Shown: piece after piece, positions 1-64,000 of the stretch | Position numbering within the stretch: the first letter of the stretch is position 1 | Layout of the letters: each line of letters begins with the position of its first letter | NCBI GenBank assembly: GCA_937869105.1 | Contig: CALMKZ010000002.1 | Span: forward strand, 4,499 to 68,498 | Source of the DNA: an uncultured Cytophagales bacterium | GTDB taxonomy: Bacteria > Bacteroidota > Bacteroidia > Cytophagales > Cyclobacteriaceae | Direction of reading: 5' to 3' | Length of the DNA stretch: 64,000 nt | Notes under the pieces: generated by a model | Database searches by the model: none | The model's input: only the letters and a program-made list of their open reading frames with translations | Told to the model about the DNA's origin: nothing | Translations under genes and position numbers: made by a program

Positions 1-806
1 ATCCTCTTCAAACTCATCTTTATGTGATTCAACGAATTTATAGACGATTTCCTTTGATGCACCAATCAAATTGTTGAGGTCATAGTTCCATAAATATCCC
101 GTAGCAACCACTGATTTTGAATGCATCTCGAGAAACATATCTTGATATGTACCGTCTCCACGTCTGTATTTTGAGCCAACTACGTAATACGATCTTTCTG
201 AAGCGTTAGCCACATACTTGTGCCAAAGTCCAAAAGCAAAGTTCACAACCTTTTCGTTATCTGGCTTTCTCTTCAGTATTTCGGAGTGTAACTGAGACGT
301 TTTTGTGTGCGACTGTACTTTGATTCCAATCCCCCGTGCTATCAGGATAAGAGACTCTCTGCTATAGATGGGTAGCAGCTTGTTTTTTGAATATAGAAAA
401 GCAATCTTCCATTTTGCTATGCTATGTAAATCGATGTTTTCAATTTGATCGAACTCCTGCTTCTTTGCATGGTCAATTGTAGAAGAGATTAATGAACGGA
501 CTGTTTCAAAAGCTGTTTGAGAGTCGGACCCATATTTCTCGAGCCAAGAGTATTGCTCGTCTTGGAGGATTGATTTTCGTTTGTACTCCTTATCATTTTT
601 CCTCTTCCAGACACCGAATTTTACAAGTGAAACACCACTTATGCTCCCTAGTTTTTCAGTGCCCCATTCTACCTGATAGCAAAAAGTGTCATGGTTACCA
701 GTATCAGTATACTCCTCGATCGTCATACTGTTCACCCGGTCAACAGTCCATGTCGATAAAAACTCTGCAAGAATTTGATCGTAAGAATCTACATCCAGGT
801 GCATAG
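1..806 (-). CDS. Hypothetical protein, N-terminal part only (ORF continues past window start). It resembles N-terminal regions of McrB-type AAA+ restriction GTPases.
   Basis: My own minus-strand translation from the ATG at 806-804 gives MHLDVDSYDQILAEFLSTWTVDRVNSMTIEEYTDTGNHDTFCYQVEWGTEKLGSISGVSLVKFGVW...YYVVGSKYRRGDGTYQDMF... The frame is open for more than 265 codons to position 1. It is absent from the ORF track because it has no in-window stop. It starts 7 nt after the pAgo stop and sits in the same low-GC block. Confidence 0.55.
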
Positions 807-813
807 TAGCTGT

Positions 814-2337
814 TTATATATAGTACTTAAATGCCAGCGGTGGCGCTTTAATGTCGGTACTGGCAGTCAATATTTCTCCAATCTTATCCGCAAATCTTAA
901 AGTAACCGGAGCACCGTCAGCAAATATGCACGCATTATAATTCAATTTGGTAAGAGCCAAAATATCCTTTAGCACTTGTATGATGTCTGCTTCTCCTTTA
1001 TTGACTTCAATGAAAATTGGATTGGGAACTTCCATTGATAAAGTCGATTGCGTTTTAGGAACATATCCAACACTCCAAAGAAAGGCGCTCCGCTCATTTA
1101 CAATAAAGGCATTACCTCGCATTATGGGGTAACTGCCTTCTGTTTTAAATAGTTTTAAGGGCTTTGTTTTTGTAATGGTGACGCCAACAAGGTTGGTTTC
1201 ATTGGGTGTTACCTCCTGAAAGGCTGTCCACTCCTCCGTGTTAAATCTTGTCTTGGCATGAATAAATATTTCCTTTGGATATTCTCCATTTTGCTCCTTG
1301 TAAGATTCTAATGCTTGTATCAATAGAGCTTTTGCCTCTTTAGGTTTCAAATGAAATTCTCCTTTTTTTGGATTATACCAAGGACCAACTTCTCCCTTAA
1401 AAACAGTTCCATCTCCATTGTCTAAGAACATTTGAGCCGCGCAACAGGCATTCTTTGGGTCTTTACTTTTTTCAATCTCCTTATACACCAAGCCGAGATA
1501 GCAGACTCCACTTCTTATATCTGACAATTTCCAAGGTTTACCACCTGCTTTATAAAAAGCTGCAGTTGAAATTGTCCAAGCTAAATGTCCTTCAATCTTT
1601 GAAAAGTCTCTCAATGGTGCACCAAACTTGTTTTTAAAGTCTCGCCAAGCTAAAGTGCTTTCCCTCATTATTTGAGTAGGGATAGTATGTTGAAGTAATC
1701 TTGCTTTTAACTGGTCGTGGAATTGAGCGTCATAGTTATAAGTAATCGCTTCTTTCTCTTGCGCTTTCAACTCAGTATTTATGTCCTCGAATAAGGTTGG
1801 CTCATACCTGAAGCTCTTTGCTTTTGACTTTGTAATAAGCGATTTGGTTTGAACTAGGTCTTTGGGCAAAACAGAGTTTGGGCGACAATATTTATAAATC
1901 TCATCAGGAACAACCACAAACCAAACATCTACTTTTTCATCTTCGTTTTTATTAGCAGCAATTATTTTATTAATGAATAAAGTCACCAAATCATAGGTTC
2001 GTTTGTGGGTGCTGTCATTGTAGAGAAGTTTGCCTATTTCTTCATCAGTCACTTCTTTGAAAACAATTCCTTCCGATTCCCATTTGCATCCAAAGACCGC
2101 TTCAAATCCGGGAAACATGGGTCGTGTTATATTGTTGGTATTGTAAATCGGTTTTTGAATATGGTTTACGTAATTCTTAAAGATCTGCAATCCACCTTTT
2201 GTCGCTACCACTCCACTTTTAATTCCGAATATCTTATTTAAGGGTCCGAACAAAGCAAGGCCATCTCTGACATCAGTGCATTTCTGCCCATGACCAAAAA
2301 GAATGTTTGGTTCCGGGATGTAAATCAGTTCTTTCAT
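814..2337 (-). CDS. Short prokaryotic Argonaute (MID-PIWI only), SPARTA-type
   Basis: The protein is 507 aa. The N-terminus MKELIYIPEPNILFGHGQKCTDVRDGLALFGPLN and the C-terminus ...TLRFADKIGEILTASTDIKAPPLAFKYYI closely match my recollection of the published Maribacter SPARTA pAgo. The size is typical of short pAgos, and the gene has an ATGA overlap with the upstream TIR-APAZ gene. Confidence 0.93.
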   Translation of the reverse strand: MKELIYIPEPNILFGHGQKCTDVRDGLALFGPLNKIFGIKSGVVATKGGLQIFKNYVNHIQKPIYNTNNITRPMFPGFEAVFGCKWESEGIVFKEVTDEEIGKLLYNDSTHKRTYDLVTLFINKIIAANKNEDEKVDVWFVVVPDEIYKYCRPNSVLPKDLVQTKSLITKSKAKSFRYEPTLFEDINTELKAQEKEAITYNYDAQFHDQLKARLLQHTIPTQIMRESTLAWRDFKNKFGAPLRDFSKIEGHLAWTISTAAFYKAGGKPWKLSDIRSGVCYLGLVYKEIEKSKDPKNACCAAQMFLDNGDGTVFKGEVGPWYNPKKGEFHLKPKEAKALLIQALESYKEQNGEYPKEIFIHAKTRFNTEEWTAFQEVTPNETNLVGVTITKTKPLKLFKTEGSYPIMRGNAFIVNERSAFLWSVGYVPKTQSTLSMEVPNPIFIEVNKGEADIIQVLKDILALTKLNYNACIFADGAPVTLRFADKIGEILTASTDIKAPPLAFKYYI

Positions 2338-3686
2338 TCTGTCGCTGCTTCATCAGTAGATAAATCGTCAAGGTTATCCAGATCATCTATGTCTGCTAAT
2401 TCAACCTCTTCATCTAATGTGTTCTTTTCAGGTATATTGTAGCTGGTACTCCCCTTGAATTGAACAGGCTCATTTGAAACGAGAATTTTTTCTTCACTGC
2501 CAACTTCTAAATAAAATGAGCTTTCGTCATCAGAAAGGTATTTCACGAATGCCAACAACTTATTTCGCCAGTCGTCATTCCACCAATTTTTACCTTGTCT
2601 TCTCCTTGCTGAATGTTGTATTCCTTTGGAGTCTATTATGGTCTTACCATCTTGTGTGAAAAAGACGTGTGATAAAATCATTAAGACAGGAAAGGGATAT
2701 AGCTTTGCTGCACCAGATATACCATAATGCCAATTCTTATCTTTTTGTTTTCCGACTAGCTGAACTTTGTTGAATTTGTCTTTTTCAAGTTTATTCTTTT
2801 CAAACCAATAGCCCACCTTATTTGACAAAGAGTATTCACGAACTCCCTTTTCTTTCATACGTAACTCAAATGCCTTATTGATTAACTGAACAATTAATCG
2901 CTGACATTCAAAATTGCTGATGAACTCTGTATTGTAGTTCCCAGAGAAAATTTCACTTGTAAGAATCTTTATGGTTTTACTACTATCGTAGGTTTCTGTT
3001 TTAGGCAACTGGTGCATAAAGTCGTACTCCCAAGCAAATGTGCAGAGATAATTTTTATGAGGAATAGCAGGAAATGTTAATTCACGGGTATCAAATTCCT
3101 TAGGAATGAGTTTTTCAAAATTGTGAAAACGCAGCTCAATGGGAAATGAAAGAATCGAAAACCAATTGGAATCATATATTTCCTCCTTTTCAATTATCCC
3201 CTTGTTGTAGAGAAATATTTGCTGATACAATGAATTGCTTTTTGCGAAATCAGGATTGTCTTTAGGAACTTTTTGTTTTTCAAGAGCCTCTAACAAATCC
3301 TGCAAACCCGTTGCCCATGATTTTTTGAAATCAATTGCATTCAAACGAACAATGTCAATGTTGATGTCGTCATATGAAAGTCTCTCGTCTATAGCTAATG
3401 GGATAATAAAAGTTTCGTCATTGGTTTGCTTTTTCACTTTAGCAGCAACCGCCAATTCTTTCAAAACACCCTCACGCTGGTTTGATGCTGCCGAGGATAC
3501 AATCAAGAATTTGCTGGTATTTTCTCTGATTTCTTTTTCTATCCGACTCCAGAAATCTGCACCCTTATCCAAGAAAAGAACGTCACACCAAACATCATAA
3601 CCAATACCAATAAGCTTTAATGCCAACCATTTTGTAAAGTCGTTGTCATCAGGTGTTGCATGGCTTATGAAGATTTTATTTCTCAT
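2334..3686 (-). CDS. TIR-APAZ protein (SPARTA NADase effector partner)
   Basis: The protein is 450 aa. The N-terminal TIR domain reads MRNKIFISHATPDDNDFTKWLALKL...LIVSSAASNQREGVLKELAV, with a Glu at residue 77 in GVLKEL. The remainder is APAZ-like, and the tail is acidic. The gene has a 4-nt overlap with the pAgo start. Confidence 0.93.
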   Translation of the reverse strand: MRNKIFISHATPDDNDFTKWLALKLIGIGYDVWCDVLFLDKGADFWSRIEKEIRENTSKFLIVSSAASNQREGVLKELAVAAKVKKQTNDETFIIPLAIDERLSYDDINIDIVRLNAIDFKKSWATGLQDLLEALEKQKVPKDNPDFAKSNSLYQQIFLYNKGIIEKEEIYDSNWFSILSFPIELRFHNFEKLIPKEFDTRELTFPAIPHKNYLCTFAWEYDFMHQLPKTETYDSSKTIKILTSEIFSGNYNTEFISNFECQRLIVQLINKAFELRMKEKGVREYSLSNKVGYWFEKNKLEKDKFNKVQLVGKQKDKNWHYGISGAAKLYPFPVLMILSHVFFTQDGKTIIDSKGIQHSARRRQGKNWWNDDWRNKLLAFVKYLSDDESSFYLEVGSEEKILVSNEPVQFKGSTSYNIPEKNTLDEEVELADIDDLDNLDDLSTDEAATE

Positions 3687-4547
3687 TTATTGGCAGGCTC
3701 GACTATCATGTCAATCTCTCAAAATACGTAAAAATAGATGAGTATTCATTTTTGTAGTCGATTGTGTGTGGGGATTGGGCTCTTGCCATAGCTTTGGTTT
3801 TGCGATAGGTTTGCGCGGCTATGGCATGTGCCAAATGCGCGTGGGCAATCGTAGGTCGACTCTTCTTAAAAAATGCGAAGGGTTGGACAGTTCTTTCTCA
3901 CTTGTTCTAATGTTATTAATTGCCAAGTCTAAGTTGTCTCGAAGCCGTTCACTTGTCCCCGTGGGAAATCTTTGTTAGAAAATTGTCGTCCGTTTTTTTA
4001 AAACACAAATTTGTCCGGGCCCTATTGCTACCAACGTCTGTGTTTAAGAAACTCCGTCTCCTAAATATCCCTATTCCACACATCAATTTACAACAAACCA
4101 CAAAATCCGCGTACACCAAGCCTGGTTATTAAGCTTTCGCATTCTACACCTTTTGTAGTAGCTATCATGATTTGAAATAACAAACAAAATCTTATTCACA
4201 CTTTTCAAAATTCTCCTATCTTGTTTGGGTTGAGATTCCTCATCGATAGGAAATAGCTGATGGAGGTAAGCACCAGGTAAAAGCCTGATAATTTCAACAG
4301 ATGCACGGTTTTTGCAGCCTGCACCTTCGATTCCAGCATCAAAACGAAGAAAATAGACCAAAAGAGCGGTCAGACCACGGTCACCCCACGGTTAGCCCAC
4401 GGTCACCATTTAAGTAAGCTGGCCCTAAGCTTTATACCAGCTGGCCTGACACTAGCCTGAATCATGAAAGAACCATTGGACACGCTTACTGATTATCTCA
4501 CACGTTATTGAGTCTGTATATTCGCCAAATCGTCGATTCACTGGCTC

Positions 4548-5093
4548 ATGAACAGCACTGTCCGGATTACTTCCGTTTTTTCATGCTCCCTCGAACGGGC
4601 ATTTAAAACACCTATGCTCTGCGATGTATCAAAAGTGCACACGGGCTACGGTATCATGCCCAAAGTCACTCACTGCACGGAAGATGAAACTTGGGGACAG
4701 CCGGGTGGCAGCAAAAAGATCTTCGCTGCACCATCACTGACGCAAAAAGGCGGATATGCTTCCATGGACAAGGTCATCGAACGAATTGAAAATAAATACT
4801 GGAAGATAGAAGTGAGTGACTTCCAGGCGTGGATACTAGGGTTTAGCAAATTTACCGGTGAATGGCAGACCACGGAATTCGGGACCAATAAGATCCTGAT
4901 CAGGTACACCTACACGATGCACTCGGATCAATGGATACTGTTTCCTGTGCAGTGGCTGTTTACCAAACTCTTGTGGCGCGTGTACATGCGGCATGTATTG
5001 GAAAACGTGCGGCAACTGGCGTATCAGGAGGAGCCGTATATGTATCCGGGCACCTTCGGTGCAAATGCATTTCCCGCTGATAGCGCGGATTGA
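4548..5093 (+). CDS. SRPBCC/START-like hypothetical protein
   Basis: 181-aa ORF with a weak by-eye resemblance to SRPBCC proteins. The last ~15 codons and the stop are supplied by the adjacent repeat element. Confidence 0.4.
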   Translation: MNSTVRITSVFSCSLERAFKTPMLCDVSKVHTGYGIMPKVTHCTEDETWGQPGGSKKIFAAPSLTQKGGYASMDKVIERIENKYWKIEVSDFQAWILGFSKFTGEWQTTEFGTNKILIRYTYTMHSDQWILFPVQWLFTKLLWRVYMRHVLENVRQLAYQEEPYMYPGTFGANAFPADSAD

Positions 5094-5690
5094 ATGCACC
5101 GCTGATTAACGCGGAATTCTCTTTGAGAAAAAGAAAAAAACGCAGAAGGCACCTTCGGTGCAAGTGCAGTACCCATGGATGACTAGCTTTTTTGCCGCGG
5201 AGGCGCAGAGGCGCTAAGACGCCGAGGCACCTTCGGTGCAAATGCATTTCCCGCTGATCACGCAGATTGAATGCACCGCTGATTAACGCGGAATTCTCTG
5301 AAGAAAAAGAAAAAAAACGCAGAAGGCACCTTCGGTGCAAATGCAAAAGATCGCGATTAATAGAATCAAATTCCTCTCCGCGTCTTTGCGCCTCTGCGGT
5401 GAAAATTGCATCCTCCACGGATAGCCCTTGACAAAACTGTGCCACCCCGTTGGGGTTGCCGCTGCTAATATTAATGATCAGGTCTATTAAAATTTCACCC
5501 CTCCGGGGTTAAATGCACGATATTATGCTACCGAAGGTGCCCGTGTCTTTTTTTGTATTTTGTGTTCAATAATTCTTTGCGTCTCCGCGTCTTTGCGCCT
5601 CCGCGGCAAAAAATCCCCACGCCATCGCGCTTTGCGGTGAAAAGCATCAAATCATTCTCCGCGCCTCAGCGTCTCCGCGGCAAAAAAATT
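5040..5690. repeat. Intergenic repeat cluster with GCACC-TTCG-GTGC hairpin units, TTTCCCGCTGAT cores and CGCCTC(C/T)GCGG(C/T)(A/G)AAAA units
   Basis: ggcaccttcggtgca occurs at 5049, 5148, 5226 and 5325, and inverted at 5530. catttcccgctgat occurs at 5068 and 5245, a 177-bp period. ctccgcg.ctttgcgcctc.gcgg..aaaa-type units occur at about 5383, 5578, 5625 and 5660, and inverted at about 5195. Confidence 0.85.
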
Positions 5691-7239
5691 ATCTTTTGAT
5701 TTCGAAATTCAAATCATGAAAATCAAAACTGAAATCTGTCAGCGGCGATATGGCATGCATCGTGAAGGCCTTCGCCCTGCCTGATTCATTCAGCACAAAA
5801 TCCACATAACAATCCGCATCCAGGCTGCGGTCCTTCCACCGGGCCAGGAGGGTGTTGCCACCAAAGTACATCAACTCACCGGCAATGCGCGGTGACCGTT
5901 TCGACGCAAACCATAGCTTCCCATCCTTCATCGAAATAGTCACTTCGCCAAACCAGGGATCGACATAGGTTCCCATTACCGATGCAGGATCCATGGCCTT
6001 CCCGGATTTCCGATTGGTATCAGCAATCTGCCAGATGCTGTCCACCATATGATTTACTTTGGCTACCTGCGCATTGCGATTGCCGGAATACTCCTTCACC
6101 CGGTCCGTGCCGGTGATCCCAAAGTAACCGTCTTTGATCTGGTTGGTAATCGAAACAAACGCGCCTCCCTCCTGCTGGTTGGTCAATACAATGATGCCCA
6201 GGTTCAACTCCGGGATCATGGTAATCTGGGTCACCATGCCTTCCAATCCTCCGGTATGGCTAAGCTGCTTATATCCTTTCACATCACTTACACCGAAGCC
6301 CAGGCCATAGGCGGAGAAGTGGGTGTTGTATGCACCGGGGTTTCGCACAGGTATAATGGTCTGAGGTGTCCACATCTCTTCATGCACATTATCAGAAAAA
6401 AGCACTTTCTTATTCCCTTCACCATACTTGCCGTGATTCAATTGAAGCAGTACCCATTTGCTCAGGTCGGCGATGCTGGAGTTAAGTCCGCCGGCAGCGT
6501 GACCCACCTTGAGTGTATTTCGCCTCACCACCTGCACCTTGCCGTTGACGGGCGCATGACCGTCGATGACGTTGGACTTGTCCTTAAGTCGTTCATACGA
6601 AGCAGCGGTGTGGGTCATACCGAGGGGTTGAATAATTCTCTGTTCAACAAAATCATCCCAGCTCATGCCACTGACGCGGGCCACCACCTCACCGGCAATG
6701 ATGTACAGGTTGTTATCATAATCATATTTCGACCGAAAACCAGATACCGGCTTCAGGTGGCGGAGGTTATAGATAATATCCTTGAGGGTAAAGTCGCTGG
6801 AGTCCGGGAAGAACATGAGGTCACCTGCCCCCAGGCCCATCCCGCTGCGGTGGGTGAGCAGATCGCGGATGGTAAACTCTTCGGTGACGTAGGGGTTGTA
6901 CAGTTTGAATTCAGGAATGTAGTCCCTGACTTTATCATCCCACTTTATTTTTCCTTCGTCCACCAGGATACCCAGCGTGGCAGCGCAGAATGCCTTGCTG
7001 TTGGAGGCGATGCCAAAGAGCGTATTCTCGTCCACGGGCTGCTGGGTGTTCAGGCTCCGGACGCCATACCCTTTGGCATGAATGACTTTACCGTCTTTAA
7101 TGACGGCCACGGCAATGCCCGGCACGTTAAATGCCTTCATCGAACGAACAGCCAGTTCATCGATGGCTTTGGAGGTAAGCGGCTGGGCGGTGACTGAGAA
7201 GCAAAAAGCGGCCAGCACCAGAACAAGGTAATTTTTCAT
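5689..7239 (-). CDS. Serine hydrolase, class C beta-lactamase/penicillin-binding family, secreted
   Basis: 516 aa with a signal peptide, an SxxK motif (ASNSKAF), and a GYG...LLTHRSG context typical of the family. Confidence 0.8.
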   Translation of the reverse strand: MKNYLVLVLAAFCFSVTAQPLTSKAIDELAVRSMKAFNVPGIAVAVIKDGKVIHAKGYGVRSLNTQQPVDENTLFGIASNSKAFCAATLGILVDEGKIKWDDKVRDYIPEFKLYNPYVTEEFTIRDLLTHRSGMGLGAGDLMFFPDSSDFTLKDIIYNLRHLKPVSGFRSKYDYDNNLYIIAGEVVARVSGMSWDDFVEQRIIQPLGMTHTAASYERLKDKSNVIDGHAPVNGKVQVVRRNTLKVGHAAGGLNSSIADLSKWVLLQLNHGKYGEGNKKVLFSDNVHEEMWTPQTIIPVRNPGAYNTHFSAYGLGFGVSDVKGYKQLSHTGGLEGMVTQITMIPELNLGIIVLTNQQEGGAFVSITNQIKDGYFGITGTDRVKEYSGNRNAQVAKVNHMVDSIWQIADTNRKSGKAMDPASVMGTYVDPWFGEVTISMKDGKLWFASKRSPRIAGELMYFGGNTLLARWKDRSLDADCYVDFVLNESGRAKAFTMHAISPLTDFSFDFHDLNFEIKR

Positions 7240-7361
7240 AGGATGGATATGGGAATAAGCAATTCCAATTTATCAAAATTGCCGGATACCGACCATAGCC
7301 ATTTCGGTGCGGTCTGACGATAATCATGTTGCGAGAATCCGGGGAGTGGTACATTTAGAGC

Positions 7362-8990
7362 ATGAAGATCAAGGTACTAACCACGATACTGTGTTTAATT
7401 TCTCTGCCTGTTGCCTTGGCACAGGTAAACTTTACGTCATCCAATCTGCCGATTATTGTGATCAACACCCACGGGCAGACCATTCCGGATGAGCCGAAAA
7501 TTGATGCCGACATGGGCATCATCTACAACGGTGTCGGCTTACGCAACAGCCTCACCGATCCGTTCAATAACTTCAATGGCAAGATTGGCATTGAGTTGAG
7601 GGGATCAACATCTCAGGATTTGTTTCCCAAAAAGCAATACGGCATTGAAATCCGGGATGCCAGCGGAAAAGGCATTGATGCGTCCTTGCTGGGGTTGCCG
7701 AAAAAAGACGACTGGGTGCTTTTTGCCCCCTATGATGACAAGAGTCTCATGCGCGATGTGTTGGCGTACAAGCTGGGCAGGGACCTCGGGCGTTACGCAT
7801 CCAGGTCTGTGTATTGCGAAATGGTGCTTAATGGAGAATACATGGGTGTCTTTGTGTTGTTGGAAAAGATCAAACGTGACAAGAACCGGGTGAATATCGA
7901 CAAGCTCGACATCACCGAAAACACCGGAGACAACCTGACTGGTGGATACATTCTGAAACTAGACAAAATCGAAGGCAGCGGTGGCGCGGGATGGAACTCA
8001 CCCTATCCGCCTCCTAACCGCAGCGGCGGGCAAACAACCTACTTCCAATACGAATATCCCAAACCTGAAGATATTACCGCTGAGCAAAAGGCATACATCA
8101 TCAACTACATCAGAGAGTTTGAGAATACCCTCGCCATGGACAATTTCAAAGATCCGGTAAATGGGTATGCCAAATACATTGATGTGGATTCGTTCGTGGA
8201 CTATTTCATCGCCAATGAACTCAGTCGCAATCCGGATGCCTACCGGATCAGTACATTTATGTACAAACGCAAGGACTCCGATGGCGGCAAACTCTTCATG
8301 GGGCCCATATGGGATTTCAACCTGGGCTTTGGCAACGTGAATTTTTGTGCGAAGGAAAAACCGGAAGGTTTTATCATTGATTACAACATGATTTGCCCCA
8401 GCGATGGTTGGCTCGTCCCGTTCTGGTGGAGTCGCCTGTTTGAAGATCCCGCCTTTAAAACCAAAGTAGTTACCCGCTGGCAGACCCTGCGCTCCAAGAC
8501 CTACGCAACCTCCCGTATCACCGACTACATCGATTCTGTGTCCCATGTTCTGAACCTTGAATCGCAGCAACGCAACTTTCAACGTTGGCCTGTCCTGGGG
8601 CAATATGTATGGCCCAACAGTTTTGTGGGACCGACCTTTCAATCAGAAGTAGATTGGCTCAAAGACTGGGTGACCCGCAGACTATCCTGGATGGACGCAA
8701 ACCTTCCGAATGTAATAACCACGTATGAAAACAATCCAGTGAGATTTGCCGTAACCGCTTCTCCCAATCCTTTCCAGGACAATATCACACTGCGGTATCA
8801 ACAAGTTCAGCCCGGTCCGATCCACACTGAGATAGTCGACATGGCAGGGCGCAGGCTCTATAGCTTCACCCGTTATGAAGATGCCGGTGTCTATGAAGAG
8901 AAACTCGCCGTTCCGTTGGAGTCCGGATTGTACCTGATCCAGTGTACCAGCGCAGGACAGCAGGTCATCGTAAAAGTAATCAAGCACTAA
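7362..8990 (+). CDS. CotH kinase family protein with T9SS C-terminal sorting domain
   Basis: 542 aa with a signal peptide. The CotH-like core reads VLNGEYMGVFVLLEKIKRDKNRVNI. The C-terminal ~80 aa form a beta-rich tail (...GLYLIQCTSAGQQVIVKVIKH). Confidence 0.75.
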   Translation: MKIKVLTTILCLISLPVALAQVNFTSSNLPIIVINTHGQTIPDEPKIDADMGIIYNGVGLRNSLTDPFNNFNGKIGIELRGSTSQDLFPKKQYGIEIRDASGKGIDASLLGLPKKDDWVLFAPYDDKSLMRDVLAYKLGRDLGRYASRSVYCEMVLNGEYMGVFVLLEKIKRDKNRVNIDKLDITENTGDNLTGGYILKLDKIEGSGGAGWNSPYPPPNRSGGQTTYFQYEYPKPEDITAEQKAYIINYIREFENTLAMDNFKDPVNGYAKYIDVDSFVDYFIANELSRNPDAYRISTFMYKRKDSDGGKLFMGPIWDFNLGFGNVNFCAKEKPEGFIIDYNMICPSDGWLVPFWWSRLFEDPAFKTKVVTRWQTLRSKTYATSRITDYIDSVSHVLNLESQQRNFQRWPVLGQYVWPNSFVGPTFQSEVDWLKDWVTRRLSWMDANLPNVITTYENNPVRFAVTASPNPFQDNITLRYQQVQPGPIHTEIVDMAGRRLYSFTRYEDAGVYEEKLAVPLESGLYLIQCTSAGQQVIVKVIKH

Positions 8991-9005
8991 GTAAACCCAT
9001 TCTGC

Positions 9006-9209
9006 CTAAGGCGCATGGGTGTCGCCATCGTCTGCCCGTTTCTTCACGGAGCGATAGACCAGCCAGCCGAAGCCGACAAGCACAACGAATGGCAAATACT
9101 GCCCGATGGTATAGCCGATTTGGTATCCGCGGTCATGCGCTACGGAATCCTGCGCCTTCAGGCCGATGGAAAGCGCCATGAGACAAACAACAAGGATGCT
9201 CTTTTTCAT
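9006..9209 (-). CDS. Small secreted/membrane protein
   Basis: Starts MKKSILVVCLMALSIGLKAQ (signal peptide) and has one further TM segment. The start was moved to the internal ATG at 9209. Confidence 0.45.
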   Translation of the reverse strand: MKKSILVVCLMALSIGLKAQDSVAHDRGYQIGYTIGQYLPFVVLVGFGWLVYRSVKKRADDGDTHAP

Positions 9210-9241
9210 AACTTGGGGTGGCACAAAAATAAACGCTTCCC

Positions 9242-9538
9242 ATGATCATTCGCATCGTACGCATGCATTTTACCGATGCCTCACTCCCCCGGTTTCTGGA
9301 AATCTTCAACAACCACAAACTGGCGATACGCAATTTTCCGGGATGCACACACCTTCAGTTGATGAAGGACCCGGCCGATCCGCTCTGCCTTACCACACTC
9401 AGCCATTGGAATCTCGCAACTGATCTTGAGCGCTATCGCACCTCCGAACTTTTTGAAGGTGTCTGGCGTCAGGTGAAGCCTTTGTTTGGCGCTCGTACCC
9501 AGGCGTTCTCGCTCGAATCATTTATTAGTGTGCCTTAG
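9242..9538 (+). CDS. Antibiotic-biosynthesis-monooxygenase (ABM)-like small protein
   Basis: 98 aa. The size and the [10 protein letters not shown]...SHW...YR pattern fit the ABM ferredoxin-like fold. Confidence 0.5.
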
Positions 9539-11016
9539 CGGTACGACGTTTCATTCCAGCGCAGTTCGTTCTTCAATTGCGTCAGTGTGGTGCCGGTGCC
9601 AATGCGAATCATTTCAATACCGGCCATCTCGGCAAAATCCTCGAGGTACTCAGTGGTCAGGTTCTGACTATACACTGTATGATGCGCCCCACCGGCCAGT
9701 ATCCATCCTGCGCAAGCGGTATTCATATCGGGCAGGGGTTTCCACAACACACGCGCCACCGGCAGCTTGGGCAGCGGTTGCTCCGGAGCAATGGCACTCA
9801 CCTCGTTCACCAGCAAGCGGAAACGATTTCCCATATCGATCATGGATGCATTCAGGGCATTGCCCGGCGCCGTATTGAACACCAAACGAACGGGATCGGC
9901 TTTCCCGCCAATACCCAGCGGATGGATCTCACAAGTGGGCTTTCCCTCCGCAATGGACGGACATATCTCCAGCATATGCGCACCCAACACCTGGTTGTTG
10001 TTGGCGGCAAAGTGATATGTATAATCTTCCATAAATGAGTTCCCCCCCGGCAAGCCTGTGGCCATTACCTTCATCGCGCGTACCAACGCTGCAGTCTTCC
10101 AGTCTCCTTCAGCACCAAAACCATAGCCATCGGCCATCAGTCGTTGGACCGCGATGCCCGGCAATTGTACCAGTCCATGCAGGTCTTCAAATGTGTCCGT
10201 GAATCCTTTGAAGTTTCCATCGACGAGAAACATCCGTAAACCGATTTCGATGCGGGCTGCCTCCCGCAGCGAACTGCGGTGAGCACCATCCTTCTTCAAC
10301 GAAGATGCCAACGTGTACGTATCCTCGTATACCTTAACCAATTCATCAACTTCCGCATCAGAAACCTGCCGGATAAAAGTTACCAGGTCACCCATACCAT
10401 ATCCATTGACACTATAGCCAAACTTGATCTGGGCTTCCACCTTATCACCTTCGGTAACCGCTACCTGGCGCATGTTGTCACCAAAGCGGCAGAACTTTGC
10501 ATTTTGCCAGTCATGCCAGCCGAGGGCCGCACGCGACCAGACATTAATACGGGCAATTACTTCAGGATCCTGCCAATGACCGACCACCACTTTGCGGGTA
10601 AGCCGCATCCTGCTCATGATGAAACCAAACTCGCGGTCACCGTGTGCTGACTGATTCAGGTTCATGAAATCCATATCAATGGCACTCCAGGGGATATCGC
10701 GATTGAACTGGGTATGCAGGTGCAGCATAGGCTTGCTCAAAATCTTCAAACCGCCGATCCACATTTTGGCTGGTGAAAAGGTGTGCATCCAGGCTATTAC
10801 GCCAATACATGGAGCCGAGGCACTGGCTTCACTGCATACTGCTGCGATCTCATCCGGGGTCTTCACTACCGGTTTGAACACTATTCGGACAGGGATGCCT
10901 GAGGCATTGAGTCCATTAACGATCACTTGCGAATGATCTGCTACTTGCTTGAGCGTTTCTTCCCCGTAGAGGTGTTGTGAGCCAGTGAGAAACCAGAGTT
11001 CGGGAGTTGGAGACAT
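9535..11016 (-). CDS. araA: L-arabinose isomerase
   Basis: [20 protein letters not shown] is a typical AraA N-terminus, and the length from the internal ATG at 11016 is ~493 aa. The longer ORF start lies inside an 8-bp microsatellite. Confidence 0.92.
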
Positions 11017-11021
11017 AATCT

Positions 11022-11053
11022 GAGGATTTGAAGATTTGAGGATTTGAAGATTG
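11022..11053. repeat. 8-bp microsatellite (gaRgattt x4)
   Basis: The sequence gaggatttgaagatttgaggatttgaagatt lies between araD and araA. It is the reverse complement of the tcaaatcttcaaat motif at 54181-54275. Confidence 0.8.
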
Positions 11054-11113
11054 GTCGCTGGTTGAATCCAGGAATAGGTGTGTCTCAAGAAGAGACAGGT
11101 TTATGTTGATAAG

Positions 11114-11815
11114 TCAGGTTGACTGGCCATAATAGGAATCAGGGCCGTGTTTGCGTTGGTGGTGTTTCTGAATCAGGGAGTTCTTCAAACGCGGGGCGGT
11201 AGGGTTGATTTGTAATGTGAGGTGTGCCATCCTGGCCAGCTCCTCAAGAACGGCTGCATGGTACAAGGCTTTTTCAGCCGTCTTACCCCAGGCAAATGGT
11301 GCATGATTGCCTACCAGCATCATCTCCACTTCGGTGGGATCCAGGTTTCTGGATTTGAAACAGTCGATAATCTGATAGCCGGTTTCCAACTCATAGTTTC
11401 CGGATATCCGGGCGTCGTCCATCGGAGGAGCGCAGGGCACATCGACAGTCAGGTGGTCGGCATGGGTTGTTCCAAAAATAGGAATGTCTTTGCCCGCCTG
11501 GGCCCAGGCAGTAGCATACGTTGAATGGGTATGAACAATGGCACCCTGCGAAGACCAGTGCTTATACAGCACTGCGTGGGTCAACGTATCAGATGAGGGT
11601 CGCAGGTTGCCCCACTGAACAATACCATCGTAATCAACGATTACCATCTTATCGGGGGTAAGCTGATCATACGGAACGCCGCTAGGCTTGATAGCAAAAA
11701 CAGACGCGGCACGGTCAACCACGCTTACGTTACCGAAGGTGAACATCACCAGGCCGAGTCGTGGCAGTTGCAGGTTGGCCTCAAAGGCTTCCTCTCGCAG
11801 GGTCTTGTAATTCAT
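11114..11815 (-). CDS. araD: L-ribulose-5-phosphate 4-epimerase
   Basis: 233 aa with class II aldolase/epimerase motifs (GNVS, HTHS, HADH). It has a 4-nt overlap with araB. Confidence 0.9.
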   Translation of the reverse strand: MNYKTLREEAFEANLQLPRLGLVMFTFGNVSVVDRAASVFAIKPSGVPYDQLTPDKMVIVDYDGIVQWGNLRPSSDTLTHAVLYKHWSSQGAIVHTHSTYATAWAQAGKDIPIFGTTHADHLTVDVPCAPPMDDARISGNYELETGYQIIDCFKSRNLDPTEVEMMLVGNHAPFAWGKTAEKALYHAAVLEELARMAHLTLQINPTAPRLKNSLIQKHHQRKHGPDSYYGQST

Positions 11816-13494
11816 AATGATAGAGTGCTCGTGTTTGTCGAAATAAATTTTCCCAATTGCTGATAACGTTCATAACGTTTGGCGTAGATACCGGTGACCT
11901 TGGCCTGTGGCTTGTATTCAGCATCAAAGCCCTGCCCCATCGAAGCCATCGCCTCCTCCACCCGTGGATACAACCCGGCGGCCGTGGCGGCAAACATGGA
12001 AGCACCGGCGGCACAAGTCTGTTCTGACCGATGAATACGGATTGGCATGTTCATGACATTGGCCATCACCTGCATGATATACGGTGACTTGCGCGCTACA
12101 CCGCCCAGTCCGATCAGCGCTTTGACGGGAACGCCCTGCTCATTGAACCGATCCACGATGGCTTTGGCACCAAAGCAAGTACCTTCCACCAATGATTTAA
12201 AGATGGCAGGCGCATTGGTTGCCAGGTTCAAAGACGTGATACCTGCTTTTAACGTCTGGTCCGCATCCGGCGTACGACGACCATTGAGCCAGTCCACTGA
12301 TAGTTCGTCCTGCTCTCCTATGGGTAGCGACATGGCTTGCCTGCTTAATTCAGGAATTAGTTTATCTGACCACTCACTGCGCAACCGGTCGCGTTGGGCA
12401 GCGTCGAGCCAGGTATTTTGCTGAAGCAACGTTTCCATGGGCCACTGCAGTAATTTTTGAAACCAGGCATAGGTATCGCCAAAAGCAGATTGACCTGCCT
12501 CCAACCCCATCATGCCCGGAATGATTGATCCATTCACCTGTCCGCAGATGCCATGAACCAACGTATCTTTTATTTCAGCAATCGGCGCGACGAGCATATC
12601 GCAGGTGGAAGTACCCATGACTTTACTGAGGTGGTACGGTTCGATTTGTCCACCTACCGCCCCCATGTGTGCATCAAATGCACCAACACCAACAATCACC
12701 TCCGTGGACAGTCCCAGTCGCTCCGCCCAGGCACTGCTCAGTTTTCCGGCAGGCTTATCTGAGGTGAATGTTTCAGAAAATAAACGCGACGTGAATCCCT
12801 TGAGCAGCGGATCCAGCGAACTAAAAAATTCATCCGGTGGTAATCCCCCGAACTCTTTTGCCCAGAGCGCCTTGTGGCCGGCTGAACATACCCCCCGACG
12901 CAGCTGAAGCACATCGGTTCCTCTGGTGAGGAGAAATGGTATCCAGTCGCAGTGCTCGACCCACGAGTAGCAGGCCTTGCGCACGGACTCATCCGCTCGT
13001 AGTGTGTGAAGTAATTTCGCCCAGAACCATTCTGAAGAGTAAATGCCACCTACAAACTGCAGGTAGTTGGTTTTGAACTTCGTCGCGTGGCTGTTGATCT
13101 CGGCGGCTTCTTTAACGGCCGTGTGGTCCTTCCACAGCACAAACATGGCGTGGGGATTTTTTTCAAAGCCAGGCAACAGGCTAAGCGGAGTACCGGTTTT
13201 ATCTACCGCAACCGGGGAAGACCCCGTTGTGTCTACAGCGATGGCGCGGATGTTTTGTTGTACAGTGACACCTGCTTGCTTCAGCGCTGACCGGATTGAC
13301 TGCTCAAGACCTTCCACATAGTCGGCAGGGTGTTGTCTGAATTGAGATTGAACAGGATCGCAAAACAGACCTTCGCTCCAACGCGGATAACGCACGACGG
13401 CGCTTGCCACTTCCTGGCCGTTCGCAGCGTCCACGATGAGCGCCCGCACCGAATCAGTACCGAAGTCCACGCCAATCACATAATTCTCTTTCAT
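11812..13494 (-). CDS. araB: Ribulokinase
   Basis: 560 aa. It has an FGGY kinase N-terminus (IGVDFGTDSVRA) and sits in an ara operon context. Confidence 0.9.
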   Translation of the reverse strand: MKENYVIGVDFGTDSVRALIVDAANGQEVASAVVRYPRWSEGLFCDPVQSQFRQHPADYVEGLEQSIRSALKQAGVTVQQNIRAIAVDTTGSSPVAVDKTGTPLSLLPGFEKNPHAMFVLWKDHTAVKEAAEINSHATKFKTNYLQFVGGIYSSEWFWAKLLHTLRADESVRKACYSWVEHCDWIPFLLTRGTDVLQLRRGVCSAGHKALWAKEFGGLPPDEFFSSLDPLLKGFTSRLFSETFTSDKPAGKLSSAWAERLGLSTEVIVGVGAFDAHMGAVGGQIEPYHLSKVMGTSTCDMLVAPIAEIKDTLVHGICGQVNGSIIPGMMGLEAGQSAFGDTYAWFQKLLQWPMETLLQQNTWLDAAQRDRLRSEWSDKLIPELSRQAMSLPIGEQDELSVDWLNGRRTPDADQTLKAGITSLNLATNAPAIFKSLVEGTCFGAKAIVDRFNEQGVPVKALIGLGGVARKSPYIMQVMANVMNMPIRIHRSEQTCAAGASMFAATAAGLYPRVEEAMASMGQGFDAEYKPQAKVTGIYAKRYERYQQLGKFISTNTSTLSL

Positions 13495-13499
13495 ATCTG

Positions 13500-14189
13500 C
13501 TATGCAGGGTTAATGTTCAGGAATGTCTGGTAGCGATACTTTCGCTTGTTCAGGCGGTGGTAGTAAGCCCCCTTCTTTGAATTGCTTTTTTCTTTATCGT
13601 CGGTGCGCACCAAAAGTCCGCTGGATAACACCTTGCGACTAAAATTGCGCTTGTCAAATTCCTTTTCGTAGACACTTTCATACAACTGCTGCACCACGGG
13701 AAGGGTGAACCGCTCGGGCAACAATTCAAATAAAACAGGTTGAATGGCTGCTTTCTTGCGCAAGGTAGCCTTCGCCGCTTCTACCATGGCTTCATGGTCA
13801 AAGATGAGGCTCGGAATCTTCTTGAGCGAAAACCACTCGGGCTTATAATCGCCACTCAGTTGTTGCTCATACTGGTAAATGTCAATGAGTGCATAGAATG
13901 CCACCGAGATCGTGCGCTCCACGGGATCCCGCTCCGGATCACCAAAGGCACGCAGTTGCTCCATGTACACACCACTCAATCCGGTAAGCTGTTTCAGAAT
14001 GCGGGCTGCAGCGTCTTCAAGGCTTTCTTTCGACTGAACAAATCCACCCATGAGGCTCCACTTGCCGCGCTCCGGCTCAAAGCCGCGGTGAATCAACAGC
14101 AGCTTCAACTCCTTGCCATCAAAGCCGAAGATGATGCAATCAACAGCCACGAGGGCACGAAGTTGATGAGGATAGCGAGGGCCGGACAT
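13500..14189 (-). CDS. Nudix-domain transcriptional regulator (NrtR/AraR type)
   Basis: 229 aa with a Nudix fold region (GKWSLMGGFV...ESLEDAAARILKQLTG) and a C-terminal wHTH-like part. The position inside an arabinose operon matches the Bacteroides AraR arrangement. Confidence 0.7.
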   Translation of the reverse strand: MSGPRYPHQLRALVAVDCIIFGFDGKELKLLLIHRGFEPERGKWSLMGGFVQSKESLEDAAARILKQLTGLSGVYMEQLRAFGDPERDPVERTISVAFYALIDIYQYEQQLSGDYKPEWFSLKKIPSLIFDHEAMVEAAKATLRKKAAIQPVLFELLPERFTLPVVQQLYESVYEKEFDKRNFSRKVLSSGLLVRTDDKEKSNSKKGAYYHRLNKRKYRYQTFLNINPA

Positions 14190-14236
14190 TACGAATGCAA
14201 AATGATAAATGATGAAAGTAAAATATCAAACCCGGA

Positions 14237-16597
14237 TCAGCGCTTAACGATGCGGCAGCCGAATACCCTTCCTGCCGTCTTGCCAACATGGGCCTGCACA
14301 CGCACCACCACCGTTGTCTTGTCCTTTAACAGTTGATCTGGTATGGGATACTCCACATCAAAGAAGCGACCAGTGGTGCCACCGTTGAGTTCCTGGGTAG
14401 CGATCTTTACATCATTCACCAACAAATCAAAACCTCGCTTGGTATCATCACCGATATAGGAACACAACAGGTTTGAAGCCACACCCGACTGCACCTTCAT
14501 GTCGAACGAGAAGAACCCGCCGCTGCGTACTTCACGTCCCATCCTGCCCAAGGCATCGCTCACATAGGACTTCTCGCTGGCCTTCAGGTTGTGATCTCGC
14601 TCTGGTTGCATCTCACCGATGCGGATAATATCGATGGTACGCTGCTCAATGTCGTACTGTCGCTTTTTCTCTGCTTCATACGCGGCCTGACGGTTGGTCC
14701 ACTCAGCCGGTGTGAAATAGTCCCAATACACATTGAAGTATTGGTCGTAGGTCTTGTAGAAGGGTATCAACTTCACATCATTGGGGCGCGCCACATTGTT
14801 GGTTTGAAATGAAAGTGGTTCGTTGGGCACTGGTTTGATCCAGTCCTTCACCTGGTGGTTATCGGTGAGTAGCACGGTCGTTCCAAAAATCGGATCGGGC
14901 ATGGTGTTTCCCAGCTGGCCTGCCATGACCACGGGGCCGTACAGCAATGCGATGCGATTGGCATTGTCGGGCATACCTTCTGTATGCAGGTCCATAGAAA
15001 ACGTCACCTGCACCTTATCATCTACGCCCCACATTCGGTTGATTACCCAATAACCTGCTTCATCCTGTTTGGCTGTACCGGGCTGGTTGTTGACCGTAAT
15101 GACAGCGGGGGCCGACCAATTGGGTTGACGGATACGCAACTTCATGGTCTTTGGCGTTGCAGCCTTCACGGTAAATGAAACCTGGTTGGATTCCGGGAAT
15201 TTCGTTTCCTGACGAATGGTGATGTTGTTTGAACGCCAGTTTAACTCGGAAGGAATAAACAAGTTCACATACAGACTCCCATCTTTTCCTTCGAGGTAAA
15301 TGGATTCCGTGTACTTGGAGTGGTTCTCCATCCCACTGCCCACACAGCAGGTAAAGGTGTTGAAGGGGTCACTGAATTCCTTCTTGGTCCCCATCCGCAA
15401 AGGCACAAAGTAGCACATCATGCCCGTTTGGGGATTTTGCGATGCAAGAATATGATTGTACAGGGCGCGCTCATAGTAATCGGCATATTCATCAGCCGGC
15501 TTCCACGAAAACAAATAGCGCGTCAGCTTGAGCATGTTGTAGGTATTGCACGTCTCACAGGTATTGTCGCTCAGTTTGTCACTCAGCTTGTCCGGCTCAC
15601 CGAGATACTCGTAGTTGCTGTTACCACCGATGGCATAGGTATAATGCTTAACAATGGTATCCCAGAAAAATGAAGCGATTACTTTATCACTCTCAGCACC
15701 GGTGTGTTCATAGCGGCGGGCACAACCAATGGCCTTGGGCACATTGGTATTGGAATGTTTTCCCTGCAAGGCGTCCACCCGGTGAGACAATTGCTCGAGG
15801 ATAAACTTGTCATGGAATTTGTACGACAAATCCAGATAGGTCTTTGTACCGGTGAGCTCATACAGGTGCACCAGAATATCGTTCATGCCACCATACTCAC
15901 ACTTGCGCATTTGTTCCAGTTGGTCTTCATTCAGGTCTTTAAGGATAACGCCTGTCCAGTCTGCCATTTTGGTCACAATCGTCAGCGCCTGTGTATTGTC
16001 GGTAAGGAGGTAAGCATCCGTAAGACCGGCCATGATCTTGTGCACGGTGTACCACGGCGACCAGCTACCATTAAGGTCAAAGCCGGATGATTTAATGATG
16101 CCATGTTGCAATTTCCAGAACACAGAATCTTCTTTGGGAATGGCACCTACGTAACCAGTCTTCCTCGCCTGCTGACAGATAGCCAACTCAGACACGATAT
16201 AATCGGTACGTTCCTTAAACCGGATATCCCCGGTACTTGCATACATCATCGCGCAAGCTGATAAATAATGGCCCAGCGTATGGCCCGAAAGTCCATCGCT
16301 TTCCCAACCACCATACACCTCGGCTTTGGGCTTCAGTCCAGCATTGCTGTAAAACCGGTGCAAGAGCCGGTCGGGTTCGATGGTCAGCAAATACGCCGCA
16401 TCGCGATCCATGGCATTCTTAAACGGACTGCCTTCGAGCAAACGCACATCAGCCAGGTTGAAGGCATAGGTTTGCACATCAACACTGGGCTTTACCTTGA
16501 TTTTGGCATTGTTCTTTTCGGGAAGGTAAGATTGGGCCATAGCCGAAAATCCATACACCAGTCCGATGGACAGTGATATTGCAGTCAGCAGTCGCAT
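14237..16597 (-). CDS. DUF1680 family glycoside hydrolase (GH127/GH146-type beta-L-arabinofuranosidase)
   Basis: 786 aa with a signal peptide. Motifs seen: GHTLGHYLSA, CETCNTYNM and TCCVGSG Cys motifs. Confidence 0.75.
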   Translation of the reverse strand: MRLLTAISLSIGLVYGFSAMAQSYLPEKNNAKIKVKPSVDVQTYAFNLADVRLLEGSPFKNAMDRDAAYLLTIEPDRLLHRFYSNAGLKPKAEVYGGWESDGLSGHTLGHYLSACAMMYASTGDIRFKERTDYIVSELAICQQARKTGYVGAIPKEDSVFWKLQHGIIKSSGFDLNGSWSPWYTVHKIMAGLTDAYLLTDNTQALTIVTKMADWTGVILKDLNEDQLEQMRKCEYGGMNDILVHLYELTGTKTYLDLSYKFHDKFILEQLSHRVDALQGKHSNTNVPKAIGCARRYEHTGAESDKVIASFFWDTIVKHYTYAIGGNSNYEYLGEPDKLSDKLSDNTCETCNTYNMLKLTRYLFSWKPADEYADYYERALYNHILASQNPQTGMMCYFVPLRMGTKKEFSDPFNTFTCCVGSGMENHSKYTESIYLEGKDGSLYVNLFIPSELNWRSNNITIRQETKFPESNQVSFTVKAATPKTMKLRIRQPNWSAPAVITVNNQPGTAKQDEAGYWVINRMWGVDDKVQVTFSMDLHTEGMPDNANRIALLYGPVVMAGQLGNTMPDPIFGTTVLLTDNHQVKDWIKPVPNEPLSFQTNNVARPNDVKLIPFYKTYDQYFNVYWDYFTPAEWTNRQAAYEAEKKRQYDIEQRTIDIIRIGEMQPERDHNLKASEKSYVSDALGRMGREVRSGGFFSFDMKVQSGVASNLLCSYIGDDTKRGFDLLVNDVKIATQELNGGTTGRFFDVEYPIPDQLLKDKTTVVVRVQAHVGKTAGRVFGCRIVKR

Positions 16598-16603
16598 AAG
16601 AAA

Positions 16604-18559
16604 TTAGTTATTGATTTTAATGTCCTTGATTTTACGAGGCAGCCACACCTGCATGGGGTTCTGCCCACGGTTGCACCATGCATAGTAAGGAATGGCGGTA
16701 ATGGTCTTGACTTCGGTGGTCACGGTTTGTCCATCGCCGCTGATCTGCACGGTAGGAGCCTGAAACTGAATTGTCGTCACGCCTTCCAGCAGATCCTTTT
16801 GAAAAGCAGTCTTGAACGCTGCCCCATCCGGAAGAATAAGATCCCATGCCTTGCCATTGTTGTCAGCACCTTCGACACAGTAAACCAGCGGACCGCGTTG
16901 CAGCGCCACGCGCTCAACATCCTGCTTTAGTTCCGGCCGGGAAACGATCCGGCGCACCTCCATCGGCAATACCAACTCAACTTTATCCCCCTTCTTCCAG
17001 GTGCGGTTGATCGTTGCATAACCCTGGTTCATGGTGAAGGCGGCAGGCTTTCCATTCACCGTAATCACAAAATTTGCTGTTGACTTATCCTCAAAGGAGT
17101 AGAGTTCGCCAGGCGCCACTTCACCCCTCGCCCAACCCGGGATGCGGACATTCATGGAAAACGCTACCGCTGATTTGGGATTTACCGTCACTGATACATT
17201 GCCTTCCCAGGGATAATTACTTTCCATTGCCACAGGCACATCCACCTTGCCGAACTTTACCGTGGTGTTGCTGGCTACAAAGAGGTTGACCCAGAGACCG
17301 GCATCAGATGCTCCGTATACATAATCACCCAATGAGGCTACCAGCCGTGCGATATTGGCAGGACAACAAGCCGTACCAAACCATTCCCTCCGGAAATGAC
17401 GGCCATTCGACGCCAACGGATTGCCATAGAAGAAATGATCACCCGATAAAGAAAGGCCATCCCTGGCACCATTGTACAGACTACGCTCCAGTACATCAAT
17501 GAACTTGCTGTCGCCGGTGAGTAGGTTCATGCGCTGATTCCAAAACACCATACCTACCGAGGCGCAGGTCTCGCAGTAGGCTTGTTCATTGGGCAAGTCA
17601 AAGTCATTGCTAAAGCCTTCGTTGTTGCCCGAAGAGCCAATACCCCCGGTGATGTACATATTGCGGAATACCACATCCTCCCAAACGGTGTTCATGGCTT
17701 TCATGTAACCAGCATCACCGGTAAGGGCTGCCACATCAGCGGCGCCGGTATACATATACATAGCACGGACTGCATGGCCCGTTATTTCCTTTTGATCACG
17801 CACCGGCACCACATCCTGCGCATAAGCTGTATCCTTCCAATCCGTCCACGTGTAGCCTTTGGCATACTTATGGCCGCGTTCTTCGAGCAGCCAATGGGCC
17901 ATATCGAGATATTTCTTGTTGTGTGTCACCCGATACAGTTTCACGAGTGCCAGTTCGAGTTCCTGATGGCCCGTCACCCAGTGTTTGCGGCCAGGTCCAA
18001 ACTGTGAATCAAAGTGGTCTGCAAATTTGATCGCCACATCGAGCAGCTTTCGCTTTCCGGTAGCGTTGTAATATGCCACCGCTGCTTCAAGCAAATGTCC
18101 ACCGTTGTAGTCTTCGTGCATACTCATGTCGGACCAACGCTCATTGAGCCGGCCGAGGGTATAATAGGTGCCGATATAACCATCCGGCAACTGCGCTGCG
18201 GCGATCTTATCAATCCACTCATCCGCTTTCGCTTCAATGCCCGGATCGGGATGAGTCTTTAATGAGTAGGCAATCGCCTCCAGCGCCTTGTACACATCAG
18301 AGTCATCGTAAAAGATACCCTCGTGCTTTTCGTTTTTATTGCGCGCCACTTTTTCAAAGTTGCGGATGCGAGGGGTCTTTACTTCCGTTTGGTAGATGCA
18401 GGCTTGCAACGTGGTGGTGGCCACCTTCTCCATCGTGGGCTTCCAGAAGGCATCGGTGATGTTTACCTGGGAGAAGTTGACCGGCTCCAGTTTGCGTGTG
18501 GGTGCCTGTGCATTGACCCCGATAACCGGCAGGAGGAGTAATAAAATGAGTTTCCGCAT
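16604..18559 (-). CDS. GH127 beta-L-arabinofuranosidase (DUF1680)
   Basis: 651 aa with a signal peptide. Motifs seen: AYCETCASVGMVFWNQRM and GTACCPANIARL. Confidence 0.8.
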   Translation of the reverse strand: MRKLILLLLLPVIGVNAQAPTRKLEPVNFSQVNITDAFWKPTMEKVATTTLQACIYQTEVKTPRIRNFEKVARNKNEKHEGIFYDDSDVYKALEAIAYSLKTHPDPGIEAKADEWIDKIAAAQLPDGYIGTYYTLGRLNERWSDMSMHEDYNGGHLLEAAVAYYNATGKRKLLDVAIKFADHFDSQFGPGRKHWVTGHQELELALVKLYRVTHNKKYLDMAHWLLEERGHKYAKGYTWTDWKDTAYAQDVVPVRDQKEITGHAVRAMYMYTGAADVAALTGDAGYMKAMNTVWEDVVFRNMYITGGIGSSGNNEGFSNDFDLPNEQAYCETCASVGMVFWNQRMNLLTGDSKFIDVLERSLYNGARDGLSLSGDHFFYGNPLASNGRHFRREWFGTACCPANIARLVASLGDYVYGASDAGLWVNLFVASNTTVKFGKVDVPVAMESNYPWEGNVSVTVNPKSAVAFSMNVRIPGWARGEVAPGELYSFEDKSTANFVITVNGKPAAFTMNQGYATINRTWKKGDKVELVLPMEVRRIVSRPELKQDVERVALQRGPLVYCVEGADNNGKAWDLILPDGAAFKTAFQKDLLEGVTTIQFQAPTVQISGDGQTVTTEVKTITAIPYYAWCNRGQNPMQVWLPRKIKDIKINN

Positions 18560-18564
18560 GGAGA

Positions 18565-20085
18565 TTATAGTTTAATGTTGACTTTCAGTTGTGTAAAGGA
18601 ATGAGCAGGAAAGGTATATGTAAATGTATCGCCACCCACACTCATTTCACGGCTGGTGGACTTTACCTTTTGTTCCTGCTCGTTGTTCTCATCCATCAGG
18701 TTGGTTGAATTGACTTCCATCACCTGCATTTTTCCGGCCAGCTTGCCGTACTGATTCGAAAGGGCGGTCTCTATGGATTTGGTTTCATGACGGTTGACGA
18801 CGTTGATGATCAATTCTTGTGTCTTATCGTTGTACACCGAAGTCACATCGAGGTAAGGCACGCGCTTGAGGTTATCCACATCATAGGTGTCGCATTGTAC
18901 ATACGTCTGGAGCGACTGACCCTGGCAGTTCTGTGCAAACAATTGCAGCGGAAAATAGATCGGTTGGCGCCAGAGCTTACCGCCAGTGATCATCATGGGC
19001 GCAATAACATTCACCAACTGAGCCATGTTGGCCATCTTCACGATATGCGCATTACGGACAAATACATTTAAGTAAAGGGCAACCACCAGCGCATCCTGCA
19101 TGTTGTAATGTTCTTCCAGCTTTTGATCATTCCACGCCCTGTACCATACATTATATTCATCGAAGGCAATGTAGATCGGCTTCTTCATTTTGTACTTACT
19201 GCGCACTTCATTGATGATGCCTTCGGTGATCCTGATGGAGTTTTCCACGGGCACGGTCGCCGCCATGAACTTGTTGTGGTTCTTGTCGTGGTTGTTGGCA
19301 TAGTGGTGCAGCGATATATAGTCGATATACTCATGCATGGCGTTGAGCACCGTGCGGTCCCATTCCGCCCAGTCGCGCACATAGTTGCTGGACCCGGAGG
19401 CGATCAGTTTGATACTGTCGTCGGCCCATTTCATCATCTTAGCGGCCTCCAGGGCAAACTTGCTGTAGTCTTCGGCGTTCTTGTGACCGATCTGCCATTC
19501 GCCATCCATCTCATTGCCCAGTCCCCAGTACTTTACCTTGTAGGGTGCCGGGTGGCCATTGCGTGCGCGGAGGTCTGAATAATAAAGACCGGTGGGTGCG
19601 TTGCAATATTCTACCCAGTTGCGCGCTTCATCCAGGGTACCGGTGCCCATGTTTACACACAGGTAAGGTTCAACGCCGGCTGATTGAGCAAACCGAAGGA
19701 ACTCATCGGTACCTACGGTGTTGGGCTCGACATCTCCCCACGCCAGGTCTTTGCGTTTAGGGCGGTCTGCTTTCGGACCGATGCCGTCCTGCCAGTGATA
19801 GCCGGAAACAAAATTGCCACCGGGCCACCGCACTACCGATACACCGAGGTCACGGGTAGCGGTGATGACATCTTTTCTGAATCCCTCGCCATTGGCTTCG
19901 GGGGAAGTCGGCTCATAGATGCCACCATAAATACAGCGACCCAGGTGCTCCGTAAAGTTTCCGTACAGGTTCTTGTCGATGGTACCAATCTTGCGTTCGG
20001 CATCAATTTTTACGCGGGCCTTCAGGGGTTGTGCCTGAACAGTGACCGTCACCAGCCACAACATCAGGAGAATGAGTTTGCGCAT
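18565..20085 (-). CDS. GH51 alpha-L-arabinofuranosidase
   Basis: About 506 aa from the internal ATG at 20085 (MRKLILLMLWLV signal peptide). Motifs seen: VVRWPGGNFVSGYHWQDGIGP and WGLGNEMDG. Confidence 0.88.
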   Translation of the reverse strand: MRKLILLMLWLVTVTVQAQPLKARVKIDAERKIGTIDKNLYGNFTEHLGRCIYGGIYEPTSPEANGEGFRKDVITATRDLGVSVVRWPGGNFVSGYHWQDGIGPKADRPKRKDLAWGDVEPNTVGTDEFLRFAQSAGVEPYLCVNMGTGTLDEARNWVEYCNAPTGLYYSDLRARNGHPAPYKVKYWGLGNEMDGEWQIGHKNAEDYSKFALEAAKMMKWADDSIKLIASGSSNYVRDWAEWDRTVLNAMHEYIDYISLHHYANNHDKNHNKFMAATVPVENSIRITEGIINEVRSKYKMKKPIYIAFDEYNVWYRAWNDQKLEEHYNMQDALVVALYLNVFVRNAHIVKMANMAQLVNVIAPMMITGGKLWRQPIYFPLQLFAQNCQGQSLQTYVQCDTYDVDNLKRVPYLDVTSVYNDKTQELIINVVNRHETKSIETALSNQYGKLAGKMQVMEVNSTNLMDENNEQEQKVKSTSREMSVGGDTFTYTFPAHSFTQLKVNIKL

Positions 20086-20191
20086 AAGGAAAGGGGAATA
20101 AATGTATAAATGACACTTAAAGTACACAATCGCATCACGACCTCCAACCCATTTGTTTCCGCGAATAGAAAATATTTGATTTTCTTGGGGC

Positions 20192-21607
20192 ATGGAAACC
20201 AGCGAATTTCGAAAAGCCGCCCACCAGTTGGTGGATTGGATGGCGGATTACATGGAAGGCACCCAGCAATACCCGGTGAAGCCAGCCATGCGCCCCGGCG
20301 ACATCAAGAAACAACTTCCAGCAGCAGCCCCGGAAAAACCCGAGTCTTTTGATCAGGTGTTTAAGGACTTCAATGAAATCGTGATGCCGGGAATGACCCA
20401 TTGGCAGCACCCCCGCTTCTTTGCCTACTTCCCTACTGGGGCCAGTGCGCCTTCGGTGCTTGCCGAAATGTTGAGCGCCACCCTGGGTGCACAGTGTATG
20501 ATCTGGCTTACATCACCGGCAGCCGAAGAAGTGGAAGAAAGAATGATGGAGTGGTTGCGTGACCTGCTTGGCTTGCCCAAAGAATTTGTTGGCGTGATTC
20601 AGGACAGCTCATCTTCAGCTACCCTGGTGGCTCTGCTGACTGCCCGTGAAAAACATGCGAACTACGAAATCAATCAAAAGGGATTTACCAACCAACGTTA
20701 CCGTGTGTATACTTCAACGCATGCACATTCTTCGGTAGACAAAGATGTGCGCATCGCGGGCATTGGCCTTGACAACCTGGTGAAGGTTGATGTGGATGCT
20801 GATTTTGCCATGAAACCAGATGCCCTTCGCGCAGCCATGGAGAAAGATGTAGCGCTGGGTTATCATCCACTCTGCGTTGTGTCCACCATCGGTTCTACGA
20901 GTTCAACAGCCATTGACCCGGTACATGCGATTGATGCGATCTGCAAGCAATTTGGTTGCTGGCACCACGTCGATGCTTCGTACGCAGGCACAGCGCTACT
21001 CCTGCCCGAAATGCGGTGGATGAGCAAAGGGGTTGAGGGGGTGGATAGCTTTGTGTTGAATCCCCATAAATGGATGTTCACCAACTTTGATTGCTCAGCG
21101 TATTATGTACGCGACAAACGGGCGCTGACCAACACTTTCAGTATCCTGCCCGAATACCTGAAGACACCCGAAGACCATCTTGTTAACAATTACCGCGATT
21201 GGGGCGTGCCCCTCGGGCGGCGGTTCCGGGCACTGAAACTCTGGTTCGTCATGCGCAGTTTTGGCGCTGAAGGCCTCCGCGAAAAGATACGGGAGCACAT
21301 CCGCTTCGGTCAGTGGCTGAAAGACAAAGTGGACAGTCTGCCCGATTTCGAACGCCTCGCACCGGTACCGCTCAACCTGGTCTGTTTCCGGTATCATCCC
21401 AAAGGCGTAACCGATGAAAAGAAACTGGACGAAATCAACATGCGGCTGCTCCAAACCCTGAACGACAGCGGCAAGGTTCTCCTGACCCAGACCAAACTCA
21501 ACAACCAATACACCTTGCGCTTTGTGGGCGGAAGCGAGCGATTAACCTTGGCTGATGTACAGGAAGGCTGGCAACTGGTTGAAACGACTGCCCATTCCAT
21601 CGCTTGA
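20192..21607 (+). CDS. Pyridoxal-dependent (group II, aromatic L-amino-acid type) decarboxylase
   Basis: 471 aa. Motifs seen: HPRFFAYFP, and NPHKW with the PLP-binding Lys. Confidence 0.85.
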   Translation: METSEFRKAAHQLVDWMADYMEGTQQYPVKPAMRPGDIKKQLPAAAPEKPESFDQVFKDFNEIVMPGMTHWQHPRFFAYFPTGASAPSVLAEMLSATLGAQCMIWLTSPAAEEVEERMMEWLRDLLGLPKEFVGVIQDSSSSATLVALLTAREKHANYEINQKGFTNQRYRVYTSTHAHSSVDKDVRIAGIGLDNLVKVDVDADFAMKPDALRAAMEKDVALGYHPLCVVSTIGSTSSTAIDPVHAIDAICKQFGCWHHVDASYAGTALLLPEMRWMSKGVEGVDSFVLNPHKWMFTNFDCSAYYVRDKRALTNTFSILPEYLKTPEDHLVNNYRDWGVPLGRRFRALKLWFVMRSFGAEGLREKIREHIRFGQWLKDKVDSLPDFERLAPVPLNLVCFRYHPKGVTDEKKLDEINMRLLQTLNDSGKVLLTQTKLNNQYTLRFVGGSERLTLADVQEGWQLVETTAHSIA

Positions 21608-21734
21608 TTCCTTTGAAAGGCTTTTTGATGCAGGCCTTTCAACTGAATCAAAACTGTTCTATTTTTCGGAAAATCGGTTTTTCCGATATCAACCAATATT
21701 CGGTATATCCTTATTCATCGTTACCCCACCTGAC

Positions 21735-24434
21735 TTGAGAAGGCTTCTATTCTTATTCTGCTTATTCATTGGGACTACAGCGTTCTCCCAATCGGTGCTC
21801 GACCTTAAGCTTGATGGTTCCGAAAAGGGCAAGCGCCTGGATTTATATCTGCAGGAACTGGAAAAGACACATCCAGTCCGCTTTTACTTCATCGAAGACT
21901 GGATTTCTAACCTCGCCGTTAAGGATGGATCTGCAGGAATGACCTTGCGCGAAGTCCTGTACGACCTGTTCCTTGGCTCAGACATTAATTATATAGAAGT
22001 CAATCCCAACACCATTGTGCTGGTCAAGGATCCGGCGCAGGCCCTGCAACGCAATACCATAATAAATGCGGCCGTCCGTAGCCAGAAGAAAATCGAAAAG
22101 ATGGTTTTTGGCACTAAGGCCAACACCAATCCCAGGCAAAAAGTCACCTTTTCAGGAATTATTACCGACTCCAAATCCCGCGACCCGCTAGTAGGCGCCA
22201 GCGTAGTGGCCAGTGATATTCAGGTGGGCGGAGTCACCAACGTTGAGGGTAAATTTGAATTGCGTTTGCCGGTTGGATCGCACGTGATCAATTTCAACTA
22301 TGTGAATTTCGAAGAACGGGTGATCGACCTTGAAATCTATGCCGACGGTTCGGTAAAGATCGAAATGGAAGAAACGCCCACCGTACTTGACGAAGTAGTT
22401 ATTCAGGACCGGTCGGCGCGGGAAATTACAACCAGCGGTATCGGCCAGACGCAGATCAGCATGAAAGAAGTGAAGCGAGCCCCGGCCCTGCTTGGTGAGG
22501 TCGACCTCATCAAACAGATTCAGGTGCTGCCTGGTGTAACCACCGTAGGAGAAGCTGCTTCCGGCTTCAACGTGCGCGGTGGTGGCGTAGATCAGAATCT
22601 TATTCTGTATGATGGTTTGCCCGTATTCAACAGTTCTCACGTGTTTGGCTTCTTTTCGTCGTTTAACTCAGAAGCCATACGCGATGTTACCTTCTATCGC
22701 GGGGGTATCCCTGCCGAATTTGGCGGACGGGTTTCTTCGGTATTGGACATCCGGTCAAAAGAAGGAAGCTATGAAAAATGGGGCGCCAGTGGCGGTATCG
22801 GGATGATTTCCAGCAACCTGATGGTGAATGGACCGATTGTCAAGGATAAAACATCCATTGCTGTATCTGCACGGACCACCTATTCGGATTACCTGATCAA
22901 TACCATCAAGAGCAACTATGTTAACCTGAACAAGAGCAGCGTTTCTTTCTATGACGCTACCGCCAAGGTTACTCACCTCTTTAGTGAACGCACCAAGCTG
23001 ACTGCCTCGGGTTATATTAGCCATGACCAGTTCAGGCTGGCCGGAGACTCCACGTACAGCTGGGACAGCAAAATGGCCAGCGTTCGCCTCGACCATGAAT
23101 TCTCTAAATCATTCAGCGGCTCACTGATGGCCGGATACGGAAGCTATGGGTATGAAGTATCCGATAAAGATCCGTTGGCCGGATTCAATTTGAACTACAA
23201 GATCAATTATCCTTCGGCCAAGCTGGATTTCCACATCAATCGCGAAAAGCACAAGATTGGCTTTGGTGCGCAATCGACCTACTACGATTTCAATCCAGGA
23301 ACATTTAGCCCATCATCGGCTGAATCAAACAAGAAATTTGTTCAGATGGACGTGCAGAAGTCGCTTGAGTCTGGATTGTTTATTGCAGATCAATTCGACC
23401 TGTTCAAGCGCATGCACATCGATGCCGGACTGCGGTTCTCTGTATTTAATTCCCTCGGTCCTGCCAATGTAAATATCTATGCTCCCGGTGGTCCGCGAGA
23501 AACCCTCAGCCTGATCGATACCGTGCGGTATGGCAGTGGCCAAACTGTAAAGTCATTTTACAACTGGGAACCGCGACTTGGACTCCGGTATGAATTATCG
23601 CAGGATGCCTCCATCAAGCTTGGTTACAACCGGGTGTTCCAGTACCTGCACCTGGTTACCAACACTACCGCCGTGACGCCCGTAGACATCTGGCAACCAA
23701 GTGGACCCTACTTCAAACCCCAGATGGCCGATCAGGTATCGTTGGGTTACTTCCGGAACTTCAAAGACCGGAAATATGAGACATTCATTGAAGGGTATTA
23801 CAAAATCATAGAAAACGTACTCGACTTTAAGGATGGCGCTTCACTCATTTTGAATCCGCAGATTGAAACTGCGTTGTTACAGGGCAAAGCCCGCGCTTAT
23901 GGAGCGGAGTTTCAGATTTCAAAAACCCAGGGTCGCATGGTGGGATCGATCAGTTATGCGTATTCCCGTTCACTTCGCACCATCCAAGGCCTTTATCCTA
24001 CGGAGACCATTAACAATGGAAAAGAATATGCTTCCAACTATGACCAGCCCCATGTGGTGAACCTGAACTGGAAATACAATATCACCCGACGGTTCTTCTT
24101 TACTGGTGGTTTTACCTACCGCACCGGGCGACCCATCACCTTGCCACTGTCAGCATTTACAGTAGATAACTTTACCGTCTCCTCATTCTCAGACCGCAAC
24201 CAGTTCCGTATTCCGGATTATCACCGGCTAGACCTTGCTTTGGTTATAGAGGGCAACCACAAACGCAAGAAGTTCTGGGACGGCACCTGGACCATTTCCA
24301 TTTACAATGTGTATGGAAGAAAGAATCCGTATACTATCTTCTTTAAGGAAGTTCGACCGGGTATCCTGAGACCTTATCGCCTTGCCATCATCGGCACTGC
24401 ACTTCCTTCCATCTCTTACAGCTTTAAGATCTAA
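21735..24434 (+). CDS. TonB-dependent receptor with N-terminal STN-like and CarboxypepD_reg domains
   Basis: Motifs seen: GIITDSKSRDPLVGASVV...NVEGKFEL, and a plug region (LPGV...GFNVRGG...LILYDGLPV). The C-terminal beta-barrel ends in F-x-I. I infer the start at the in-frame TTG at 21735 (LRRLLFLFCLFIGTTAFSQ signal peptide), because the longest ORF (21555) overlaps the decarboxylase. Confidence 0.8.
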   Translation: MRRLLFLFCLFIGTTAFSQSVLDLKLDGSEKGKRLDLYLQELEKTHPVRFYFIEDWISNLAVKDGSAGMTLREVLYDLFLGSDINYIEVNPNTIVLVKDPAQALQRNTIINAAVRSQKKIEKMVFGTKANTNPRQKVTFSGIITDSKSRDPLVGASVVASDIQVGGVTNVEGKFELRLPVGSHVINFNYVNFEERVIDLEIYADGSVKIEMEETPTVLDEVVIQDRSAREITTSGIGQTQISMKEVKRAPALLGEVDLIKQIQVLPGVTTVGEAASGFNVRGGGVDQNLILYDGLPVFNSSHVFGFFSSFNSEAIRDVTFYRGGIPAEFGGRVSSVLDIRSKEGSYEKWGASGGIGMISSNLMVNGPIVKDKTSIAVSARTTYSDYLINTIKSNYVNLNKSSVSFYDATAKVTHLFSERTKLTASGYISHDQFRLAGDSTYSWDSKMASVRLDHEFSKSFSGSLMAGYGSYGYEVSDKDPLAGFNLNYKINYPSAKLDFHINREKHKIGFGAQSTYYDFNPGTFSPSSAESNKKFVQMDVQKSLESGLFIADQFDLFKRMHIDAGLRFSVFNSLGPANVNIYAPGGPRETLSLIDTVRYGSGQTVKSFYNWEPRLGLRYELSQDASIKLGYNRVFQYLHLVTNTTAVTPVDIWQPSGPYFKPQMADQVSLGYFRNFKDRKYETFIEGYYKIIENVLDFKDGASLILNPQIETALLQGKARAYGAEFQISKTQGRMVGSISYAYSRSLRTIQGLYPTETINNGKEYASNYDQPHVVNLNWKYNITRRFFFTGGFTYRTGRPITLPLSAFTVDNFTVSSFSDRNQFRIPDYHRLDLALVIEGNHKRKKFWDGTWTISIYNVYGRKNPYTIFFKEVRPGILRPYRLAIIGTALPSISYSFKI

Positions 24435-24440
24435 GTGCCC

Positions 24441-25544
24441 ATGCACCGTTTTCGCTCAATTTCCATTGTCCTGATATTGCTATGCGCGGCCTGCGTGGAT
24501 CGAATCATCATTGACACCGGCACGGTGGCCAACTATGCCATTGTAATCGATGGTTTTATCTCCGACCAGCCGGGGCCTTACACCATTCAGGTTACCAAGG
24601 CATTTGATATCGAGTCCAAGCAATCCATCAAGACTCCCATCAACCTCAAGAAACTCACCATTTCCGATAATGCGGGCAATAAGGAAGACCTGTCCAACCC
24701 TTCTACCGGAGTGTATCGTACGGCAGCGAATGGCATCCGCGGGGTAGTGGGCCGTGCATATAAGATACGCCTCGAGTTGCTCGATGGCAGGATTTATGAA
24801 TCCATTCCAGATACCCTGCAGTCTGCCGGGTCGATTGACAAAGTGTACACGAAGTTTCGCGAGGATACCAATAACGATGGCTCATCAAAGTATGGGTTTG
24901 ATGTGTTGTTCAATTCCACGGCAGGTTCAAAGAAGAGCTACTTCTTTCTATGGAAATTCGTAGGCACGTTTCAGGCGGAGACTGTTCCTTCACTACATAC
25001 GGAAACCTGCGGCGAAAGCAGTTGCCCCCGGCCTCCTGCTTGCAGCGGATTTAACACCTCCCTGGAGCAGATTGGACCTTGTACCTGTTGCTCCTGCTGG
25101 TATGACTTTTTTAATACAGAATTGGTCCTTTCGGAAGGGCAATTTGTAAAGGACGGAGTGTACACCGGTGTGCAGGCCAATTACGTGCCGGTGAACCAAT
25201 GGACCTTCCTGCACAAGGTGCATGCGGAGGTACAACAATTCAGTCTGTCCCGACAGTCCTATGAATTCTGGAAAGGAGTGAAAGCCCAGAAGAGTGCATC
25301 ATCCAGTTTATTTCAACCCATCACTGGCAAAGTGGCTGGGAACTTCGTTCAAATCAACGGCCCGGAGGCACCCATTGATGGGTTATTTTATGCCACCTCC
25401 ATTGTGAAGGCCAGCACATTCATTACGCGCGATGATGTGCCGCTGAAGAACATCATCCCCGATGTGTCATTGCCTTTCACTGATGATTGCCGCAAGTTGT
25501 TTCCCAACGCAACAACGATTAAGCCGGCGTACTGGACCGACTGA
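24441..25544 (+). CDS. DUF4249-like lipoprotein, paralog 1
   Basis: Has a lipobox (ILLCAAC). Motifs seen: VIDGFISDQPGPYTIQV and a Cys-rich CGESSCPRPPACSG...CTCCSCWY block. It lies directly after the TonB receptor. Confidence 0.6.
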   Translation: MHRFRSISIVLILLCAACVDRIIIDTGTVANYAIVIDGFISDQPGPYTIQVTKAFDIESKQSIKTPINLKKLTISDNAGNKEDLSNPSTGVYRTAANGIRGVVGRAYKIRLELLDGRIYESIPDTLQSAGSIDKVYTKFREDTNNDGSSKYGFDVLFNSTAGSKKSYFFLWKFVGTFQAETVPSLHTETCGESSCPRPPACSGFNTSLEQIGPCTCCSCWYDFFNTELVLSEGQFVKDGVYTGVQANYVPVNQWTFLHKVHAEVQQFSLSRQSYEFWKGVKAQKSASSSLFQPITGKVAGNFVQINGPEAPIDGLFYATSIVKASTFITRDDVPLKNIIPDVSLPFTDDCRKLFPNATTIKPAYWTD

Positions 25545-25610
25545 TAAAAACCACCCCATTGGGTGTATCCGGCGGTGAACCATGAATTTTAAATTTGCAG
25601 CTCGACCACT

Positions 25611-26732
25611 ATGAGGATTATTTCGCTGCTGCTCGTATTCATTGGCCTGGTGATGGTCACCTGCATTGATCCGCTGGATATTTCGATTCCTTTGCCTGCC
25701 ACTTTTCCACTCGCCATCGACGGATATATTTCTGATAATCCCGGGCCCTACGAAGTCAGGCTCAATCTCTCCTTCGACGTACAATCCAGTCTCGTATTCA
25801 AATCCACTTTCTCGGCGCAGCGCGTCACCATGTTTGACAATGTGGGCAATAGCGAGGTGCTCACACAGGTTGCCCCTGGCGTCTACCGCACCGGGACCAA
25901 AGCGAATAGCATGCGCGGTATTCTGGGCAGGGCCTATCATATTAAGGTGGAGTTGCTGGACGGCCGTGTATATGAGTCTGTGCCGGACACCCTTATGAGA
26001 CCGGGAAAGGTAGACAGTGTCTATTATACCTATCATACTACTGTGACCGAGGATGGCAGGATGCAGCAGGGGCTCGATATTTTGTTCGACTCCTCACCTG
26101 AACAAGGCAGCAATTTCCGTTTCATGTGGAAGTTTCGTGGCACCTTTCAGATCGAAACCAATCCTGAACTATATGACACTATTTGTGCAGATGGTCGATG
26201 TCCAAAGCCACTCCAATGTAGCGGATGGCGCCTGGATGATTCATCACGCATGAGGAAAGTACGATCCTGCACCTGCTGCCAATGCTGGGCTACCATGGTA
26301 AATCCCGATCTCGTATTGAGCGAAAATCAGTTTGTGAATGGCGGGCGTTTCAAAGGAATCAAGGTAGGATATATGCCGGTGGATGAATTTACCTTCATGC
26401 ATAAAGTGCATGCGGAAGTACAACAACTAAGTCTATCCGATCGTGCATTCCGCTTCTGGAAAGCTGTGAACGATCAGCGTAAAGGAACGGGTAGTTTGTT
26501 TCAACCCATCACCGGCAAAGTGCAGGGCAACTTTGTGCAGACCGCTGGTAATCCGGCAGCCATTGAAGGCCTATTCTATGCTGCTTCCATTTCTAAACAT
26601 GCTTTGTTTATAGATCGGCTGGACCTGGAGAAATATGTTATCCTCACACAACCTGATCTTCCCTACAAAAATAGTTGCCTGAAGAAGTACGGTAATTCAA
26701 GTACCACGAAGCCTGAATATTGGGTAGATTAG
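25611..26732 (+). CDS. DUF4249-like lipoprotein, paralog 2
   Basis: Collinear with paralog 1 (AIDGYISDNPGPYEVRL, CADGRCPKPLQCSG...CTCCQCW, SLFQPITGKVQGNFVQ). Confidence 0.6.
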   Translation: MRIISLLLVFIGLVMVTCIDPLDISIPLPATFPLAIDGYISDNPGPYEVRLNLSFDVQSSLVFKSTFSAQRVTMFDNVGNSEVLTQVAPGVYRTGTKANSMRGILGRAYHIKVELLDGRVYESVPDTLMRPGKVDSVYYTYHTTVTEDGRMQQGLDILFDSSPEQGSNFRFMWKFRGTFQIETNPELYDTICADGRCPKPLQCSGWRLDDSSRMRKVRSCTCCQCWATMVNPDLVLSENQFVNGGRFKGIKVGYMPVDEFTFMHKVHAEVQQLSLSDRAFRFWKAVNDQRKGTGSLFQPITGKVQGNFVQTAGNPAAIEGLFYAASISKHALFIDRLDLEKYVILTQPDLPYKNSCLKKYGNSSTTKPEYWVD

Positions 26733-26796
26733 CGGAACGGAATCTGTTGCAATGTGGCGGAAATAAGGCCACGGATGATTGTGCCCAGTGATCGAA

Positions 26797-27942
26797 ATGA
26801 ACAAGTCTTTACAATCCATTCTACTTTTCTTTACCCTGATCTCTTGCGTTGATGCGATTTTCTTTGATACAGGCCGTCTGGAAGATTTGCCGTTGGTAAT
26901 AGATGGTCACATCACCGATCTTCCAGGTCCCTACACAGTACAGGTCAGCAGTTCATTCGATATTGATGCGAAAGTATCCACTCGCATCGCCGAAAATGTC
27001 AAGCGTATAACCATTTCTGATAATGTCGGTACCGTGGAGGACCTTGTGCCTCAGGGAGAGGGTGTCTATAAGACGGCTTCCATTCAAGGAGTGGTCGGAA
27101 GGGTATACACCCTGCAGGTTGAACTGAACAACGGCAAGGTTTACGAATCCTTCGCGGATACCCTTTTGCATGCCGGTAACCTGGACAGCATCTACTATGA
27201 ATTAAACGAAACTGGAAACGGACTCTATGCCACATCCAGCGGCTGGGGTTTTGATGTTCTTGCCAACGCCAATTCAGGTCTTGCATCCACCAATGCTTTT
27301 TTGTGGACGACCAAAGGAACGTTTCAGGTTGACACGCATCCAGAACTTGTGAATCAGGCCAAGAGCAAATGCTATGTACAGGATAATAATCAGTGCAGTT
27401 TCGTTCCTCCTTGTTCTGGTTTGTACAATACAGGCACCAGCCGATCGCCAAACTACGCCCAGGTAAAACCGTGTTCCTGTTGCACGTGTTGGTACGATTT
27501 GTACAATGGCAGGTTGGTGTTGAGTGATAATTCATTCAGGCATGGTGCCTCCAGGTTTCAAGCAGTCCCCGTTTACCGGGTGCCAGTCAGTCCGTTACTG
27601 CTCATGCACAAGATGTATGTTCATGTTACCATGCTCACACTCAGTCAGCAATCCTACCGGTTTTGGAAAGTCATCAAAAATCAACAGGAGGCCGTTGGTA
27701 GTATCTTTCAACCCATTACCGGAAAAATTGCCACACAGTTCAAGCAGATCAGTGGATCACCTACACCAGTAACTGGCATTTTTTATGCGGCCGGTGCGCG
27801 ACAATTGCGCATGGTCATCACACGAGATATGGTGGTACCGACATCCTTGTTTACCCCCATTCCGTTAGGAGGTACAGACCTGAGTTGTTTCGATTTGTAC
27901 CCCAATGCCACCAATGTCAAACCGGATTTCTGGGTAGATTAG
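26797..27942 (+). CDS. DUF4249-like lipoprotein, paralog 3
   Basis: Starts at the ATG at 26797 (MNKSLQSILLFFTLISC). Motifs seen: VIDGHITDLPGPYTVQV, CSCCTCWY, IFQPITGKIATQF. Confidence 0.6.
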   Translation: MNKSLQSILLFFTLISCVDAIFFDTGRLEDLPLVIDGHITDLPGPYTVQVSSSFDIDAKVSTRIAENVKRITISDNVGTVEDLVPQGEGVYKTASIQGVVGRVYTLQVELNNGKVYESFADTLLHAGNLDSIYYELNETGNGLYATSSGWGFDVLANANSGLASTNAFLWTTKGTFQVDTHPELVNQAKSKCYVQDNNQCSFVPPCSGLYNTGTSRSPNYAQVKPCSCCTCWYDLYNGRLVLSDNSFRHGASRFQAVPVYRVPVSPLLLMHKMYVHVTMLTLSQQSYRFWKVIKNQQEAVGSIFQPITGKIATQFKQISGSPTPVTGIFYAAGARQLRMVITRDMVVPTSLFTPIPLGGTDLSCFDLYPNATNVKPDFWVD

Positions 27943-27946
27943 TGAC

Positions 27947-28963
27947 ATGTTTTGCCGAAGCACATTCACGGGAATACTACTCATCATCGGTTGCGCCGCC
28001 TGTGTTGATCGGATCACCATACCCGTTCCTACCCCGGCTGCTTATCCGGTTGTCATTGATGGTTTTATTTCAGACGAACCCGGACCCTACCTGATCAAAG
28101 TAACCCAAGCCTTTGATATTGAATCCAAATCATCATTCCGAATACCCATATCAGTAAAATCGATGACCCTTCGCGACAACCAGGGAATAACGGACGTTCT
28201 GACAGAAAAGGGGAACAAAGGATTCTATTATACCAATTTCATTACCGGCGTGGTGGGACGGGTGTACACATTGCACATTGAACTGCTAGACGGCCGTATC
28301 TACGAATCCAAACCAGACACCCTCTACCCCTCTGGCGTTGTTGAAAAAGTATACTACACCTTCCGCCAGACCCAAAGATCCAATGGCACCACGGAGTACG
28401 GATATGACATTTACTTTGATGCGACGTCCGGAAGCCGCAACCACTACAACTTCCTCTGGAAATTTAACGGACTTTATCAAACGGACATTCCGTGCTGCAC
28501 CTGTCTCGCAGATCTGGTGAACCCGGTACCTGTCGTGAGCAATGATCAACTGGTTCACGAAGGCCAATTCAAAGGCGTTAAGGCGATGTATGTTCCCGTC
28601 ACCGGCTGGACCTTTCAACATGGCGTTTATGCCAAAGTAAGTCAGCGCAGTCTTTCACGACAAGCCTACGACTTCTGGAGAATCGTGGGCGCGCAGCTAA
28701 CCGGTACCACGAGTTTATTCCAACCCATCACGGGTAAGGTGCCAAACAACTTTACACAAATTGCCGGTCAAGAGACCCCGCTATATGGGTTATTTTATGC
28801 CACATCTTCGAACTCCAATGGCATCTATATAGACAAGAGCGACGTTCCCAGGCCTGAATACATTCCGGTACTGCAATTGTCGCCTGCGACTGCCAATTAC
28901 GATCCTACCAAAAATACCTGCCAGGGTCTATTCCCAAACTCAATTACCCTGAGCGGCGGATAG
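27947..28963 (+). CDS. DUF4249-like lipoprotein, paralog 4 (shortened Cys-rich region)
   Basis: Motifs seen: VIDGFISDEPGPYLIKV and SLFQPITGKVPNNFTQ. The central Cys block is reduced to PCCTC. Confidence 0.6.
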   Translation: MFCRSTFTGILLIIGCAACVDRITIPVPTPAAYPVVIDGFISDEPGPYLIKVTQAFDIESKSSFRIPISVKSMTLRDNQGITDVLTEKGNKGFYYTNFITGVVGRVYTLHIELLDGRIYESKPDTLYPSGVVEKVYYTFRQTQRSNGTTEYGYDIYFDATSGSRNHYNFLWKFNGLYQTDIPCCTCLADLVNPVPVVSNDQLVHEGQFKGVKAMYVPVTGWTFQHGVYAKVSQRSLSRQAYDFWRIVGAQLTGTTSLFQPITGKVPNNFTQIAGQETPLYGLFYATSSNSNGIYIDKSDVPRPEYIPVLQLSPATANYDPTKNTCQGLFPNSITLSGG

Positions 28964-29008
28964 GCTGCGGCACTTATTTTATTTAACTTGAATCCGATTT
29001 TTTAACGC

Positions 29009-31354
29009 ATGAAAACTACCCGGCATCTCCTTCCATTCATAATCATCGTTCTAGTTGCTTCTTCGGCGCTGGCGCCTGCTGATTTTCTGCAAGACCTCCA
29101 ACGCAGTTATGAACAATACCGGGTTCGCTATCAACCGGTACGGATCAGCATGGCATTCAACCAACCACTATATGCTCCAGGTGACACCGCCTTTTTTGCC
29201 ATCTGGTATACCCGGGAAGACCTAACCCCCGTCAAAGGCAATCAGTTGATCAACGTTGACCTCATCGCCGGAAACGGCAGTACTGTTCAGCGTGCCCGGT
29301 TTAAAGTGAAAGAGGGTAAAGGCAACAATCAGCTCGCTATCAGCAAGCGACTTCCCCCCGGAGAATACCGACTACTGGCCTATACCGATTGGATGAAGAA
29401 CGCAGGCGATAGCTGGTTTTATCAAAAGAAACTCAGGATAGTAACCAAGAAGAAACTTGCCACATCATTCCCTGAACAGCCCGGCTTCTATCCGGAAGGT
29501 GGGCAGATGGTCGAAGGATATAATAACCGCATTGCACTCGTTGGCCCCCCGGCCGTGGAATATGTAGTCCGTGAGACCAGCGGCGCAGAAGTTGCCCGCG
29601 TCACCACAGACTCCACCGGGTTTGCCATCTTCATGCTCTCAGCAAAATCAGGTCAGTCCTATTCGGCGGAAGCCGGAGGAAAAACCTTTGCGCTGCCGGC
29701 AAACACTAATACAGGAGTTGGCGTTCGGCTGGAAGTCACCAGCCAATGTGATCTTGTACTAACAATCCCGCGGGAATCCAGTCTGAGCAAGAAAGACCTC
29801 TTTGCCGTTGTTCTTAACCGCGGTGCGATGGTCGTGCGACAGCGGATCAAAGGCAATGATGAAGAAACCCGGCTCAATGTGCCCTATCCAAATCGCGGCG
29901 AATCATTCCATCAACTTTTTGTGTTCACAGCTGATGGTCAGGTAGTGGCGGAGCGGGTATTCATTCCCAATCCGGTCAGCACGCTGCAGGTAAAATTGCA
30001 GGTGCCTGCTGAAGTGAAACAACGCGACAAGATTTCCAGCAGTTGGGAATTGGTGGATGCATCGGGTAATCCGGTAGAAGCCACGGCGTCCGTGACCGTG
30101 GTCAACGACGGGCTGTTCCCCGGCAGTTCATTGCTGCGCAACCTTACCTGGACAGATCTTCCTGCTTTGTCTGAACGCGCAGAGCGATTTGGTACCGCCG
30201 TGGAATCCAATGTGAATGACTTTCTCATTACCCAAAAATGGCAACGCATCAATTGGGAGAATGTACTGAAAGAAAAATCACCTGCTGGCAATTATGCTTT
30301 CCAAAGTGAAGCCAAACTCAAAGGCATGGTCATTTCTCCCACCAAAGGAACTCCACCTCCTGACTCGACCGTTATCATCTCCTATCTGCATGGCAACAAC
30401 GTGGGCTTTGAAGCATATACCCGGAACGGACAATTTGAAGTGCCATTTGTGTTTGACTTTTGGGGCGATGACAAGGTGTTCTGTACCCTGCAAAGTCGTG
30501 GCCGCAATGTAGACCGCAGCTATAACATCACCATTCCCAAAGATACCATCTCCATTACGGCCCGTTGGGAGACAACCGAGTTGAATAAGCCATCGGTATA
30601 TGGTGATTATGCCCTGAGCAAAGAGCTCGTAACCAAGTCATACGCCTTCTTCGGAACGAATCAACAACAGGTGTCTCTTCGCGACAAGAGCCCCAACGCA
30701 CCGATTGAAGAAGAATTCAATGGCGCTGATCAATCGGTGAATGTCGCCGACTACGTTGTGTTTCCTAAAATGGAAGATCTGCTCCGCGAGATTGTTCCCT
30801 TTGCCGGCTACCGGAAGCGCGGTACGGAAGAGTCCGTACGCATATCTTATCGCTGGGAAGGACAAACCCGTACCTACAGAGACGATCCGCTCTATGTTAT
30901 CGATGGGATCCTCACCAAAAACACCACCTACTTCTGTGCACTGAAGCCCGAGGACATCGTCACCATCAAGGTGATCAATAACCCGAATAAACTTGCCCAG
31001 TTAAGTCGGTTGGGAGAAAACGGTGTGATCTTCGTAGAGACACGCAAACGCGACCGGACCAGCCGCGAATTGGAGCCAACCTTGTTTCCCGTGATTGGCT
31101 TGAGCAAGCAAGCCCTGCCATTTGTTGTGCAGTACAATGAGAACAGCCTGGGTCGCCGGCTCCCGGACCTCCGATCCACCCTGTTGTGGAATCCGATGGA
31201 GCGCAATGACATTAACGGCCGGGCGTCCGATGTATTTTTTGCATCGGATGATGTGGGCACGGTACGGGTACTCGTGCGGGGTATCACAACCGATGGCCGC
31301 CCCTTCTACACCGAGGCAACTGTGAAAGTCGCATTTAACGCTTCGCCCAAATAA
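29009..31354 (+). CDS. Secreted hypothetical protein with a C-terminal plug-like segment
   Basis: 781 aa with a signal peptide. The segment PLYVIDGILT...IVTIKVINNP...GENGVIFVETRK resembles a TonB-plug-like fold. The N-terminal part is possibly MG2-like. Confidence 0.4.
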   Translation: MKTTRHLLPFIIIVLVASSALAPADFLQDLQRSYEQYRVRYQPVRISMAFNQPLYAPGDTAFFAIWYTREDLTPVKGNQLINVDLIAGNGSTVQRARFKVKEGKGNNQLAISKRLPPGEYRLLAYTDWMKNAGDSWFYQKKLRIVTKKKLATSFPEQPGFYPEGGQMVEGYNNRIALVGPPAVEYVVRETSGAEVARVTTDSTGFAIFMLSAKSGQSYSAEAGGKTFALPANTNTGVGVRLEVTSQCDLVLTIPRESSLSKKDLFAVVLNRGAMVVRQRIKGNDEETRLNVPYPNRGESFHQLFVFTADGQVVAERVFIPNPVSTLQVKLQVPAEVKQRDKISSSWELVDASGNPVEATASVTVVNDGLFPGSSLLRNLTWTDLPALSERAERFGTAVESNVNDFLITQKWQRINWENVLKEKSPAGNYAFQSEAKLKGMVISPTKGTPPPDSTVIISYLHGNNVGFEAYTRNGQFEVPFVFDFWGDDKVFCTLQSRGRNVDRSYNITIPKDTISITARWETTELNKPSVYGDYALSKELVTKSYAFFGTNQQQVSLRDKSPNAPIEEEFNGADQSVNVADYVVFPKMEDLLREIVPFAGYRKRGTEESVRISYRWEGQTRTYRDDPLYVIDGILTKNTTYFCALKPEDIVTIKVINNPNKLAQLSRLGENGVIFVETRKRDRTSRELEPTLFPVIGLSKQALPFVVQYNENSLGRRLPDLRSTLLWNPMERNDINGRASDVFFASDDVGTVRVLVRGITTDGRPFYTEATVKVAFNASPK

Positions 31355-31463
31355 CGACCGGGTTTTTTGGCCCTGGCGTTTTGTGAAACATTCAAACTTT
31401 AGGCATATTTGCAGCCCTCTTGGGAAAAAGCCAAACGTGGCCTCCTGAACGGGAAATGCACAA

Positions 31464-31545
31464 GCCAAAGTGGCGGAACTGGTAGACGCGCACGACTCAA
31501 AATCGTGTATCTTCGGATGTGCGGGTTCGATTCCCGCCTTTGGTA
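31464..31545 (+). tRNA. tRNA-Leu (anticodon CAA), type II with long variable arm
   Basis: I folded the cloverleaf by hand. The acceptor is gccaaag/ctttggt (G1-U72). The anticodon stem is cacga/tcgtg with loop ctCAAaa. The variable arm is atc-ttcg-gat and the T arm is gcggg-ttcgatt-cccgc. No CCA is encoded. Confidence 0.9.
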
Positions 31546-31578
31546 CTAAATCCTATTTCTTACTTCATCTCAGGCCTT

Positions 31579-32046
31579 ATGAAAATCGCCAAGCATAGCG
31601 TTGCAGCCATTCATTATACCCTCACCGACAATACCGGAAAAGTATTGGACAGCAGTGCGGGTCGTGATCCCTTGTATTACCTCCATGGCGAGGGAAACCT
31701 GATTCCCGGTATGGAAGAGGGATTGGAAGGACAGGAAATTGGCAAGAAACTAAAGCTTAAAATCAGCCCTGAAAAAGGATACGGTGTGCGCGATGAAAAA
31801 CTCATACAGAAGCTGCCCCGTACAGCTTTTGGTGGAGAGCGCGTTGAAAAAGGAATGCAATTTCAGGCCAATAATGGCATGGTCGTTACCGTGACTGAGG
31901 TATCCCTTGATCAGGTCACCGTTGACGCTAACCACGCTTTGGCTGGTGTTGAACTTAATTTCGACGTGGAAGTGATGGAAGTGCGTGCTGCAACCTCTGA
32001 TGAAATCGCACACGGCCACGTTCACGGCCCAGGTGGTCACCACTAA
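31579..32046 (+). CDS. slyD: FKBP-type peptidyl-prolyl isomerase, SlyD-like
   Basis: Starts MKIAKHSVAAIHYTLTDNTGKVLDSS... and has an IF-insert region and a His-rich tail (HGHVHGPGGHH). The start is set at the ATG at 31579 because the longer ORF overlaps the tRNA. Confidence 0.8.
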   Translation: MKIAKHSVAAIHYTLTDNTGKVLDSSAGRDPLYYLHGEGNLIPGMEEGLEGQEIGKKLKLKISPEKGYGVRDEKLIQKLPRTAFGGERVEKGMQFQANNGMVVTVTEVSLDQVTVDANHALAGVELNFDVEVMEVRAATSDEIAHGHVHGPGGHH

Positions 32047-32098
32047 TACCGTTCAGATAAAGAATTGTCCCTTCAACGAAGGGAGTCATCATACCTGA

Positions 32099-32131
32099 CA
32101 ACTCCATGTTCAGCCCCTGAGCATGGAGTTG
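32099..32131 (+). terminator. Candidate hairpin downstream of slyD
   Basis: A 10-bp stem (caactccatg/catggagttg) with a 13-nt loop. There is no immediate T-run, so the call is weak. Confidence 0.3.
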
Positions 32132-32213
32132 CCGTTTCCGGCATTTCCTGTTTTTAACTTTATGAATATTGGCTACTTTGCCCATATCATCAATTGATTT
32201 CCCCAACATGCTT

Positions 32214-35200
32214 ATGAAAAAATCCATCACCCTGATCCTGGGTTTAGTCGTTGTCCTTTGCGGACAACTGCGAGCACAGGAGACCTTCCCACGCAATGAC
32301 GTGAAAGACAGTCGGGCAGAGGCCTGGGCGTTTACCAACGCTACTATCGTCGCGGACCCGCAGACCACACTCACTAACGCCACCCTACTGATCAAGGGCG
32401 GTAAGATTGAAGGCGTGGGTAGCGGACTGGCCGTGCCGGCAGGTTATACCACCATCGACCTCAAAGGAAAGTACATCTACCCTTCCATGATCGATGCCTA
32501 TACCAACTACGGTATTCCTGAACTGGAGCGTGGCCGAGGTGGCAATGCCTTTGGTGGTGTTGAACAAATTGAACCCCGAAACAAAGGTGCGTACAATGCC
32601 AATCAGGCGATTCGCTCCTTCTACCATGCTGCTGATGAATTTACCATCAACGCCAAAGTGGCTGATGAGTGGCGCAAAGCCGGCTTCGGATCTGTACTCA
32701 CTTTCAAACCAGATGGTTTCGCCCGCGGGACATCTGCTTTCGTCACATTGGGTGAAGTCAATGAAAATACATCCCTATTGAAGGGACGTACGGCTGCCCA
32801 TTATTCATTTAACCGGGGAACTTCCACCCAGAACTATCCGCGTTCCATGATGGGTTATGTGGCACTGTTGCGTCAGACCTACATGGATGCCGATTGGTTC
32901 GGAAGTCAAAACCCGCGCCCCTTCGCAGATCAAGCCCTCGAAGCATGGATTCAAAACCAGAAACTTCCACAGATCTTTGAAGGCACCAACTGGGGCGATG
33001 TGCTTCGCGCTGATAAATTAGGCGATGAATTTGGCGTACAATATATCATCAAAGGAGGCGGCGATGAGTACAAACGCATCGAAGAAATCAAAGGCACAAA
33101 AGCAACGCTGATCATCCCCGTAAGTTATCCTGACGCTAATGACGTGGACGATCCATTCGACGCTGTACGCGTCTCCCTCGCTGACATGAAGCATTGGGAA
33201 CTGGCACCCACCAACCTGGCCACCCTGGAGAAAAACGGCGTGAACTTCGTGATCACCTCCAACGGCCTGAAAAAAGTAAGCGACTTCCTGCCCAACATCC
33301 GAAAGGCCATTGAAAATGGACTTAGCGAGACCGCGGCCTTGAAAGCAGTGACTACGGGACCTGCCACGCTGCTGAATGTAGCCGACAAAGTAGGATCCCT
33401 GAAGAAGGGTATGCTGGCAAACTTTATCATTGCCTCAGGCAAACTGTTCGATGAAAAGACGACCATTTATCAAAACTGGGTTCAGGGTCAGAATTTTTCC
33501 ATCAAAGCACTGGATATCAAAGATGCTAATGGCAAGTACAGCCTTTCGGTGAAGGGACAATCTTACAACCTGGAGATTTCAGGTGAAGCAGGTGCACCCA
33601 AAGCAAAAATCAAGGTGAACGACACCACGTCCATTGACGTCAACCTGACGCTGAGCAATGACCTGGTAAGTATGAATTTCAAACCCGAAAAGAAAAACCC
33701 GGGTAGTGTACGGTTGTCCGGATGGACCGGTGACACCTGGAAAGGCAAAGGACAACTTACCGACGGCAGTTGGGTAGATTGGTCTGCAACCCGTACAGGC
33801 AATCTCGATGAGAAGCCTGCTGGCGGCAACAAAGGCGGAGCTCCTGCTGACGGCGCCAAGAAAGAAGAACTGGGCAAGGTATACTTCCCCTTCATTGCAC
33901 ATGGCGCTCCAACTTTGCCTGCACAGGAGACCTTGTTGATCAAAAACGCTACGGTATGGACAGGAGAAGCAGAAGGCATCCTCATCAACACCGACGTGTT
34001 GCTGAAAGATGGGAAAATCGCCCGCATCGGCAAGAACTTATCTGAACCTGGTGCCAAGGTTATTGATGGCACCGGCAAGCACCTGACTTCCGGAATTATC
34101 GATGAGCACTCACACATTGGCGGTGGCGGCAATGACGTGGCTACCAACTCCGGTATGGTGCGCATAGGCGACGTACTGAACTCAGAAGACATCAATATCT
34201 ATCATGCACTCGCAGGTGGTGTAGTCGCTGTTCAGGTGTTGCACGGATCCGCCAACCCGATCGGCGGACAATCTGCCCTGATCAAATTGCGCTGGGGCGA
34301 ATCACCCGAGAACCTGAAGATTCAGGGGGCAGATCCCTTCATCAAGTTTGCATTGGGTGAAAACGTGAAGCGCACATCGAACCCGGCATCCATTCGCTTT
34401 CCACAAACCCGCATGGGTGTGGAGCAGGTGTATGTAGATGCATTTAACGAAGCCCTCGAGTACCAAAAGGCCTGGAATGCATACAATGCGCTTGCCCCCA
34501 AAGATAAAGCTACTGCGCTCAAGCCGCGCCGCGATCTCGCCAACGAGACGATGCTGGAGATTATCAACAAGAAGCGTTTCATCACGTGCCACTCTTATGT
34601 GCAGTCTGAAATCAACATGATGATGAAAGTGGCTGAGCAATTCAATTTCCGGATCAATACATTTACACACATCCTGGAAGGTTATAAAGTTGCCGATAAG
34701 ATGAAGGCCCACGGTGTTGGCGCCTCTACGTTCTCTGACTGGTGGAACTACAAGTGGGAAGTGCGATATGCCATCCCATACAATGCCGCCATCATGCAGC
34801 GGGAAGGTGTGCTCACTGCCATCAACTCGGATGACGCCAATATGGGCCGTCGTTTGAACCAGGAAGCAGCCAAGACCATCAAATATGGCAACATGACTGA
34901 AGAAGATGCCTGGAAGATGGTGACGCTCAATCCGGCCAAGATGCTCCACCTCGACAACTCGATGGGGTCCATCAAGGTTGGCAAGTCAGCAGACGTGGTG
35001 CTGTGGACCTCACACCCCCTGTCAACCTTTGCGCGCGCTGAGAAGACCATCATCGATGGCAAAGTGTATTTTGATATGGATCAGGACAAGGCACGCAATA
35101 AAGAGATCGAACTTGAGCGCGCACGTCTGATTCAGAAAATGAAAAACGCCAAGAAGGGCGGTGCACCGGTTACCCGCGGCGGTTCGCGCATGCAGGCTGA

Positions 35201-35246
35201 GTACCATTGCGAAGATGAGTACGAAGAAACCAGTGAGCAGAAATAA
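32214..35246 (+). CDS. Large amidohydrolase family protein, secreted
   Basis: About 1010 aa with a signal peptide (MKKSITLILGLVVVLCGQLRAQ). It has metal-binding SGIIDEHSHIGGGG and a repeated amidohydrolase-like architecture. The start could be 32208 or 32214. Confidence 0.75.
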   Translation: MKKSITLILGLVVVLCGQLRAQETFPRNDVKDSRAEAWAFTNATIVADPQTTLTNATLLIKGGKIEGVGSGLAVPAGYTTIDLKGKYIYPSMIDAYTNYGIPELERGRGGNAFGGVEQIEPRNKGAYNANQAIRSFYHAADEFTINAKVADEWRKAGFGSVLTFKPDGFARGTSAFVTLGEVNENTSLLKGRTAAHYSFNRGTSTQNYPRSMMGYVALLRQTYMDADWFGSQNPRPFADQALEAWIQNQKLPQIFEGTNWGDVLRADKLGDEFGVQYIIKGGGDEYKRIEEIKGTKATLIIPVSYPDANDVDDPFDAVRVSLADMKHWELAPTNLATLEKNGVNFVITSNGLKKVSDFLPNIRKAIENGLSETAALKAVTTGPATLLNVADKVGSLKKGMLANFIIASGKLFDEKTTIYQNWVQGQNFSIKALDIKDANGKYSLSVKGQSYNLEISGEAGAPKAKIKVNDTTSIDVNLTLSNDLVSMNFKPEKKNPGSVRLSGWTGDTWKGKGQLTDGSWVDWSATRTGNLDEKPAGGNKGGAPADGAKKEELGKVYFPFIAHGAPTLPAQETLLIKNATVWTGEAEGILINTDVLLKDGKIARIGKNLSEPGAKVIDGTGKHLTSGIIDEHSHIGGGGNDVATNSGMVRIGDVLNSEDINIYHALAGGVVAVQVLHGSANPIGGQSALIKLRWGESPENLKIQGADPFIKFALGENVKRTSNPASIRFPQTRMGVEQVYVDAFNEALEYQKAWNAYNALAPKDKATALKPRRDLANETMLEIINKKRFITCHSYVQSEINMMMKVAEQFNFRINTFTHILEGYKVADKMKAHGVGASTFSDWWNYKWEVRYAIPYNAAIMQREGVLTAINSDDANMGRRLNQEAAKTIKYGNMTEEDAWKMVTLNPAKMLHLDNSMGSIKVGKSADVVLWTSHPLSTFARAEKTIIDGKVYFDMDQDKARNKEIELERARLIQKMKNAKKGGAPVTRGGSRMQAEYHCEDEYEETSEQK

Positions 35247-35270
35247 TCAACGATCCAAAATCGCAAAGAC

Positions 35271-36572
35271 ATGAAAAAGATATTCCTCTCCACACTCCTC
35301 CTGTTCGCCGTGTCGACCGGGATGATGGCCCAACAACCCGTACCGGCACCGGAGCAGACTAAAAAGATCGCCCTTACCGGCGGCATCGCTCACCTTGGCA
35401 ATGGTCAGGTGATACAGAATTCCGTGATCGCCTTTGACAAGGGTAAACTCGTTATCGTTACAGACGCATCCACCCGCCCCGACCTGACAGGCTATGACGA
35501 AGTAAAAATTACCGGGAAACATGTTTACCCTGGATTCATCCTGCCCAACTCACAGGTGGGTTTGATGGAAATCAGCTCCATCCGCGCCATGAGTGACAAC
35601 CAGGAGCACGGTGACATCAATCCCAACGTGCGCGCCTTGCCGGGATACAATACCGACACAGAGTTCCAGGCTACATTTCGTTTCAATGGCGTCCTGTTGG
35701 CAGAAGCTACCCCGACGGGTGGAATCATTTCAGGAACATCCTCGGTGATGGAAATGGAAGGCTGGAACTGGGAAGACGCCGCACACAGCGTCGACATTGC
35801 CGTGCACATGAACTGGCCTCCCCGGATGAAACGAGAGTTTGATTTCGCTACTTTCTCTTTCTCAGAGAATCCGAATAAGGATTATGATAAAACCGTTCAA
35901 CAGCTGGATGAATTCTTCGCTGCGTCAAAGGCTTATGCCAATCAGTCATCAAAAGCCAAAAACCTCAAGTTAGAGGCGATGCAGGGATTGTTCAGTGGCA
36001 AGAAAACCCTGATGCTGCATGCCGATAATGCCAAGGAAATCGTTGAAGGTGTTCGCTTTGCACAGCGTCAGGGCGTGCCCCGCATTACGGTGGTAACCAC
36101 CACGGGCGCCTACCTGGCAGCGGAGTTCCTGAAAGACAATAAGATCCCGGTGATTCTCACTGCCGTACACGACTTACCCGAGCGCCCGGATGATGATGTT
36201 GACATGCCGTACAAGCAACCTTTTCTGCTCACGCAAGCAGGCGTCAACATATCGTTGTCACATGAAGGCATGCTGGGTGGGGCGCGCAACCTGCCCTTTT
36301 ACGCCGGCACCGCTGTTGCCTATGGCATGAAGCCCGAAGAAGCTATTCAGGCCATTACCCTGAATCCCGCCAAGGCCCTGGGCATTGAAGGTCGTGTGGG
36401 TTCATTGGAAGTAGGTAAAGACGCATCGCTCTTCGTGAGCGACGGCGACATCCTGGAGATTCGGGTCAGCAAAGTTTCCGTTGCTTTTATCCGCGGCAAA
36501 CTGGTCACCCTGCCCAACAAGCAGGAAGAACTTTACGAACGCTTCTCCAGAAAATATGGTCATATCAAATAA
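35271..36572 (+). CDS. Amidohydrolase family protein, secreted
   Basis: 433 aa with a signal peptide. It pairs with the preceding amidohydrolase, as is commonly seen. Confidence 0.7.
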   Translation: MKKIFLSTLLLFAVSTGMMAQQPVPAPEQTKKIALTGGIAHLGNGQVIQNSVIAFDKGKLVIVTDASTRPDLTGYDEVKITGKHVYPGFILPNSQVGLMEISSIRAMSDNQEHGDINPNVRALPGYNTDTEFQATFRFNGVLLAEATPTGGIISGTSSVMEMEGWNWEDAAHSVDIAVHMNWPPRMKREFDFATFSFSENPNKDYDKTVQQLDEFFAASKAYANQSSKAKNLKLEAMQGLFSGKKTLMLHADNAKEIVEGVRFAQRQGVPRITVVTTTGAYLAAEFLKDNKIPVILTAVHDLPERPDDDVDMPYKQPFLLTQAGVNISLSHEGMLGGARNLPFYAGTAVAYGMKPEEAIQAITLNPAKALGIEGRVGSLEVGKDASLFVSDGDILEIRVSKVSVAFIRGKLVTLPNKQEELYERFSRKYGHIK

Positions 36573-36599
36573 TCTGGTTAATTAATCAACCTATAAAAG

Positions 36600-36623
36600 A
36601 CCCGGCGATGAGCCGGGTTTTTT
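36600..36623 (+). terminator. Rho-independent terminator
   Basis: Stem acccggc, loop gatga, stem gccgggt, followed by tttttt. Confidence 0.8.
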
Positions 36624-36685
36624 GTTGTCTCATTAGACAGTGCTGAATCAACCCATTTGGGGCATCCCATTATCAGGATAAATCT

Positions 36686-36693
36686 TATCTTTG
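36686..36693 (+). promoter_or_regulatory. Candidate Bacteroidetes -7 promoter element (TAnnTTTG)
   Basis: tatctttg lies 26 nt upstream of the ATG at 36719. The possible upstream TTTG at 36656 is spaced a little too far. Confidence 0.25.
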
Positions 36694-36718
36694 GTAATAC
36701 CCCTACCCTGACCTGTCC

Positions 36719-39418
36719 ATGGCACTACTTCCGGGCTTCGAACACGATATCTTTATCTCCTACCGTCAGAAAGACAATAAGTACGATGGTTGGGTGACTG
36801 AATTTGTGACCAACTTGAAGAAAGAACTGGAGGCCACCTTCAAGGATGATGTGTCCATCTACTTTGATGAAAATCCGCATGACGGATTGCTGGAGACCCA
36901 TAACGTAGACTTGTCGCTCAGCAAACGACTAAACAGTTTGATCGTCATTCCCATTGTATCGCAAACCTATTGCGATCCCAAGAGCTTTGCCTGGCAACAT
37001 GAATTTCTGGCATTCATCAACCTCATACGCAGCGATCGGTTCGGACAGCACGTGAAGCTTACCAATGGCAACGTAGCCAGCCGGATATTGCCTGTACGCA
37101 TACATGACCTGGAACCAGAAGACCTGGCCCTTTTTGAAAAAGAGACCGGGGAGGTAATGCGAAGTATAGACTTTATCTACAGGCTTCCTGGCGTAAACCG
37201 GCAATTGCGTGCCAAGGACGACGAACAAATCAAGGTTTCAAATCAGATTTTGTATCGCGATCAAATCAACAAGGTTGCCCGGGCCATAAAAGAAATTGTT
37301 CAAGGCATTAAACAGGTTGATCAGCCCGCGCAAGTCGTGACCTCCAAAGCCGCATCTGCTGCTGCCGTACCTACCCCTGTCACTGCGCAACCGCGCAAGG
37401 CGTTCCGGGTTAATAAACCACTGGTGATAGGCACAAGTTTGCTCGTTATCGCAGCCATATTTGCCCCAGGTTTGTACAAAAAATACAGGGTACGAAACGA
37501 AGTTATTCCTGCTATCCAACAGTTAATCAATGACAACTTCGCCGCTCCATCAAAAGCATTTGAATTGGCACTTGAGGCATCTGAAATAATTCCTGATGAT
37601 TCTGCATTGATCCGGCTCTGGCCGAAGATATCAAGAAAGGTAAAGTGGGAGACCAACCCGGCAGGTGCTGATATTTATTGGAAGGATTATGAACGTCCGG
37701 AAGATCCATGGAAAAAACTTGGTACGACACCCATGTCGGAAGTGCGCATTCCATTTGGCGTCAGATTCAAGATCGAGCTACCTGGGTTTGAAACTGTACA
37801 CGTAACTACCGGACGGATAGGCACAGAGAATAAGTTAAAACTCGACAGTATCGGTACCATTCCTGCCAACATGGTCAGGATACCTGCCCGAACTACGCCT
37901 ATGCTGATTGTCGGACTTGAACAGTATCAAGGACAGCCGGTACCTGAATTTTTGGCCGACAAATACGAAGTAACTAATGCGCAATACAAGCAATTTGTCG
38001 ACGCCGGTGGCTATCAGAACCCAACCTATTGGTCCAACAAGTTTGTTAAAGACGGAAAGGTCATTTCGAGAGAAGAAGCACTAAAGAGTTTCATTGACAA
38101 GACGGGAAAGCCCGGACCCGCAGGCTGGGAAGTAGGCAGTTATCCCAATGGATTGGAGAATCATCCGGTTTCCGGCATCTCCTGGTATGAAGCCGATGCC
38201 TATGCACGCTTTGCCGGCAAACAGCTGCCAACAGTATTCCATTGGAGTGTGATTGCCGAAACCAATCGTACCATGGTGATTGTCCCCAAGAGTAACTACA
38301 ATGGACAATCTACTGTTCCGGTGGGAAGCCTTGAAGGTATTTCGTCATTTGGCATCTATGATCTGGCAGGAAATGTCAGGGAATGGTGCGCCAACCCTTC
38401 CGGTACAAATGGTCTTTATTTTTCCCTGGGAGGAGCTTGGAATGATGCGACGTACGCTTTCAATGACGCCTACATGGTCCAGGCCATGGATCGTTCCGTA
38501 GGAAATGGATTCCGTTGCATCCAATTACTTAAAGAAGACCAGAGTTTCTCGGAGACCTCCAGACCGGTCTCTATGATGTTCAGGGACTACACCAAAGAAA
38601 AGCCCGTTGACGACCAGACTTTTGAATTCTTCCGGCGACAATATGCTTACGACCCGGGGCCAATCAATGCCCAGGTCAAAGTGATGGCCGACACCGGTAT
38701 CTGGCATGTGGAACAAATCACAATGGATGCCGCATACAACAAAGAGCGGTTGGTGATTTATCTGTTTATGCCCAGGAACGGAAAGGCCCCTGTTCAGCCC
38801 GTGATCTATTATCCGGGATCAAACGTTATTTATGAACAGAAATTCACCAACACCTATGTGAACCGTTTGGAATTCATCATTCGCAGTGGTCGGGCCATCG
38901 CGATACCGGTTTTCAAAGGAACCTTTGAACGTCATGATGAGTTGAAATCAGATTTGCCTGACAACACGGTATTCTATAAAGACCATGTCATCATGTGGCG
39001 CAAAGACCTGAGCCGAACCATCGACTACCTGGAGACCCGAACGGATATCGCCGCCAATAAGATCGGATACTTCGGCTGGAGCTGGGGCGGATATCAGGGA
39101 GGAATCCTACCAGCCATTGAAACACGCATCCAGTGTATTGTACTCCATGTTGGCGGCATGGTGATGAATCCCTCTTTACCGGAAGTGGATCAACTCAACT
39201 TCCTGCCCCGGGTAAAACAACCCGTGCTGATGCTCAACGGGAAACATGATCTATTCTTTCCGGTAGAAACGGCACAGAAACCTATGTTCAACTTATTGGG
39301 GACACCCGCCAAAGACAAAAAGATCATTATCTATGATGCCGGGCATTTAGTGCCCCGAACGGAACTGATCCGCGAAACACTTTTGTGGTATGATAAGTAC
39401 CTCGGCACTGTGAACTAA
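36719..39418 (+). CDS. Multidomain membrane protein: N-terminal TIR, one TM, PEGA-like domain, FGE/SUMF1-sulfatase-modifying-like domain, C-terminal alpha/beta hydrolase
   Basis: The TIR domain reads DIFISYRQKDNKYDGWV...IVSQTYCDPKSFAWQHEFLAF. The TM segment is PLVIGTSLLVIAAIFAPGLY. The FGE motifs are YEVTNAQYKQFV, PVSGISWYEADAYARFAGKQLPT and GIYDLAGNVREWC. The hydrolase nucleophile elbow is GYFGWSWGG. Confidence 0.75.
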   Translation: MALLPGFEHDIFISYRQKDNKYDGWVTEFVTNLKKELEATFKDDVSIYFDENPHDGLLETHNVDLSLSKRLNSLIVIPIVSQTYCDPKSFAWQHEFLAFINLIRSDRFGQHVKLTNGNVASRILPVRIHDLEPEDLALFEKETGEVMRSIDFIYRLPGVNRQLRAKDDEQIKVSNQILYRDQINKVARAIKEIVQGIKQVDQPAQVVTSKAASAAAVPTPVTAQPRKAFRVNKPLVIGTSLLVIAAIFAPGLYKKYRVRNEVIPAIQQLINDNFAAPSKAFELALEASEIIPDDSALIRLWPKISRKVKWETNPAGADIYWKDYERPEDPWKKLGTTPMSEVRIPFGVRFKIELPGFETVHVTTGRIGTENKLKLDSIGTIPANMVRIPARTTPMLIVGLEQYQGQPVPEFLADKYEVTNAQYKQFVDAGGYQNPTYWSNKFVKDGKVISREEALKSFIDKTGKPGPAGWEVGSYPNGLENHPVSGISWYEADAYARFAGKQLPTVFHWSVIAETNRTMVIVPKSNYNGQSTVPVGSLEGISSFGIYDLAGNVREWCANPSGTNGLYFSLGGAWNDATYAFNDAYMVQAMDRSVGNGFRCIQLLKEDQSFSETSRPVSMMFRDYTKEKPVDDQTFEFFRRQYAYDPGPINAQVKVMADTGIWHVEQITMDAAYNKERLVIYLFMPRNGKAPVQPVIYYPGSNVIYEQKFTNTYVNRLEFIIRSGRAIAIPVFKGTFERHDELKSDLPDNTVFYKDHVIMWRKDLSRTIDYLETRTDIAANKIGYFGWSWGGYQGGILPAIETRIQCIVLHVGGMVMNPSLPEVDQLNFLPRVKQPVLMLNGKHDLFFPVETAQKPMFNLLGTPAKDKKIIIYDAGHLVPRTELIRETLLWYDKYLGTVN

Positions 39419-39589
39419 CTCGCAATCGCACCCTTTCTGTTTTAGACTTAGAAATCCCCAATCATGCGGATTTGTCCGACTTCGGTTAGGAAAATGGCTG
39501 ATTTTGGTCATTATCCAGCGGGGGCAATCTTGGTAAATCGTACTACGGCCAACGCCTGACCAGATGCGGTTTGGCAGCCGGAAATTGCC

Positions 39590-41227
39590 ATGACTGACCG
39601 GATTAATCAACTTCTCCATCACCTGGACACTGATTCTGTAGAATCGGTATCCCTTGCCCTCGACGAAGCAGGCGGCCTTACCGACCTCACCCTCGATGAA
39701 AAAACTGAACTTGTCCGGGCTTTTGCTGAAGTATTCTTTCATGCCCACCACACCAAGTCCAGCTCGATGCCTAGACTTGCCGTACATGTTGAAGTGCTGC
39801 TGGCCAGTTTCGGTCCCGAGATCATTCCGGTATTGCTGGAAGAAATGCGCGAGGTGGACAGTGAGTCGGCGGTGTTCTTTGGCAAGACCCTGGCACGCTT
39901 CGGCAACATCGGCCTGGACCAATGCCTGAATAAAGTGGTGGAACTAAACGAACAAGGCGAAGATCCGATCAACATTCTTCAGGCCCTCTCCTTCTTCCGG
40001 ACGCCGGAAGCCGTACAATCGGTACCCCAGATACTGGAAGCAGCCAAATCAAATCGTCACCACGTTACGGCCATGGCACTGTATTGCGCCGGCCGACTGG
40101 TACAAAAACTCAAAGCACAATTCTTTCCGACCGAAATACGCAAGAAGCTGTTTGATTCAAGCTTCGCCTTCCTTGCCAGTTCACATGGTCTTGTTCGCAA
40201 GAACGCCGCCAGGACCCTGGGAAAAATGCTCCGCCGCGGAATTCTATTCCGTGAACAGGAAGACAAACTGCACAAAGCTTTCCTTTCCATTACCGGCCGG
40301 GATGAACATCACAACTGGGACCGTGCCTTCATCGTGCGCCGCGAAGCTGAAAGCTTTCTGCCATTCTTCCATATGCAGGCGGCCTCTTCTTCCGCCTATA
40401 ACCAAAGCTTCACCATCGTCACTAAGCGACTGCTGTGCGCCAATACCTATCATTACACCATTGAAGCGCCGCTCATCGCACGAAAAATTGAGGCGGGACA
40501 ATTTATCATTGTGAGGCCGCATGCATACAGCGAACGAATCCCGTTATCCATCTGCGGATGGGATCGCGAAAAAGGAACCATTGACATCATTATCTCAGCT
40601 GTCGGCAAGACCACGACCGAACTGAATGCCATGGTTCCTGGTCAAACCCTACAGGACGTCGTTGGCCCGCTGGGCGAACGCTCTGCCCTGCCACGCGAAA
40701 AGGGAACTTGCGTTGTCGTTGGTGGCGGCTATGGAACCGGAGCGGTTATCCCCACTGCCCGCGACATCCGTAACCTGGGCTACAAGGCTATCGGTATTGT
40801 CGGCGCACGTGGCACTGACAACCTGATCATGACAGATGAACTCAAACAAGTATGCGATGAGGTGATCATCACGACCAATGACGGATCTGTTGGGATGCAT
40901 GGTCTGGTAACCGATGCCCTCCGACAAGTGCTGGATCGCGAAAAGGTTGTCTATGTACTTGCGGTAGGTCCGGTACCGATGATGAAAGCCATCAGCGAGA
41001 TGACCCGTCCTTTGGGTATCACCACCTATGTATCCTTGAACGCGATCATGGTCGACGGCACTGGTATGTGTGGCGCATGTCGTGTCACCGTAGGCGGTGA
41101 AACCAAATTCGCCTGCTTCCACGGCCCCGATTTTGATGGGCATAAAGTTGACTTTGAGAACCTAATGAAACGTCAGAAAATGTTTGTACAACAAGAGAAA
41201 CTGGCGATGGCCAGCCTTCACGTCTAA
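39590..41227 (+). CDS. NfnA/SudB-like FAD/NAD(P)-binding ferredoxin-reductase subunit with ~260-aa N-terminal HEAT-like extension
   Basis: The C-terminal ~280 aa carry FNR-like motifs (RIPLSICGW, VVGGGYGTG) and a C-terminal Cys cluster (MCGACRV...FACFHGP). The N-terminal helical repeat region has no obvious catalytic motif. Confidence 0.7.
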   Translation: MTDRINQLLHHLDTDSVESVSLALDEAGGLTDLTLDEKTELVRAFAEVFFHAHHTKSSSMPRLAVHVEVLLASFGPEIIPVLLEEMREVDSESAVFFGKTLARFGNIGLDQCLNKVVELNEQGEDPINILQALSFFRTPEAVQSVPQILEAAKSNRHHVTAMALYCAGRLVQKLKAQFFPTEIRKKLFDSSFAFLASSHGLVRKNAARTLGKMLRRGILFREQEDKLHKAFLSITGRDEHHNWDRAFIVRREAESFLPFFHMQAASSSAYNQSFTIVTKRLLCANTYHYTIEAPLIARKIEAGQFIIVRPHAYSERIPLSICGWDREKGTIDIIISAVGKTTTELNAMVPGQTLQDVVGPLGERSALPREKGTCVVVGGGYGTGAVIPTARDIRNLGYKAIGIVGARGTDNLIMTDELKQVCDEVIITTNDGSVGMHGLVTDALRQVLDREKVVYVLAVGPVPMMKAISEMTRPLGITTYVSLNAIMVDGTGMCGACRVTVGGETKFACFHGPDFDGHKVDFENLMKRQKMFVQQEKLAMASLHV

Positions 41228-41238
41228 GCAATATTACC

Positions 41239-42705
41239 ATGATAACCGTACCCGCTACCTTAAGCAACAAAGAGCGCAGCAAGATTTCTCACCAGGAAAT
41301 GCCCTTGCAGGATGCACAACTTCGCGTTGGCAACTTCGAAGAAGTGCCCGTAGGATATAGCGATGAGCAAGCCATGCAGGAAGCCTTGCGTTGCCTGCAT
41401 TGCAAGCGTCCCGCCTGTGTGGGTGCCTGCCCGGTGGGCATTGACATACCCGGGTTCCTGCGCCTCATTGAACGCGGTGACCCCGCAGGTGCTGCCCGCA
41501 AAATCAGGGAGACCAACTTCCTGCCGGCTGTTTGTGGTCGTGTGTGTCCGCAGGACAAACAATGCCAGGCCGTGTGTGTGGTGGGACGCAAAAATCATCC
41601 TGTTGGTATCGGTAACCTCGAACGCTTTGCCGCCGATTACGAACGCAAGAATGGATTGGTGCAGCTGCCACGCATCCCTGAGTCTACCGGTAAACGAGTG
41701 GCCATCATCGGTTCGGGACCAGCCGGTCTATCAGCCGCCTATGAACTGGTGACCCGTGGTCATGAAGTAGTGGTGTTCGAAGCTTCTCACCGCGCCGGTG
41801 GGGTCATGGTGTATGGCATTCCACGTTTCCGTCTGCCGCTGGAAATCGTGGATGAAGATGTAAAACTACTCACCGAACTCGGTGTCAGGTTTGTGTACAA
41901 CATGGTGATCGGTAAAGTACTCACCTTAGAGGACTTGTTGAACAAAGAGGGGTTTCACGCGATTATGATTGGCACCGGTGCCGGACTTCCCCGGATGCTG
42001 GATGTTCCAGGCTCCAACGCCAACGGCGTCTACTCAGCGAATGAATACCTCACCCGGATCTATCTGATGGATGCACACCACTTTCCGCAATACAGCACCC
42101 CCGTCTCCAGCGGCAAGAAAATTGCCGTGATCGGTGCCGGCAACACAGCCATGGATGTCCTGCGCACGGCGCGCCGCCTGGGTGCTGACGCAACCTGCTA
42201 TTACCGCCGGTCCAAAGACGAAGCACCTGCCCGCTCTGAAGAACTTACGCATGCCGAACAGGAAGGCATGATCTGGCGGTGGTTGTCCAATCCGGTGGAG
42301 TTCATTGTGGACGAGAACAACTTTGTAAAACAAATCAAGTGTGAGAAGATGGCGTTGTCCGAACCGGATGAAACCGGCCGTCGCAAGCCCATTTCCACCG
42401 GAGAGTTCTTTGTTGAAGACTGTGACACGGTAGTCATGTCGCTTGGCTGCAGCGTGAACCCCATCATTCCATCCACCGATAACGAGATCCATACGAACAA
42501 GTGGGGTGTAATCACCGTTGACGCCAACACCAACCAAACCAGCAAGAAAGGTGTATTCGCCGCTGGCGACGCCATTACCGGGGGCTCAACCGTGATCCTG
42601 GCCATGGGTCAGGCAAAAAAAGCCGCCAAAGCCATTCACCATTATCTGATGGGAACCTCTGAAACTGTCCCTGAAGTCCTGGTCGAGGAAGAGGATGAGG
42701 GGTAG
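41239..42705 (+). CDS. NADPH-dependent glutamate synthase small-subunit-like oxidoreductase (GltD/NfnB type)
   Basis: Motifs seen: EALRCLHCKRPACVGACPV, CGRVCPQDKQC and VAIIGSGPAGLSAA. Confidence 0.85.
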   Translation: MITVPATLSNKERSKISHQEMPLQDAQLRVGNFEEVPVGYSDEQAMQEALRCLHCKRPACVGACPVGIDIPGFLRLIERGDPAGAARKIRETNFLPAVCGRVCPQDKQCQAVCVVGRKNHPVGIGNLERFAADYERKNGLVQLPRIPESTGKRVAIIGSGPAGLSAAYELVTRGHEVVVFEASHRAGGVMVYGIPRFRLPLEIVDEDVKLLTELGVRFVYNMVIGKVLTLEDLLNKEGFHAIMIGTGAGLPRMLDVPGSNANGVYSANEYLTRIYLMDAHHFPQYSTPVSSGKKIAVIGAGNTAMDVLRTARRLGADATCYYRRSKDEAPARSEELTHAEQEGMIWRWLSNPVEFIVDENNFVKQIKCEKMALSEPDETGRRKPISTGEFFVEDCDTVVMSLGCSVNPIIPSTDNEIHTNKWGVITVDANTNQTSKKGVFAAGDAITGGSTVILAMGQAKKAAKAIHHYLMGTSETVPEVLVEEEDEG

Positions 42706-42713
42706 TGAACAAC

Positions 42714-43091
42714 CTACAGTCCATTGACTTTACGGATAATGCTGTTGGTTATCTCCGTGGTGTTGAAATTGACAAGAAGACCCAACTTAAGTTTACTCAA
42801 TTTGAGATACGTCAATAATTGCTGAAGGTGTACATCGGCGAGGCCTTCAATCGACTTTATTTCAACCATTACCTTATCTTCAACTATCATATCGACGCGA
42901 AAGCCTATGTTGAGCCGCACTTCCTCATAGACCATTGGTATGGGAACTTGAAGGGAGACCTTTAGTCCCAATTTCTGTAGCTCATAGGCCAGGGAAGCCT
43001 CGTAAGTAGATTCGAGCAACCCCGGGCCAAGTCTGTTGTAAACCAAAAATATCGCCTTCCTGATAAGGTAGGAGATTTCGTTTTCAGTCAT
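42714..43091 (-). CDS. GxxExxY protein (PD-(D/E)XK-like)
   Basis: Motifs seen: GPGLLESTYEASLAYEL and VDMIVEDKVMVEIK...LLTYLKLSKLKLGLLVNFN. The start is set at the ATG at 43091. Confidence 0.8.
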   Translation of the reverse strand: MTENEISYLIRKAIFLVYNRLGPGLLESTYEASLAYELQKLGLKVSLQVPIPMVYEEVRLNIGFRVDMIVEDKVMVEIKSIEGLADVHLQQLLTYLKLSKLKLGLLVNFNTTEITNSIIRKVNGL

Positions 43092-43175
43092 GGCTAAATT
43101 TGGGAATAAAAGATGTTGACCCATTCGTTCGGTTAAAAGGGTTTCCATATGATTTGGTGTCCGGAAAACATTTCC

Positions 43176-43975
43176 CTAATCCAGCGGGGAGACTACTTTA
43201 CAATGGGAGGGGACGACTGCAGGGAAAGCTAGTCTTCGCTTCAAGTAAGTCTCAGACAAAACTGGGAGCAAGCGAATCATCCAGAAATTCCCCCGTGGTA
43301 AGGAGTAGTCTCCCGCTGATATGCTCAGATTCAATACAATGATTGGCGCGAATCGCTAAAGTGAACTCAACTATCAAACGCATTGATCAGCGAAGAATCC
43401 AGCACTAAATCAGCGTAAATCTGCGGGAAACTAATCCTGGCTTCAACTAAATATCAGGCAAAACTGGGAGTAAGGTAACCATCATGCCATTCCCCAGTAA
43501 TAAAGAGTAGTCTCCCGCAGATGTACACAGATTCAATACAATGATTGGCGCGGATCGCTAAAGTGAACTCAACTATCACACGCATTGATCAGCGGAAAAT
43601 CGTTGCACTAAAATCAGCGTAAATCTGCGGGAAACTAATCTTGGCCTCAACTAAATATCAGACAAAGCTGGGAGCAAGCTAACCATCCTGCCATTCCCAA
43701 GTGTAAAGAGTAGTCTCCCGCAGATGTGCACAGATGCAAATACATCGATTGGCGCGGATCGCTAAAGCGATTTTTACTCACCAAATGAATTGATCGGCGT
43801 AAATCGTTGTTCCAAATCGGCGTAAATCTGCGGGAAACTAATCTTGGCTTCAACTAAGTATCAGACAAAGCTGAGAGCAAGCTAAACATGCTGGCATTCC
43901 CTAGTGGTAAAGAGTAGTCCCCCGCAGATGTGCACAGATTCAATATAAGGATTAGCGGGATCGTGTAGGGAAAAA
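43176..43975. repeat. Tandem array 1, ~202-bp period, about 4 units, built on an alternating inverted 15-nt core
   Basis: atctgcgggaaacta-type cores lie at 43178 (degenerate), 43419, 43623 and 43826. tagtctcccgcagat-type cores lie at 43306, 43508, 43711 and 43915. Core spacing alternates about 89 and 115 nt. Confidence 0.9.
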
Positions 43976-44024
43976 AATTCCACAGCATGCATGAACACAC
44001 TGTGGAACTTAATAGGCTTTTGTG

Positions 44025-45533
44025 TTACTGTCTTGCGGTCGAGAGTATGAACTCCGCAACGTCTTTCTTGAACTTCTCCATAGAAGCCTGATGAGTGTAC
44101 ATCATGTGCCCCGCCTCATAGTACTTCATGATAATGTTGTTCTTGATATTCGGAGGCAAGCCCAGGTGGTCGATGGTGTATTCAACGCCATAGAATACGG
44201 TGGCTATATCGTAGTAACCATTGAGGATCATCACCTTCATGTTGGGATCTTTGGTGAGCGCGCTCGCCATGTCGATGCCGGTATTGATAGCGGCAGAAGT
44301 TCCCCAGCGCAAATTGCCCTGGTGCTTCCAATCCCAACGAAATCCTTCGCGACCCCCGGCACTGGTCATGTAATTCAATTTCTTGTTCACCTTCAGGTCG
44401 TTATAAAAATAGTTCAGAAATCCTGCCGTATACGCCGGGCTGATCGCAGCACTTTGGGGATCATAGTCCGCAAACTGACTTACCAAATCCTGGTTGATGC
44501 CCTTGAATCGGGAGTCCAGTCGACCAACCGTATTGCCTTCACCCCGGAGCAACTCAGCAAAGAACTCACCGGCCTGCACACGCAGATCCGCACGCATCCA
44601 AAAATCAGCACTCACGCCTGAGTACGCGGCCAGTTTGTTGGCCATGGATTTCTTCTCATCAGCCGTCAGGCGATCACCTTTATAAAGAGCAGGTACATAC
44701 TCCTTTTCTGTAAATGACCTGACATCAGCCAGGAATGCTTCCAGGTTGGCAGGCTTATTCGCTACTTTATTATGATACCAGGCAGTGGCGGCATAGGTGG
44801 GAAAATGAACTACATACGGCATGTCATCATTGGGCGGAAACAAAAGGGTCCGCAGGTCGAAGACGGCAGACACCATCACCACGCCATTCATAGCGATGCC
44901 ATCATCCAATAGTTTGTCCATAACGCCTGCATTGCGAAAGGTACCATAGCTTTCTCCCAACAGGTATTTGGATGAATTCATCCGACCATTCTCGATGAGG
45001 TATTGCTTGATGAACAGACTGATGCTTCGGATATCCTGGTCAACGCCCCAGAAGTCTTCAAACTTGTATTTGCCTGAAGGAACACTGAGACCAGTGCCCA
45101 CCGGATCCATCATCACTACATCGGCAATGTCCAGTAAAGAGTAATCGTTGTTCACAACTTTGTACGGTGCGGCGGGTGTATTACCCGGGTCATTCACAAC
45201 TACGCGTTTAGGTCCCATGATCCCCATATGGAGCCAATAGGACGACGAACCCGGACCGCCGTTGTAAGAAAAAATAATCGGCCTGTTGCCGCCACCATCC
45301 TTGGTATAGCTGGTGAACCCGAACAACGCCATCGGATTATTGGTCTCATCCCGGAGGGCCATCGTCCCGGCTTTTGCCGTAAGGTTGATGATCACTCCGT
45401 TTATTTTCACGGATTGCTGGGTAGTGGAAACCTCTGCTTCTGCATTGGTTTTTGAATCCGACTTGGACGCATCAGACTGGCCATAGGTCATGAGCGTACA
45501 GCCGAGAAAGATCAGGATCAGTAATTTTTTCAT
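44025..45533 (-). CDS. Peptidase S10 (serine carboxypeptidase) family protein, secreted
   Basis: 502 aa with a signal peptide. Motifs seen: NGGPGSSSYWLHMG and the GESYG nucleophile motif. Confidence 0.8.
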   Translation of the reverse strand: MKKLLILIFLGCTLMTYGQSDASKSDSKTNAEAEVSTTQQSVKINGVIINLTAKAGTMALRDETNNPMALFGFTSYTKDGGGNRPIIFSYNGGPGSSSYWLHMGIMGPKRVVVNDPGNTPAAPYKVVNNDYSLLDIADVVMMDPVGTGLSVPSGKYKFEDFWGVDQDIRSISLFIKQYLIENGRMNSSKYLLGESYGTFRNAGVMDKLLDDGIAMNGVVMVSAVFDLRTLLFPPNDDMPYVVHFPTYAATAWYHNKVANKPANLEAFLADVRSFTEKEYVPALYKGDRLTADEKKSMANKLAAYSGVSADFWMRADLRVQAGEFFAELLRGEGNTVGRLDSRFKGINQDLVSQFADYDPQSAAISPAYTAGFLNYFYNDLKVNKKLNYMTSAGGREGFRWDWKHQGNLRWGTSAAINTGIDMASALTKDPNMKVMILNGYYDIATVFYGVEYTIDHLGLPPNIKNNIIMKYYEAGHMMYTHQASMEKFKKDVAEFILSTARQ

Positions 45534-45619
45534 AGGTGTTTTATTTGCTGATCCAAAGTAGGAAAAACACCAATACGCGTTGACAAAATATGTCAGGCGG
45601 CAACCCTGCAGGTTGGAAA

Positions 45620-45651
45620 TAAAAAAAGCCCGTGCCGGGGGGCAACAGGCT
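45620..45651 (-). terminator. Candidate intrinsic terminator after the small peptide gene
   Basis: The minus strand reads gcctgt-(loop)-acgggc followed by ttttttt. The stem is imperfect. Confidence 0.4.
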
Positions 45652-45671
45652 GAAGGAGAGATTTTCGTGTC

Positions 45672-45851
45672 TCAGGCATTAAATACCTCAAACGGGTGCT
45701 CTTCGCAGAACTTCCACAGTTCATAGAAAAACCGGCCCGTGGCACCTATGCCATAGGCGATCCAGTACCACAGGGACTCTCCCCCGTTGATCGACCGCAT
45801 CTCCTCTTCCGTTAAGAGGCGCAGGTCGTCTGAAAATTCATTCATCTTCAT
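45672..45851 (-). CDS. Double-glycine-leader peptide (bacteriocin/RiPP-precursor-like), 59 aa
   Basis: My own translation gives MKMNEFSDDLRLLTEEEMRSINGG|ESLWYWIAYGIGATGRFFYELWKFCEEHPFEVFNA. It is below the 60-aa cutoff of the supplied track. The leader is a classic L..EE....I.GG type, and the core is hydrophobic and Trp-rich with a GxxxG motif. Confidence 0.6.
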   Translation of the reverse strand: MKMNEFSDDLRLLTEEEMRSINGGESLWYWIAYGIGATGRFFYELWKFCEEHPFEVFNA

Positions 45852-46028
45852 ACGATTTTTTGTTTTGGTTGAACAATGATTAATTGGTTATTGGATTCAA
45901 GCCCGAACCCGGGATGAAGATGAACCTCGGGGTTCGGTGATCCAATACGATACCATCATTGATCCGGTAAACAAAGCCCCGGTGATTTCGGAATACCTGA
46001 CGTAGTAATTAACGGAATCAAACAGGGG

Positions 46029-46886
46029 TCAATGGCCCCTGAATTCAAAATAACTTCTTAGCACTTCATCGGGTCGCTCCCATTGCGGATAGTGACCGCA
46101 ATCGGGTATCTCAACAACATCAGGATTTGGAATCAGTTCGTTGTAGCGGTCCACCATATGCTGACCTGATACCGGGTCGTTGACTCCATCGATCAGGCGC
46201 AACGGACACCTGGCCTGCTGAATAGCGGTAAGCCAGCGCTCCCGATGCTGACGACGCTCAATGATGTAATTGATCAGTTTATGGGTTATCCGTGATCCGT
46301 TGTTGAACCGGATTAAACTGTACAAGTCTTCCAGTTCCGAAGGTCGCGGCCTTGTACTTGGTGGGAACAGGATGGTAAATGATTCACTGAATCTTCGAAG
46401 GTTCATCAGGCGAGACACCATAAACCCAAATGGTCCCAGGAGCAACTGCTGGGTGCGCGTGGGGCGATGGGTCTCCGGGAACAACCCGCCGTTGAGCAGA
46501 CAACAAGAAACGATACGATGCTGATTTCTTTCCAGGTCGCGTGCCAGCAACTCCTGTGCTACGCTATCACCTATGTCGTGCGCCAGGATATGGTATTGTT
46601 CCACCCCGCGGTCCTTTAGTAACGCCTCCACCATATCCGCTTGCGACTTCAGGGAATAATCAAACCTGGTAGGTTTGGCACTGTGCCCAAAGCCGATAAA
46701 GTCAGCTGCAATTACCTTGTAATGCCGGGTAAGGTTGTCCCACACCCGATGCCAGTCCCACGATGCCGTAGGGAATCCATGGAGCAGCACGAGCGTATCG
46801 CCCACGCCTTCCTGTCGGTAAAACACATCATGGCCCTGGTATTTAAACCTGGCTCCCTGTGCATACCATTGGTTGACGCTCCACAT
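46029..46886 (-). CDS. Alpha/beta hydrolase (epoxide hydrolase/haloalkane dehalogenase-like)
   Basis: Motifs seen: LLHGFPTASWDWHRVW, FGHS, the AHDIGD nucleophile elbow, and a C-terminal CGHYPQWE. Confidence 0.75.
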   Translation of the reverse strand: MWSVNQWYAQGARFKYQGHDVFYRQEGVGDTLVLLHGFPTASWDWHRVWDNLTRHYKVIAADFIGFGHSAKPTRFDYSLKSQADMVEALLKDRGVEQYHILAHDIGDSVAQELLARDLERNQHRIVSCCLLNGGLFPETHRPTRTQQLLLGPFGFMVSRLMNLRRFSESFTILFPPSTRPRPSELEDLYSLIRFNNGSRITHKLINYIIERRQHRERWLTAIQQARCPLRLIDGVNDPVSGQHMVDRYNELIPNPDVVEIPDCGHYPQWERPDEVLRSYFEFRGH

Positions 46887-46940
46887 GAGTTTAGAATTGG
46901 AATTATCCAGCGGGAATTACTAAGGTTTAAAGGATTGTTA

Positions 46941-47231
46941 TCACTCGTAACTTTTTTTGTCCCAAATGATTTGTATTGTTAAAAGTGCCGTCGCAAGTCC
47001 GGTCCCAATATGAGGAAGAAATGTCGGCCATGCATCAAGGAAAAATATTTGAATCAATCCCCATTGTGAGAACGCGAGGATTAGCACTATCGCACTCGAA
47101 AAGAAAATACTTCTGACATTCCTACTTCTTAGAATCAGTCGCGTAGTAAATATCAGAAGAATCAGTCCAATTAGCGTTGGGAGGAGATACCAACACAAAA
47201 ATTCCACTTTCATTATGCCCTTAATTGTCAT
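46941..47231 (-). CDS. Small membrane protein (about 3 TM)
   Basis: A 96-aa hydrophobic ORF in a locally AT-rich patch. Confidence 0.45.
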   Translation of the reverse strand: MTIKGIMKVEFLCWYLLPTLIGLILLIFTTRLILRSRNVRSIFFSSAIVLILAFSQWGLIQIFFLDAWPTFLPHIGTGLATALLTIQIIWDKKSYE

Positions 47232-47409
47232 GTGTCCTTGTCACAGCCAAATTGCTGCCAACCAGTACGCTTATAGCACCATTGCATAAACACAAGTATT
47301 ATCTTTGTTAATTTACTACAAATCTCAACATCAAAGTAAACAGTACTAAGCTTTGTTGCTTATCTCATCCTTAAGATGTAGGGAAGGAGTCAGTTCAGCA
47401 ACTACCGGT

Positions 47410-48085
47410 AGCACATTGATCTGCGCATTTTCCTGCACTTCAATCCCCGAAAATATGCGGGAGACTAATCTATTTCCAAAGGAACCTTCTCAAGCGGAGC
47501 ACAACTTGTAATTGAGCATAATACCTGTTCAAGCTAAGGATCAGTTTCCCGCTGATGGACGCAGATCAATTTCATGATCATCGCTGATCAGGCTCAATAG
47601 CTTCATCTTGCCGCGCATTGATCTGCGCCTTTTCCAGCATTTCAATCCCCGACAATCTGCGGGAGACTAATTCTATGCCAAAGGAACATCGTCAAAAAGG
47701 AACACCGCTTGTAATTGAGTGTAGAACCTGTTCAAGCTAAGGATCAGTTTCCCGCTGATGGACGCAGATCAATTTCATGATCATCGCTGATCAGGCTCAA
47801 TAGCTTCATCTTGCCGCGCATTGATCTGCGCCTTTTCCTGCATTTAATCCCCGAAAATCTGCGGGAGACTAATCCTATGCCAAAGGAACATCTTCAAAAA
47901 GGAACAATACTTGAGTTTGGGTTACGAATCTGTTAAAGTTAAGGATCAGCTTCCCGCTGATGGTCGCAGATCAATTTCATGATCATCGCTAATCAGGCTC
48001 AATAGCTTCATCTTGCCGCGCATTGATCTGCGCCTTTTCCTGCATTTCAATCCCCGAATATCTGCGGGAAGCTAATCTGTGCCAC
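47410..48085. repeat. Tandem array 2, ~202-bp period, about 3.3 units, same family as array 1
   Basis: atctgcgggagacta-type cores lie at 47453, 47655, 47857 and 48060. cagtttcccgctgat-type cores lie at 47542, 47745 and 47947. Core spacing alternates about 89-90 and 112-113 nt. cattgatctgcgc recurs at 47414, 47615, 47819 and 48021. Confidence 0.9.
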
Positions 48086-48110
48086 AAGACGCATCTCCAA
48101 AAGGAACCCA

Positions 48111-49802
48111 CTACGCTTCCCACACCCACTTACCACCAGTCATCGTTCTCTCTATCGGAATCGTAACCAACGTCGATGGATCTTCCTTAAATGGATCCCT
48201 GCCAAGAACAACCAGGTCAGCATGCTTGCCAAGGTCAATTGAACCCTTGGTGTTTTCCTCGTAGGAAGCATATGCTCCGTGAATTGTTCCGATACGGATT
48301 GCCTCTTCCACAGTCACTTTCTGATTGGCACCCCAAACGGTCCCTTTAATGTCGGTTCGTGTAACACTGCTCTGCAACGCCATCATCGGTTCAAAAGGTC
48401 CGGGTGGATAATCACTGGCTTGCGTGGCACGGATACCGGCGTCAAGGAACGAACGAAGGGCAAACATATTCTTCAAACGCTCCGGTCCGTATTCCTTCAT
48501 TTTTTCGCCGTGGTAGTACACATAAGTAGAGAAAGGAGTTGGAATAACGCCCAGATTTTTCATGCGTCGGATCAGGTCATCATTGATCACGGTACAATGT
48601 TCAATGCGAAAACGCGGATCCTTGCGCGGATAATCCTTCTGCAACTGCTCATATAGTCGCATCGTGGTATCAATCCCAACATCACCATTGGCATGAATTC
48701 CAATTTGCCAATCGGCCTCATGGGCTTTCTTCGCAATGGGATAAAGCTTGTCAAAGTCCATCACCATGATACCATAGTCATTGGGCCTGCCGAGGTAAGG
48801 CTGCGACAACCGGGCTGTGCGTTCAGAGATGGAGCCGTCACACGTCATCTTCATGGCACCGACACGCACCCACTCATTGCCCATGCCGGTCCGAATACCC
48901 GCATCGATCATCTTGCTGATATGGGTGAACCCAATGAGGCAGTATACCCGAAGGCCCAGGTCTCCGTTTTCATGTGCATCCTGATAGGCCCGAAGGTATT
49001 CGGGTGAACCGTAGGCATCATGCACGGAAGTGACACCCGTCTTTGTCATCATCTTTGAAATCAACTTCACTCCTTCGCGCAGGTCATTGCGGGTGTAGGC
49101 ATAAGGGATCACTTTCTCAAATGCATCACAGGCACTTTCCTTCACGCGCCCCGTCATCTTCTTCGACGCGGGGTCGCGATCGAACATGCCGCCGGAAGGG
49201 TCCGGTGTTTCATGGGTAACGCCCGCGAGCTTCATCGCCAGCGTATTGACATACATGGTGTGCCCGCCGCGGTGCGAAATGCGTACCGGGTGCTCTGGCG
49301 CACAGGCGTCCAGGTCGGCGATGGTAAGAAAGCGACCCTCCGCAGTTTTGGTATCATCGTATTTGAAGCCCAGCACCCAACTTCCCTTTGGGGTATTCGC
49401 GGCACGATCGCGGATTGCATCCTGAATGGCCTTGATGGAACGCAGGTCACAGTCTACTTCACGTAAATGATTCAATCCGGAACTGCCTGGATGTGAATGG
49501 GCATCGATAAATCCGGGCAATACGGTCTTGCCGCCCAAATCGATTTTCCGGGTCCGGCCAGTAACAAGATTTTTTATTTCATCATTGGTACCTACCGCTA
49601 TGAATTTCCCATCCGCAATGGCAACCGCCTGGGCACTGGGTGTATTGCCCATGGTGACAATGTTCCCGTTCAGCAGAACCAGGTCGGCTTCGCGTGTCGC
49701 GAATGCGGGTGCTACCGAAAGAGTGGCCAGGGTTCCGAGGAACTGCCGGCGCGATTGGGGGATGGCGTGGTCAAACATTTTGGTGGGGTTGAAAGGCTGC
49801 AC
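48111..49802 (-). CDS. Amidohydrolase (amidohydrolase_3/YtcJ-like) with Tat-type signal
   Basis: Motifs seen: SRRQFLGTLATLSVAPAFA and PGFIDAHSHP. 563 aa. Confidence 0.75.
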   Translation of the reverse strand: MQPFNPTKMFDHAIPQSRRQFLGTLATLSVAPAFATREADLVLLNGNIVTMGNTPSAQAVAIADGKFIAVGTNDEIKNLVTGRTRKIDLGGKTVLPGFIDAHSHPGSSGLNHLREVDCDLRSIKAIQDAIRDRAANTPKGSWVLGFKYDDTKTAEGRFLTIADLDACAPEHPVRISHRGGHTMYVNTLAMKLAGVTHETPDPSGGMFDRDPASKKMTGRVKESACDAFEKVIPYAYTRNDLREGVKLISKMMTKTGVTSVHDAYGSPEYLRAYQDAHENGDLGLRVYCLIGFTHISKMIDAGIRTGMGNEWVRVGAMKMTCDGSISERTARLSQPYLGRPNDYGIMVMDFDKLYPIAKKAHEADWQIGIHANGDVGIDTTMRLYEQLQKDYPRKDPRFRIEHCTVINDDLIRRMKNLGVIPTPFSTYVYYHGEKMKEYGPERLKNMFALRSFLDAGIRATQASDYPPGPFEPMMALQSSVTRTDIKGTVWGANQKVTVEEAIRIGTIHGAYASYEENTKGSIDLGKHADLVVLGRDPFKEDPSTLVTIPIERTMTGGKWVWEA

Positions 49803-49900
49803 CCTGTTACAATCCGATGCATACCTAATTCCAATATAAGGTTTACACCGGGCACCACCAAGGGCTTCCCCACCCTCGGAAATAGTATTATCTTACTTTC

Positions 49901-51160
49901 ATGAAACGCAGAAAATTTCTGGCTACGGCCACGGCCGCTGTAGGGCTTCCTTTGCTAACCACCAACCAATCCAACGCTCAACTAGAATCTCTTTCGCCTA
50001 TGTCTCCTGCCAATTCTCATTTTGACGCCATCGTGCTTGGTGTCGGTTCTATGGGTTCTGCCACCGTATGGCAACTGGCCCAGCGCGGACACCGCGTACT
50101 CGGCATCGAACAATTTGATATTTCCCATGACCAGGGTTCGCATGCCGGTCAAAGCCGCATCATCCGCCAATCCTACTTTGAGCATCCGGATTATGTGCCA
50201 CTGCTGCAACGTTCTTACAGCAACCTCGCCGCGTTTGAAAAAGAAACAGGCGCAAAGATTTTTCATAAAGCTGGCGTGCTCTACTTCGGTAAGCGAGGCA
50301 ACGAACTGACCGCTGGTGTGGAGAAGTCGGCAAACATCTACAAACTTCCCATCCAAAAACCCGGACATCAGGAGGCGGCAAGGCAATTTCCATCCTTCGC
50401 TATCCCCGCTGATTTCGATATCATCTTTGAACCAGATGCGGGATTCATGACACCAGAGCGCACCATACTTACCTACACCGAAGAGGCCATCCGCCTGGGC
50501 GCTACCATTCAAACCAAAGAATCGGTACAGTCGTGGAAACAGGAAGGCAACCTGATAAGGGTCATTACTGACAAGGGTGAGTACACAGCAGACAAACTCA
50601 TCATAACTGCCGGAGGCTGGGCGCCGCACCTGATACCCCAACTGAAACAGGAGTTGACGGTGACCAAGCAAATGATCATGTGGGTGAATCCCAAATCCTG
50701 GAAGCCTTTTGCCTATGGCAACTTCCCGTGCTGGATCATGGAAGATCCGGAACGCGGGTCATACTATGGATTTCCGATTGTGCCCACGAAAGAATTTGGC
50801 GGTCCGCTCGGATTGAAACTCGCCCACCATCAGCATGGTGAGGTGACAGATGCCAGGAATGTGAACCGGGCCGTAACCCCCGGAACCGAAGAAGACCTGA
50901 TGTCTATTCTTAGAAAGTATATCCCGGAAGCGGTGGGCTCCATCCTCAGCCTCAAGAGCTGTCTCTACACCAATAGCAAGGACCAAAACTTTATTATCGA
51001 TTACCTCCCCGGCTCGGATAAACGAGTGACCATCGCCACCGGCTTCAGCGGACATGGTTTTAAGTTTGTTCCCGTGGTCGGTGAGATTCTTGCAGATCTT
51101 GCGATGAAGGGGAAGACGGAGTTGCCGATCGGGTTTCTTGGAATTAACAGAATTAAGTAA
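49901..51160 (+). CDS. FAD-dependent N-methyl amino acid (sarcosine / N-methyltryptophan) oxidase-like protein with Tat-type signal
   Basis: Motifs seen: MKRRKFLATATAAVGLPL, the dinucleotide fold VLGVGSMGSATVWQLAQRGHRVLGIE, and GFSGHGFKF near the C-terminus. Confidence 0.7.
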   Translation: MKRRKFLATATAAVGLPLLTTNQSNAQLESLSPMSPANSHFDAIVLGVGSMGSATVWQLAQRGHRVLGIEQFDISHDQGSHAGQSRIIRQSYFEHPDYVPLLQRSYSNLAAFEKETGAKIFHKAGVLYFGKRGNELTAGVEKSANIYKLPIQKPGHQEAARQFPSFAIPADFDIIFEPDAGFMTPERTILTYTEEAIRLGATIQTKESVQSWKQEGNLIRVITDKGEYTADKLIITAGGWAPHLIPQLKQELTVTKQMIMWVNPKSWKPFAYGNFPCWIMEDPERGSYYGFPIVPTKEFGGPLGLKLAHHQHGEVTDARNVNRAVTPGTEEDLMSILRKYIPEAVGSILSLKSCLYTNSKDQNFIIDYLPGSDKRVTIATGFSGHGFKFVPVVGEILADLAMKGKTELPIGFLGINRIK

Positions 51161-51292
51161 GTGGTAAGTGGTAAGTGGTAAGTAGAAGTTGGAAGTTGGA
51201 AGTTGAGTGAAATGAAAGAGTATACCTAAAAATCTAAGATCTAAGTTTTAAGCCCTAAGATCTAAGTTCTAAGCCCTAAGTTCTAAGTCCCA
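51155..51292. repeat. Compound microsatellite block
   Basis: (gtggtaa)x3, (ggaagtt)x3, then about 9 ctaag-based units (ctaagatctaagtt / ctaagccctaag). Confidence 0.85.
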
Positions 51293-51307
51293 AACCCATT
51301 TCAAACC

Positions 51308-52873
51308 ATGAGAAATCTCCTCCCCCTCCTTCTCCTTGTTGTCCTTTCCTGCTCCTCCCCTTCATATGACATCATCATCAAAGGAGGAAAGGTATTGGAT
51401 GGAACCGGTGCAACAGCCATCAAAGCAGATGTCGCCATTCAAAATGGAATGATTGTTAAGATCGGTGACCTGGGTGCTGCGAAGGCAACCAAAACAATTG
51501 ACGCCACAGGCCTGATCGTTTCGCCGGGGTTCATTGACTTGCACGCACACATCGAGCCCATCATGTCTTTGCCCGATGCCGAAAGCAATGTGAGGCAAGG
51601 CGTAACCACAGCCGTGGGCGGCCCGGATGGTGGAGGCCCTATGCCCTTCAAACCTTACCTCGATTCGCTCGATAAGTTCAGGCTGGGAATCAATGTAGCT
51701 TACCTTACCGGGCACAATGTTATTCGGTATGCGGTAATGAAAAACGACAACCGCAAGCCGACGCCGGAAGAACTGGAGAAAATGAAAGCGCTGGTGAAAG
51801 ATGCCATGGATGCCGGCGCTTTTGGTATCTCTACCGGACTCAAGTACATGCCTGGAACCTTCTCCGAGACATCCGAGGTCATCGAACTTTCCAAAGTGGC
51901 CGCTGCGCAGGGTGGTTTCTACACCTCCCATTTGCGCGAAGAAGGGCTTGGTCTGATTGCCGGTGTAAAAGAGGCGATCGTGATTGGCAAAGAAGCGAGT
52001 ATTCCCATCGTACTCACGCACCACAAAGCCATTGGCAAACCCATGTGGGGCAAAAGCGTGGTAACCCTGGGACTGGTTGATTCCGCACGGGCTGCAGGTA
52101 TCGACGTGATGATGGATCAGTATCCTTACACAGCCAGCAGCACCGGTTTGTCAGTGCTCATTCCCACCTCAGCGATGGCCGGGTCATCAGCCGATTTCAA
52201 AAAACGCATCGAACGCAAGTCCTTCAAGGACAGTGTACTGGCCGGCATCCGTTTTAATTTACTCAATGACCGCGGCAGCGGAGATCTAAGATTGATTCAG
52301 TTTTCAACCGTGGATTGGGATCCATCCCTGAATGGCAAAACTCTTTATGACTATGCCGCGCTTAAGGGTGTAAAACCCGATGTGGAGAATGGCGCGAAGC
52401 TGGTACTTGAAATGGAATTGAAAGGAAGTGCCAGTTGCATTTTTCACGCCATCAATGAAGACGACGTTCAACGCATCATGAAACATCCCTTTGCGATGCA
52501 TGCTTCGGATGGTGAAACGGTGAAGTTTGGTGTCGCCCATCCCCACCCCCGGGCATATGGCACATTCCCCCGCGTGCTCGGTCATTACGTTCGCGAATTG
52601 AAAGTCATACCCCTTGAAGAGGCTATCCGCAAAATGACTGGTTTGCCAGCCCAACGGCTGGGGCTCACAGACAGAGGGTTGATCAGGGAAGGATATGTCG
52701 CTGACATTACTTTGTTCAACCCCGAAACCGTGATCGACAAAGCGACCTTTGAACAACCCCATCAGTATCCGGAAGGAATTCCCTATGTTATTGTCAATGG
52801 TGTGATCACGGTTTCCGACGGCCAGATGACTAATGAGCGCGGCGGAAAGGTGTTGCGAAAAAAGAGGCAATGA
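51308..52873 (+). CDS. N-acyl-D-amino-acid deacylase (D-aminoacylase) family amidohydrolase
   Basis: Motifs seen: DIIIKGGKVLDGTG...VSPGFIDLHAH. 521 aa with a signal/lipobox (LLLVVLSC). Confidence 0.8.
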   Translation: MRNLLPLLLLVVLSCSSPSYDIIIKGGKVLDGTGATAIKADVAIQNGMIVKIGDLGAAKATKTIDATGLIVSPGFIDLHAHIEPIMSLPDAESNVRQGVTTAVGGPDGGGPMPFKPYLDSLDKFRLGINVAYLTGHNVIRYAVMKNDNRKPTPEELEKMKALVKDAMDAGAFGISTGLKYMPGTFSETSEVIELSKVAAAQGGFYTSHLREEGLGLIAGVKEAIVIGKEASIPIVLTHHKAIGKPMWGKSVVTLGLVDSARAAGIDVMMDQYPYTASSTGLSVLIPTSAMAGSSADFKKRIERKSFKDSVLAGIRFNLLNDRGSGDLRLIQFSTVDWDPSLNGKTLYDYAALKGVKPDVENGAKLVLEMELKGSASCIFHAINEDDVQRIMKHPFAMHASDGETVKFGVAHPHPRAYGTFPRVLGHYVRELKVIPLEEAIRKMTGLPAQRLGLTDRGLIREGYVADITLFNPETVIDKATFEQPHQYPEGIPYVIVNGVITVSDGQMTNERGGKVLRKKRQ

Positions 52874-52947
52874 TATTTGTGATAACCACGGTGGCTGGAC
52901 CGGATTTGCAATCCGGTCCTTACGAGTTTAAGATCTAATAAGGAACC

Positions 52948-53352
52948 ATGCCTAAATCATCAGATACACAACAGGTGACCGACCACATTGCACAGCTTGA
53001 TCCCCACCTTAGCAAGGTTATCACGTATTTGCGCAAGGTGATCCTGAGCACGGACAAGATCATTGGCGAGCGCATCAAGTGGAATAACCCCAGTTTCTAT
53101 TATACCGGAGAAATGAAAGTCTTTGATCCGAAGGAATACAAGCGCGAACTCATCGTAATGAACCTTCACAAGGGACGCATTATGCTCGTATTTCCATCAG
53201 GTGCTAAGGTGAAGGACACATCCGGCTTACTGACCGGCGACTACAAGGATGGAAGGAGGCTCGTGGTGTTTGCTGACCTGGATGATGTGAAGTCGAAGGA
53301 AAAGCAATTGAAGAAAGTGATCAAGGACTGGATCAGCCTGATCGATGAATAA
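52948..53352 (+). CDS. DUF1801-like small protein
   Basis: 134 aa with an IKWNNPSFYYTGE pattern. Confidence 0.45.
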   Translation: MPKSSDTQQVTDHIAQLDPHLSKVITYLRKVILSTDKIIGERIKWNNPSFYYTGEMKVFDPKEYKRELIVMNLHKGRIMLVFPSGAKVKDTSGLLTGDYKDGRRLVVFADLDDVKSKEKQLKKVIKDWISLIDE

Positions 53353-53469
53353 TCCAGCTGTGAGCTAATTAATCGGCCGTTTGATCGGATTTCCCATCTG
53401 GCCATTAATCACTCGATAGTCACGTAACAATTCCGCCAACTTATCCGTCTATGGCGTAAACCCCATTCC

Positions 53470-54126
53470 ATGCTTTCCACTTCCACTATTCGAATTGTTG
53501 CCGTGATGCTGCTGGTCACCGAGGTACTCGGCGCGCTGTTCAATCAATACTTTGTCGGGCCGGTGATCTTTGCAAAAGACTTCCTGACCAGTGCTGCCTC
53601 CAACGATTCCAGAATCATCACCGGAGTTTTGTTGTCCGTAGTGGACGGAATAACAGGCCTGTCCATCGCTATTCTCCTCTGGCCTTTGTTCAAAACAACC
53701 AACCGGTTCGTGGCTGCGCTCTACATTGGCCTCTCCTTAATCGGTTTTGTGACCGTCCTGATCGATGATGTTGCCGTACTGACGATCCTTGGACTCAGTC
53801 GCGAATATGTGAAGACATCCGATTCAGCCTTGCAATCGCTAAGTGTTGTGTTTTTTCAAACAAGGTGGTGGACGCATTACATTACTCTGCTGATGGCAGG
53901 CCCGTCGTTCACGGCGCTTAATGTACTCCTGTTTCAATCACGACTGGTGCCGCGATTCATTTCCGTTTGGGGTATTATCGGCGCCGGATTGCTGATGATA
54001 GAAATCGTATTATCGATGTATGGCAAACCCACCAACATGTTGATGCTAATGCCGTTTGGATTGCAGCAATTGGTATTGATCGTTTGGTTGCTGATCCGAC
54101 CCGCAAGCAATTCGGCAGTTAGATAA
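53470..54126 (+). CDS. Integral membrane protein (DUF4386-like)
   Basis: 218 aa with about 6 hydrophobic segments. Confidence 0.4.
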   Translation: MLSTSTIRIVAVMLLVTEVLGALFNQYFVGPVIFAKDFLTSAASNDSRIITGVLLSVVDGITGLSIAILLWPLFKTTNRFVAALYIGLSLIGFVTVLIDDVAVLTILGLSREYVKTSDSALQSLSVVFFQTRWWTHYITLLMAGPSFTALNVLLFQSRLVPRFISVWGIIGAGLLMIEIVLSMYGKPTNMLMLMPFGLQQLVLIVWLLIRPASNSAVR

Positions 54127-54180
54127 GCGAGGGTCAATTTGGTTTAGTTCTACCGGATTTAAACCACCAAACTCACGCCA

Positions 54181-54275
54181 CTTCAAATTTTCAAATCTTC
54201 CAATTTTAAATTACAGGCTTTAGTTCTCGCCATCTTCAAATCATTCAAATTTTCAAATCTTCAAATCTTCAAATT
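54181..54275. repeat. tcaaat-based microsatellite, two ~48-bp direct copies
   Basis: cttcaaattttcaaatcttc...ggctttagttctc is followed by attcaaattttcaaatcttcaaatcttcaaatt...ggtcttagttcac. Confidence 0.8.
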
Positions 54276-54282
54276 CCCGGTC

Positions 54283-55440
54283 TTAGTTCACCTCCAACTC
54301 ATCTTTCGCCGGCAATTTCGGAAACGGAGCATGCGGCTCGGTCTGATACCAATATACCACGCTTGCAATATCTGATTGTTGCGGAAGGTATCTTCCATCA
54401 TAACGCCACCCCAGATCCTGAATGGTCACTTTGAGGTCCGAATCAAACCGGATCGGGTCCGTGATATGCCAGCGATACATCCCAAAGCGCTGCATCACCT
54501 GATAATGTCCATCACCGCGGATTACCTGATGAAGGCCGGCATACGGCGTACAGAATTCGGTGTAGTGTGATTCCTCCACCCCGGCACTATTCTTTTTGTT
54601 TGTGTCAAAATCATAACTGCCGCAGAAGTAATCTTCTGTGCCCGTGCCATTGATGGTGGGATATTCTTTATCACCATCCATGAAGAACTTAATCTCCCCT
54701 TCACCCCACCAGCCATTATTGTGCACACCCCAGGCCATGTAAGTACCCACATATTGCCCTTTGCCTTTGATGTTATCGACCAGGGTATACACATCCTTGT
54801 ACTTCACCGGATTGGTACGGCGGAACTGTGCATGGAAATAGGCCGCATCATCAGGAACCTTGGTCAGCGTGTAATCCACCTGATAGAACATCCGCACCTT
54901 TTCGTGATCGAGGTTTTCGAGGGTGATCCTGCATTTCTTCCGGAACGGCATTACCCAATAACTATTAAATGCGCTACCCGGATTCACACATATGGCCAGT
55001 GAATTGAGATGGGCATATTGCTCCCATCCCATGCCAAAGAAGTCCCCCAGCGGGGCCTCCACTGACGGTGTCGGTTCATCATCCCAATAAATCCGCAAAA
55101 TGGAAAACCGCCAATGCCCTGTTGGTGTAAGCCAGATGTGTTGCACAGCGCCAGGTCCGGTAATGTCTGCAAGCACGGCCGTCTTGCCCGGCTCAATCCA
55201 TATGTAGGGGCTCACCTTCCAGCCCTGACCTAGGTCCTTCGCATTGCGGGACGCCACTCCTTCCTTATCCATTCCTCCTTTGCCCTTTTCACCCGTCGGG
55301 TTCTCGGCACTGATGGATCTGGATTTTGCATCCGATAACCGGAAGAGATTGCCCATGTTGGTACTCAATCCATTGAATCCGCCATCCTGGGCGCACAACC
55401 TGACGCTGATGAGCATTGCAGCAATAAATAGTGTTTTCAT
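54283..55440 (-). CDS. DUF2961 (GH172-type) protein, secreted
   Basis: 385 aa with a signal peptide. Motifs seen: GTGTEDYF, and the WYQ..P pattern near the C-terminus. Confidence 0.75.
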   Translation of the reverse strand: MKTLFIAAMLISVRLCAQDGGFNGLSTNMGNLFRLSDAKSRSISAENPTGEKGKGGMDKEGVASRNAKDLGQGWKVSPYIWIEPGKTAVLADITGPGAVQHIWLTPTGHWRFSILRIYWDDEPTPSVEAPLGDFFGMGWEQYAHLNSLAICVNPGSAFNSYWVMPFRKKCRITLENLDHEKVRMFYQVDYTLTKVPDDAAYFHAQFRRTNPVKYKDVYTLVDNIKGKGQYVGTYMAWGVHNNGWWGEGEIKFFMDGDKEYPTINGTGTEDYFCGSYDFDTNKKNSAGVEESHYTEFCTPYAGLHQVIRGDGHYQVMQRFGMYRWHITDPIRFDSDLKVTIQDLGWRYDGRYLPQQSDIASVVYWYQTEPHAPFPKLPAKDELEVN

Positions 55441-55477
55441 ACAAGGAGGTTAACAGTAAGAAAGTTATGGATTATAT

Positions 55478-57226
55478 TTGTTTCTGTCTGACTGCAGCCT
55501 GAATCCCACAGAACATATTAACAACTTGTTGAATCAAGGGCGCTACCTGGAAGCGCGTACCCTGACCACCCGGCAATCAGCGAATTCTTCGGAACTCAGG
55601 ATAAAGCAATTGCATGCATTGGCACTTTCCAAATCCGGTACCCCACAAGCCGCAGTTGAATTTTTTGAACCCATCTACCACGAACATCCCGAAGATGCGG
55701 AGACGGCCGGTATCATGGGTGGCATCTATAAAGAATTGTTCAGACAAACGCGCCAACAATCTTTTGCCATTCTTTCGCGCGATGCCTATCAGAACAATTT
55801 TACAATCACAAGAAATTATTACACAGGCATCAATGCAGCCACGATGTCAGCGATCGCCGGCAAATTTCAACGAGGCCGTGAACTGGCCCAGGAAGTAATT
55901 GCGCTGCTCCCGGAACAACCCGCTGACTTCTGGGAACTGGTGACAAAGGCAGAAGCCGTGTTACTCAACAAAGATCCACGCCAAGCGGTCTCTTTGTATT
56001 ATCAGGCGCACCAGCTGGCCGGCCCCGATTGGGGCAAGCTCAACATTGTTTATAATCAGTTGTGGATGCTGAACCACTATCTGCTGGTGCCAGCCGAAAT
56101 CCTGAAACTATACAGCCCCCCTACGGTTGCTGTGCTGGTCGGACATATGATCGACAGCCCTACCCGTGCTGTCCCGCGCTTTCCCGCATCGGTTGAAGGC
56201 AAAGTACAGGAGGAACTCAACGCTGTTATCAAGGCCTCCAATATCAAAATCGGATATACGTCCCTTGCCTGTGGAAGTGATATAATGTTTGCTGAGGCTG
56301 TTCTTGCATCCGGGGGAGAAATCAATCTCTACGTTCCGTTCCGCCAGACGGATTTCATCGAGACGAGCGTCCGCTTTGCAGGTGAAAGCTGGGTTCAGCG
56401 CTTCCATCAATTGGCCGACCACCATTCCGTTCACTTCCTCACCCGCGAAGGATACCTCGGTAATGACGAGCTCTTTTCATTTCACGGCAGAATACTTTTC
56501 GGACTGGCCACTTTGCGGGGAAAACTCTTGCACGCTGAACCTCACCTGGTGACCATCCTGTCTGAACGGGACCGCACCCTCAAAGAAGGAGGTACGCGAG
56601 ATCTGCTGAAGCTTTGGCCCTTTCCTAAACACACCCATCACATCGATCCATCCAAATGGTTGCCACTTGCTCCTGCCCAAAAGGAATCCGCACCTGCGGA
56701 AACCGTTCCCGGCGGACAACCCAATCGGTTTGTGGCCTATATGGTTACCCTTTCGTTCAGTGGTCCCATTATGCTGGAAGTAACCCATGCCGCCGGTAAA
56801 ATGCAGGAAGAAACTTTGCAAGAATTAATTGCACTGGAACTTGAACCTGACCGGGTTCGCGCTGGTTTTACGTCATCGCATCGGGCCATTCGTTTCGCCA
56901 AAGACCTCGTACAGCTCATTCATCAGCGTAGCAAGCAGTCCGGATACCGGATTGGATTACATGCGGGTCCCGTTACCATCCAACATGTAAATGGAAAAAA
57001 GATGATGACGGGTGATCACGCGACGTTATTGAACAAGATCTACGACCTGACCATCGCCGGAAGCATTTGCGCCAGCGAAACGTTCGCTGCCTCCCTTGCC
57101 CTGGATGCCGGCACCTACGGTTTCGTTCAGACCGGTCAGGTACATCTCGGCGAAGAACTGGGTGACCACAACATCTATAGTATTGAATGGACGGGCAGCG
57201 AGGTTTCACAACATGTGCGCCGATGA
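55478..57226 (+). CDS. Three-module cytosolic protein: DUF4071/TPR-like N-terminus, SLOG/LOG-like Rossmannoid middle, degenerate class III nucleotide-cyclase-like C-terminus
   Basis: N-terminal module: ETAGIMGGIYKELF. Middle module: VAVLVGHMIDSPTRAVPRFP...LACGSDIMFAEAVLASGGEINLYVPF...SWVQRFHQL. C-terminal module: YRIGLHAGPV...GDHATLLNKIYDL, but there is no Asp at the expected first metal site (YMVTLSFSG). The ORF begins at a TTG. Confidence 0.55.
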   Translation: MFLSDCSLNPTEHINNLLNQGRYLEARTLTTRQSANSSELRIKQLHALALSKSGTPQAAVEFFEPIYHEHPEDAETAGIMGGIYKELFRQTRQQSFAILSRDAYQNNFTITRNYYTGINAATMSAIAGKFQRGRELAQEVIALLPEQPADFWELVTKAEAVLLNKDPRQAVSLYYQAHQLAGPDWGKLNIVYNQLWMLNHYLLVPAEILKLYSPPTVAVLVGHMIDSPTRAVPRFPASVEGKVQEELNAVIKASNIKIGYTSLACGSDIMFAEAVLASGGEINLYVPFRQTDFIETSVRFAGESWVQRFHQLADHHSVHFLTREGYLGNDELFSFHGRILFGLATLRGKLLHAEPHLVTILSERDRTLKEGGTRDLLKLWPFPKHTHHIDPSKWLPLAPAQKESAPAETVPGGQPNRFVAYMVTLSFSGPIMLEVTHAAGKMQEETLQELIALELEPDRVRAGFTSSHRAIRFAKDLVQLIHQRSKQSGYRIGLHAGPVTIQHVNGKKMMTGDHATLLNKIYDLTIAGSICASETFAASLALDAGTYGFVQTGQVHLGEELGDHNIYSIEWTGSEVSQHVRR

Positions 57227-57678
57227 GAATTCGCATCACACCCGCTTACACCGTTAGTTTTCTGCTGCTCCTCATCGTCATGATGGAACTGCACGAATTA
57301 GCACACATCACCGTTGGTCGGTGGTTGTGCGGATGCTGGGGACCCAGGGACTTTAATGTCTGGAACCTGTGTGATGGTTGTGAGTCAACACAACCCCACG
57401 CCTGGGTAGCCACTCTTACCGGACCGCTGTTTTCTTTTGTGATCATGTATCTGGGTATCCTGGGACTCCGCTCGACAGATCCAGTCCGCAAGTCAATCGC
57501 ATTCTCATTGATCTTTGCCAATATCCCGTTCGGTAGAATCACCACCGTGATGATGGGCGGTGGCGATGAAATGGTGGTGCTGAGAAGCTTGCTTCCGTCT
57601 CTTGACAGGTCATCACAAATTTGGATTGGTAGTGCGCTGCTGCTGATCGTTGGCGTGCCTCCGATCTATAAAGCATAA
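57223..57678 (+). CDS. Membrane-embedded HExxH protein (M50B-like putative zinc metalloprotease)
   Basis: The start has an ATGA overlap with the upstream stop. HELAH lies within the first TM segment, there is a later GGGDE, and the protein has about 4 TM segments. Confidence 0.5.
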   Translation: MRIRITPAYTVSFLLLLIVMMELHELAHITVGRWLCGCWGPRDFNVWNLCDGCESTQPHAWVATLTGPLFSFVIMYLGILGLRSTDPVRKSIAFSLIFANIPFGRITTVMMGGGDEMVVLRSLLPSLDRSSQIWIGSALLLIVGVPPIYKA

Positions 57679-57906
57679 ATGGCCGTCAGTAACCGTCGGT
57701 CCTGGCTCTATATCCTGGGGTTTATGACCGTGCCTTTAGCGTTCTTGCTGGTGTACACCCTGATCGGACTCAACTCACTGCTGAAGTCAGGGTTCATGAG
57801 TGAACCCTGGATATTGGGCACTCCACTGCTGATTACCCTGCACACGGCAATTGCCGCAGCATGGTTGCTGGTCGTCAGGAAGAAATTGGGAACCCTCGCC
57901 GATTAG
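57679..57906 (+). CDS. Small 2-TM membrane protein
   Basis: 75 aa. The ATG immediately follows the upstream TAA. Confidence 0.45.
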   Translation: MAVSNRRSWLYILGFMTVPLAFLLVYTLIGLNSLLKSGFMSEPWILGTPLLITLHTAIAAAWLLVVRKKLGTLAD

Positions 57907-60900
57907 CGTTGCACCACCAATCGTCCGGTTCTTACCCGTACCTGACCCGGAAGGTTTACTGTAAGCCGATAAACGTATACTCCTTCAAACAACGGATTTC
58001 CAAATGCGTCGGTGGCCGGGAGCACAATGGTATTCGTTCCTGGATGAAGAACCGGTAGATCCGACGCTGAAAGATCACGCACCAGACTGCCAGTTGCAGA
58101 GAACAGTTGCAACGAGTAATCGGATGGATCAGTAAGGGACTGCAGTTCAACGGTAAACCGGAATAAATCTGATGCCGGGTTGGGATAAACTGATTTCACG
58201 GCAAACCCATGGGTATCTTCCACCACAAAGGAAACTTCATACGGCAAAGGTCCACTGCTGTTGCCACTGCCATCAACGGCCTGTGCTGAAAGCCGGTACG
58301 TGCCTGGTTGCAGGTCTGTTGGATTAATCTCTACCGAAAAATCTGATGACGCCGTAGCCGGGTGCCACTGCACATGGGCTTTGTCTGAAAAGACAATGCG
58401 GCGGTACACGCAGTTCCGGGTACAAGGGTATTGCATAAAAAGGTCTATACCGAGCGTATCCGTTTTCAATCGGAAAGGGTTGGCGTCGCGAACGCGAATA
58501 AGCATGCGTGGGGAAGAAGAAACCACGTCGCCGTTCAATATAGTTCGCCCATCGATCGTAACGTCCAGTACCGGTGGTGTCTGGTCCCGGTTCACCTGGA
58601 GGCGATACTGCAGCGACAAGACGTTATTGTCGTATCCTGGTTCCGGAAGTATGCGGGGGTTCGCAAATACGGTTACATCGTTGCTCCCGGCCTTACCCAG
58701 GGTGGATGTTCGAACGATAAAGTGTGTGGTGTCGGAAGGAGCCGGAGCCTTGATCCGGAACCGATTCACTTCCCGGTTACCTGCATCGGAGGAAAATATG
58801 TCCACCGAAACCGTGATGGAATCCGTAAAGTTGATCGCCGAAAGATTTGCAAAGCCATAGGTCGCCGACCAGGGCTGCCCTTCCTGCAACACTTCCCCGG
58901 ATCTTGTTCCATGGTAGGTCAACATCCCTTCTGCCATTGGAGTGTACGAAACCAACCAATGTCGCAAACGAACCGGTGACAAGTCGATAGAGTCTGCAGA
59001 AGAAAGTTTCAAGCGCAGGTATGGATATGTGACGGCACTAATGTCTGTCAGGAGGGTACTACCGCCAACGGCTGTTTTCAAAGGCGTGGCGTTACCATTG
59101 ATATCCAACCCCTCCACCGAAACGGAGAATTGGTCCGATGGACCAACATCTTTAAAGTGCTGGGTTAGCTGACTCCAGGCTTGAGCCGGACCGATGGTCA
59201 CCGTGGCCATAGACCCGGAAGCCCCCCGGCCCGTAATGGTGCGGCTTGCAGAAAGCGATTGCGCATTGACCGGTGAGGTCGTTGGCCGGACTACCTTCGC
59301 GGCATTGGCCGGTGCCCCTTTCATGCCAAAAATAATAAACGGCTCACCGGGTGAAAGCGTGGACAACTGCCCCGCACCAATACCAAGCTGGGTGAGGGCC
59401 GTCTTCACATTCGTTGACCACGAGGCATAGCCGGCATCGCCCATCGAATACAAAAGCACCGAGTCACCCGCCTTCACCTGGCTTATCCACGTCAGCAGAT
59501 CATTGCTGCCAGTTTCAAGTTCATTCGACAAAAAGTTATTAATCACCTGCGGTGCCCGGCCGCATGCGCGCGGATCGAAGAAACTCTCAAAATTAATTCC
59601 TGCGTAGGGTGCCGAAGAGAATTTATCAAATGCGATCAGGTTCAGGGAGTTGTTTCTGCATGGTTGCTCCTGCGTTGCAATATTCAGTTCATCGCCATTG
59701 AGCTTGAGCGAAACGCTGGTAAATGGATTGCCATTCGCAGAACCAAACGTGGTGATATCCAGCGACGAAGTTGTTTGTGGAAAAACAAGCCTGCGTATCC
59801 CCTCGTTCCGTGTCAAACCGGTAAGCGCATTGTCGGCCGTTTGGGCGAAAGACAACTGGGCCCAACCTTCTGCTCCTTGTTTGATATAGGAAAAGGTACT
59901 GACCGTCCAACTGGTGCTTTCTCCTGATAAGGGATTGGCCAATCGCGTGCGCCAGAAATAAGTGGTTGAATCACTCGACAGCAGACTGATCGATAAACGC
60001 GCCAGCACCTTTCCGGTCGCCACCTGCCGCTTCAAATAAGGACTGTCGAAAGTGGCTGCGGTATCTACCTCAACCTGAAAAGACCTTGAGGCTGACATGA
60101 GATCGGTATGCTGAAACATCAGGTCTACTGCAGACTTGTTAAGTACCGCGTAATTCACCGGAAAGATATTGCGCGTGCCATTGGTCGGAATAAAAAAGCC
60201 AATGGTAGCCTTGTTGTTGGTCTCATTGAGTTCGGGAACTGTGTGTGCCGGGTCCAATTCAATGGTAAAGGCATTTTGTCCGAACTCTTTATCAGTCCTG
60301 CCGCGGTGCACCACATATTGCAATACATCCTGATACATGACAGGTGCATAGGTGGTGTCCTTCACAATGGTTGTATTGTCGCTAAGGGTCCGCGTGATGC
60401 GCACCGTCAACGGTGTTTGTTGCGCACGTCCAAAGTTCCGGACCGTGAAGTTAATAGCAAATGACTTCGACAATGCATTGACCGGCTTGCTGTCGAGGCT
60501 TTGAACGGACACGGTTCCCGCATTGATTTCGTAATCCGGCGCCGATGCACCAAACAAAGACACAGCTGGATCACCTAGCAGCACCATTTGCTGCACTTGC
60601 GAAACGGATTGCAAATCAACGCCAGATGAGAGATATCTGATCGCGACCTCCTGCTGTACTTCGCCGATGCCGCGGTGCAGGAAGGTGGAATCACCATAGG
60701 CCACTGAATAAAAAATATCAGAATATTGTTTAAGGGTTGTTGTGAAGCCGAAGGAACTATGCGCAATAAACAGCCTTGCACCTTTACCCGATGTAAGCAT
60801 CCAGTCCTCGCCAAATGAAGTTCGGTTAGAAAAGAACTGACCTGCATTACATCCATTGATCAGAAAGCCCGGGTACTTGCCTTTGTTATTATAACCTAAC

Positions 60901-62879
60901 TTCGGGTCACTCACATTGCCGATATCAATGTCAATGGTGCCGGGACCTGAGTGACCAAAAAAGGTAATCAGGTTGAGTCCCCGATTAACCTGGTCCTTGA
61001 CATTGACCAGTTCAACATTCAGGCTTTGCTTGCCGATGGTTTCAACTTTTCCGCCCAGATAGAATCCCTCGGCTATTGATTTGAAACCATCGGTATACGA
61101 ACGAAAAACGGCCGGTTCGCCTTCATGAATCCCTCCGCTGAGGTGCAACAGGTTCTTTCTCCACAGCGCATCAAAGGGCGCAGCTTCCGTTTCCTTTATC
61201 TTGTTAAGGTATCCCGCAACCTGATCGGCAGTGCTTGCAGTCAATCTACCTGTGGGAATTGCAGGCACATGGGGTACGCCGTTCAAGCCGGCGCTGAAGG
61301 CCATATCACTCGCCGGCCATCCTGCCGTGGGTACCAGGTCATGAAAATCCACTGAGGTGATTGATGCATTGCGATAAAATCCCTGTGTGACATCCAATCC
61401 TTTGCCAATCAAAAAAAGGAATCGGGTGTGGCCGCCACTTATCAGGTACTTGGCAAACTGAAAGATGGCCCTGGGTGAAGTCTCACCATAGTTGAATTGG
61501 TCATACAACTGATCGATATTCATCACGAGTGTGTCGTATTGTCCCCCCGCTGCCGAAGCCCTGTAGGCCGCATAGGCCTTCACAGGATCAGCATAACCCG
61601 ATGCACTTTTTCTTAAGGAACGGTGCGTCACGACCACATATCCGGCCGTAGACGGTTGCACGGATCTGAAGGTCACCTTTCGAAGTACCGAAGAAAGCGT
61701 CGAAGCACTGATGTAGATCGTGCGTTGATTATTAGTGCCATCAATTACCACGCCCGTTCCGCCGGATACCGGGGTTGTTCCCAACTGTCCCACATTTTCC
61801 GGACTGGATATATCCCAGACACGGGCATTGGCTGGCGCATTCGCGACGACAAGGTATGATCTGCCATTACCGTTCAGTTCCAGGTTAAGAATCTTTTCAG
61901 TGACGCCGGTGAGATCAAAGTTGCGTGCGTATGACAAGCGTACATAACATACATTGATCTGATCACGGACTCCACTGTTGATCAACTGAGTCCGCACCAC
62001 AAGCTTACCATCAGAACCGATATCGGACCAGTTCAAGCCCAATTTTACGGTTGCCGCGGAATACCCGGCCAGGGAAGTGGTCGTCACCAATCGAGCCGAA
62101 CCACCTGTAGGTCCCACATAGATATTAACCGAATGTGACTGATCCGACTGACCCAACAATAGCACCTCGAGTTCTGGGCCACTTGCGGCGGTGAATTGAC
62201 CAGTCAGGTTGTTGATGGTAAAATCGGCAAATCCTGCGCATCCTCCCGAGCCAACACATACGCCCGGACTCGTCCAGCCCTCTCCTGCGTCAAAGGCAGT
62301 GTCTTCTATCTCGTCACCCAGCGTAAGCCCATAGGCATAAGCACTGGTCAGCAACAACAACTTCTCTTCATAGGCATAATTCTCTTTTAGCAGACCGCCA
62401 GCGTTTGGCTGTGAAAAAGACGACATCCGTTTGCCCAGAACGGGAAGGGGATTCCACGTTAAAAAATAGGCAGCGGTATCACTGTATAAATTATAATAGG
62501 TATGCGGTTGTGTGCCGGGCTTGTAAAGATCGCCGTCAAGGGTACCATCATTTTTCCTTCCATAGAACTCGATATAATCTGACGTGTCAAAAACAGCATC
62601 ATTTTCTCCGCTTACAAAAATGGCCTGCTCTTTACCGCGGTGGTATAAATTAATCCTGCGCGGGTCAATGCCCGAAAGGGGTAATCCTGCGGCCTGAAGA
62701 TCCGCGTAGGTTAATTTATATATGCCAGTCTGGGCGACTGGTATCTTGTAGTAAGTCTGCCCGTAGTTGATCCACTCATTAGAAAACTGGCCACTGGAGG
62801 GGGTGGCATGGGCCATCAGCACCAGGACGCAAACCGCCTTTACCGCACTTCTCCATACCGTTTGGTCCACCATCATCAC
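57903..62879 (-). CDS. Peptidase C25 (gingipain-like) family giant protein, PorU/PorU2-like, with T9SS C-terminal sorting domain
   Basis: 1658 aa with a signal peptide. The N-terminus reads EWINYGQTYYKIPVAQTGIYKLTY. Candidate catalytic motifs are ITFFGHSGPG (His) and FLINGCNAGQFF (Cys). The C-terminal domain reads VYPNPASDLFRF...GVYVYRLTV. Confidence 0.65.
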   Translation of the reverse strand: MMMVDQTVWRSAVKAVCVLVLMAHATPSSGQFSNEWINYGQTYYKIPVAQTGIYKLTYADLQAAGLPLSGIDPRRINLYHRGKEQAIFVSGENDAVFDTSDYIEFYGRKNDGTLDGDLYKPGTQPHTYYNLYSDTAAYFLTWNPLPVLGKRMSSFSQPNAGGLLKENYAYEEKLLLLTSAYAYGLTLGDEIEDTAFDAGEGWTSPGVCVGSGGCAGFADFTINNLTGQFTAASGPELEVLLLGQSDQSHSVNIYVGPTGGSARLVTTTSLAGYSAATVKLGLNWSDIGSDGKLVVRTQLINSGVRDQINVCYVRLSYARNFDLTGVTEKILNLELNGNGRSYLVVANAPANARVWDISSPENVGQLGTTPVSGGTGVVIDGTNNQRTIYISASTLSSVLRKVTFRSVQPSTAGYVVVTHRSLRKSASGYADPVKAYAAYRASAAGGQYDTLVMNIDQLYDQFNYGETSPRAIFQFAKYLISGGHTRFLFLIGKGLDVTQGFYRNASITSVDFHDLVPTAGWPASDMAFSAGLNGVPHVPAIPTGRLTASTADQVAGYLNKIKETEAAPFDALWRKNLLHLSGGIHEGEPAVFRSYTDGFKSIAEGFYLGGKVETIGKQSLNVELVNVKDQVNRGLNLITFFGHSGPGTIDIDIGNVSDPKLGYNNKGKYPGFLINGCNAGQFFSNRTSFGEDWMLTSGKGARLFIAHSSFGFTTTLKQYSDIFYSVAYGDSTFLHRGIGEVQQEVAIRYLSSGVDLQSVSQVQQMVLLGDPAVSLFGASAPDYEINAGTVSVQSLDSKPVNALSKSFAINFTVRNFGRAQQTPLTVRITRTLSDNTTIVKDTTYAPVMYQDVLQYVVHRGRTDKEFGQNAFTIELDPAHTVPELNETNNKATIGFFIPTNGTRNIFPVNYAVLNKSAVDLMFQHTDLMSASRSFQVEVDTAATFDSPYLKRQVATGKVLARLSISLLSSDSTTYFWRTRLANPLSGESTSWTVSTFSYIKQGAEGWAQLSFAQTADNALTGLTRNEGIRRLVFPQTTSSLDITTFGSANGNPFTSVSLKLNGDELNIATQEQPCRNNSLNLIAFDKFSSAPYAGINFESFFDPRACGRAPQVINNFLSNELETGSNDLLTWISQVKAGDSVLLYSMGDAGYASWSTNVKTALTQLGIGAGQLSTLSPGEPFIIFGMKGAPANAAKVVRPTTSPVNAQSLSASRTITGRGASGSMATVTIGPAQAWSQLTQHFKDVGPSDQFSVSVEGLDINGNATPLKTAVGGSTLLTDISAVTYPYLRLKLSSADSIDLSPVRLRHWLVSYTPMAEGMLTYHGTRSGEVLQEGQPWSATYGFANLSAINFTDSITVSVDIFSSDAGNREVNRFRIKAPAPSDTTHFIVRTSTLGKAGSNDVTVFANPRILPEPGYDNNVLSLQYRLQVNRDQTPPVLDVTIDGRTILNGDVVSSSPRMLIRVRDANPFRLKTDTLGIDLFMQYPCTRNCVYRRIVFSDKAHVQWHPATASSDFSVEINPTDLQPGTYRLSAQAVDGSGNSSGPLPYEVSFVVEDTHGFAVKSVYPNPASDLFRFTVELQSLTDPSDYSLQLFSATGSLVRDLSASDLPVLHPGTNTIVLPATDAFGNPLFEGVYVYRLTVNLPGQVRVRTGRLVVQR

Positions 62880-63042
62880 CTAATAACAACCTGAATACGG
62901 CCGAATTTGGTATAGTAAATCCTCGAAATCAGCCGATTTTGAAGGAATCCAAAGATAATTCAAAAAAATGCAAATAGTACTTGGCCATACATAGTACTTT
63001 ACACGTATACGTTCCTGTGAGTGACTTACTAAATGAGGCTGT

Positions 63043-63384
63043 ATGAATCTGGAAAACACACAAGTTCAAATGAGGAAGGGCATATTAGAATATTGCATCC
63101 TCCATATTATTTCGCGGGGTGAAGTTTACGCCTCCGATATGATCGATGAATTAACCGCCGCACGTATGATCGTCGTGGAAGGTACCCTCTACCCCCTGTT
63201 AACACGTTTGAAAAACTCGGGGCTGGTAGAATACAAATGGGTAGAATCCAAGTCCGGACCTCCCCGCAAGTATTATAAGCTTACCGAACCGGGACAGAGT
63301 TTCCTGCAGGGACTTACCGAAACCTGGAATGAACTGATTCACTCCACCCGGCAGATCACCGAAAAGTCCACCACCAACGTTTAA
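63043..63384 (+). CDS. PadR family transcriptional regulator
   Basis: 113 aa. Motifs seen: GILEYCILHIISRGEVYASDMIDEL...EGTLYPLLTRLKNSGLV. Confidence 0.85.
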   Translation: MNLENTQVQMRKGILEYCILHIISRGEVYASDMIDELTAARMIVVEGTLYPLLTRLKNSGLVEYKWVESKSGPPRKYYKLTEPGQSFLQGLTETWNELIHSTRQITEKSTTNV

Positions 63385-63417
63385 TTCTTACCCATTTCCT
63401 ATCTTTTTGATTGAGCT

Positions 63418-64000
63418 ATGAAAAAGAACATCAGCATCAACATCAGCGGCATCATCTTTCACATCGAAGAAGATGGCTACGATACGCTGCGCAAGTACCT
63501 GGATTCCGTCAACAGCTACTTTGCCTCGTTTGAGGACAACTCCGAAATTCTGGCAGACATTGAAGGACGCATTGCTGAAATCTTTCTGTCCAAACTAAAC
63601 GATGGCAAGCAGGTAATTACCGCTGAAGACGTGCAGGCGCTCATCGCCACCATGGGTAGTGTGAGTGATTTCAAGGCTGCCGAAGAGCAGGAATTTGCCG
63701 GTGGCGCTACCGCTGCACCCAAACAGGAGGCCAAAGCCAACTATTATAAAAACAAACGCCTTGTTCGCGACGCGCAACGCAAAATCCTGGGTGGTGTGTG
63801 TGCCGGTCTCGGACACTACTTCAGTGTGGATCCCGTATGGCCCCGGGTATTGCTCGCACTCCTCACCATTGGTACTTCAGGGATATTTCTGATTGTTTAT
63901 GTGGTGATGTGGATTGTACTGCCCGCCGAGCAGTTAGACGATGAACCAACCGTGAAGAAAATGTACCGCGACCCGGACAAAAAAGTAATTGGCGGTGTGG
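63418..64000 (+). CDS. PspC domain-containing protein (partial, continues past window end)
   Basis: My own translation from the ATG at 63418 gives MKKNISINISGIIFHIEEDGYDTLRKYLD...RDAQRKILGGVCAGLGHYFSVDPVWPRVLL... There is no stop in the window. A PspC gene after PadR is a typical partner arrangement. Confidence 0.75.
   Translation, partial: MKKNISINISGIIFHIEEDGYDTLRKYLDSVNSYFASFEDNSEILADIEGRIAEIFLSKLNDGKQVITAEDVQALIATMGSVSDFKAAEEQEFAGGATAAPKQEAKANYYKNKRLVRDAQRKILGGVCAGLGHYFSVDPVWPRVLLALLTIGTSGIFLIVYVVMWIVLPAEQLDDEPTVKKMYRDPDKKVIGGV

Follow-up and report, generated by a model that had tools for sequence, protein, structure and literature searches.

Does the pair of minus-strand genes near the start of this DNA encode a complete SPARTA immune system, and do the genes packed around it belong to that system? 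The window, by which we mean the whole 64,000-nucleotide stretch that was analysed, had been described in an earlier note as carrying two head-to-tail open reading frames, a TIR-APAZ gene of 450 aa and a short prokaryotic Argonaute (pAgo) of 507 aa, joined by an ATGA overlap. The ORF list bears this layout out, strand and overlap included (Table 1). Within the overlap, TGA is the stop codon of TIR-APAZ and ATG is the start codon of pAgo. The TIR-APAZ ORF begins MRNKIFISHATP and contains GVLKELAV, whereas the pAgo ORF begins MKELIYIPEPNILFGHGQKCTDVRDGLALFGPLN and ends in PPLAFKYYI; two of the stretches that the note had singled out, GVLKELAV and the pAgo C-terminus, are thus found in the translations. 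The Glu that it had placed at residue 77 of the TIR protein is also there, encoded by GAA at 3456-3458. In the partner protein, TIR comes first and is joined to APAZ; its gene belongs to the same operon as pAgo and lies directly upstream of it. Full-length alignments revealed no frameshifts, stops or indels relative to the solved orthologues. The exact sequences of both proteins are already in NCBI nr, where they are labelled hypothetical proteins.

Table 1. Coordinates of the gene pair, its protein domains and its immediate surroundings, in window positions.
Feature	Position	Strand	Basis
TIR-APAZ gene, 450 aa plus stop	2334..3686	minus	ORF list
Gene for the short pAgo, made up of MID and PIWI alone; 507 aa plus stop	814..2337	minus	ORF list
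ATGA stop/start overlap, couples TIR-APAZ to pAgo	2334..2337	minus	bases read
TIR NADase domain, about aa 1-146	3249..3686	minus	residue check against Map/Bab; boundary approximate
Linker and APAZ domain, about aa 147-416	2439..3248	minus	contact-residue conservation
Putative acidic C-terminal autoinhibitory tail, residues 417-450	2337..2438	minus	composition
520-aa PD-T4-1-like neighbour, N-terminal 268 codons in the window	1..804	minus	translation
Non-coding leader, presumed to hold the promoter; right edge of the low-GC island	3687..4340	minus	GC shift

To assign the two proteins to a family, we compared them with profile and structure collections. TIR-APAZ matched Pfam TIR_2 over residues 5-132 (E = 1.1e-17) and the PADLOC profile Aga_TIR-PNTD1-PNTD2 over residues 1-438 (E = 3.6e-141), as the earlier note had anticipated. 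Among the profile libraries, the PIWI/MID match that it had anticipated for the other gene was obtained from one only: PADLOC pAgo_I matched residues 2-507 (E = 1.6e-195), whereas no Pfam-A family, Piwi and MID included, matched at E ≤ 0.01 and no NCBIfam family matched. Pfam was also blank for this pAgo in related loci. We did not count these missing matches against the assignment because the two libraries reach short pAgos poorly; what decides the assignment is the evidence from the PADLOC pAgo profiles and from the PDB. Against the PDB, TIR-APAZ aligned without gaps to 8qlo_A from BabSPARTA (E = 4.9e-236) and 8fex_A from MapSPARTA (E = 2.8e-230), and pAgo aligned to 8qlo_B and 8fex_B with residues 1-507 on 1-507 (E = 0 for both). 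Matching these short-pAgo chains end to end, it is a 'short' pAgo, composed of MID and PIWI, with the N and PAZ domains absent. Identities to the characterised systems are high for TIR-APAZ and pAgo, respectively: 74.7% and 83.8% to MapSPARTA, 76.1% and 87.4% to BabSPARTA, and about 72% and about 84% to CrtSPARTA (tblastn, locus L019). The earlier note had likened the genes to the Maribacter pair; the closest solved relative is BabSPARTA. The match of both ORFs to SPARTA lies far beyond chance.

Weaker PADLOC matches to Aga_REase-TIR-PNTD1-PNTD2 (4.2e-47) and Aga_SIR2-PNTD1-PNTD2 (3e-26) would be compatible with a different short-pAgo system, such as SPARSA with SIR2, SPARDA with a nuclease, or Mrr-TIR-APAZ, in place of SPARTA proper. 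The probability of this is vanishingly small: the plain TIR-APAZ and pAgo_I profiles scored best in PADLOC by about 100 orders of magnitude, the TIR domain opens the partner protein at residue 1-5, and an Mrr/REase or SIR2 domain is absent, so that these identities are ruled out by domain architecture. The two genes very probably form a canonical SPARTA (clade S2A short pAgo plus TIR-APAZ) that works by the mechanism of its characterised orthologues. Judging from the sequence comparisons, the locus is a so far uncharacterised orthologue of a well-understood system.

This orthologue retains every feature known to matter. In the TIR domain, we found the catalytic Glu77, the BB loop (D40-W46) and the tetramerisation residues R54 and R114; E77, D40, K41, G42, D44, F45, W46, R54 and R114 are the same as in the Map and Bab proteins, in which their roles are supported by mutational evidence (PMC10899771). 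The APAZ domain, by analogy an N/L1/L2-like lobe that would form the duplex channel with pAgo, has kept all of its nucleic-acid contacts (N174, R201, K211, N212, R263, Q267, K271, S288, K328, H340, R362 and K366), the roles of which have been described (PMC10899771, PMC10355822, PMC11156904). Residues 417-450 contain 14 Asp/Glu versus 1 Lys/Arg in 34 residues, with acidic positions at 426, 427, 429, 432 and 435, as in BabTIR-APAZ; an autoinhibitory function has been reported for the acidic tail of TIR-APAZ (PMC10899771). In pAgo, the guide 5'-phosphate pocket (H207, K211, Q222 and K263) and the Mg2+ ligands (N468 and the C-terminal I507) are conserved (roles in PMC10355822 and PMC11156904), as are the RNA-guide contacts R225 and T228 and all of the dimerisation residues (N129-D137, Y262, P499-A502, K504 and Y505). 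All ten positions at which mutation reduced or abolished in vivo NADase activity in MapSPARTA (PMC10899771) are identical here (E77, D40/K41, W46, R54 and R114 of TIR-APAZ; D133, Y262, K504 and Y505 of pAgo). Structural contacts are nearly all conserved across the pair. The few duplex-contact positions that differ are pAgo residue 287, which is Glu, and the TIR-APAZ hinge residue 147, where this protein has Phe, the Bab protein Pro and the Map protein Ala; both positions also differ between Map and Bab.

The pAgo PIWI domain appears to carry a broken version of the DEDX catalytic tetrad, which in TtAgo is D478/E512/D546/D660 (the TtAgo sequence was confirmed to have D, E, D and D at these positions). 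In a profile alignment that is itself weak (hhalign E = 0.0044, probability 7.8%), E512 corresponds to H329, D546 to K362 and D660 to D484. D478 lies outside this alignment and corresponds by motif register to V284 or Y285. Across 19 SPARTA pAgos, H329, K362 and V284/Y285 hardly vary, if at all. [quoted passage not shown]

Mechanistic studies of the orthologues (PMC9097488, PMC10899771, PMC11156904, PMC10355822) suggest how the pair would work. By homology, TIR-APAZ and pAgo would form a 1:1 heterodimer, with the MID/PIWI lobe of pAgo and the APAZ lobe enclosing a positively charged channel. The MID pocket would grip the 5'-phosphate of a small guide RNA drawn from the transcriptome, and the trigger would be pairing of this guide with a complementary stretch of single-stranded DNA from an invader that is present in many copies and highly transcribed. 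Target pairing would displace the acidic tail and the PIWI sensor loop and lead to pAgo-pAgo dimers. One TIR domain would then rotate and its BB loop would insert into the neighbouring TIR, giving a tetramer of heterodimers with composite NADase sites centred on Glu77. The resulting degradation of NAD(P)+ would cause cell death or growth arrest, and the dying or arrested cell would remove the invader from the population by abortive infection. From the 75-87% identity to the characterised proteins, we infer that the pair would assemble into the same complex, favour the same guides and targets, and share the immune phenotype; tetramerisation and NAD(P)ase activity would depend on guide RNA and target ssDNA, and cell death would be triggered by an invader. 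In E. coli, MapSPARTA acted against plasmids, and its protection against phages was not robust (PMC9097488).

The gene pair was also found in 22 other genomes. In each of the 22 related loci that offered sufficient sequence, pAgo directly follows TIR-APAZ, and 21 of these loci have the ATGA junction where pAgo starts. Relative to the nearest relative, whose pAgo is 93% identical, dN/dS was 0.038 and 0.033 for the two genes. Compared with other relatives, synonymous sites were saturated and the proteins were still 78-90% identical. The pair is under strong purifying selection. The operon DNA had no match in phage and plasmid collections. A plasmid protein search with the PIWI half returned only relatives at ≤ 51% identity, mostly from Alphaproteobacteria; these belong to other short-pAgo lineages.

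The pair lies inside a low-GC island of approximately 5.9 kb in this Cytophagales MAG, a defence island that was acquired horizontally. GC climbs from 0.36-0.40 to about 0.48-0.50 around window positions 4340-4400. The island would lie between the SAM_HAT gene and the 181-aa gene. We found no flanking integrase or tRNA that would bound a mobile element, and a search for flanking direct repeats gave only short two-copy repeats at chance level; the only tRNA (Leu-CAA, 31464-31546) lies at a distance of 27 kb from the operon. Further along, ten large ORFs located from 32 to 63 kb were run through PADLOC and yielded no defence families. Sigma-70 promoter and terminator scans gave nothing above shuffled background, and a search upstream of TIR-APAZ for TAnnTTTG, which we take to be the Bacteroidota -7 motif, gave one relaxed match only. 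No convincing promoter motif was found, so the leader is a presumed promoter region only. The lack of a recognisable promoter or terminator in these scans would be expected of a relic, in which the ORFs are intact and expression or activity has been lost in the host. Horizontally acquired genes of foreign GC content would also fit. We nevertheless consider a non-functional or silenced relic extremely unlikely, given the intact reading frames, the preservation of every mutation-tested residue and a dN/dS of about 0.035; moreover, promoters of the Bacteroidota type lie outside the reach of the simple scan, and the -7 search aimed at them gave only its relaxed match. A canonical SPARTA under purifying selection is the reading that we prefer.

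A third gene begins with an ATG 9 nt past the pAgo stop, on the same strand. This tightly abutting gene was not remarked on in the earlier note. The part of it in the window matched the PADLOC PD-T4-1 profile (E = 8e-26). A full-length copy (L001:11534-13096) matched with E = 6.2e-25, residues 10-258 aligning to profile positions 31-278 of 383 and the C-terminal 260 residues remaining unmatched. Only the N-terminal half of the 520-aa protein thus resembles the profile of PD-T4-1, an E. coli anti-T4 defence gene (PDLC04021). Unlike PD-T4-1, the neighbour has a C-terminus in which a restriction-endonuclease-fold signature is seen, although it is weak and falls below the cut-off (Tox-REase-9, E = 0.027); a putative PD-(D/E)xK motif (D...EVK) is located around residues 440-470. 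A PDB sequence search with the third gene returned nothing significant, and a text search of the main text of Vassallo et al. did not find PD-T4-1 by name.

We considered whether the third gene is part of an extended three- or four-gene system, being co-transcribed and acting with SPARTA as a second effector or sensor. The 9-nt same-strand gap leaves no room for a separate promoter, the GC content of the gene is as low as that of SPARTA, and the gene matches a defence-family profile. The three genes are also contiguous in 8 of 8 contigs with this exact pAgo, but these contigs are 99.9-100% identical and come from one strain or species, so they are not independent evidence. Moreover, the third gene and the following 142-aa gene are missing from 28 of 28 other SPARTA loci, including that of the nearest relative. 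Koopal et al. (PMC9097488) found that, apart from APAZ proteins, no proteins are specifically linked to short pAgos, and MapSPARTA and BabSPARTA function as two-protein complexes (PMC9097488, PMC10899771). Plasmids also carry the N-terminal domain of the third gene, in fusions with AAA ATPase and DUF3883 proteins; in a comparison by organism, these matches are in organisms other than those of the short-pAgo relatives. An extended system is highly unlikely, and there is equally little chance that the third gene is coupled transcriptionally and functionally to SPARTA in this lineage. If it were, this would be a SPARTA variant with an extra nuclease or sensor arm, for example one pairing NAD+ depletion with DNA cleavage or responding to a broader range of triggers. 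Since none of the 28 other SPARTA loci has the third gene, we reject it as a SPARTA component and judge it to be a defence-island neighbour only.

Few short-Argonaute immune systems are as well characterised as SPARTA, for which over 40 PDB entries exist, and the system described here is real but ordinary. Its discovery value is small. It may have modest use as an extra natural variant for the engineering of diagnostic tools, in which it would offer a Map-like TIR domain, a Bab-like APAZ domain and an unusually acidic inhibitory tail. It also illustrates how SPARTA, as a compact cassette, has been transferred horizontally into the genome of a Cytophagales bacterium. The least understood item at the locus is the uncharacterised PD-T4-1-like gene with which SPARTA is paired in the defence island.

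Compared with known systems, the pair is most distant from SPARSA, SPARDA and the other short-pAgo systems (clades S1A, S1B and S2B). These share a short MID-PIWI pAgo with an APAZ-effector and guide-dependent activation via oligomerisation, but their effector is SIR2 or a nuclease where the effector here is TIR, and similarity is far lower (PDB E = 2e-37 or weaker; the PADLOC SIR2 match above). CrtSPARTA (Crenotalea / Thermoflavifilum thermophilum; PDB 8ifk and others) has the same architecture (PDB E-values of 1.3e-300 for pAgo and 1.6e-216 for TIR-APAZ); it comes from a thermophile, is slightly more distant and has a TIR-APAZ alignment offset by one residue at the C-terminus. MapSPARTA (Maribacter polysiphoniae; PDB 8fex and others; Koopal et al., Cell 2022, PMC9097488) is from a Bacteroidota host, as is our pair, and aligns without gaps, with E77 and all of the mutated Map positions kept. 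Its TIR domain is 82.8% identical, whereas its APAZ domain has diverged further (72.6%), and the tail is more acidic here (D432 and D435, which are G and Q in Map). BabSPARTA (Bacillales bacterium MAG; PDB 8qlo/8qlp; Finocchio et al., NAR 2024, PMC10899771) shows the reverse, its TIR domain (72.4%) being less similar than its APAZ domain (81.5%). BabSPARTA also differs at residue 147, in a tail that is only 46% identical, in its host and in its genomic neighbourhood. In all else noted it is the closest counterpart: the two-gene architecture, protein lengths and residue numbering are the same, the catalytic, BB-loop, tetramerisation, dimerisation and 5'-phosphate residues are identical, and the tail is likewise acidic.

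The earlier note had described a 450-aa TIR-APAZ ORF and a 507-aa short pAgo ORF on the minus strand, and the ORF list contains both at the same coordinates (see table). Reading that strand at 2334-2337 recovered the ATGA in which the TIR-APAZ TGA stop overlaps the pAgo ATG, and the Glu expected at TIR residue 77 is encoded by GAA at 3456-3458. The proposed TIR-APAZ identity agreed with matches to Pfam TIR_2 (residues 5-132, E = 1.1e-17) and to PADLOC Aga_TIR-PNTD1-PNTD2, an Argonaute-associated TIR-APAZ profile spanning residues 1-438 of the 450-aa protein (E = 3.6e-141). The PIWI/MID identity of the 507-aa protein was borne out by the PADLOC class-I pAgo profile (residues 2-507, E = 1.6e-195) but not by Pfam-A or NCBIfam, which returned no match; the precomputed Pfam column for the identical pAgo in public contigs was also empty. 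These blanks reflect a sensitivity limit of both libraries toward short pAgos.

Features of the operon and its surroundings (window coordinates unless marked L001, a public contig carrying the same pAgo)
Feature	Position	Strand	Description
TIR-APAZ ORF	2334..3686	minus	450 aa; N-terminus MRNKIFISHATPDDNDF; GVLKELAV inside
pAgo ORF	814..2337	minus	507 aa; N-terminus MKELIYIPEPNILFGHGQKCTDVRDGLALFGPLN; C-terminus PPLAFKYYI
Third gene	1-804; full length L001:11534-13096	minus	520 aa; first 268 codons in window
142-aa ORF	L001:13452-13880	same as operon	low GC; final island gene, past window left end
Three tandem 11-nt units	4367-4407 (L001:7931-7971)		GGTGACCGTGG-like
181-aa ORF	4548-5093	plus	host GC; adjoins island
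161-aa ORF	4960-5445		repeated HLHRRCL motifs
Repeat-dense intergenic region	5046-5345 and ~5188-5687 (L001:6651-7290)		between 181-aa ORF and beta-lactamase-family gene

To locate the nuclease positions of the PIWI domain, a profile of 19 SPARTA pAgos was aligned by hhalign against TtAgo, from Thermus thermophilus HB27 plasmid pTT27. We took D478/E512/D546/D660 to be the TtAgo catalytic tetrad, and its sequence has D, E, D and D at these positions. The alignment was weak (E = 0.0044) yet collinear across the PIWI core, and it pairs E512, D546 and D660 with H329, K362 and D484 of the window pAgo; D478 lies beyond the aligned block and was placed at V284 or Y285 by the register of the G-x-D motif. 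V284, Y285 and H329 were invariant among the 19 pAgos and K362 nearly so, and D484 was replaced by Asn in two. Three of the four tetrad positions are non-acidic in the window pAgo, so its PIWI domain is not a nuclease. Koopal et al. describe all short pAgos as having a PIWI domain without nuclease function (PMC9097488).

Published functional residues were checked directly on ungapped alignments with the Maribacter polysiphoniae (Map) and Bacillales bacterium (Bab) SPARTA proteins, which share the window numbering. The pAgo retains the guide 5'-phosphate pocket (H207, K211, Q222 and K263; PMC10355822), the RNA-guide contacts R225 and T228, the Mg2+ ligands N468 and C-terminal I507 (PMC11156904), the dimerisation elements (N129-D137, Y262, P499-A502, K504 and Y505) and the masking residues D306 and D309, as well as Y148, R152 and K395. 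In the TIR-APAZ protein, catalytic E77, the BB-loop residues D40, K41 and W46, the tetramerisation residues R54 and R114 (PMC10899771), N174 and the APAZ duplex contacts are all conserved. Its last 34 residues include 14 Asp/Glu and a single basic residue, and this tail is acidic at each of the five sites through which the BabSPARTA tail touches the channel. The few substitutions all fall where Map and Bab themselves differ, among them Glu at pAgo 287 and Phe at the TIR-APAZ hinge residue 147 (Pro in Bab, Ala in Map).

In characterised SPARTA systems, as worked out by Koopal et al. 2022 and from the Bab, Map and Crt structures (PMC9097488, PMC10899771, PMC11156904, PMC10355822), the heterodimer is autoinhibited through a TIR-MID contact and the acidic tail, and the MID pocket grips a 5'-phosphorylated guide RNA. 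When the guide pairs with target ssDNA, the tail is driven out and a loop of the PIWI domain is reshaped; pAgo-pAgo dimers then form, after which one TIR turns by about 177 degrees and gives its BB loop to the adjacent TIR. The resulting tetramer, with composite NADase sites, depletes NAD(P)+. The residue check found the sequence elements needed for each step in the window pair. By analogy, we infer that the pair has NADase activity, and that guide RNA and target ssDNA would drive tetramer assembly and NAD(P)+ depletion.

The exact TIR-APAZ and pAgo proteins are already in NCBI nr, where the 90%-identity cluster holding the TIR-APAZ protein is represented by a Cytophagales MAG 'hypothetical protein', and they occur on 21 contigs that we read (including GCA_035343895.1 and GCA_003504855.1). 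L001 matches window 1-12337 at 100% identity and reaches approximately 2.2 kb past the window's left end. The operon has a GC content of 36-38%, compared with 50% in the remaining window. The low-GC tract spans roughly 8000-13890 in L001 (about 5.9 kb; right edge at window ~4340-4400), and its four genes (TIR-APAZ, pAgo, the 520-aa gene and a 142-aa gene) all lie on one strand, flanked at host GC by a SAM_HAT gene and by the 181-aa ORF, which carries no annotation. A search around the operon for mobile-element signs turned up neither an integrase nor an adjacent tRNA, and no flanking repeat was convincing. The tandem 11-nt units coincide exactly with the GC switch from host (~0.48) to island (~0.38) and could mark an insertion junction. 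The 181-aa ORF had no match in Pfam or PADLOC, and in contigs L003 and L004 a 159-aa gene is called at its position, on the variable-repeat side. The adjoining intergenic repeats comprise two ~120-nt direct copies (91-93% identical, 177 nt apart) and several 32-35-nt GC-rich units (TTTTTTGCCGCGGAGACGC...), direct and inverted. L004 has one fewer copy of the 120-nt unit, which makes the number of copies polymorphic. The repeats probably also gave rise to the 161-aa ORF as an artefact. For the 142-aa ORF, no match was found in Pfam, PADLOC or NCBIfam, and some contigs have a 127-aa version called in its place.

The third gene begins 9 nt past the pAgo stop (ATG at window 804-802), and its co-transcription with SPARTA is plausible. 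The PADLOC PD-T4-1 profile aligns to its residues 10-258 (E = 6e-25 to 8e-26). Towards the C-terminus there is a restriction-endonuclease-fold match below threshold (Tox-REase-9, E = 0.027) and, by eye, an apparent D...EVK motif typical of PD-(D/E)xK nucleases. None of 28 other SPARTA loci contained this gene, and its N-terminal domain turned up on unrelated plasmids as a fusion with AAA-ATPase and DUF3883 proteins. Functional coupling to SPARTA is therefore very improbable; the gene is probably an independent, modular nuclease-type defence gene that abuts the operon by chance.

These 28 loci (L009-L036), with pAgos 71-96% identical to ours, came from a scan with one genome per species; among them are the contig that encodes BabSPARTA (JADBKC010000166.1) and the genome from which CrtSPARTA derives. 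Enough sequence preceded pAgo at 22 loci, and at every one of these a TIR-APAZ homologue (63-91% identity) lay immediately 5' of it, with ATGA at the pAgo start in 21. At one locus (L029:7001-8558) the junction reads GTGA; its best tblastn segment against the window pAgo ends at residue 413, the matched DNA span exceeds expectation, and the pAgo there may be frameshifted or otherwise disrupted. The hosts of related loci belong to Cytophagia, Flavobacteriia, Chitinophagia, Bacteroidia and Ignavibacteria (Ignavibacterium), and some bins are labelled Bacillales, Ruminiclostridium or 'uncultured archaeon'. This range, together with the constraint described next, points to widespread horizontal transfer or, for some loci, to mis-binned contigs. 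Relative to the nearest locus (L009), dN/dS was 0.038 (pAgo) and 0.033 (TIR-APAZ). Synonymous sites were saturated in comparisons with the remaining relatives, whose proteins were still 78-90% identical. Together, these values indicate strong purifying selection on both genes. Relatives of the PIWI half of the pAgo (44-51% identity) were also found on about 100 plasmids (for example, NZ_CP117472.1 and NC_015184.1), most of them megaplasmids of Rhizobiales and Sphingomonadales. Almost all of these relatives carry the label 'hypothetical protein', and plasmid-borne short pAgo systems therefore appear to be under-annotated.

Both proteins match solved SPARTA chains over their full length without gaps: TIR-APAZ with PDB 8qlo_A (BabSPARTA, E = 4.9e-236), 8fex_A (MapSPARTA, E = 2.8e-230) and 8ifk_A (CrtSPARTA, E = 1.6e-216), and pAgo with 8qlo_B and 8fex_B (both E = 0). 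The resemblance to characterised SPARTA proposed in the earlier note proved to be close. Identities counted on the printed alignments were 76.1% (Bab) and 74.7% (Map) for TIR-APAZ and 87.4% and 83.8% for pAgo; tblastn gave approximately 72% and 84% for the Thermoflavifilum (Crenotalea) thermophilum locus. Taking as a yardstick the identity between Map and Bab (72.6% for TIR-APAZ, 79.7% for pAgo), the window pair lies inside the characterised cluster. TIR-APAZ (window 2439-3686) is a mosaic in its similarity: MapSPARTA is the closer relative for the TIR domain (82.8% versus 72.4% for Bab) and BabSPARTA for the linker and APAZ (81.5% versus 72.6% for Map), which hints at domain-level recombination between SPARTA lineages. 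All the hallmarks of the family that can be checked from sequence are present, and we assign the operon to bona fide SPARTA, clade S2A. The pair is an uncharacterised orthologue of the known system and not a new variant.

What the first reader, a model, noticed from the sequence alone, without database searches (positions are those of the whole stretch)
55478..57906. Translationally coupled 3-gene cassette: DUF4071-like/SLOG-like/degenerate cyclase protein + HExxH membrane protein + 2-TM peptide
Gene 1 (582 aa) joins three parts. The first is a helical TPR-like N-terminus with the GG.YKE.F signature I associate with DUF4071 (TRAF-binding-type) domains. The second is a Rossmannoid block (GHMID..R..PRFP ... 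ACGSDIMFAEAVL..GGE..LYVPF ... W.QRF) of the kind seen in SLOG/LOG-superfamily nucleotide-binding modules. The third is a class III cyclase-homology domain with RIGLHAGPV but without the first metal-binding Asp, so it is probably a sensor rather than an enzyme. Its stop overlaps (ATGA, 57223-57226) the start of a 4-TM HELAH protein. That protein's TAA is directly followed by the ATG of a 75-aa 2-TM protein. Fusions of SLOG-type domains with membrane effectors have been linked to nucleotide-dependent conflict and signalling systems. I do not recognise this exact combination as a described system.
Basis: inference. Interest (0 to 1): 0.65.

Follow-up and report, generated by a model that had tools for sequence, protein, structure and literature searches.

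The report
Sensor protein plus one broken membrane gene
The "three-gene cassette" is really two genes: a soluble sensor protein (TPR-S, SLOG fold and a dead cyclase domain) whose relatives sit beside TIR and STAND immune-type genes, and one HExxH membrane-protein gene that a very recent stop codon has cut in two, and the pair is not a conserved system.

Summary
Its three domain calls for gene 1 hold: TPR-S/DUF4071 (Pfam, above cut-off), a YpsA-like SLOG fold (Foldseek top hits YpsA, DprA, ShosA, LOG), and a class III cyclase fold that lacks metal-Asp 1, the catalytic Asn and the Arg.

Genes 2 and 3 are one gene. Homologues are single proteins of about 230 aa. An allele identical to the window's, apart from Tyr in place of the stop at codon 152, exists in other assemblies. 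The window carries TAC->TAA in a cytoplasmic loop. This split allele is real: at least 23 contigs carry it, and the 8 fetched are 100% identical to the window.

The gene 1-gene 2 pairing is confined to a seven-member Cyclobacteriaceae clade and is lost twice within it. It is absent from about 70 other gene 1 loci. Among 401 Bacteroidota genomes the two genes are adjacent only in this one.

The recurrent partners of gene 1 are different. TIR-like membrane receptors lie within 4 kb in 30 of 80 loci; one lies 16 kb upstream in this window. nSTAND1 NTPases lie directly upstream in 18 of 80. Distant homologues keep an intact cyclase inside a TIR-nSTAND1 operon.

Gene 1 is probably a degenerate receiver of a TIR-made nucleotide. 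The HExxH protein is a decaying accessory neighbour.

The parts
55478..57226 (+). Gene 1, 582 aa: a soluble protein with TPR-S, a SLOG fold and a degenerate cyclase-homology domain. The start is probably the TTG at 55478. NCBI records aa, starting at 55529, which would cut conserved residues.
55505..56110 (+). Residues ~10-211: all-helical TPR-S / MAP3K_TRAF_bd (DUF4071) repeat, with the GGIYKELF signature at residues 81-88.
   Evidence: Pfam PF20308 5.8e-17 and PF13281 1e-9. Eleven helices with pLDDT above 90. Invariant G78, I79, G81, K85 and F88.
56111..56662 (+). Residues ~212-395: YpsA-like SLOG Rossmannoid domain. It is the most conserved part of the protein, and the GxD motif is G266-S-D268.
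   Evidence: AF2 pLDDT 89.3. Foldseek hits YpsA 2nx2 (E 5e-6, TMq 0.61, TMt 0.67), DprA, ShosA, LOG and the MoCo carrier. Mean column identity 68%. No Pfam or PDB sequence hit.
56723..57193 (+). Residues ~416-572: class III cyclase-homology fold, catalytically degenerate (metal-Asp 1 -> Ser, Asn -> Thr, Arg -> Lys, dimer-arm insertion absent). It is the least conserved part of the protein.
   Evidence: Foldseek 1ybt/1ybu/5oyh, E 8e-8 to 1e-6, TMt 0.67-0.75. PF00211 scores only 15.7 bits against a cut-off of 21.9. Alignment with intact homologues.
57223..57226 (+). ATGA stop/start overlap of gene 1 and the membrane-protein gene.
   Evidence: L017 has the same overlap, L022 has TGATG, and L020 has an 18-nt gap.
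57223..57678 (+). N-terminal 151 codons (predicted TM1-TM4) of a gene of about 227 codons for a six-TM HExxH membrane protein. HELAH is at 57292-57306. It also carries a Cys-rich outer loop, RDFNVW and GGGDE.
57676..57678 (+). Premature TAA (codon 152) replacing a conserved Tyr, in the predicted cytoplasmic loop between TM4 and TM5.
57679..57906 (+). The cut-off C-terminal 75 codons (TM5-TM6) of the same gene. They can be translated on their own only because an ATG happens to follow the stop.
36719..39418 (+). Candidate signalling partner, outside the finding's coordinates: an 899-aa protein with an N-terminal TIR-like domain, one TM segment, and FGE-sulfatase plus hydrolase ectodomains. It belongs to the family found beside gene 1 in 30 of 80 related loci.

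Best explanation
Two genes lie here, not three.

Gene 1 (shown). It encodes a cytoplasmic three-domain protein: a TPR-S helical repeat, a YpsA-like SLOG nucleotide-binding fold, and a class III cyclase-homology domain that has lost its catalytic residues.

Family context (shown). It belongs to a Cytophagales branch of a cross-phylum family. Distant members keep an intact cyclase and sit in operons with a TIR protein and an nSTAND1 NTPase. Cytophagales members often sit beside membrane proteins with a TIR-like N-terminal domain.

Function of gene 1 (inferred). The protein receives a TIR-made, NAD-derived nucleotide through TPR-S and/or SLOG, by analogy with Thoeris ThsA (SLOG) and ThsI (TPR). 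Because the cyclase is dead in this branch, the output cannot be a cyclic nucleotide. More likely it is dimerisation or scaffolding through the pseudo-cyclase, or nucleotide processing by the very conserved SLOG domain. In this genome the likeliest signal source is the TIR-like receptor 16 kb upstream, or its one paralogue elsewhere in the genome.

The downstream gene (shown). It is a single gene for a 227-aa, six-TM protein of a rare, unannotated family. It was inserted between gene 1 and the convergent C25-peptidase gene in a small Cyclobacteriaceae clade and lost again twice. In this clonal strain a one-base TAC->TAA change has cut it in two.

Function of the downstream gene (inferred). It is a membrane-embedded zinc metallopeptidase whose site faces the periplasm. 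It is dispensable for gene 1.
For: Gene 1 domains:
- Pfam.
- AF2 models with pLDDT 90.5 and 89.3.
- Foldseek hits to cyclases and to YpsA, DprA, ShosA and LOG.
- The GxD motif is invariant (motif defined in PMC6459960).
- Catalytic residues are replaced.

Family context:
- Homologues P0268, P0269, P0271 and P0274 share the SLOG block and carry real PF00211 domains with the FADIxGFS, GD and NRAAR motifs.
- L134 holds a TIR_2 - nSTAND1 - TPR-S/SLOG/cyclase operon.
- nSTAND1 plus a 268-aa TM protein lie directly upstream in 18 of 80 loci, across several clades.
- TIR-like proteins lie within 4 kb in 30 of 80 loci, 11 of them on the same strand with a gap under 160 nt. The own genome has only two such genes.
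- The TIR-like call rests on sub-threshold TIR_2 hits in 11 of 16 members, flax L6 TIR as the top PDB hit, and hhalign E 2.5e-4 to a real TIR_2 protein.
- ThsA's SLOG domain binds 3'cADPR, and ThsI's TPR is presumed to perceive cADPR (bioRxiv 10.64898/2025.12.03.692087).

One gene split in two.

Pairing not conserved.
Against: - In the window itself no TIR or nSTAND1 gene adjoins gene 1. The nearest TIR-like gene is 16 kb away with unrelated genes in between.
- The TIR assignment of the neighbour family is sub-threshold.
- No ligand binding was tested, and which domain senses what is unknown.
- There is no PADLOC hit.
- The ATGA overlap, kept in L017 and near-kept in L022, argues that genes 1 and 2 are co-transcribed in this clade, so a lineage-specific functional link cannot be excluded.
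- The metallopeptidase reading of gene 2 rests only on invariant motifs. Profile comparison with DUF3267 and M50B found nothing beyond HExxH, and no structure was predicted.
Confidence: 0.6

Rival explanations
1. Gene 1, the HExxH membrane protein and the 2-TM peptide form a dedicated, translationally coupled conflict or signalling system, in which the SLOG sensor controls a membrane effector.
For: - ATGA overlap.
- The pair recurs in the window, in L017, L020 and L022/L002, and on the contigs of P0015/P0128, P0017/P0129 and P0008/P0232.
- Elsewhere in the family gene 1 is often coupled to another multi-TM protein (TM268, 18 of 80 loci).
Against: - Gene 3 is a fragment of gene 2.
- Gene 2 is missing at the same junction in L021 and L023, inside the same clade.
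- It is missing from about 70 other gene 1 loci.
- Of 37 genomes of the genus, 17 have gene 1, but only this one has gene 2 beside it (one other carries a 27%-identical relative on another contig).
- In 401 Bacteroidota genomes, 5 have full-length gene 1, 6 have gene 2, and 2 have both. The two genes are adjacent only in this genome.
- Gene 2 homologues stand alone, or next to a histidine kinase, in Spirosoma and Mucilaginibacter.
- No PADLOC hit.
Confidence: 0.12
2. The split is tolerated. After the TAA, ribosomes restart at the adjacent ATG. The 4-TM catalytic piece and the 2-TM hairpin then assemble into a working two-chain protein, so the allele is neutral or even favoured.
For: - The ATG directly follows the stop.
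- That Met codon was already present in intact sister alleles (P0183, P0431).
- The cut lies in a predicted cytoplasmic loop, and all invariant residues stay on the first piece.
- The split allele is the most often assembled one: 24 contigs, listed in 39 index blocks, from many samples.
Against: - The eight contigs fetched that carry the split allele are identical over 2429 nt, so the allele is too young for selection to have left any trace.
- The gene has been lost outright twice in the same clade, which fits a dispensable gene on its way out.
Confidence: 0.3
3. Gene 1 is a housekeeping regulator with no link to TIR signalling. For example, it could be a YpsA-like nucleotide- or redox-responsive factor that uses the TPR for protein partners. 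The neighbouring TIR-like and STAND genes would then be inherited synteny.
For: - B. subtilis YpsA, the closest fold match, acts in cell division and oxidative stress (PMC6459960).
- The window flanks are metabolic or secretory genes: GH172/DUF2961 and a C25 peptidase.
- 26 of the 78 proteins in the tree show none of the recurrent neighbours.
Against: - The TIR + nSTAND1 + TPR-S/SLOG/cyclase combination recurs in a very distant homologue, with 42% identity in the SLOG block only, and in several separate Cytophagales clades.
- With only two TIR-like genes per 4.2-Mb genome, adjacency in 30 of 80 loci is far above chance.
- TPR-S is described as a domain of TIR-type signalling.
Confidence: 0.15

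Closest known systems
Thoeris effectors ThsA (SIR2-SLOG, type I) and ThsI (TPR + CMP-hydrolase, type VIII)
   Same: A soluble protein carrying a SLOG domain (as in ThsA) and a TPR of the kind predicted for TIR signalling (as in ThsI). Relatives are encoded beside TIR-domain genes.
   Different: - Both putative sensor domains are in one chain.
- The third domain is a cyclase fold, dead in this branch, not a SIR2 or hydrolase effector.
- The TIR-like partners are large membrane receptor-like proteins with variable ectodomains.
- A STAND NTPase often joins in.
- No TIR gene is adjacent in this window.
- No PADLOC hit, and no defence phenotype is known.
- Whether ThsI's TPR is PF20308 was not tested here.
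YpsA (B. subtilis, PDB 2nx2), founding member of the YpsA clade of the SLOG superfamily
   Same: Best structural match of the middle domain (E 5e-6, TMq 0.61, TMt 0.67). The GxD/E signature is kept as G266-x-D268.
   Different: - 12% identity and no sequence-level hit to YpsA or any Pfam SLOG family.
- A 14-residue conserved loop (GHMID.P.R..PRFP) follows strand 1.
- The domain is fused between TPR-S and a cyclase fold rather than standing alone.
Animal ASK kinases (MAP3K5/6/15), central TRAF-binding TPR region (Pfam MAP3K_TRAF_bd / DUF4071)
   Same: The N-terminal helical repeat matches PF13281 and PF20308 above cut-off. From my own knowledge, ASK also joins this TPR to a Rossmannoid domain of the TIR-DrHyd-SLOG class (Pfam DRHyd-ASK).
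   Different: There is no kinase and no PH domain. The domain order is reversed (TPR first, then SLOG). The protein is bacterial and cytoplasmic.
Class III adenylyl/guanylyl cyclases (PF00211; e.g. Rv1900c, 1ybt)
   Same: Same fold (TMt 0.73-0.75). The RIGLHAGPV strand is kept. Distant family members have full catalytic motifs.
   Different: The Pfam score is below cut-off. Metal-Asp 1, the Asn and the Arg are replaced, and the dimer-arm insertion is missing. It is a pseudo-enzyme.
Membrane-embedded HExxH peptidase families (site-2 protease M50, M50B, DUF3267)
   Same: An HExxH inside the first TM helix, plus a later invariant acidic pair (D115-E116) that could supply the third metal ligand.
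   Different: No Pfam or NCBIfam hit. hhalign to DUF3267 and M50B aligns only the HExxH motif, at probabilities of 1.8% and 0.4%, in the same range as unrelated control families (1.1%, 0.1%). The family also has its own invariant RDFNVW and Cys-rich loop.

Membership tests
TPR-S (PF20308) / MAP3K_TRAF_bd = DUF4071 (PF13281) | Profile match above the curated cut-off | tested here: met
   62.6 bits against 27.6, and 38.4 bits against 24.1. The same two families are precomputed for nearly all homologues.
SLOG superfamily (SMF/DprA-LOG), YpsA-like | Rossmannoid alpha/beta fold closest to SLOG members | tested here: met
   Model of the domain alone, pLDDT 89.3. Top PDB matches are YpsA, DprA (x3), ShosA, LOG and the MoCo carrier protein.
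SLOG superfamily (SMF/DprA-LOG), YpsA-like | GxD/E substrate-binding signature after strand 2 (PMC6459960) | tested here: met
   G266 and D268 are invariant in 63 full-length sequences and 82 domain sequences.
SLOG superfamily (SMF/DprA-LOG), YpsA-like | Sequence-profile match to a described SLOG family | tested here: not met
   No Pfam or NCBIfam hit on residues 205-400. The domain profile finds nothing in PDB sequences at E <= 10. It is therefore an undescribed family-level clade.
Class III nucleotide cyclase (PF00211) | Cyclase-homology fold | tested here: met
   Foldseek 1ybt/1ybu, E 8e-8, TMt 0.73-0.75.
Class III nucleotide cyclase (PF00211) | Profile score above cut-off, plus the catalytic set (two metal Asp, Asn, Arg) | tested here: not met
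   15.7 bits against 21.9. Asp 1 -> Ser, Asn -> Thr and Arg -> Lys; only Asp 2 is kept.
Thoeris-type TIR signalling system | A TIR-domain gene in the same operon as the sensor/effector gene | tested here: not met
   Not met in the window: the nearest TIR-like gene is 16 kb upstream. Met in relatives: 30 of 80 loci within 4 kb, and the L134 operon.
Thoeris-type TIR signalling system | Anti-phage activity and binding of a TIR-made nucleotide | not testable with these tools
   No experiment was possible. PADLOC models give no hit.
nSTAND1-centred conflict systems (Kaur et al.) | An adjacent nSTAND1 NTPase gene | tested here: not met
   Absent next to gene 1 in the window. Two nSTAND1-like genes lie on other contigs, and the TM268 partner is absent from the genome. 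Present in 18 of 80 related loci.
Site-2 protease / M50B / DUF3267 membrane metallopeptidases | Profile similarity beyond the HExxH motif | tested here: not met
   No Pfam or NCBIfam hit for 46 members. hhalign probability 1.8% and 0.4%, in the same range as unrelated controls (1.1%, 0.1%). The comparison alignments were small (6 and 2 sequences), so this is a weak negative.
The proposed three-gene cassette | Three separate genes, co-conserved in order across genomes | tested here: not met
   Genes 2 and 3 are one gene. The pairing is confined to a 7-member clade with two losses. Adjacent in 1 of 401 phylum genomes.

The most novel reading that the evidence does not exclude
Cytophagales may carry a receptor pathway laid out like a Toll-like receptor. 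Single-pass membrane proteins with variable outer domains (FGE/lectin-like, TPR, TPR+HD) and a cytoplasmic TIR-like head would make an NAD-derived messenger. That messenger would be read by the TPR-S/SLOG protein, sometimes gated by an nSTAND1 NTPase. In this branch the ancestral cyclase output has been replaced by a pseudo-enzyme, so the relay would end in something other than a cyclic nucleotide. It may serve environmental or cell-envelope sensing rather than phage defence.
Probability: 0.25. Interest if true: 0.7.

Novelty: new variant of a known kind. Interest (0 to 1): 0.4.

Why it matters
The cassette as proposed does not exist, so it should not be pursued as a new three-gene system.

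Gene 1 is still informative. It is a well-conserved, dead-cyclase branch of a TPR-S/SLOG/cyclase family that is tied to TIR and STAND genes across phyla and has not been studied experimentally. If the TIR link holds, this branch shows that the sensor half (TPR-S plus SLOG) is kept under strong constraint after the cyclase output is lost. That would say which half of the protein carries the essential function. It would also offer a natural loss-of-output control for biochemical work on the active relatives.

The split HExxH gene is a clean, datable example of a nonsense mutation that looks like a translationally coupled gene pair. It is a warning for reading gene order from sequence alone.

Tried and rejected
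- Pfam, NCBIfam and PADLOC scans of the three ORFs as given: hits only for the N-terminus of gene 1.
- PDB sequence-profile searches. The whole gene 1 profile gave only marginal cyclase hits at E 0.3. The SLOG block gave none. The HExxH family gave only noise.
- Fold search with the whole gene 1 model: cyclase and TPR hits swamped the list and hid the middle domain. I solved this by modelling residues 205-400 alone from 82 cropped homologues.
- Profile search of 1.84 billion representatives with the HExxH family: 322 relatives, all of the same small family, with no bridge to a known family.
- hhalign of that family against DUF3267 and M50B alignments built from relatives' genomes: only the HExxH motif aligned, no better than controls.
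- No structure was predicted for the HExxH protein, because both prediction jobs went to gene 1.
- Recoding of TAA was considered and rejected. TAA is the commonest stop of long ORFs, and aragorn finds no suppressor tRNA among 32 tRNAs.
- An assembly error at the TAA was considered and rejected.
- Three papers were not held: Burroughs et al. 2015 (NAR; tried under both its DOI and a PMC id) and Burroughs & Aravind 2020 (J Bacteriol). My statements about the origin of TPR-S and about DRHyd-ASK therefore rest on my own knowledge and on the sentence quoted.
- A full-text search for TPR-S together with SLOG found nothing.
Full report
**1. What is in the sequence**

The three ORFs exist exactly as described.
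- ORF 1: 55478-57226, + strand, TTG start, 582 aa.
- ORF 2: 57223-57678, 151 aa, overlapping the stop of ORF 1 by ATGA.
- ORF 3: 57679-57906, 75 aa, with its ATG straight after the TAA.

The quoted motifs are all present. The flanks are a GH172/DUF2961 gene on the minus strand (54283-55440) and a convergent 1658-aa C25-peptidase gene (57903-62879). The stop of that gene overlaps the end of ORF 3. Neither flank is defence-like, and PADLOC models hit none of the three ORFs. The contig comes from a Cyclobacteriaceae (Cytophagales) metagenome-assembled genome.

**2. ORFs 2 and 3 are one gene cut by a recent nonsense mutation**

- In the relative L002/L022 (gene 1 at 60% identity) the downstream gene is a single 234-aa ORF, collinear with ORF 2 plus ORF 3.
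- A database search found 155 homologues, nearly all 225-240 aa. The exhaustive profile search found 322 representatives of the same length class.
- At the position of the window's TAA the family has a conserved Tyr (..PPI.KAY..).
- L017, at 94% identity, reads AAA GCA TAC CTG where the window reads AAA GCA TAA ATG.
- Allele P0431 is identical to the window's two products joined, except Tyr at codon 152. P0183 differs at one further residue.
- The genome search also reads the locus as one 227-residue match with one TAA inside.

The stop is real. The exact 151-aa and 75-aa products occur on 24 and 22 contigs from NCBI, ENA and Logan assemblies. Eight contigs fetched from different samples are 100% identical to the window over all 2429 nt. 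This is therefore a clonal, widespread strain carrying a very young mutation.

TAA is the commonest stop of long ORFs in this genome, and no suppressor tRNA is present.

Hydropathy and the positive-inside rule predict six TM segments with the N-terminus inside. HExxH lies at the outer end of TM1. The four-Cys loop, RDFNVW and GGGDE are on the outer face. The stop lies in the cytoplasmic loop between TM4 and TM5. So the "4-TM protein plus 2-TM peptide" description is accurate, but what it describes are fragments of one protein.

**3. What the membrane protein is**

The invariant columns are E22, H24, E25, H28, C36, R42, D43, F44, N45, W47, C53, P102, R105, D115 and E116. This pattern fits a zinc site built from HExxH plus an acidic third ligand. 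That is inference only.
- No Pfam or NCBIfam model matches any of 46 members.
- The family profile finds nothing in PDB sequences.
- hhalign against DUF3267 and M50B alignments aligns only the HExxH motif, at probabilities in the same range as unrelated control families.

The family is rare: 6 of 401 sampled Bacteroidota genomes carry it. I did not model its structure, because both prediction jobs went to gene 1.

**4. Gene 1, domain by domain**

- **Residues 10-211.** These match TPR-S (PF20308, 62.6 bits) and MAP3K_TRAF_bd/DUF4071 (PF13281, 38.4 bits), both above cut-off.
- **Whole protein.** The AF2 model built from 63 homologues has pLDDT 90.5. Its PDB fold search is led by class III cyclases (Rv1900c 1ybt/1ybu, RhoGC 5oyh, mammalian AC), with E 8e-8 to 1e-6 and TM 0.67-0.75 on the target.
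- **Residues 205-400.** I modelled these alone from 82 cropped homologues (pLDDT 89.3). The top matches are YpsA 2nx2 (E 5e-6, TMq 0.61, TMt 0.67), DprA 3uqz, ShosA 8zva, LOG 5zbl/5its and the MoCo carrier protein 2iz5. All are members of the SMF/DprA-LOG (SLOG) superfamily. The YpsA-clade GxD/E signature (PMC6459960) is kept as invariant G266-x-D268. No described SLOG family matches by sequence, so this is an undescribed clade of a known fold.
- **Conservation.** The SLOG block is the most conserved part (68% mean column identity). The cyclase-like tail is the least conserved.
- **Cyclase residues.** Aligned with distant homologues that have true PF00211 domains, the window protein has Ser for metal-Asp 1, Thr for the catalytic Asn and Lys for the Arg, and it lacks the dimer-arm insertion. 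Only Asp 2 and the RIGLHAGPV strand remain.

**5. The pairing with the membrane gene is local and unstable**

- A tree of 78 gene 1 proteins puts the window in a fully supported clade of seven.
- Within that clade the membrane gene follows gene 1 in the window, L017, L020 and L022. The L019 contig ends too early to tell.
- In L021 and L023, gene 1 is followed directly by the convergent C25-peptidase gene. The membrane gene is therefore an insertion/deletion at one junction, and it has been lost twice.
- None of the roughly 70 loci of the 41-47% identity clades has it within 4 kb.
- In the same GTDB genus, 17 of 37 genomes have gene 1 (at E <= 1e-20). Only the own genome has the membrane gene at that locus. 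One other genome has a 27%-identical relative on another contig.
- Among 401 Bacteroidota genomes, 5 have full-length gene 1, 6 have the membrane gene, and 2 have both. In the second of those two genomes the genes lie on different contigs.
- Homologues of the membrane gene in Spirosoma and Mucilaginibacter stand next to a histidine kinase or alone, without gene 1.

**6. What gene 1 does travel with**

I clustered the neighbours of 80 gene 1 loci. Two recurrent partners came out.

(i) An nSTAND1 NTPase plus a 268-aa multi-TM protein lie directly upstream on the same strand, with overlapping or near-zero junctions. This occurs in 18 loci spread over several clades. The 268-aa protein is absent from the window's genome. 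nSTAND1-like genes there lie on other contigs.

(ii) A family of 600-900-aa proteins shares an N-terminal domain of about 200 aa (DIFISYRhkDN ... IPI.SQ.YCD..SFAW..EF), followed by variable C-termini: FGE-sulfatase plus hydrolase, TPR, or TPR plus HD; in the window protein a hydrophobic segment follows the shared domain.
- They lie within 4 kb of gene 1 in 30 of 80 loci.
- In 11 of those they are on the same strand with a gap under 160 nt.
- The shared domain is TIR-like, at sub-threshold level. TIR_2 hits 11 of 16 members (best E 0.001). The top PDB sequence hit is the flax L6 TIR. hhalign to a genuine TIR_2 protein gives E 2.5e-4 over 126 columns.

The window's protein at 36719-39418 is a member of this family. 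It is 55% identical over its full length to L083:1215-3956, which sits 44 nt upstream of gene 1 in that genome. The own genome has only two such genes, and one lies 16 kb from gene 1.

More distant homologues tell the same story. They were found with the SLOG block alone, at 30-47% identity, and come from Leptospiraceae, Steroidobacteraceae and others. They carry the same TPR-S-SLOG core with a true, motif-complete cyclase. One of them, L134, lies in a TIR_2 - nSTAND1 - TPR-S/SLOG/cyclase operon. Another is convergent with a cNMP-binding protein.

Earlier notes of this scan describe the same trio in other phyla. They are unchecked AI notes. I reached the trio from my own loci before I read them. 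They did point me to the preprint cited next.

**7. Mechanism**

Known:
- In type I Thoeris a TIR makes 3'cADPR, which binds the SLOG domain of ThsA.

Inferred:
- Gene 1 is a receiver of a TIR-made, NAD-derived nucleotide through TPR-S and/or SLOG.
- In the ancestral form the answer was a cyclic nucleotide.
- In the Cytophagales branch that output is dead. The conserved SLOG/TPR-S half must act through dimerisation or scaffolding by the pseudo-cyclase, or through nucleotide processing by SLOG.

I put about 45% on the TIR-receiver step. I put over 90% on the structural statements and on the one-gene reading of ORFs 2 and 3.

The HExxH protein is best seen as an accessory neighbour, co-transcribed in this small clade and now decaying. 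Whether the two pieces still work together cannot be told from sequence, because the allele is too young.

**8. Novelty and score**

The cassette as proposed is not a real system. Gene 1 is a new variant of a known kind: a Thoeris-like TIR-to-sensor arrangement with TPR-S and SLOG fused to a cyclase fold, here in a dead-cyclase form. I found no description of this architecture in the papers I could read. Two papers by Aravind's group that may mention it were not held.

Interest is moderate. Better instances, with TIR and nSTAND1 in one operon, exist elsewhere.

**9. Limits**

- No structure was predicted for the membrane protein.
- The TIR assignment of the neighbour family is sub-threshold.
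- Neighbourhood counts are not corrected for phylogeny, although the associations recur in separate clades and in a distant phylum-level homologue.

Noticed in passing
window 36719-39418 (+): An 899-aa protein with a TIR-like N-terminal domain, one TM segment, and FGE-sulfatase plus hydrolase domains. It belongs to the family that sits within 4 kb of gene 1 in 30 of 80 related loci. Its full-length orthologue (55% identity) lies 44 nt upstream of gene 1 in L083. The genome has only one other copy (C126:26603-27199).
   Followed up: partly
L134:528-6432; also L001:132-6719 and 17 further loci: Operons of TIR_2 - nSTAND1 - TPR-S/SLOG/cyclase (L134), and of nSTAND1 - 268-aa multi-TM protein - gene 1 homologue with overlapping junctions (18 of 80 Cytophagales loci). 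The 268-aa protein has no Pfam match.
   Followed up: partly
window 57903-57906: The stop codon of the cut-off C-terminal ORF (TAG, 57904-57906) overlaps the stop of the convergent 1658-aa C25-peptidase gene. No room is left for a terminator between the two.
   Followed up: no
G029:C54:35445-37160 (= L016/L061) and G012:C14:38090-39249: Other gene 1 homologues in the same genus look damaged. One has an in-frame TAA. Another is split over two frames, and its match ends at residue 399, before the cyclase-like domain.
   Followed up: no
loci L127-L132 (G209, G341, G444, G146, G090, G363) and three further genomes: In other Bacteroidota families, open frames of mostly 650-695 aa (two are much shorter) match only parts of the gene 1 profile within about positions 47-318 (end of TPR-S plus SLOG). 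So this SLOG clade also occurs in other, unexamined architectures.
   Followed up: no
L136:7905-8264 (-): A 119-aa cNMP-binding protein is convergent with, and overlaps the end of, the distant gene 1 homologue P0270. This fits a cyclic-nucleotide output in the branches with a better-preserved cyclase.
   Followed up: no
L004:4355-8214: In Spirosoma sp. HMF4905 the intact HExxH membrane-protein homologue lies between a HisKA/HATPase_c histidine kinase (78-nt gap) and an M43-like peptidase gene. This is a different context from the window's.
   Followed up: no
window 55478 vs 55529: Public records disagree on the start of gene 1: 582 aa in Logan gene calls, 565 aa in two NCBI assemblies. Only TTG codons are available. 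The shorter call removes residues that are conserved in homologues and form the first TPR helix in the model.
   Followed up: partly
G000:C51:128280-129833 and G000:C74:135572-137101: Two nSTAND1-like NTPase genes of about 1066-1069 aa (34-38% identity to the L001 NTPase head) lie elsewhere in the window's genome. I did not examine their neighbours.
   Followed up: no
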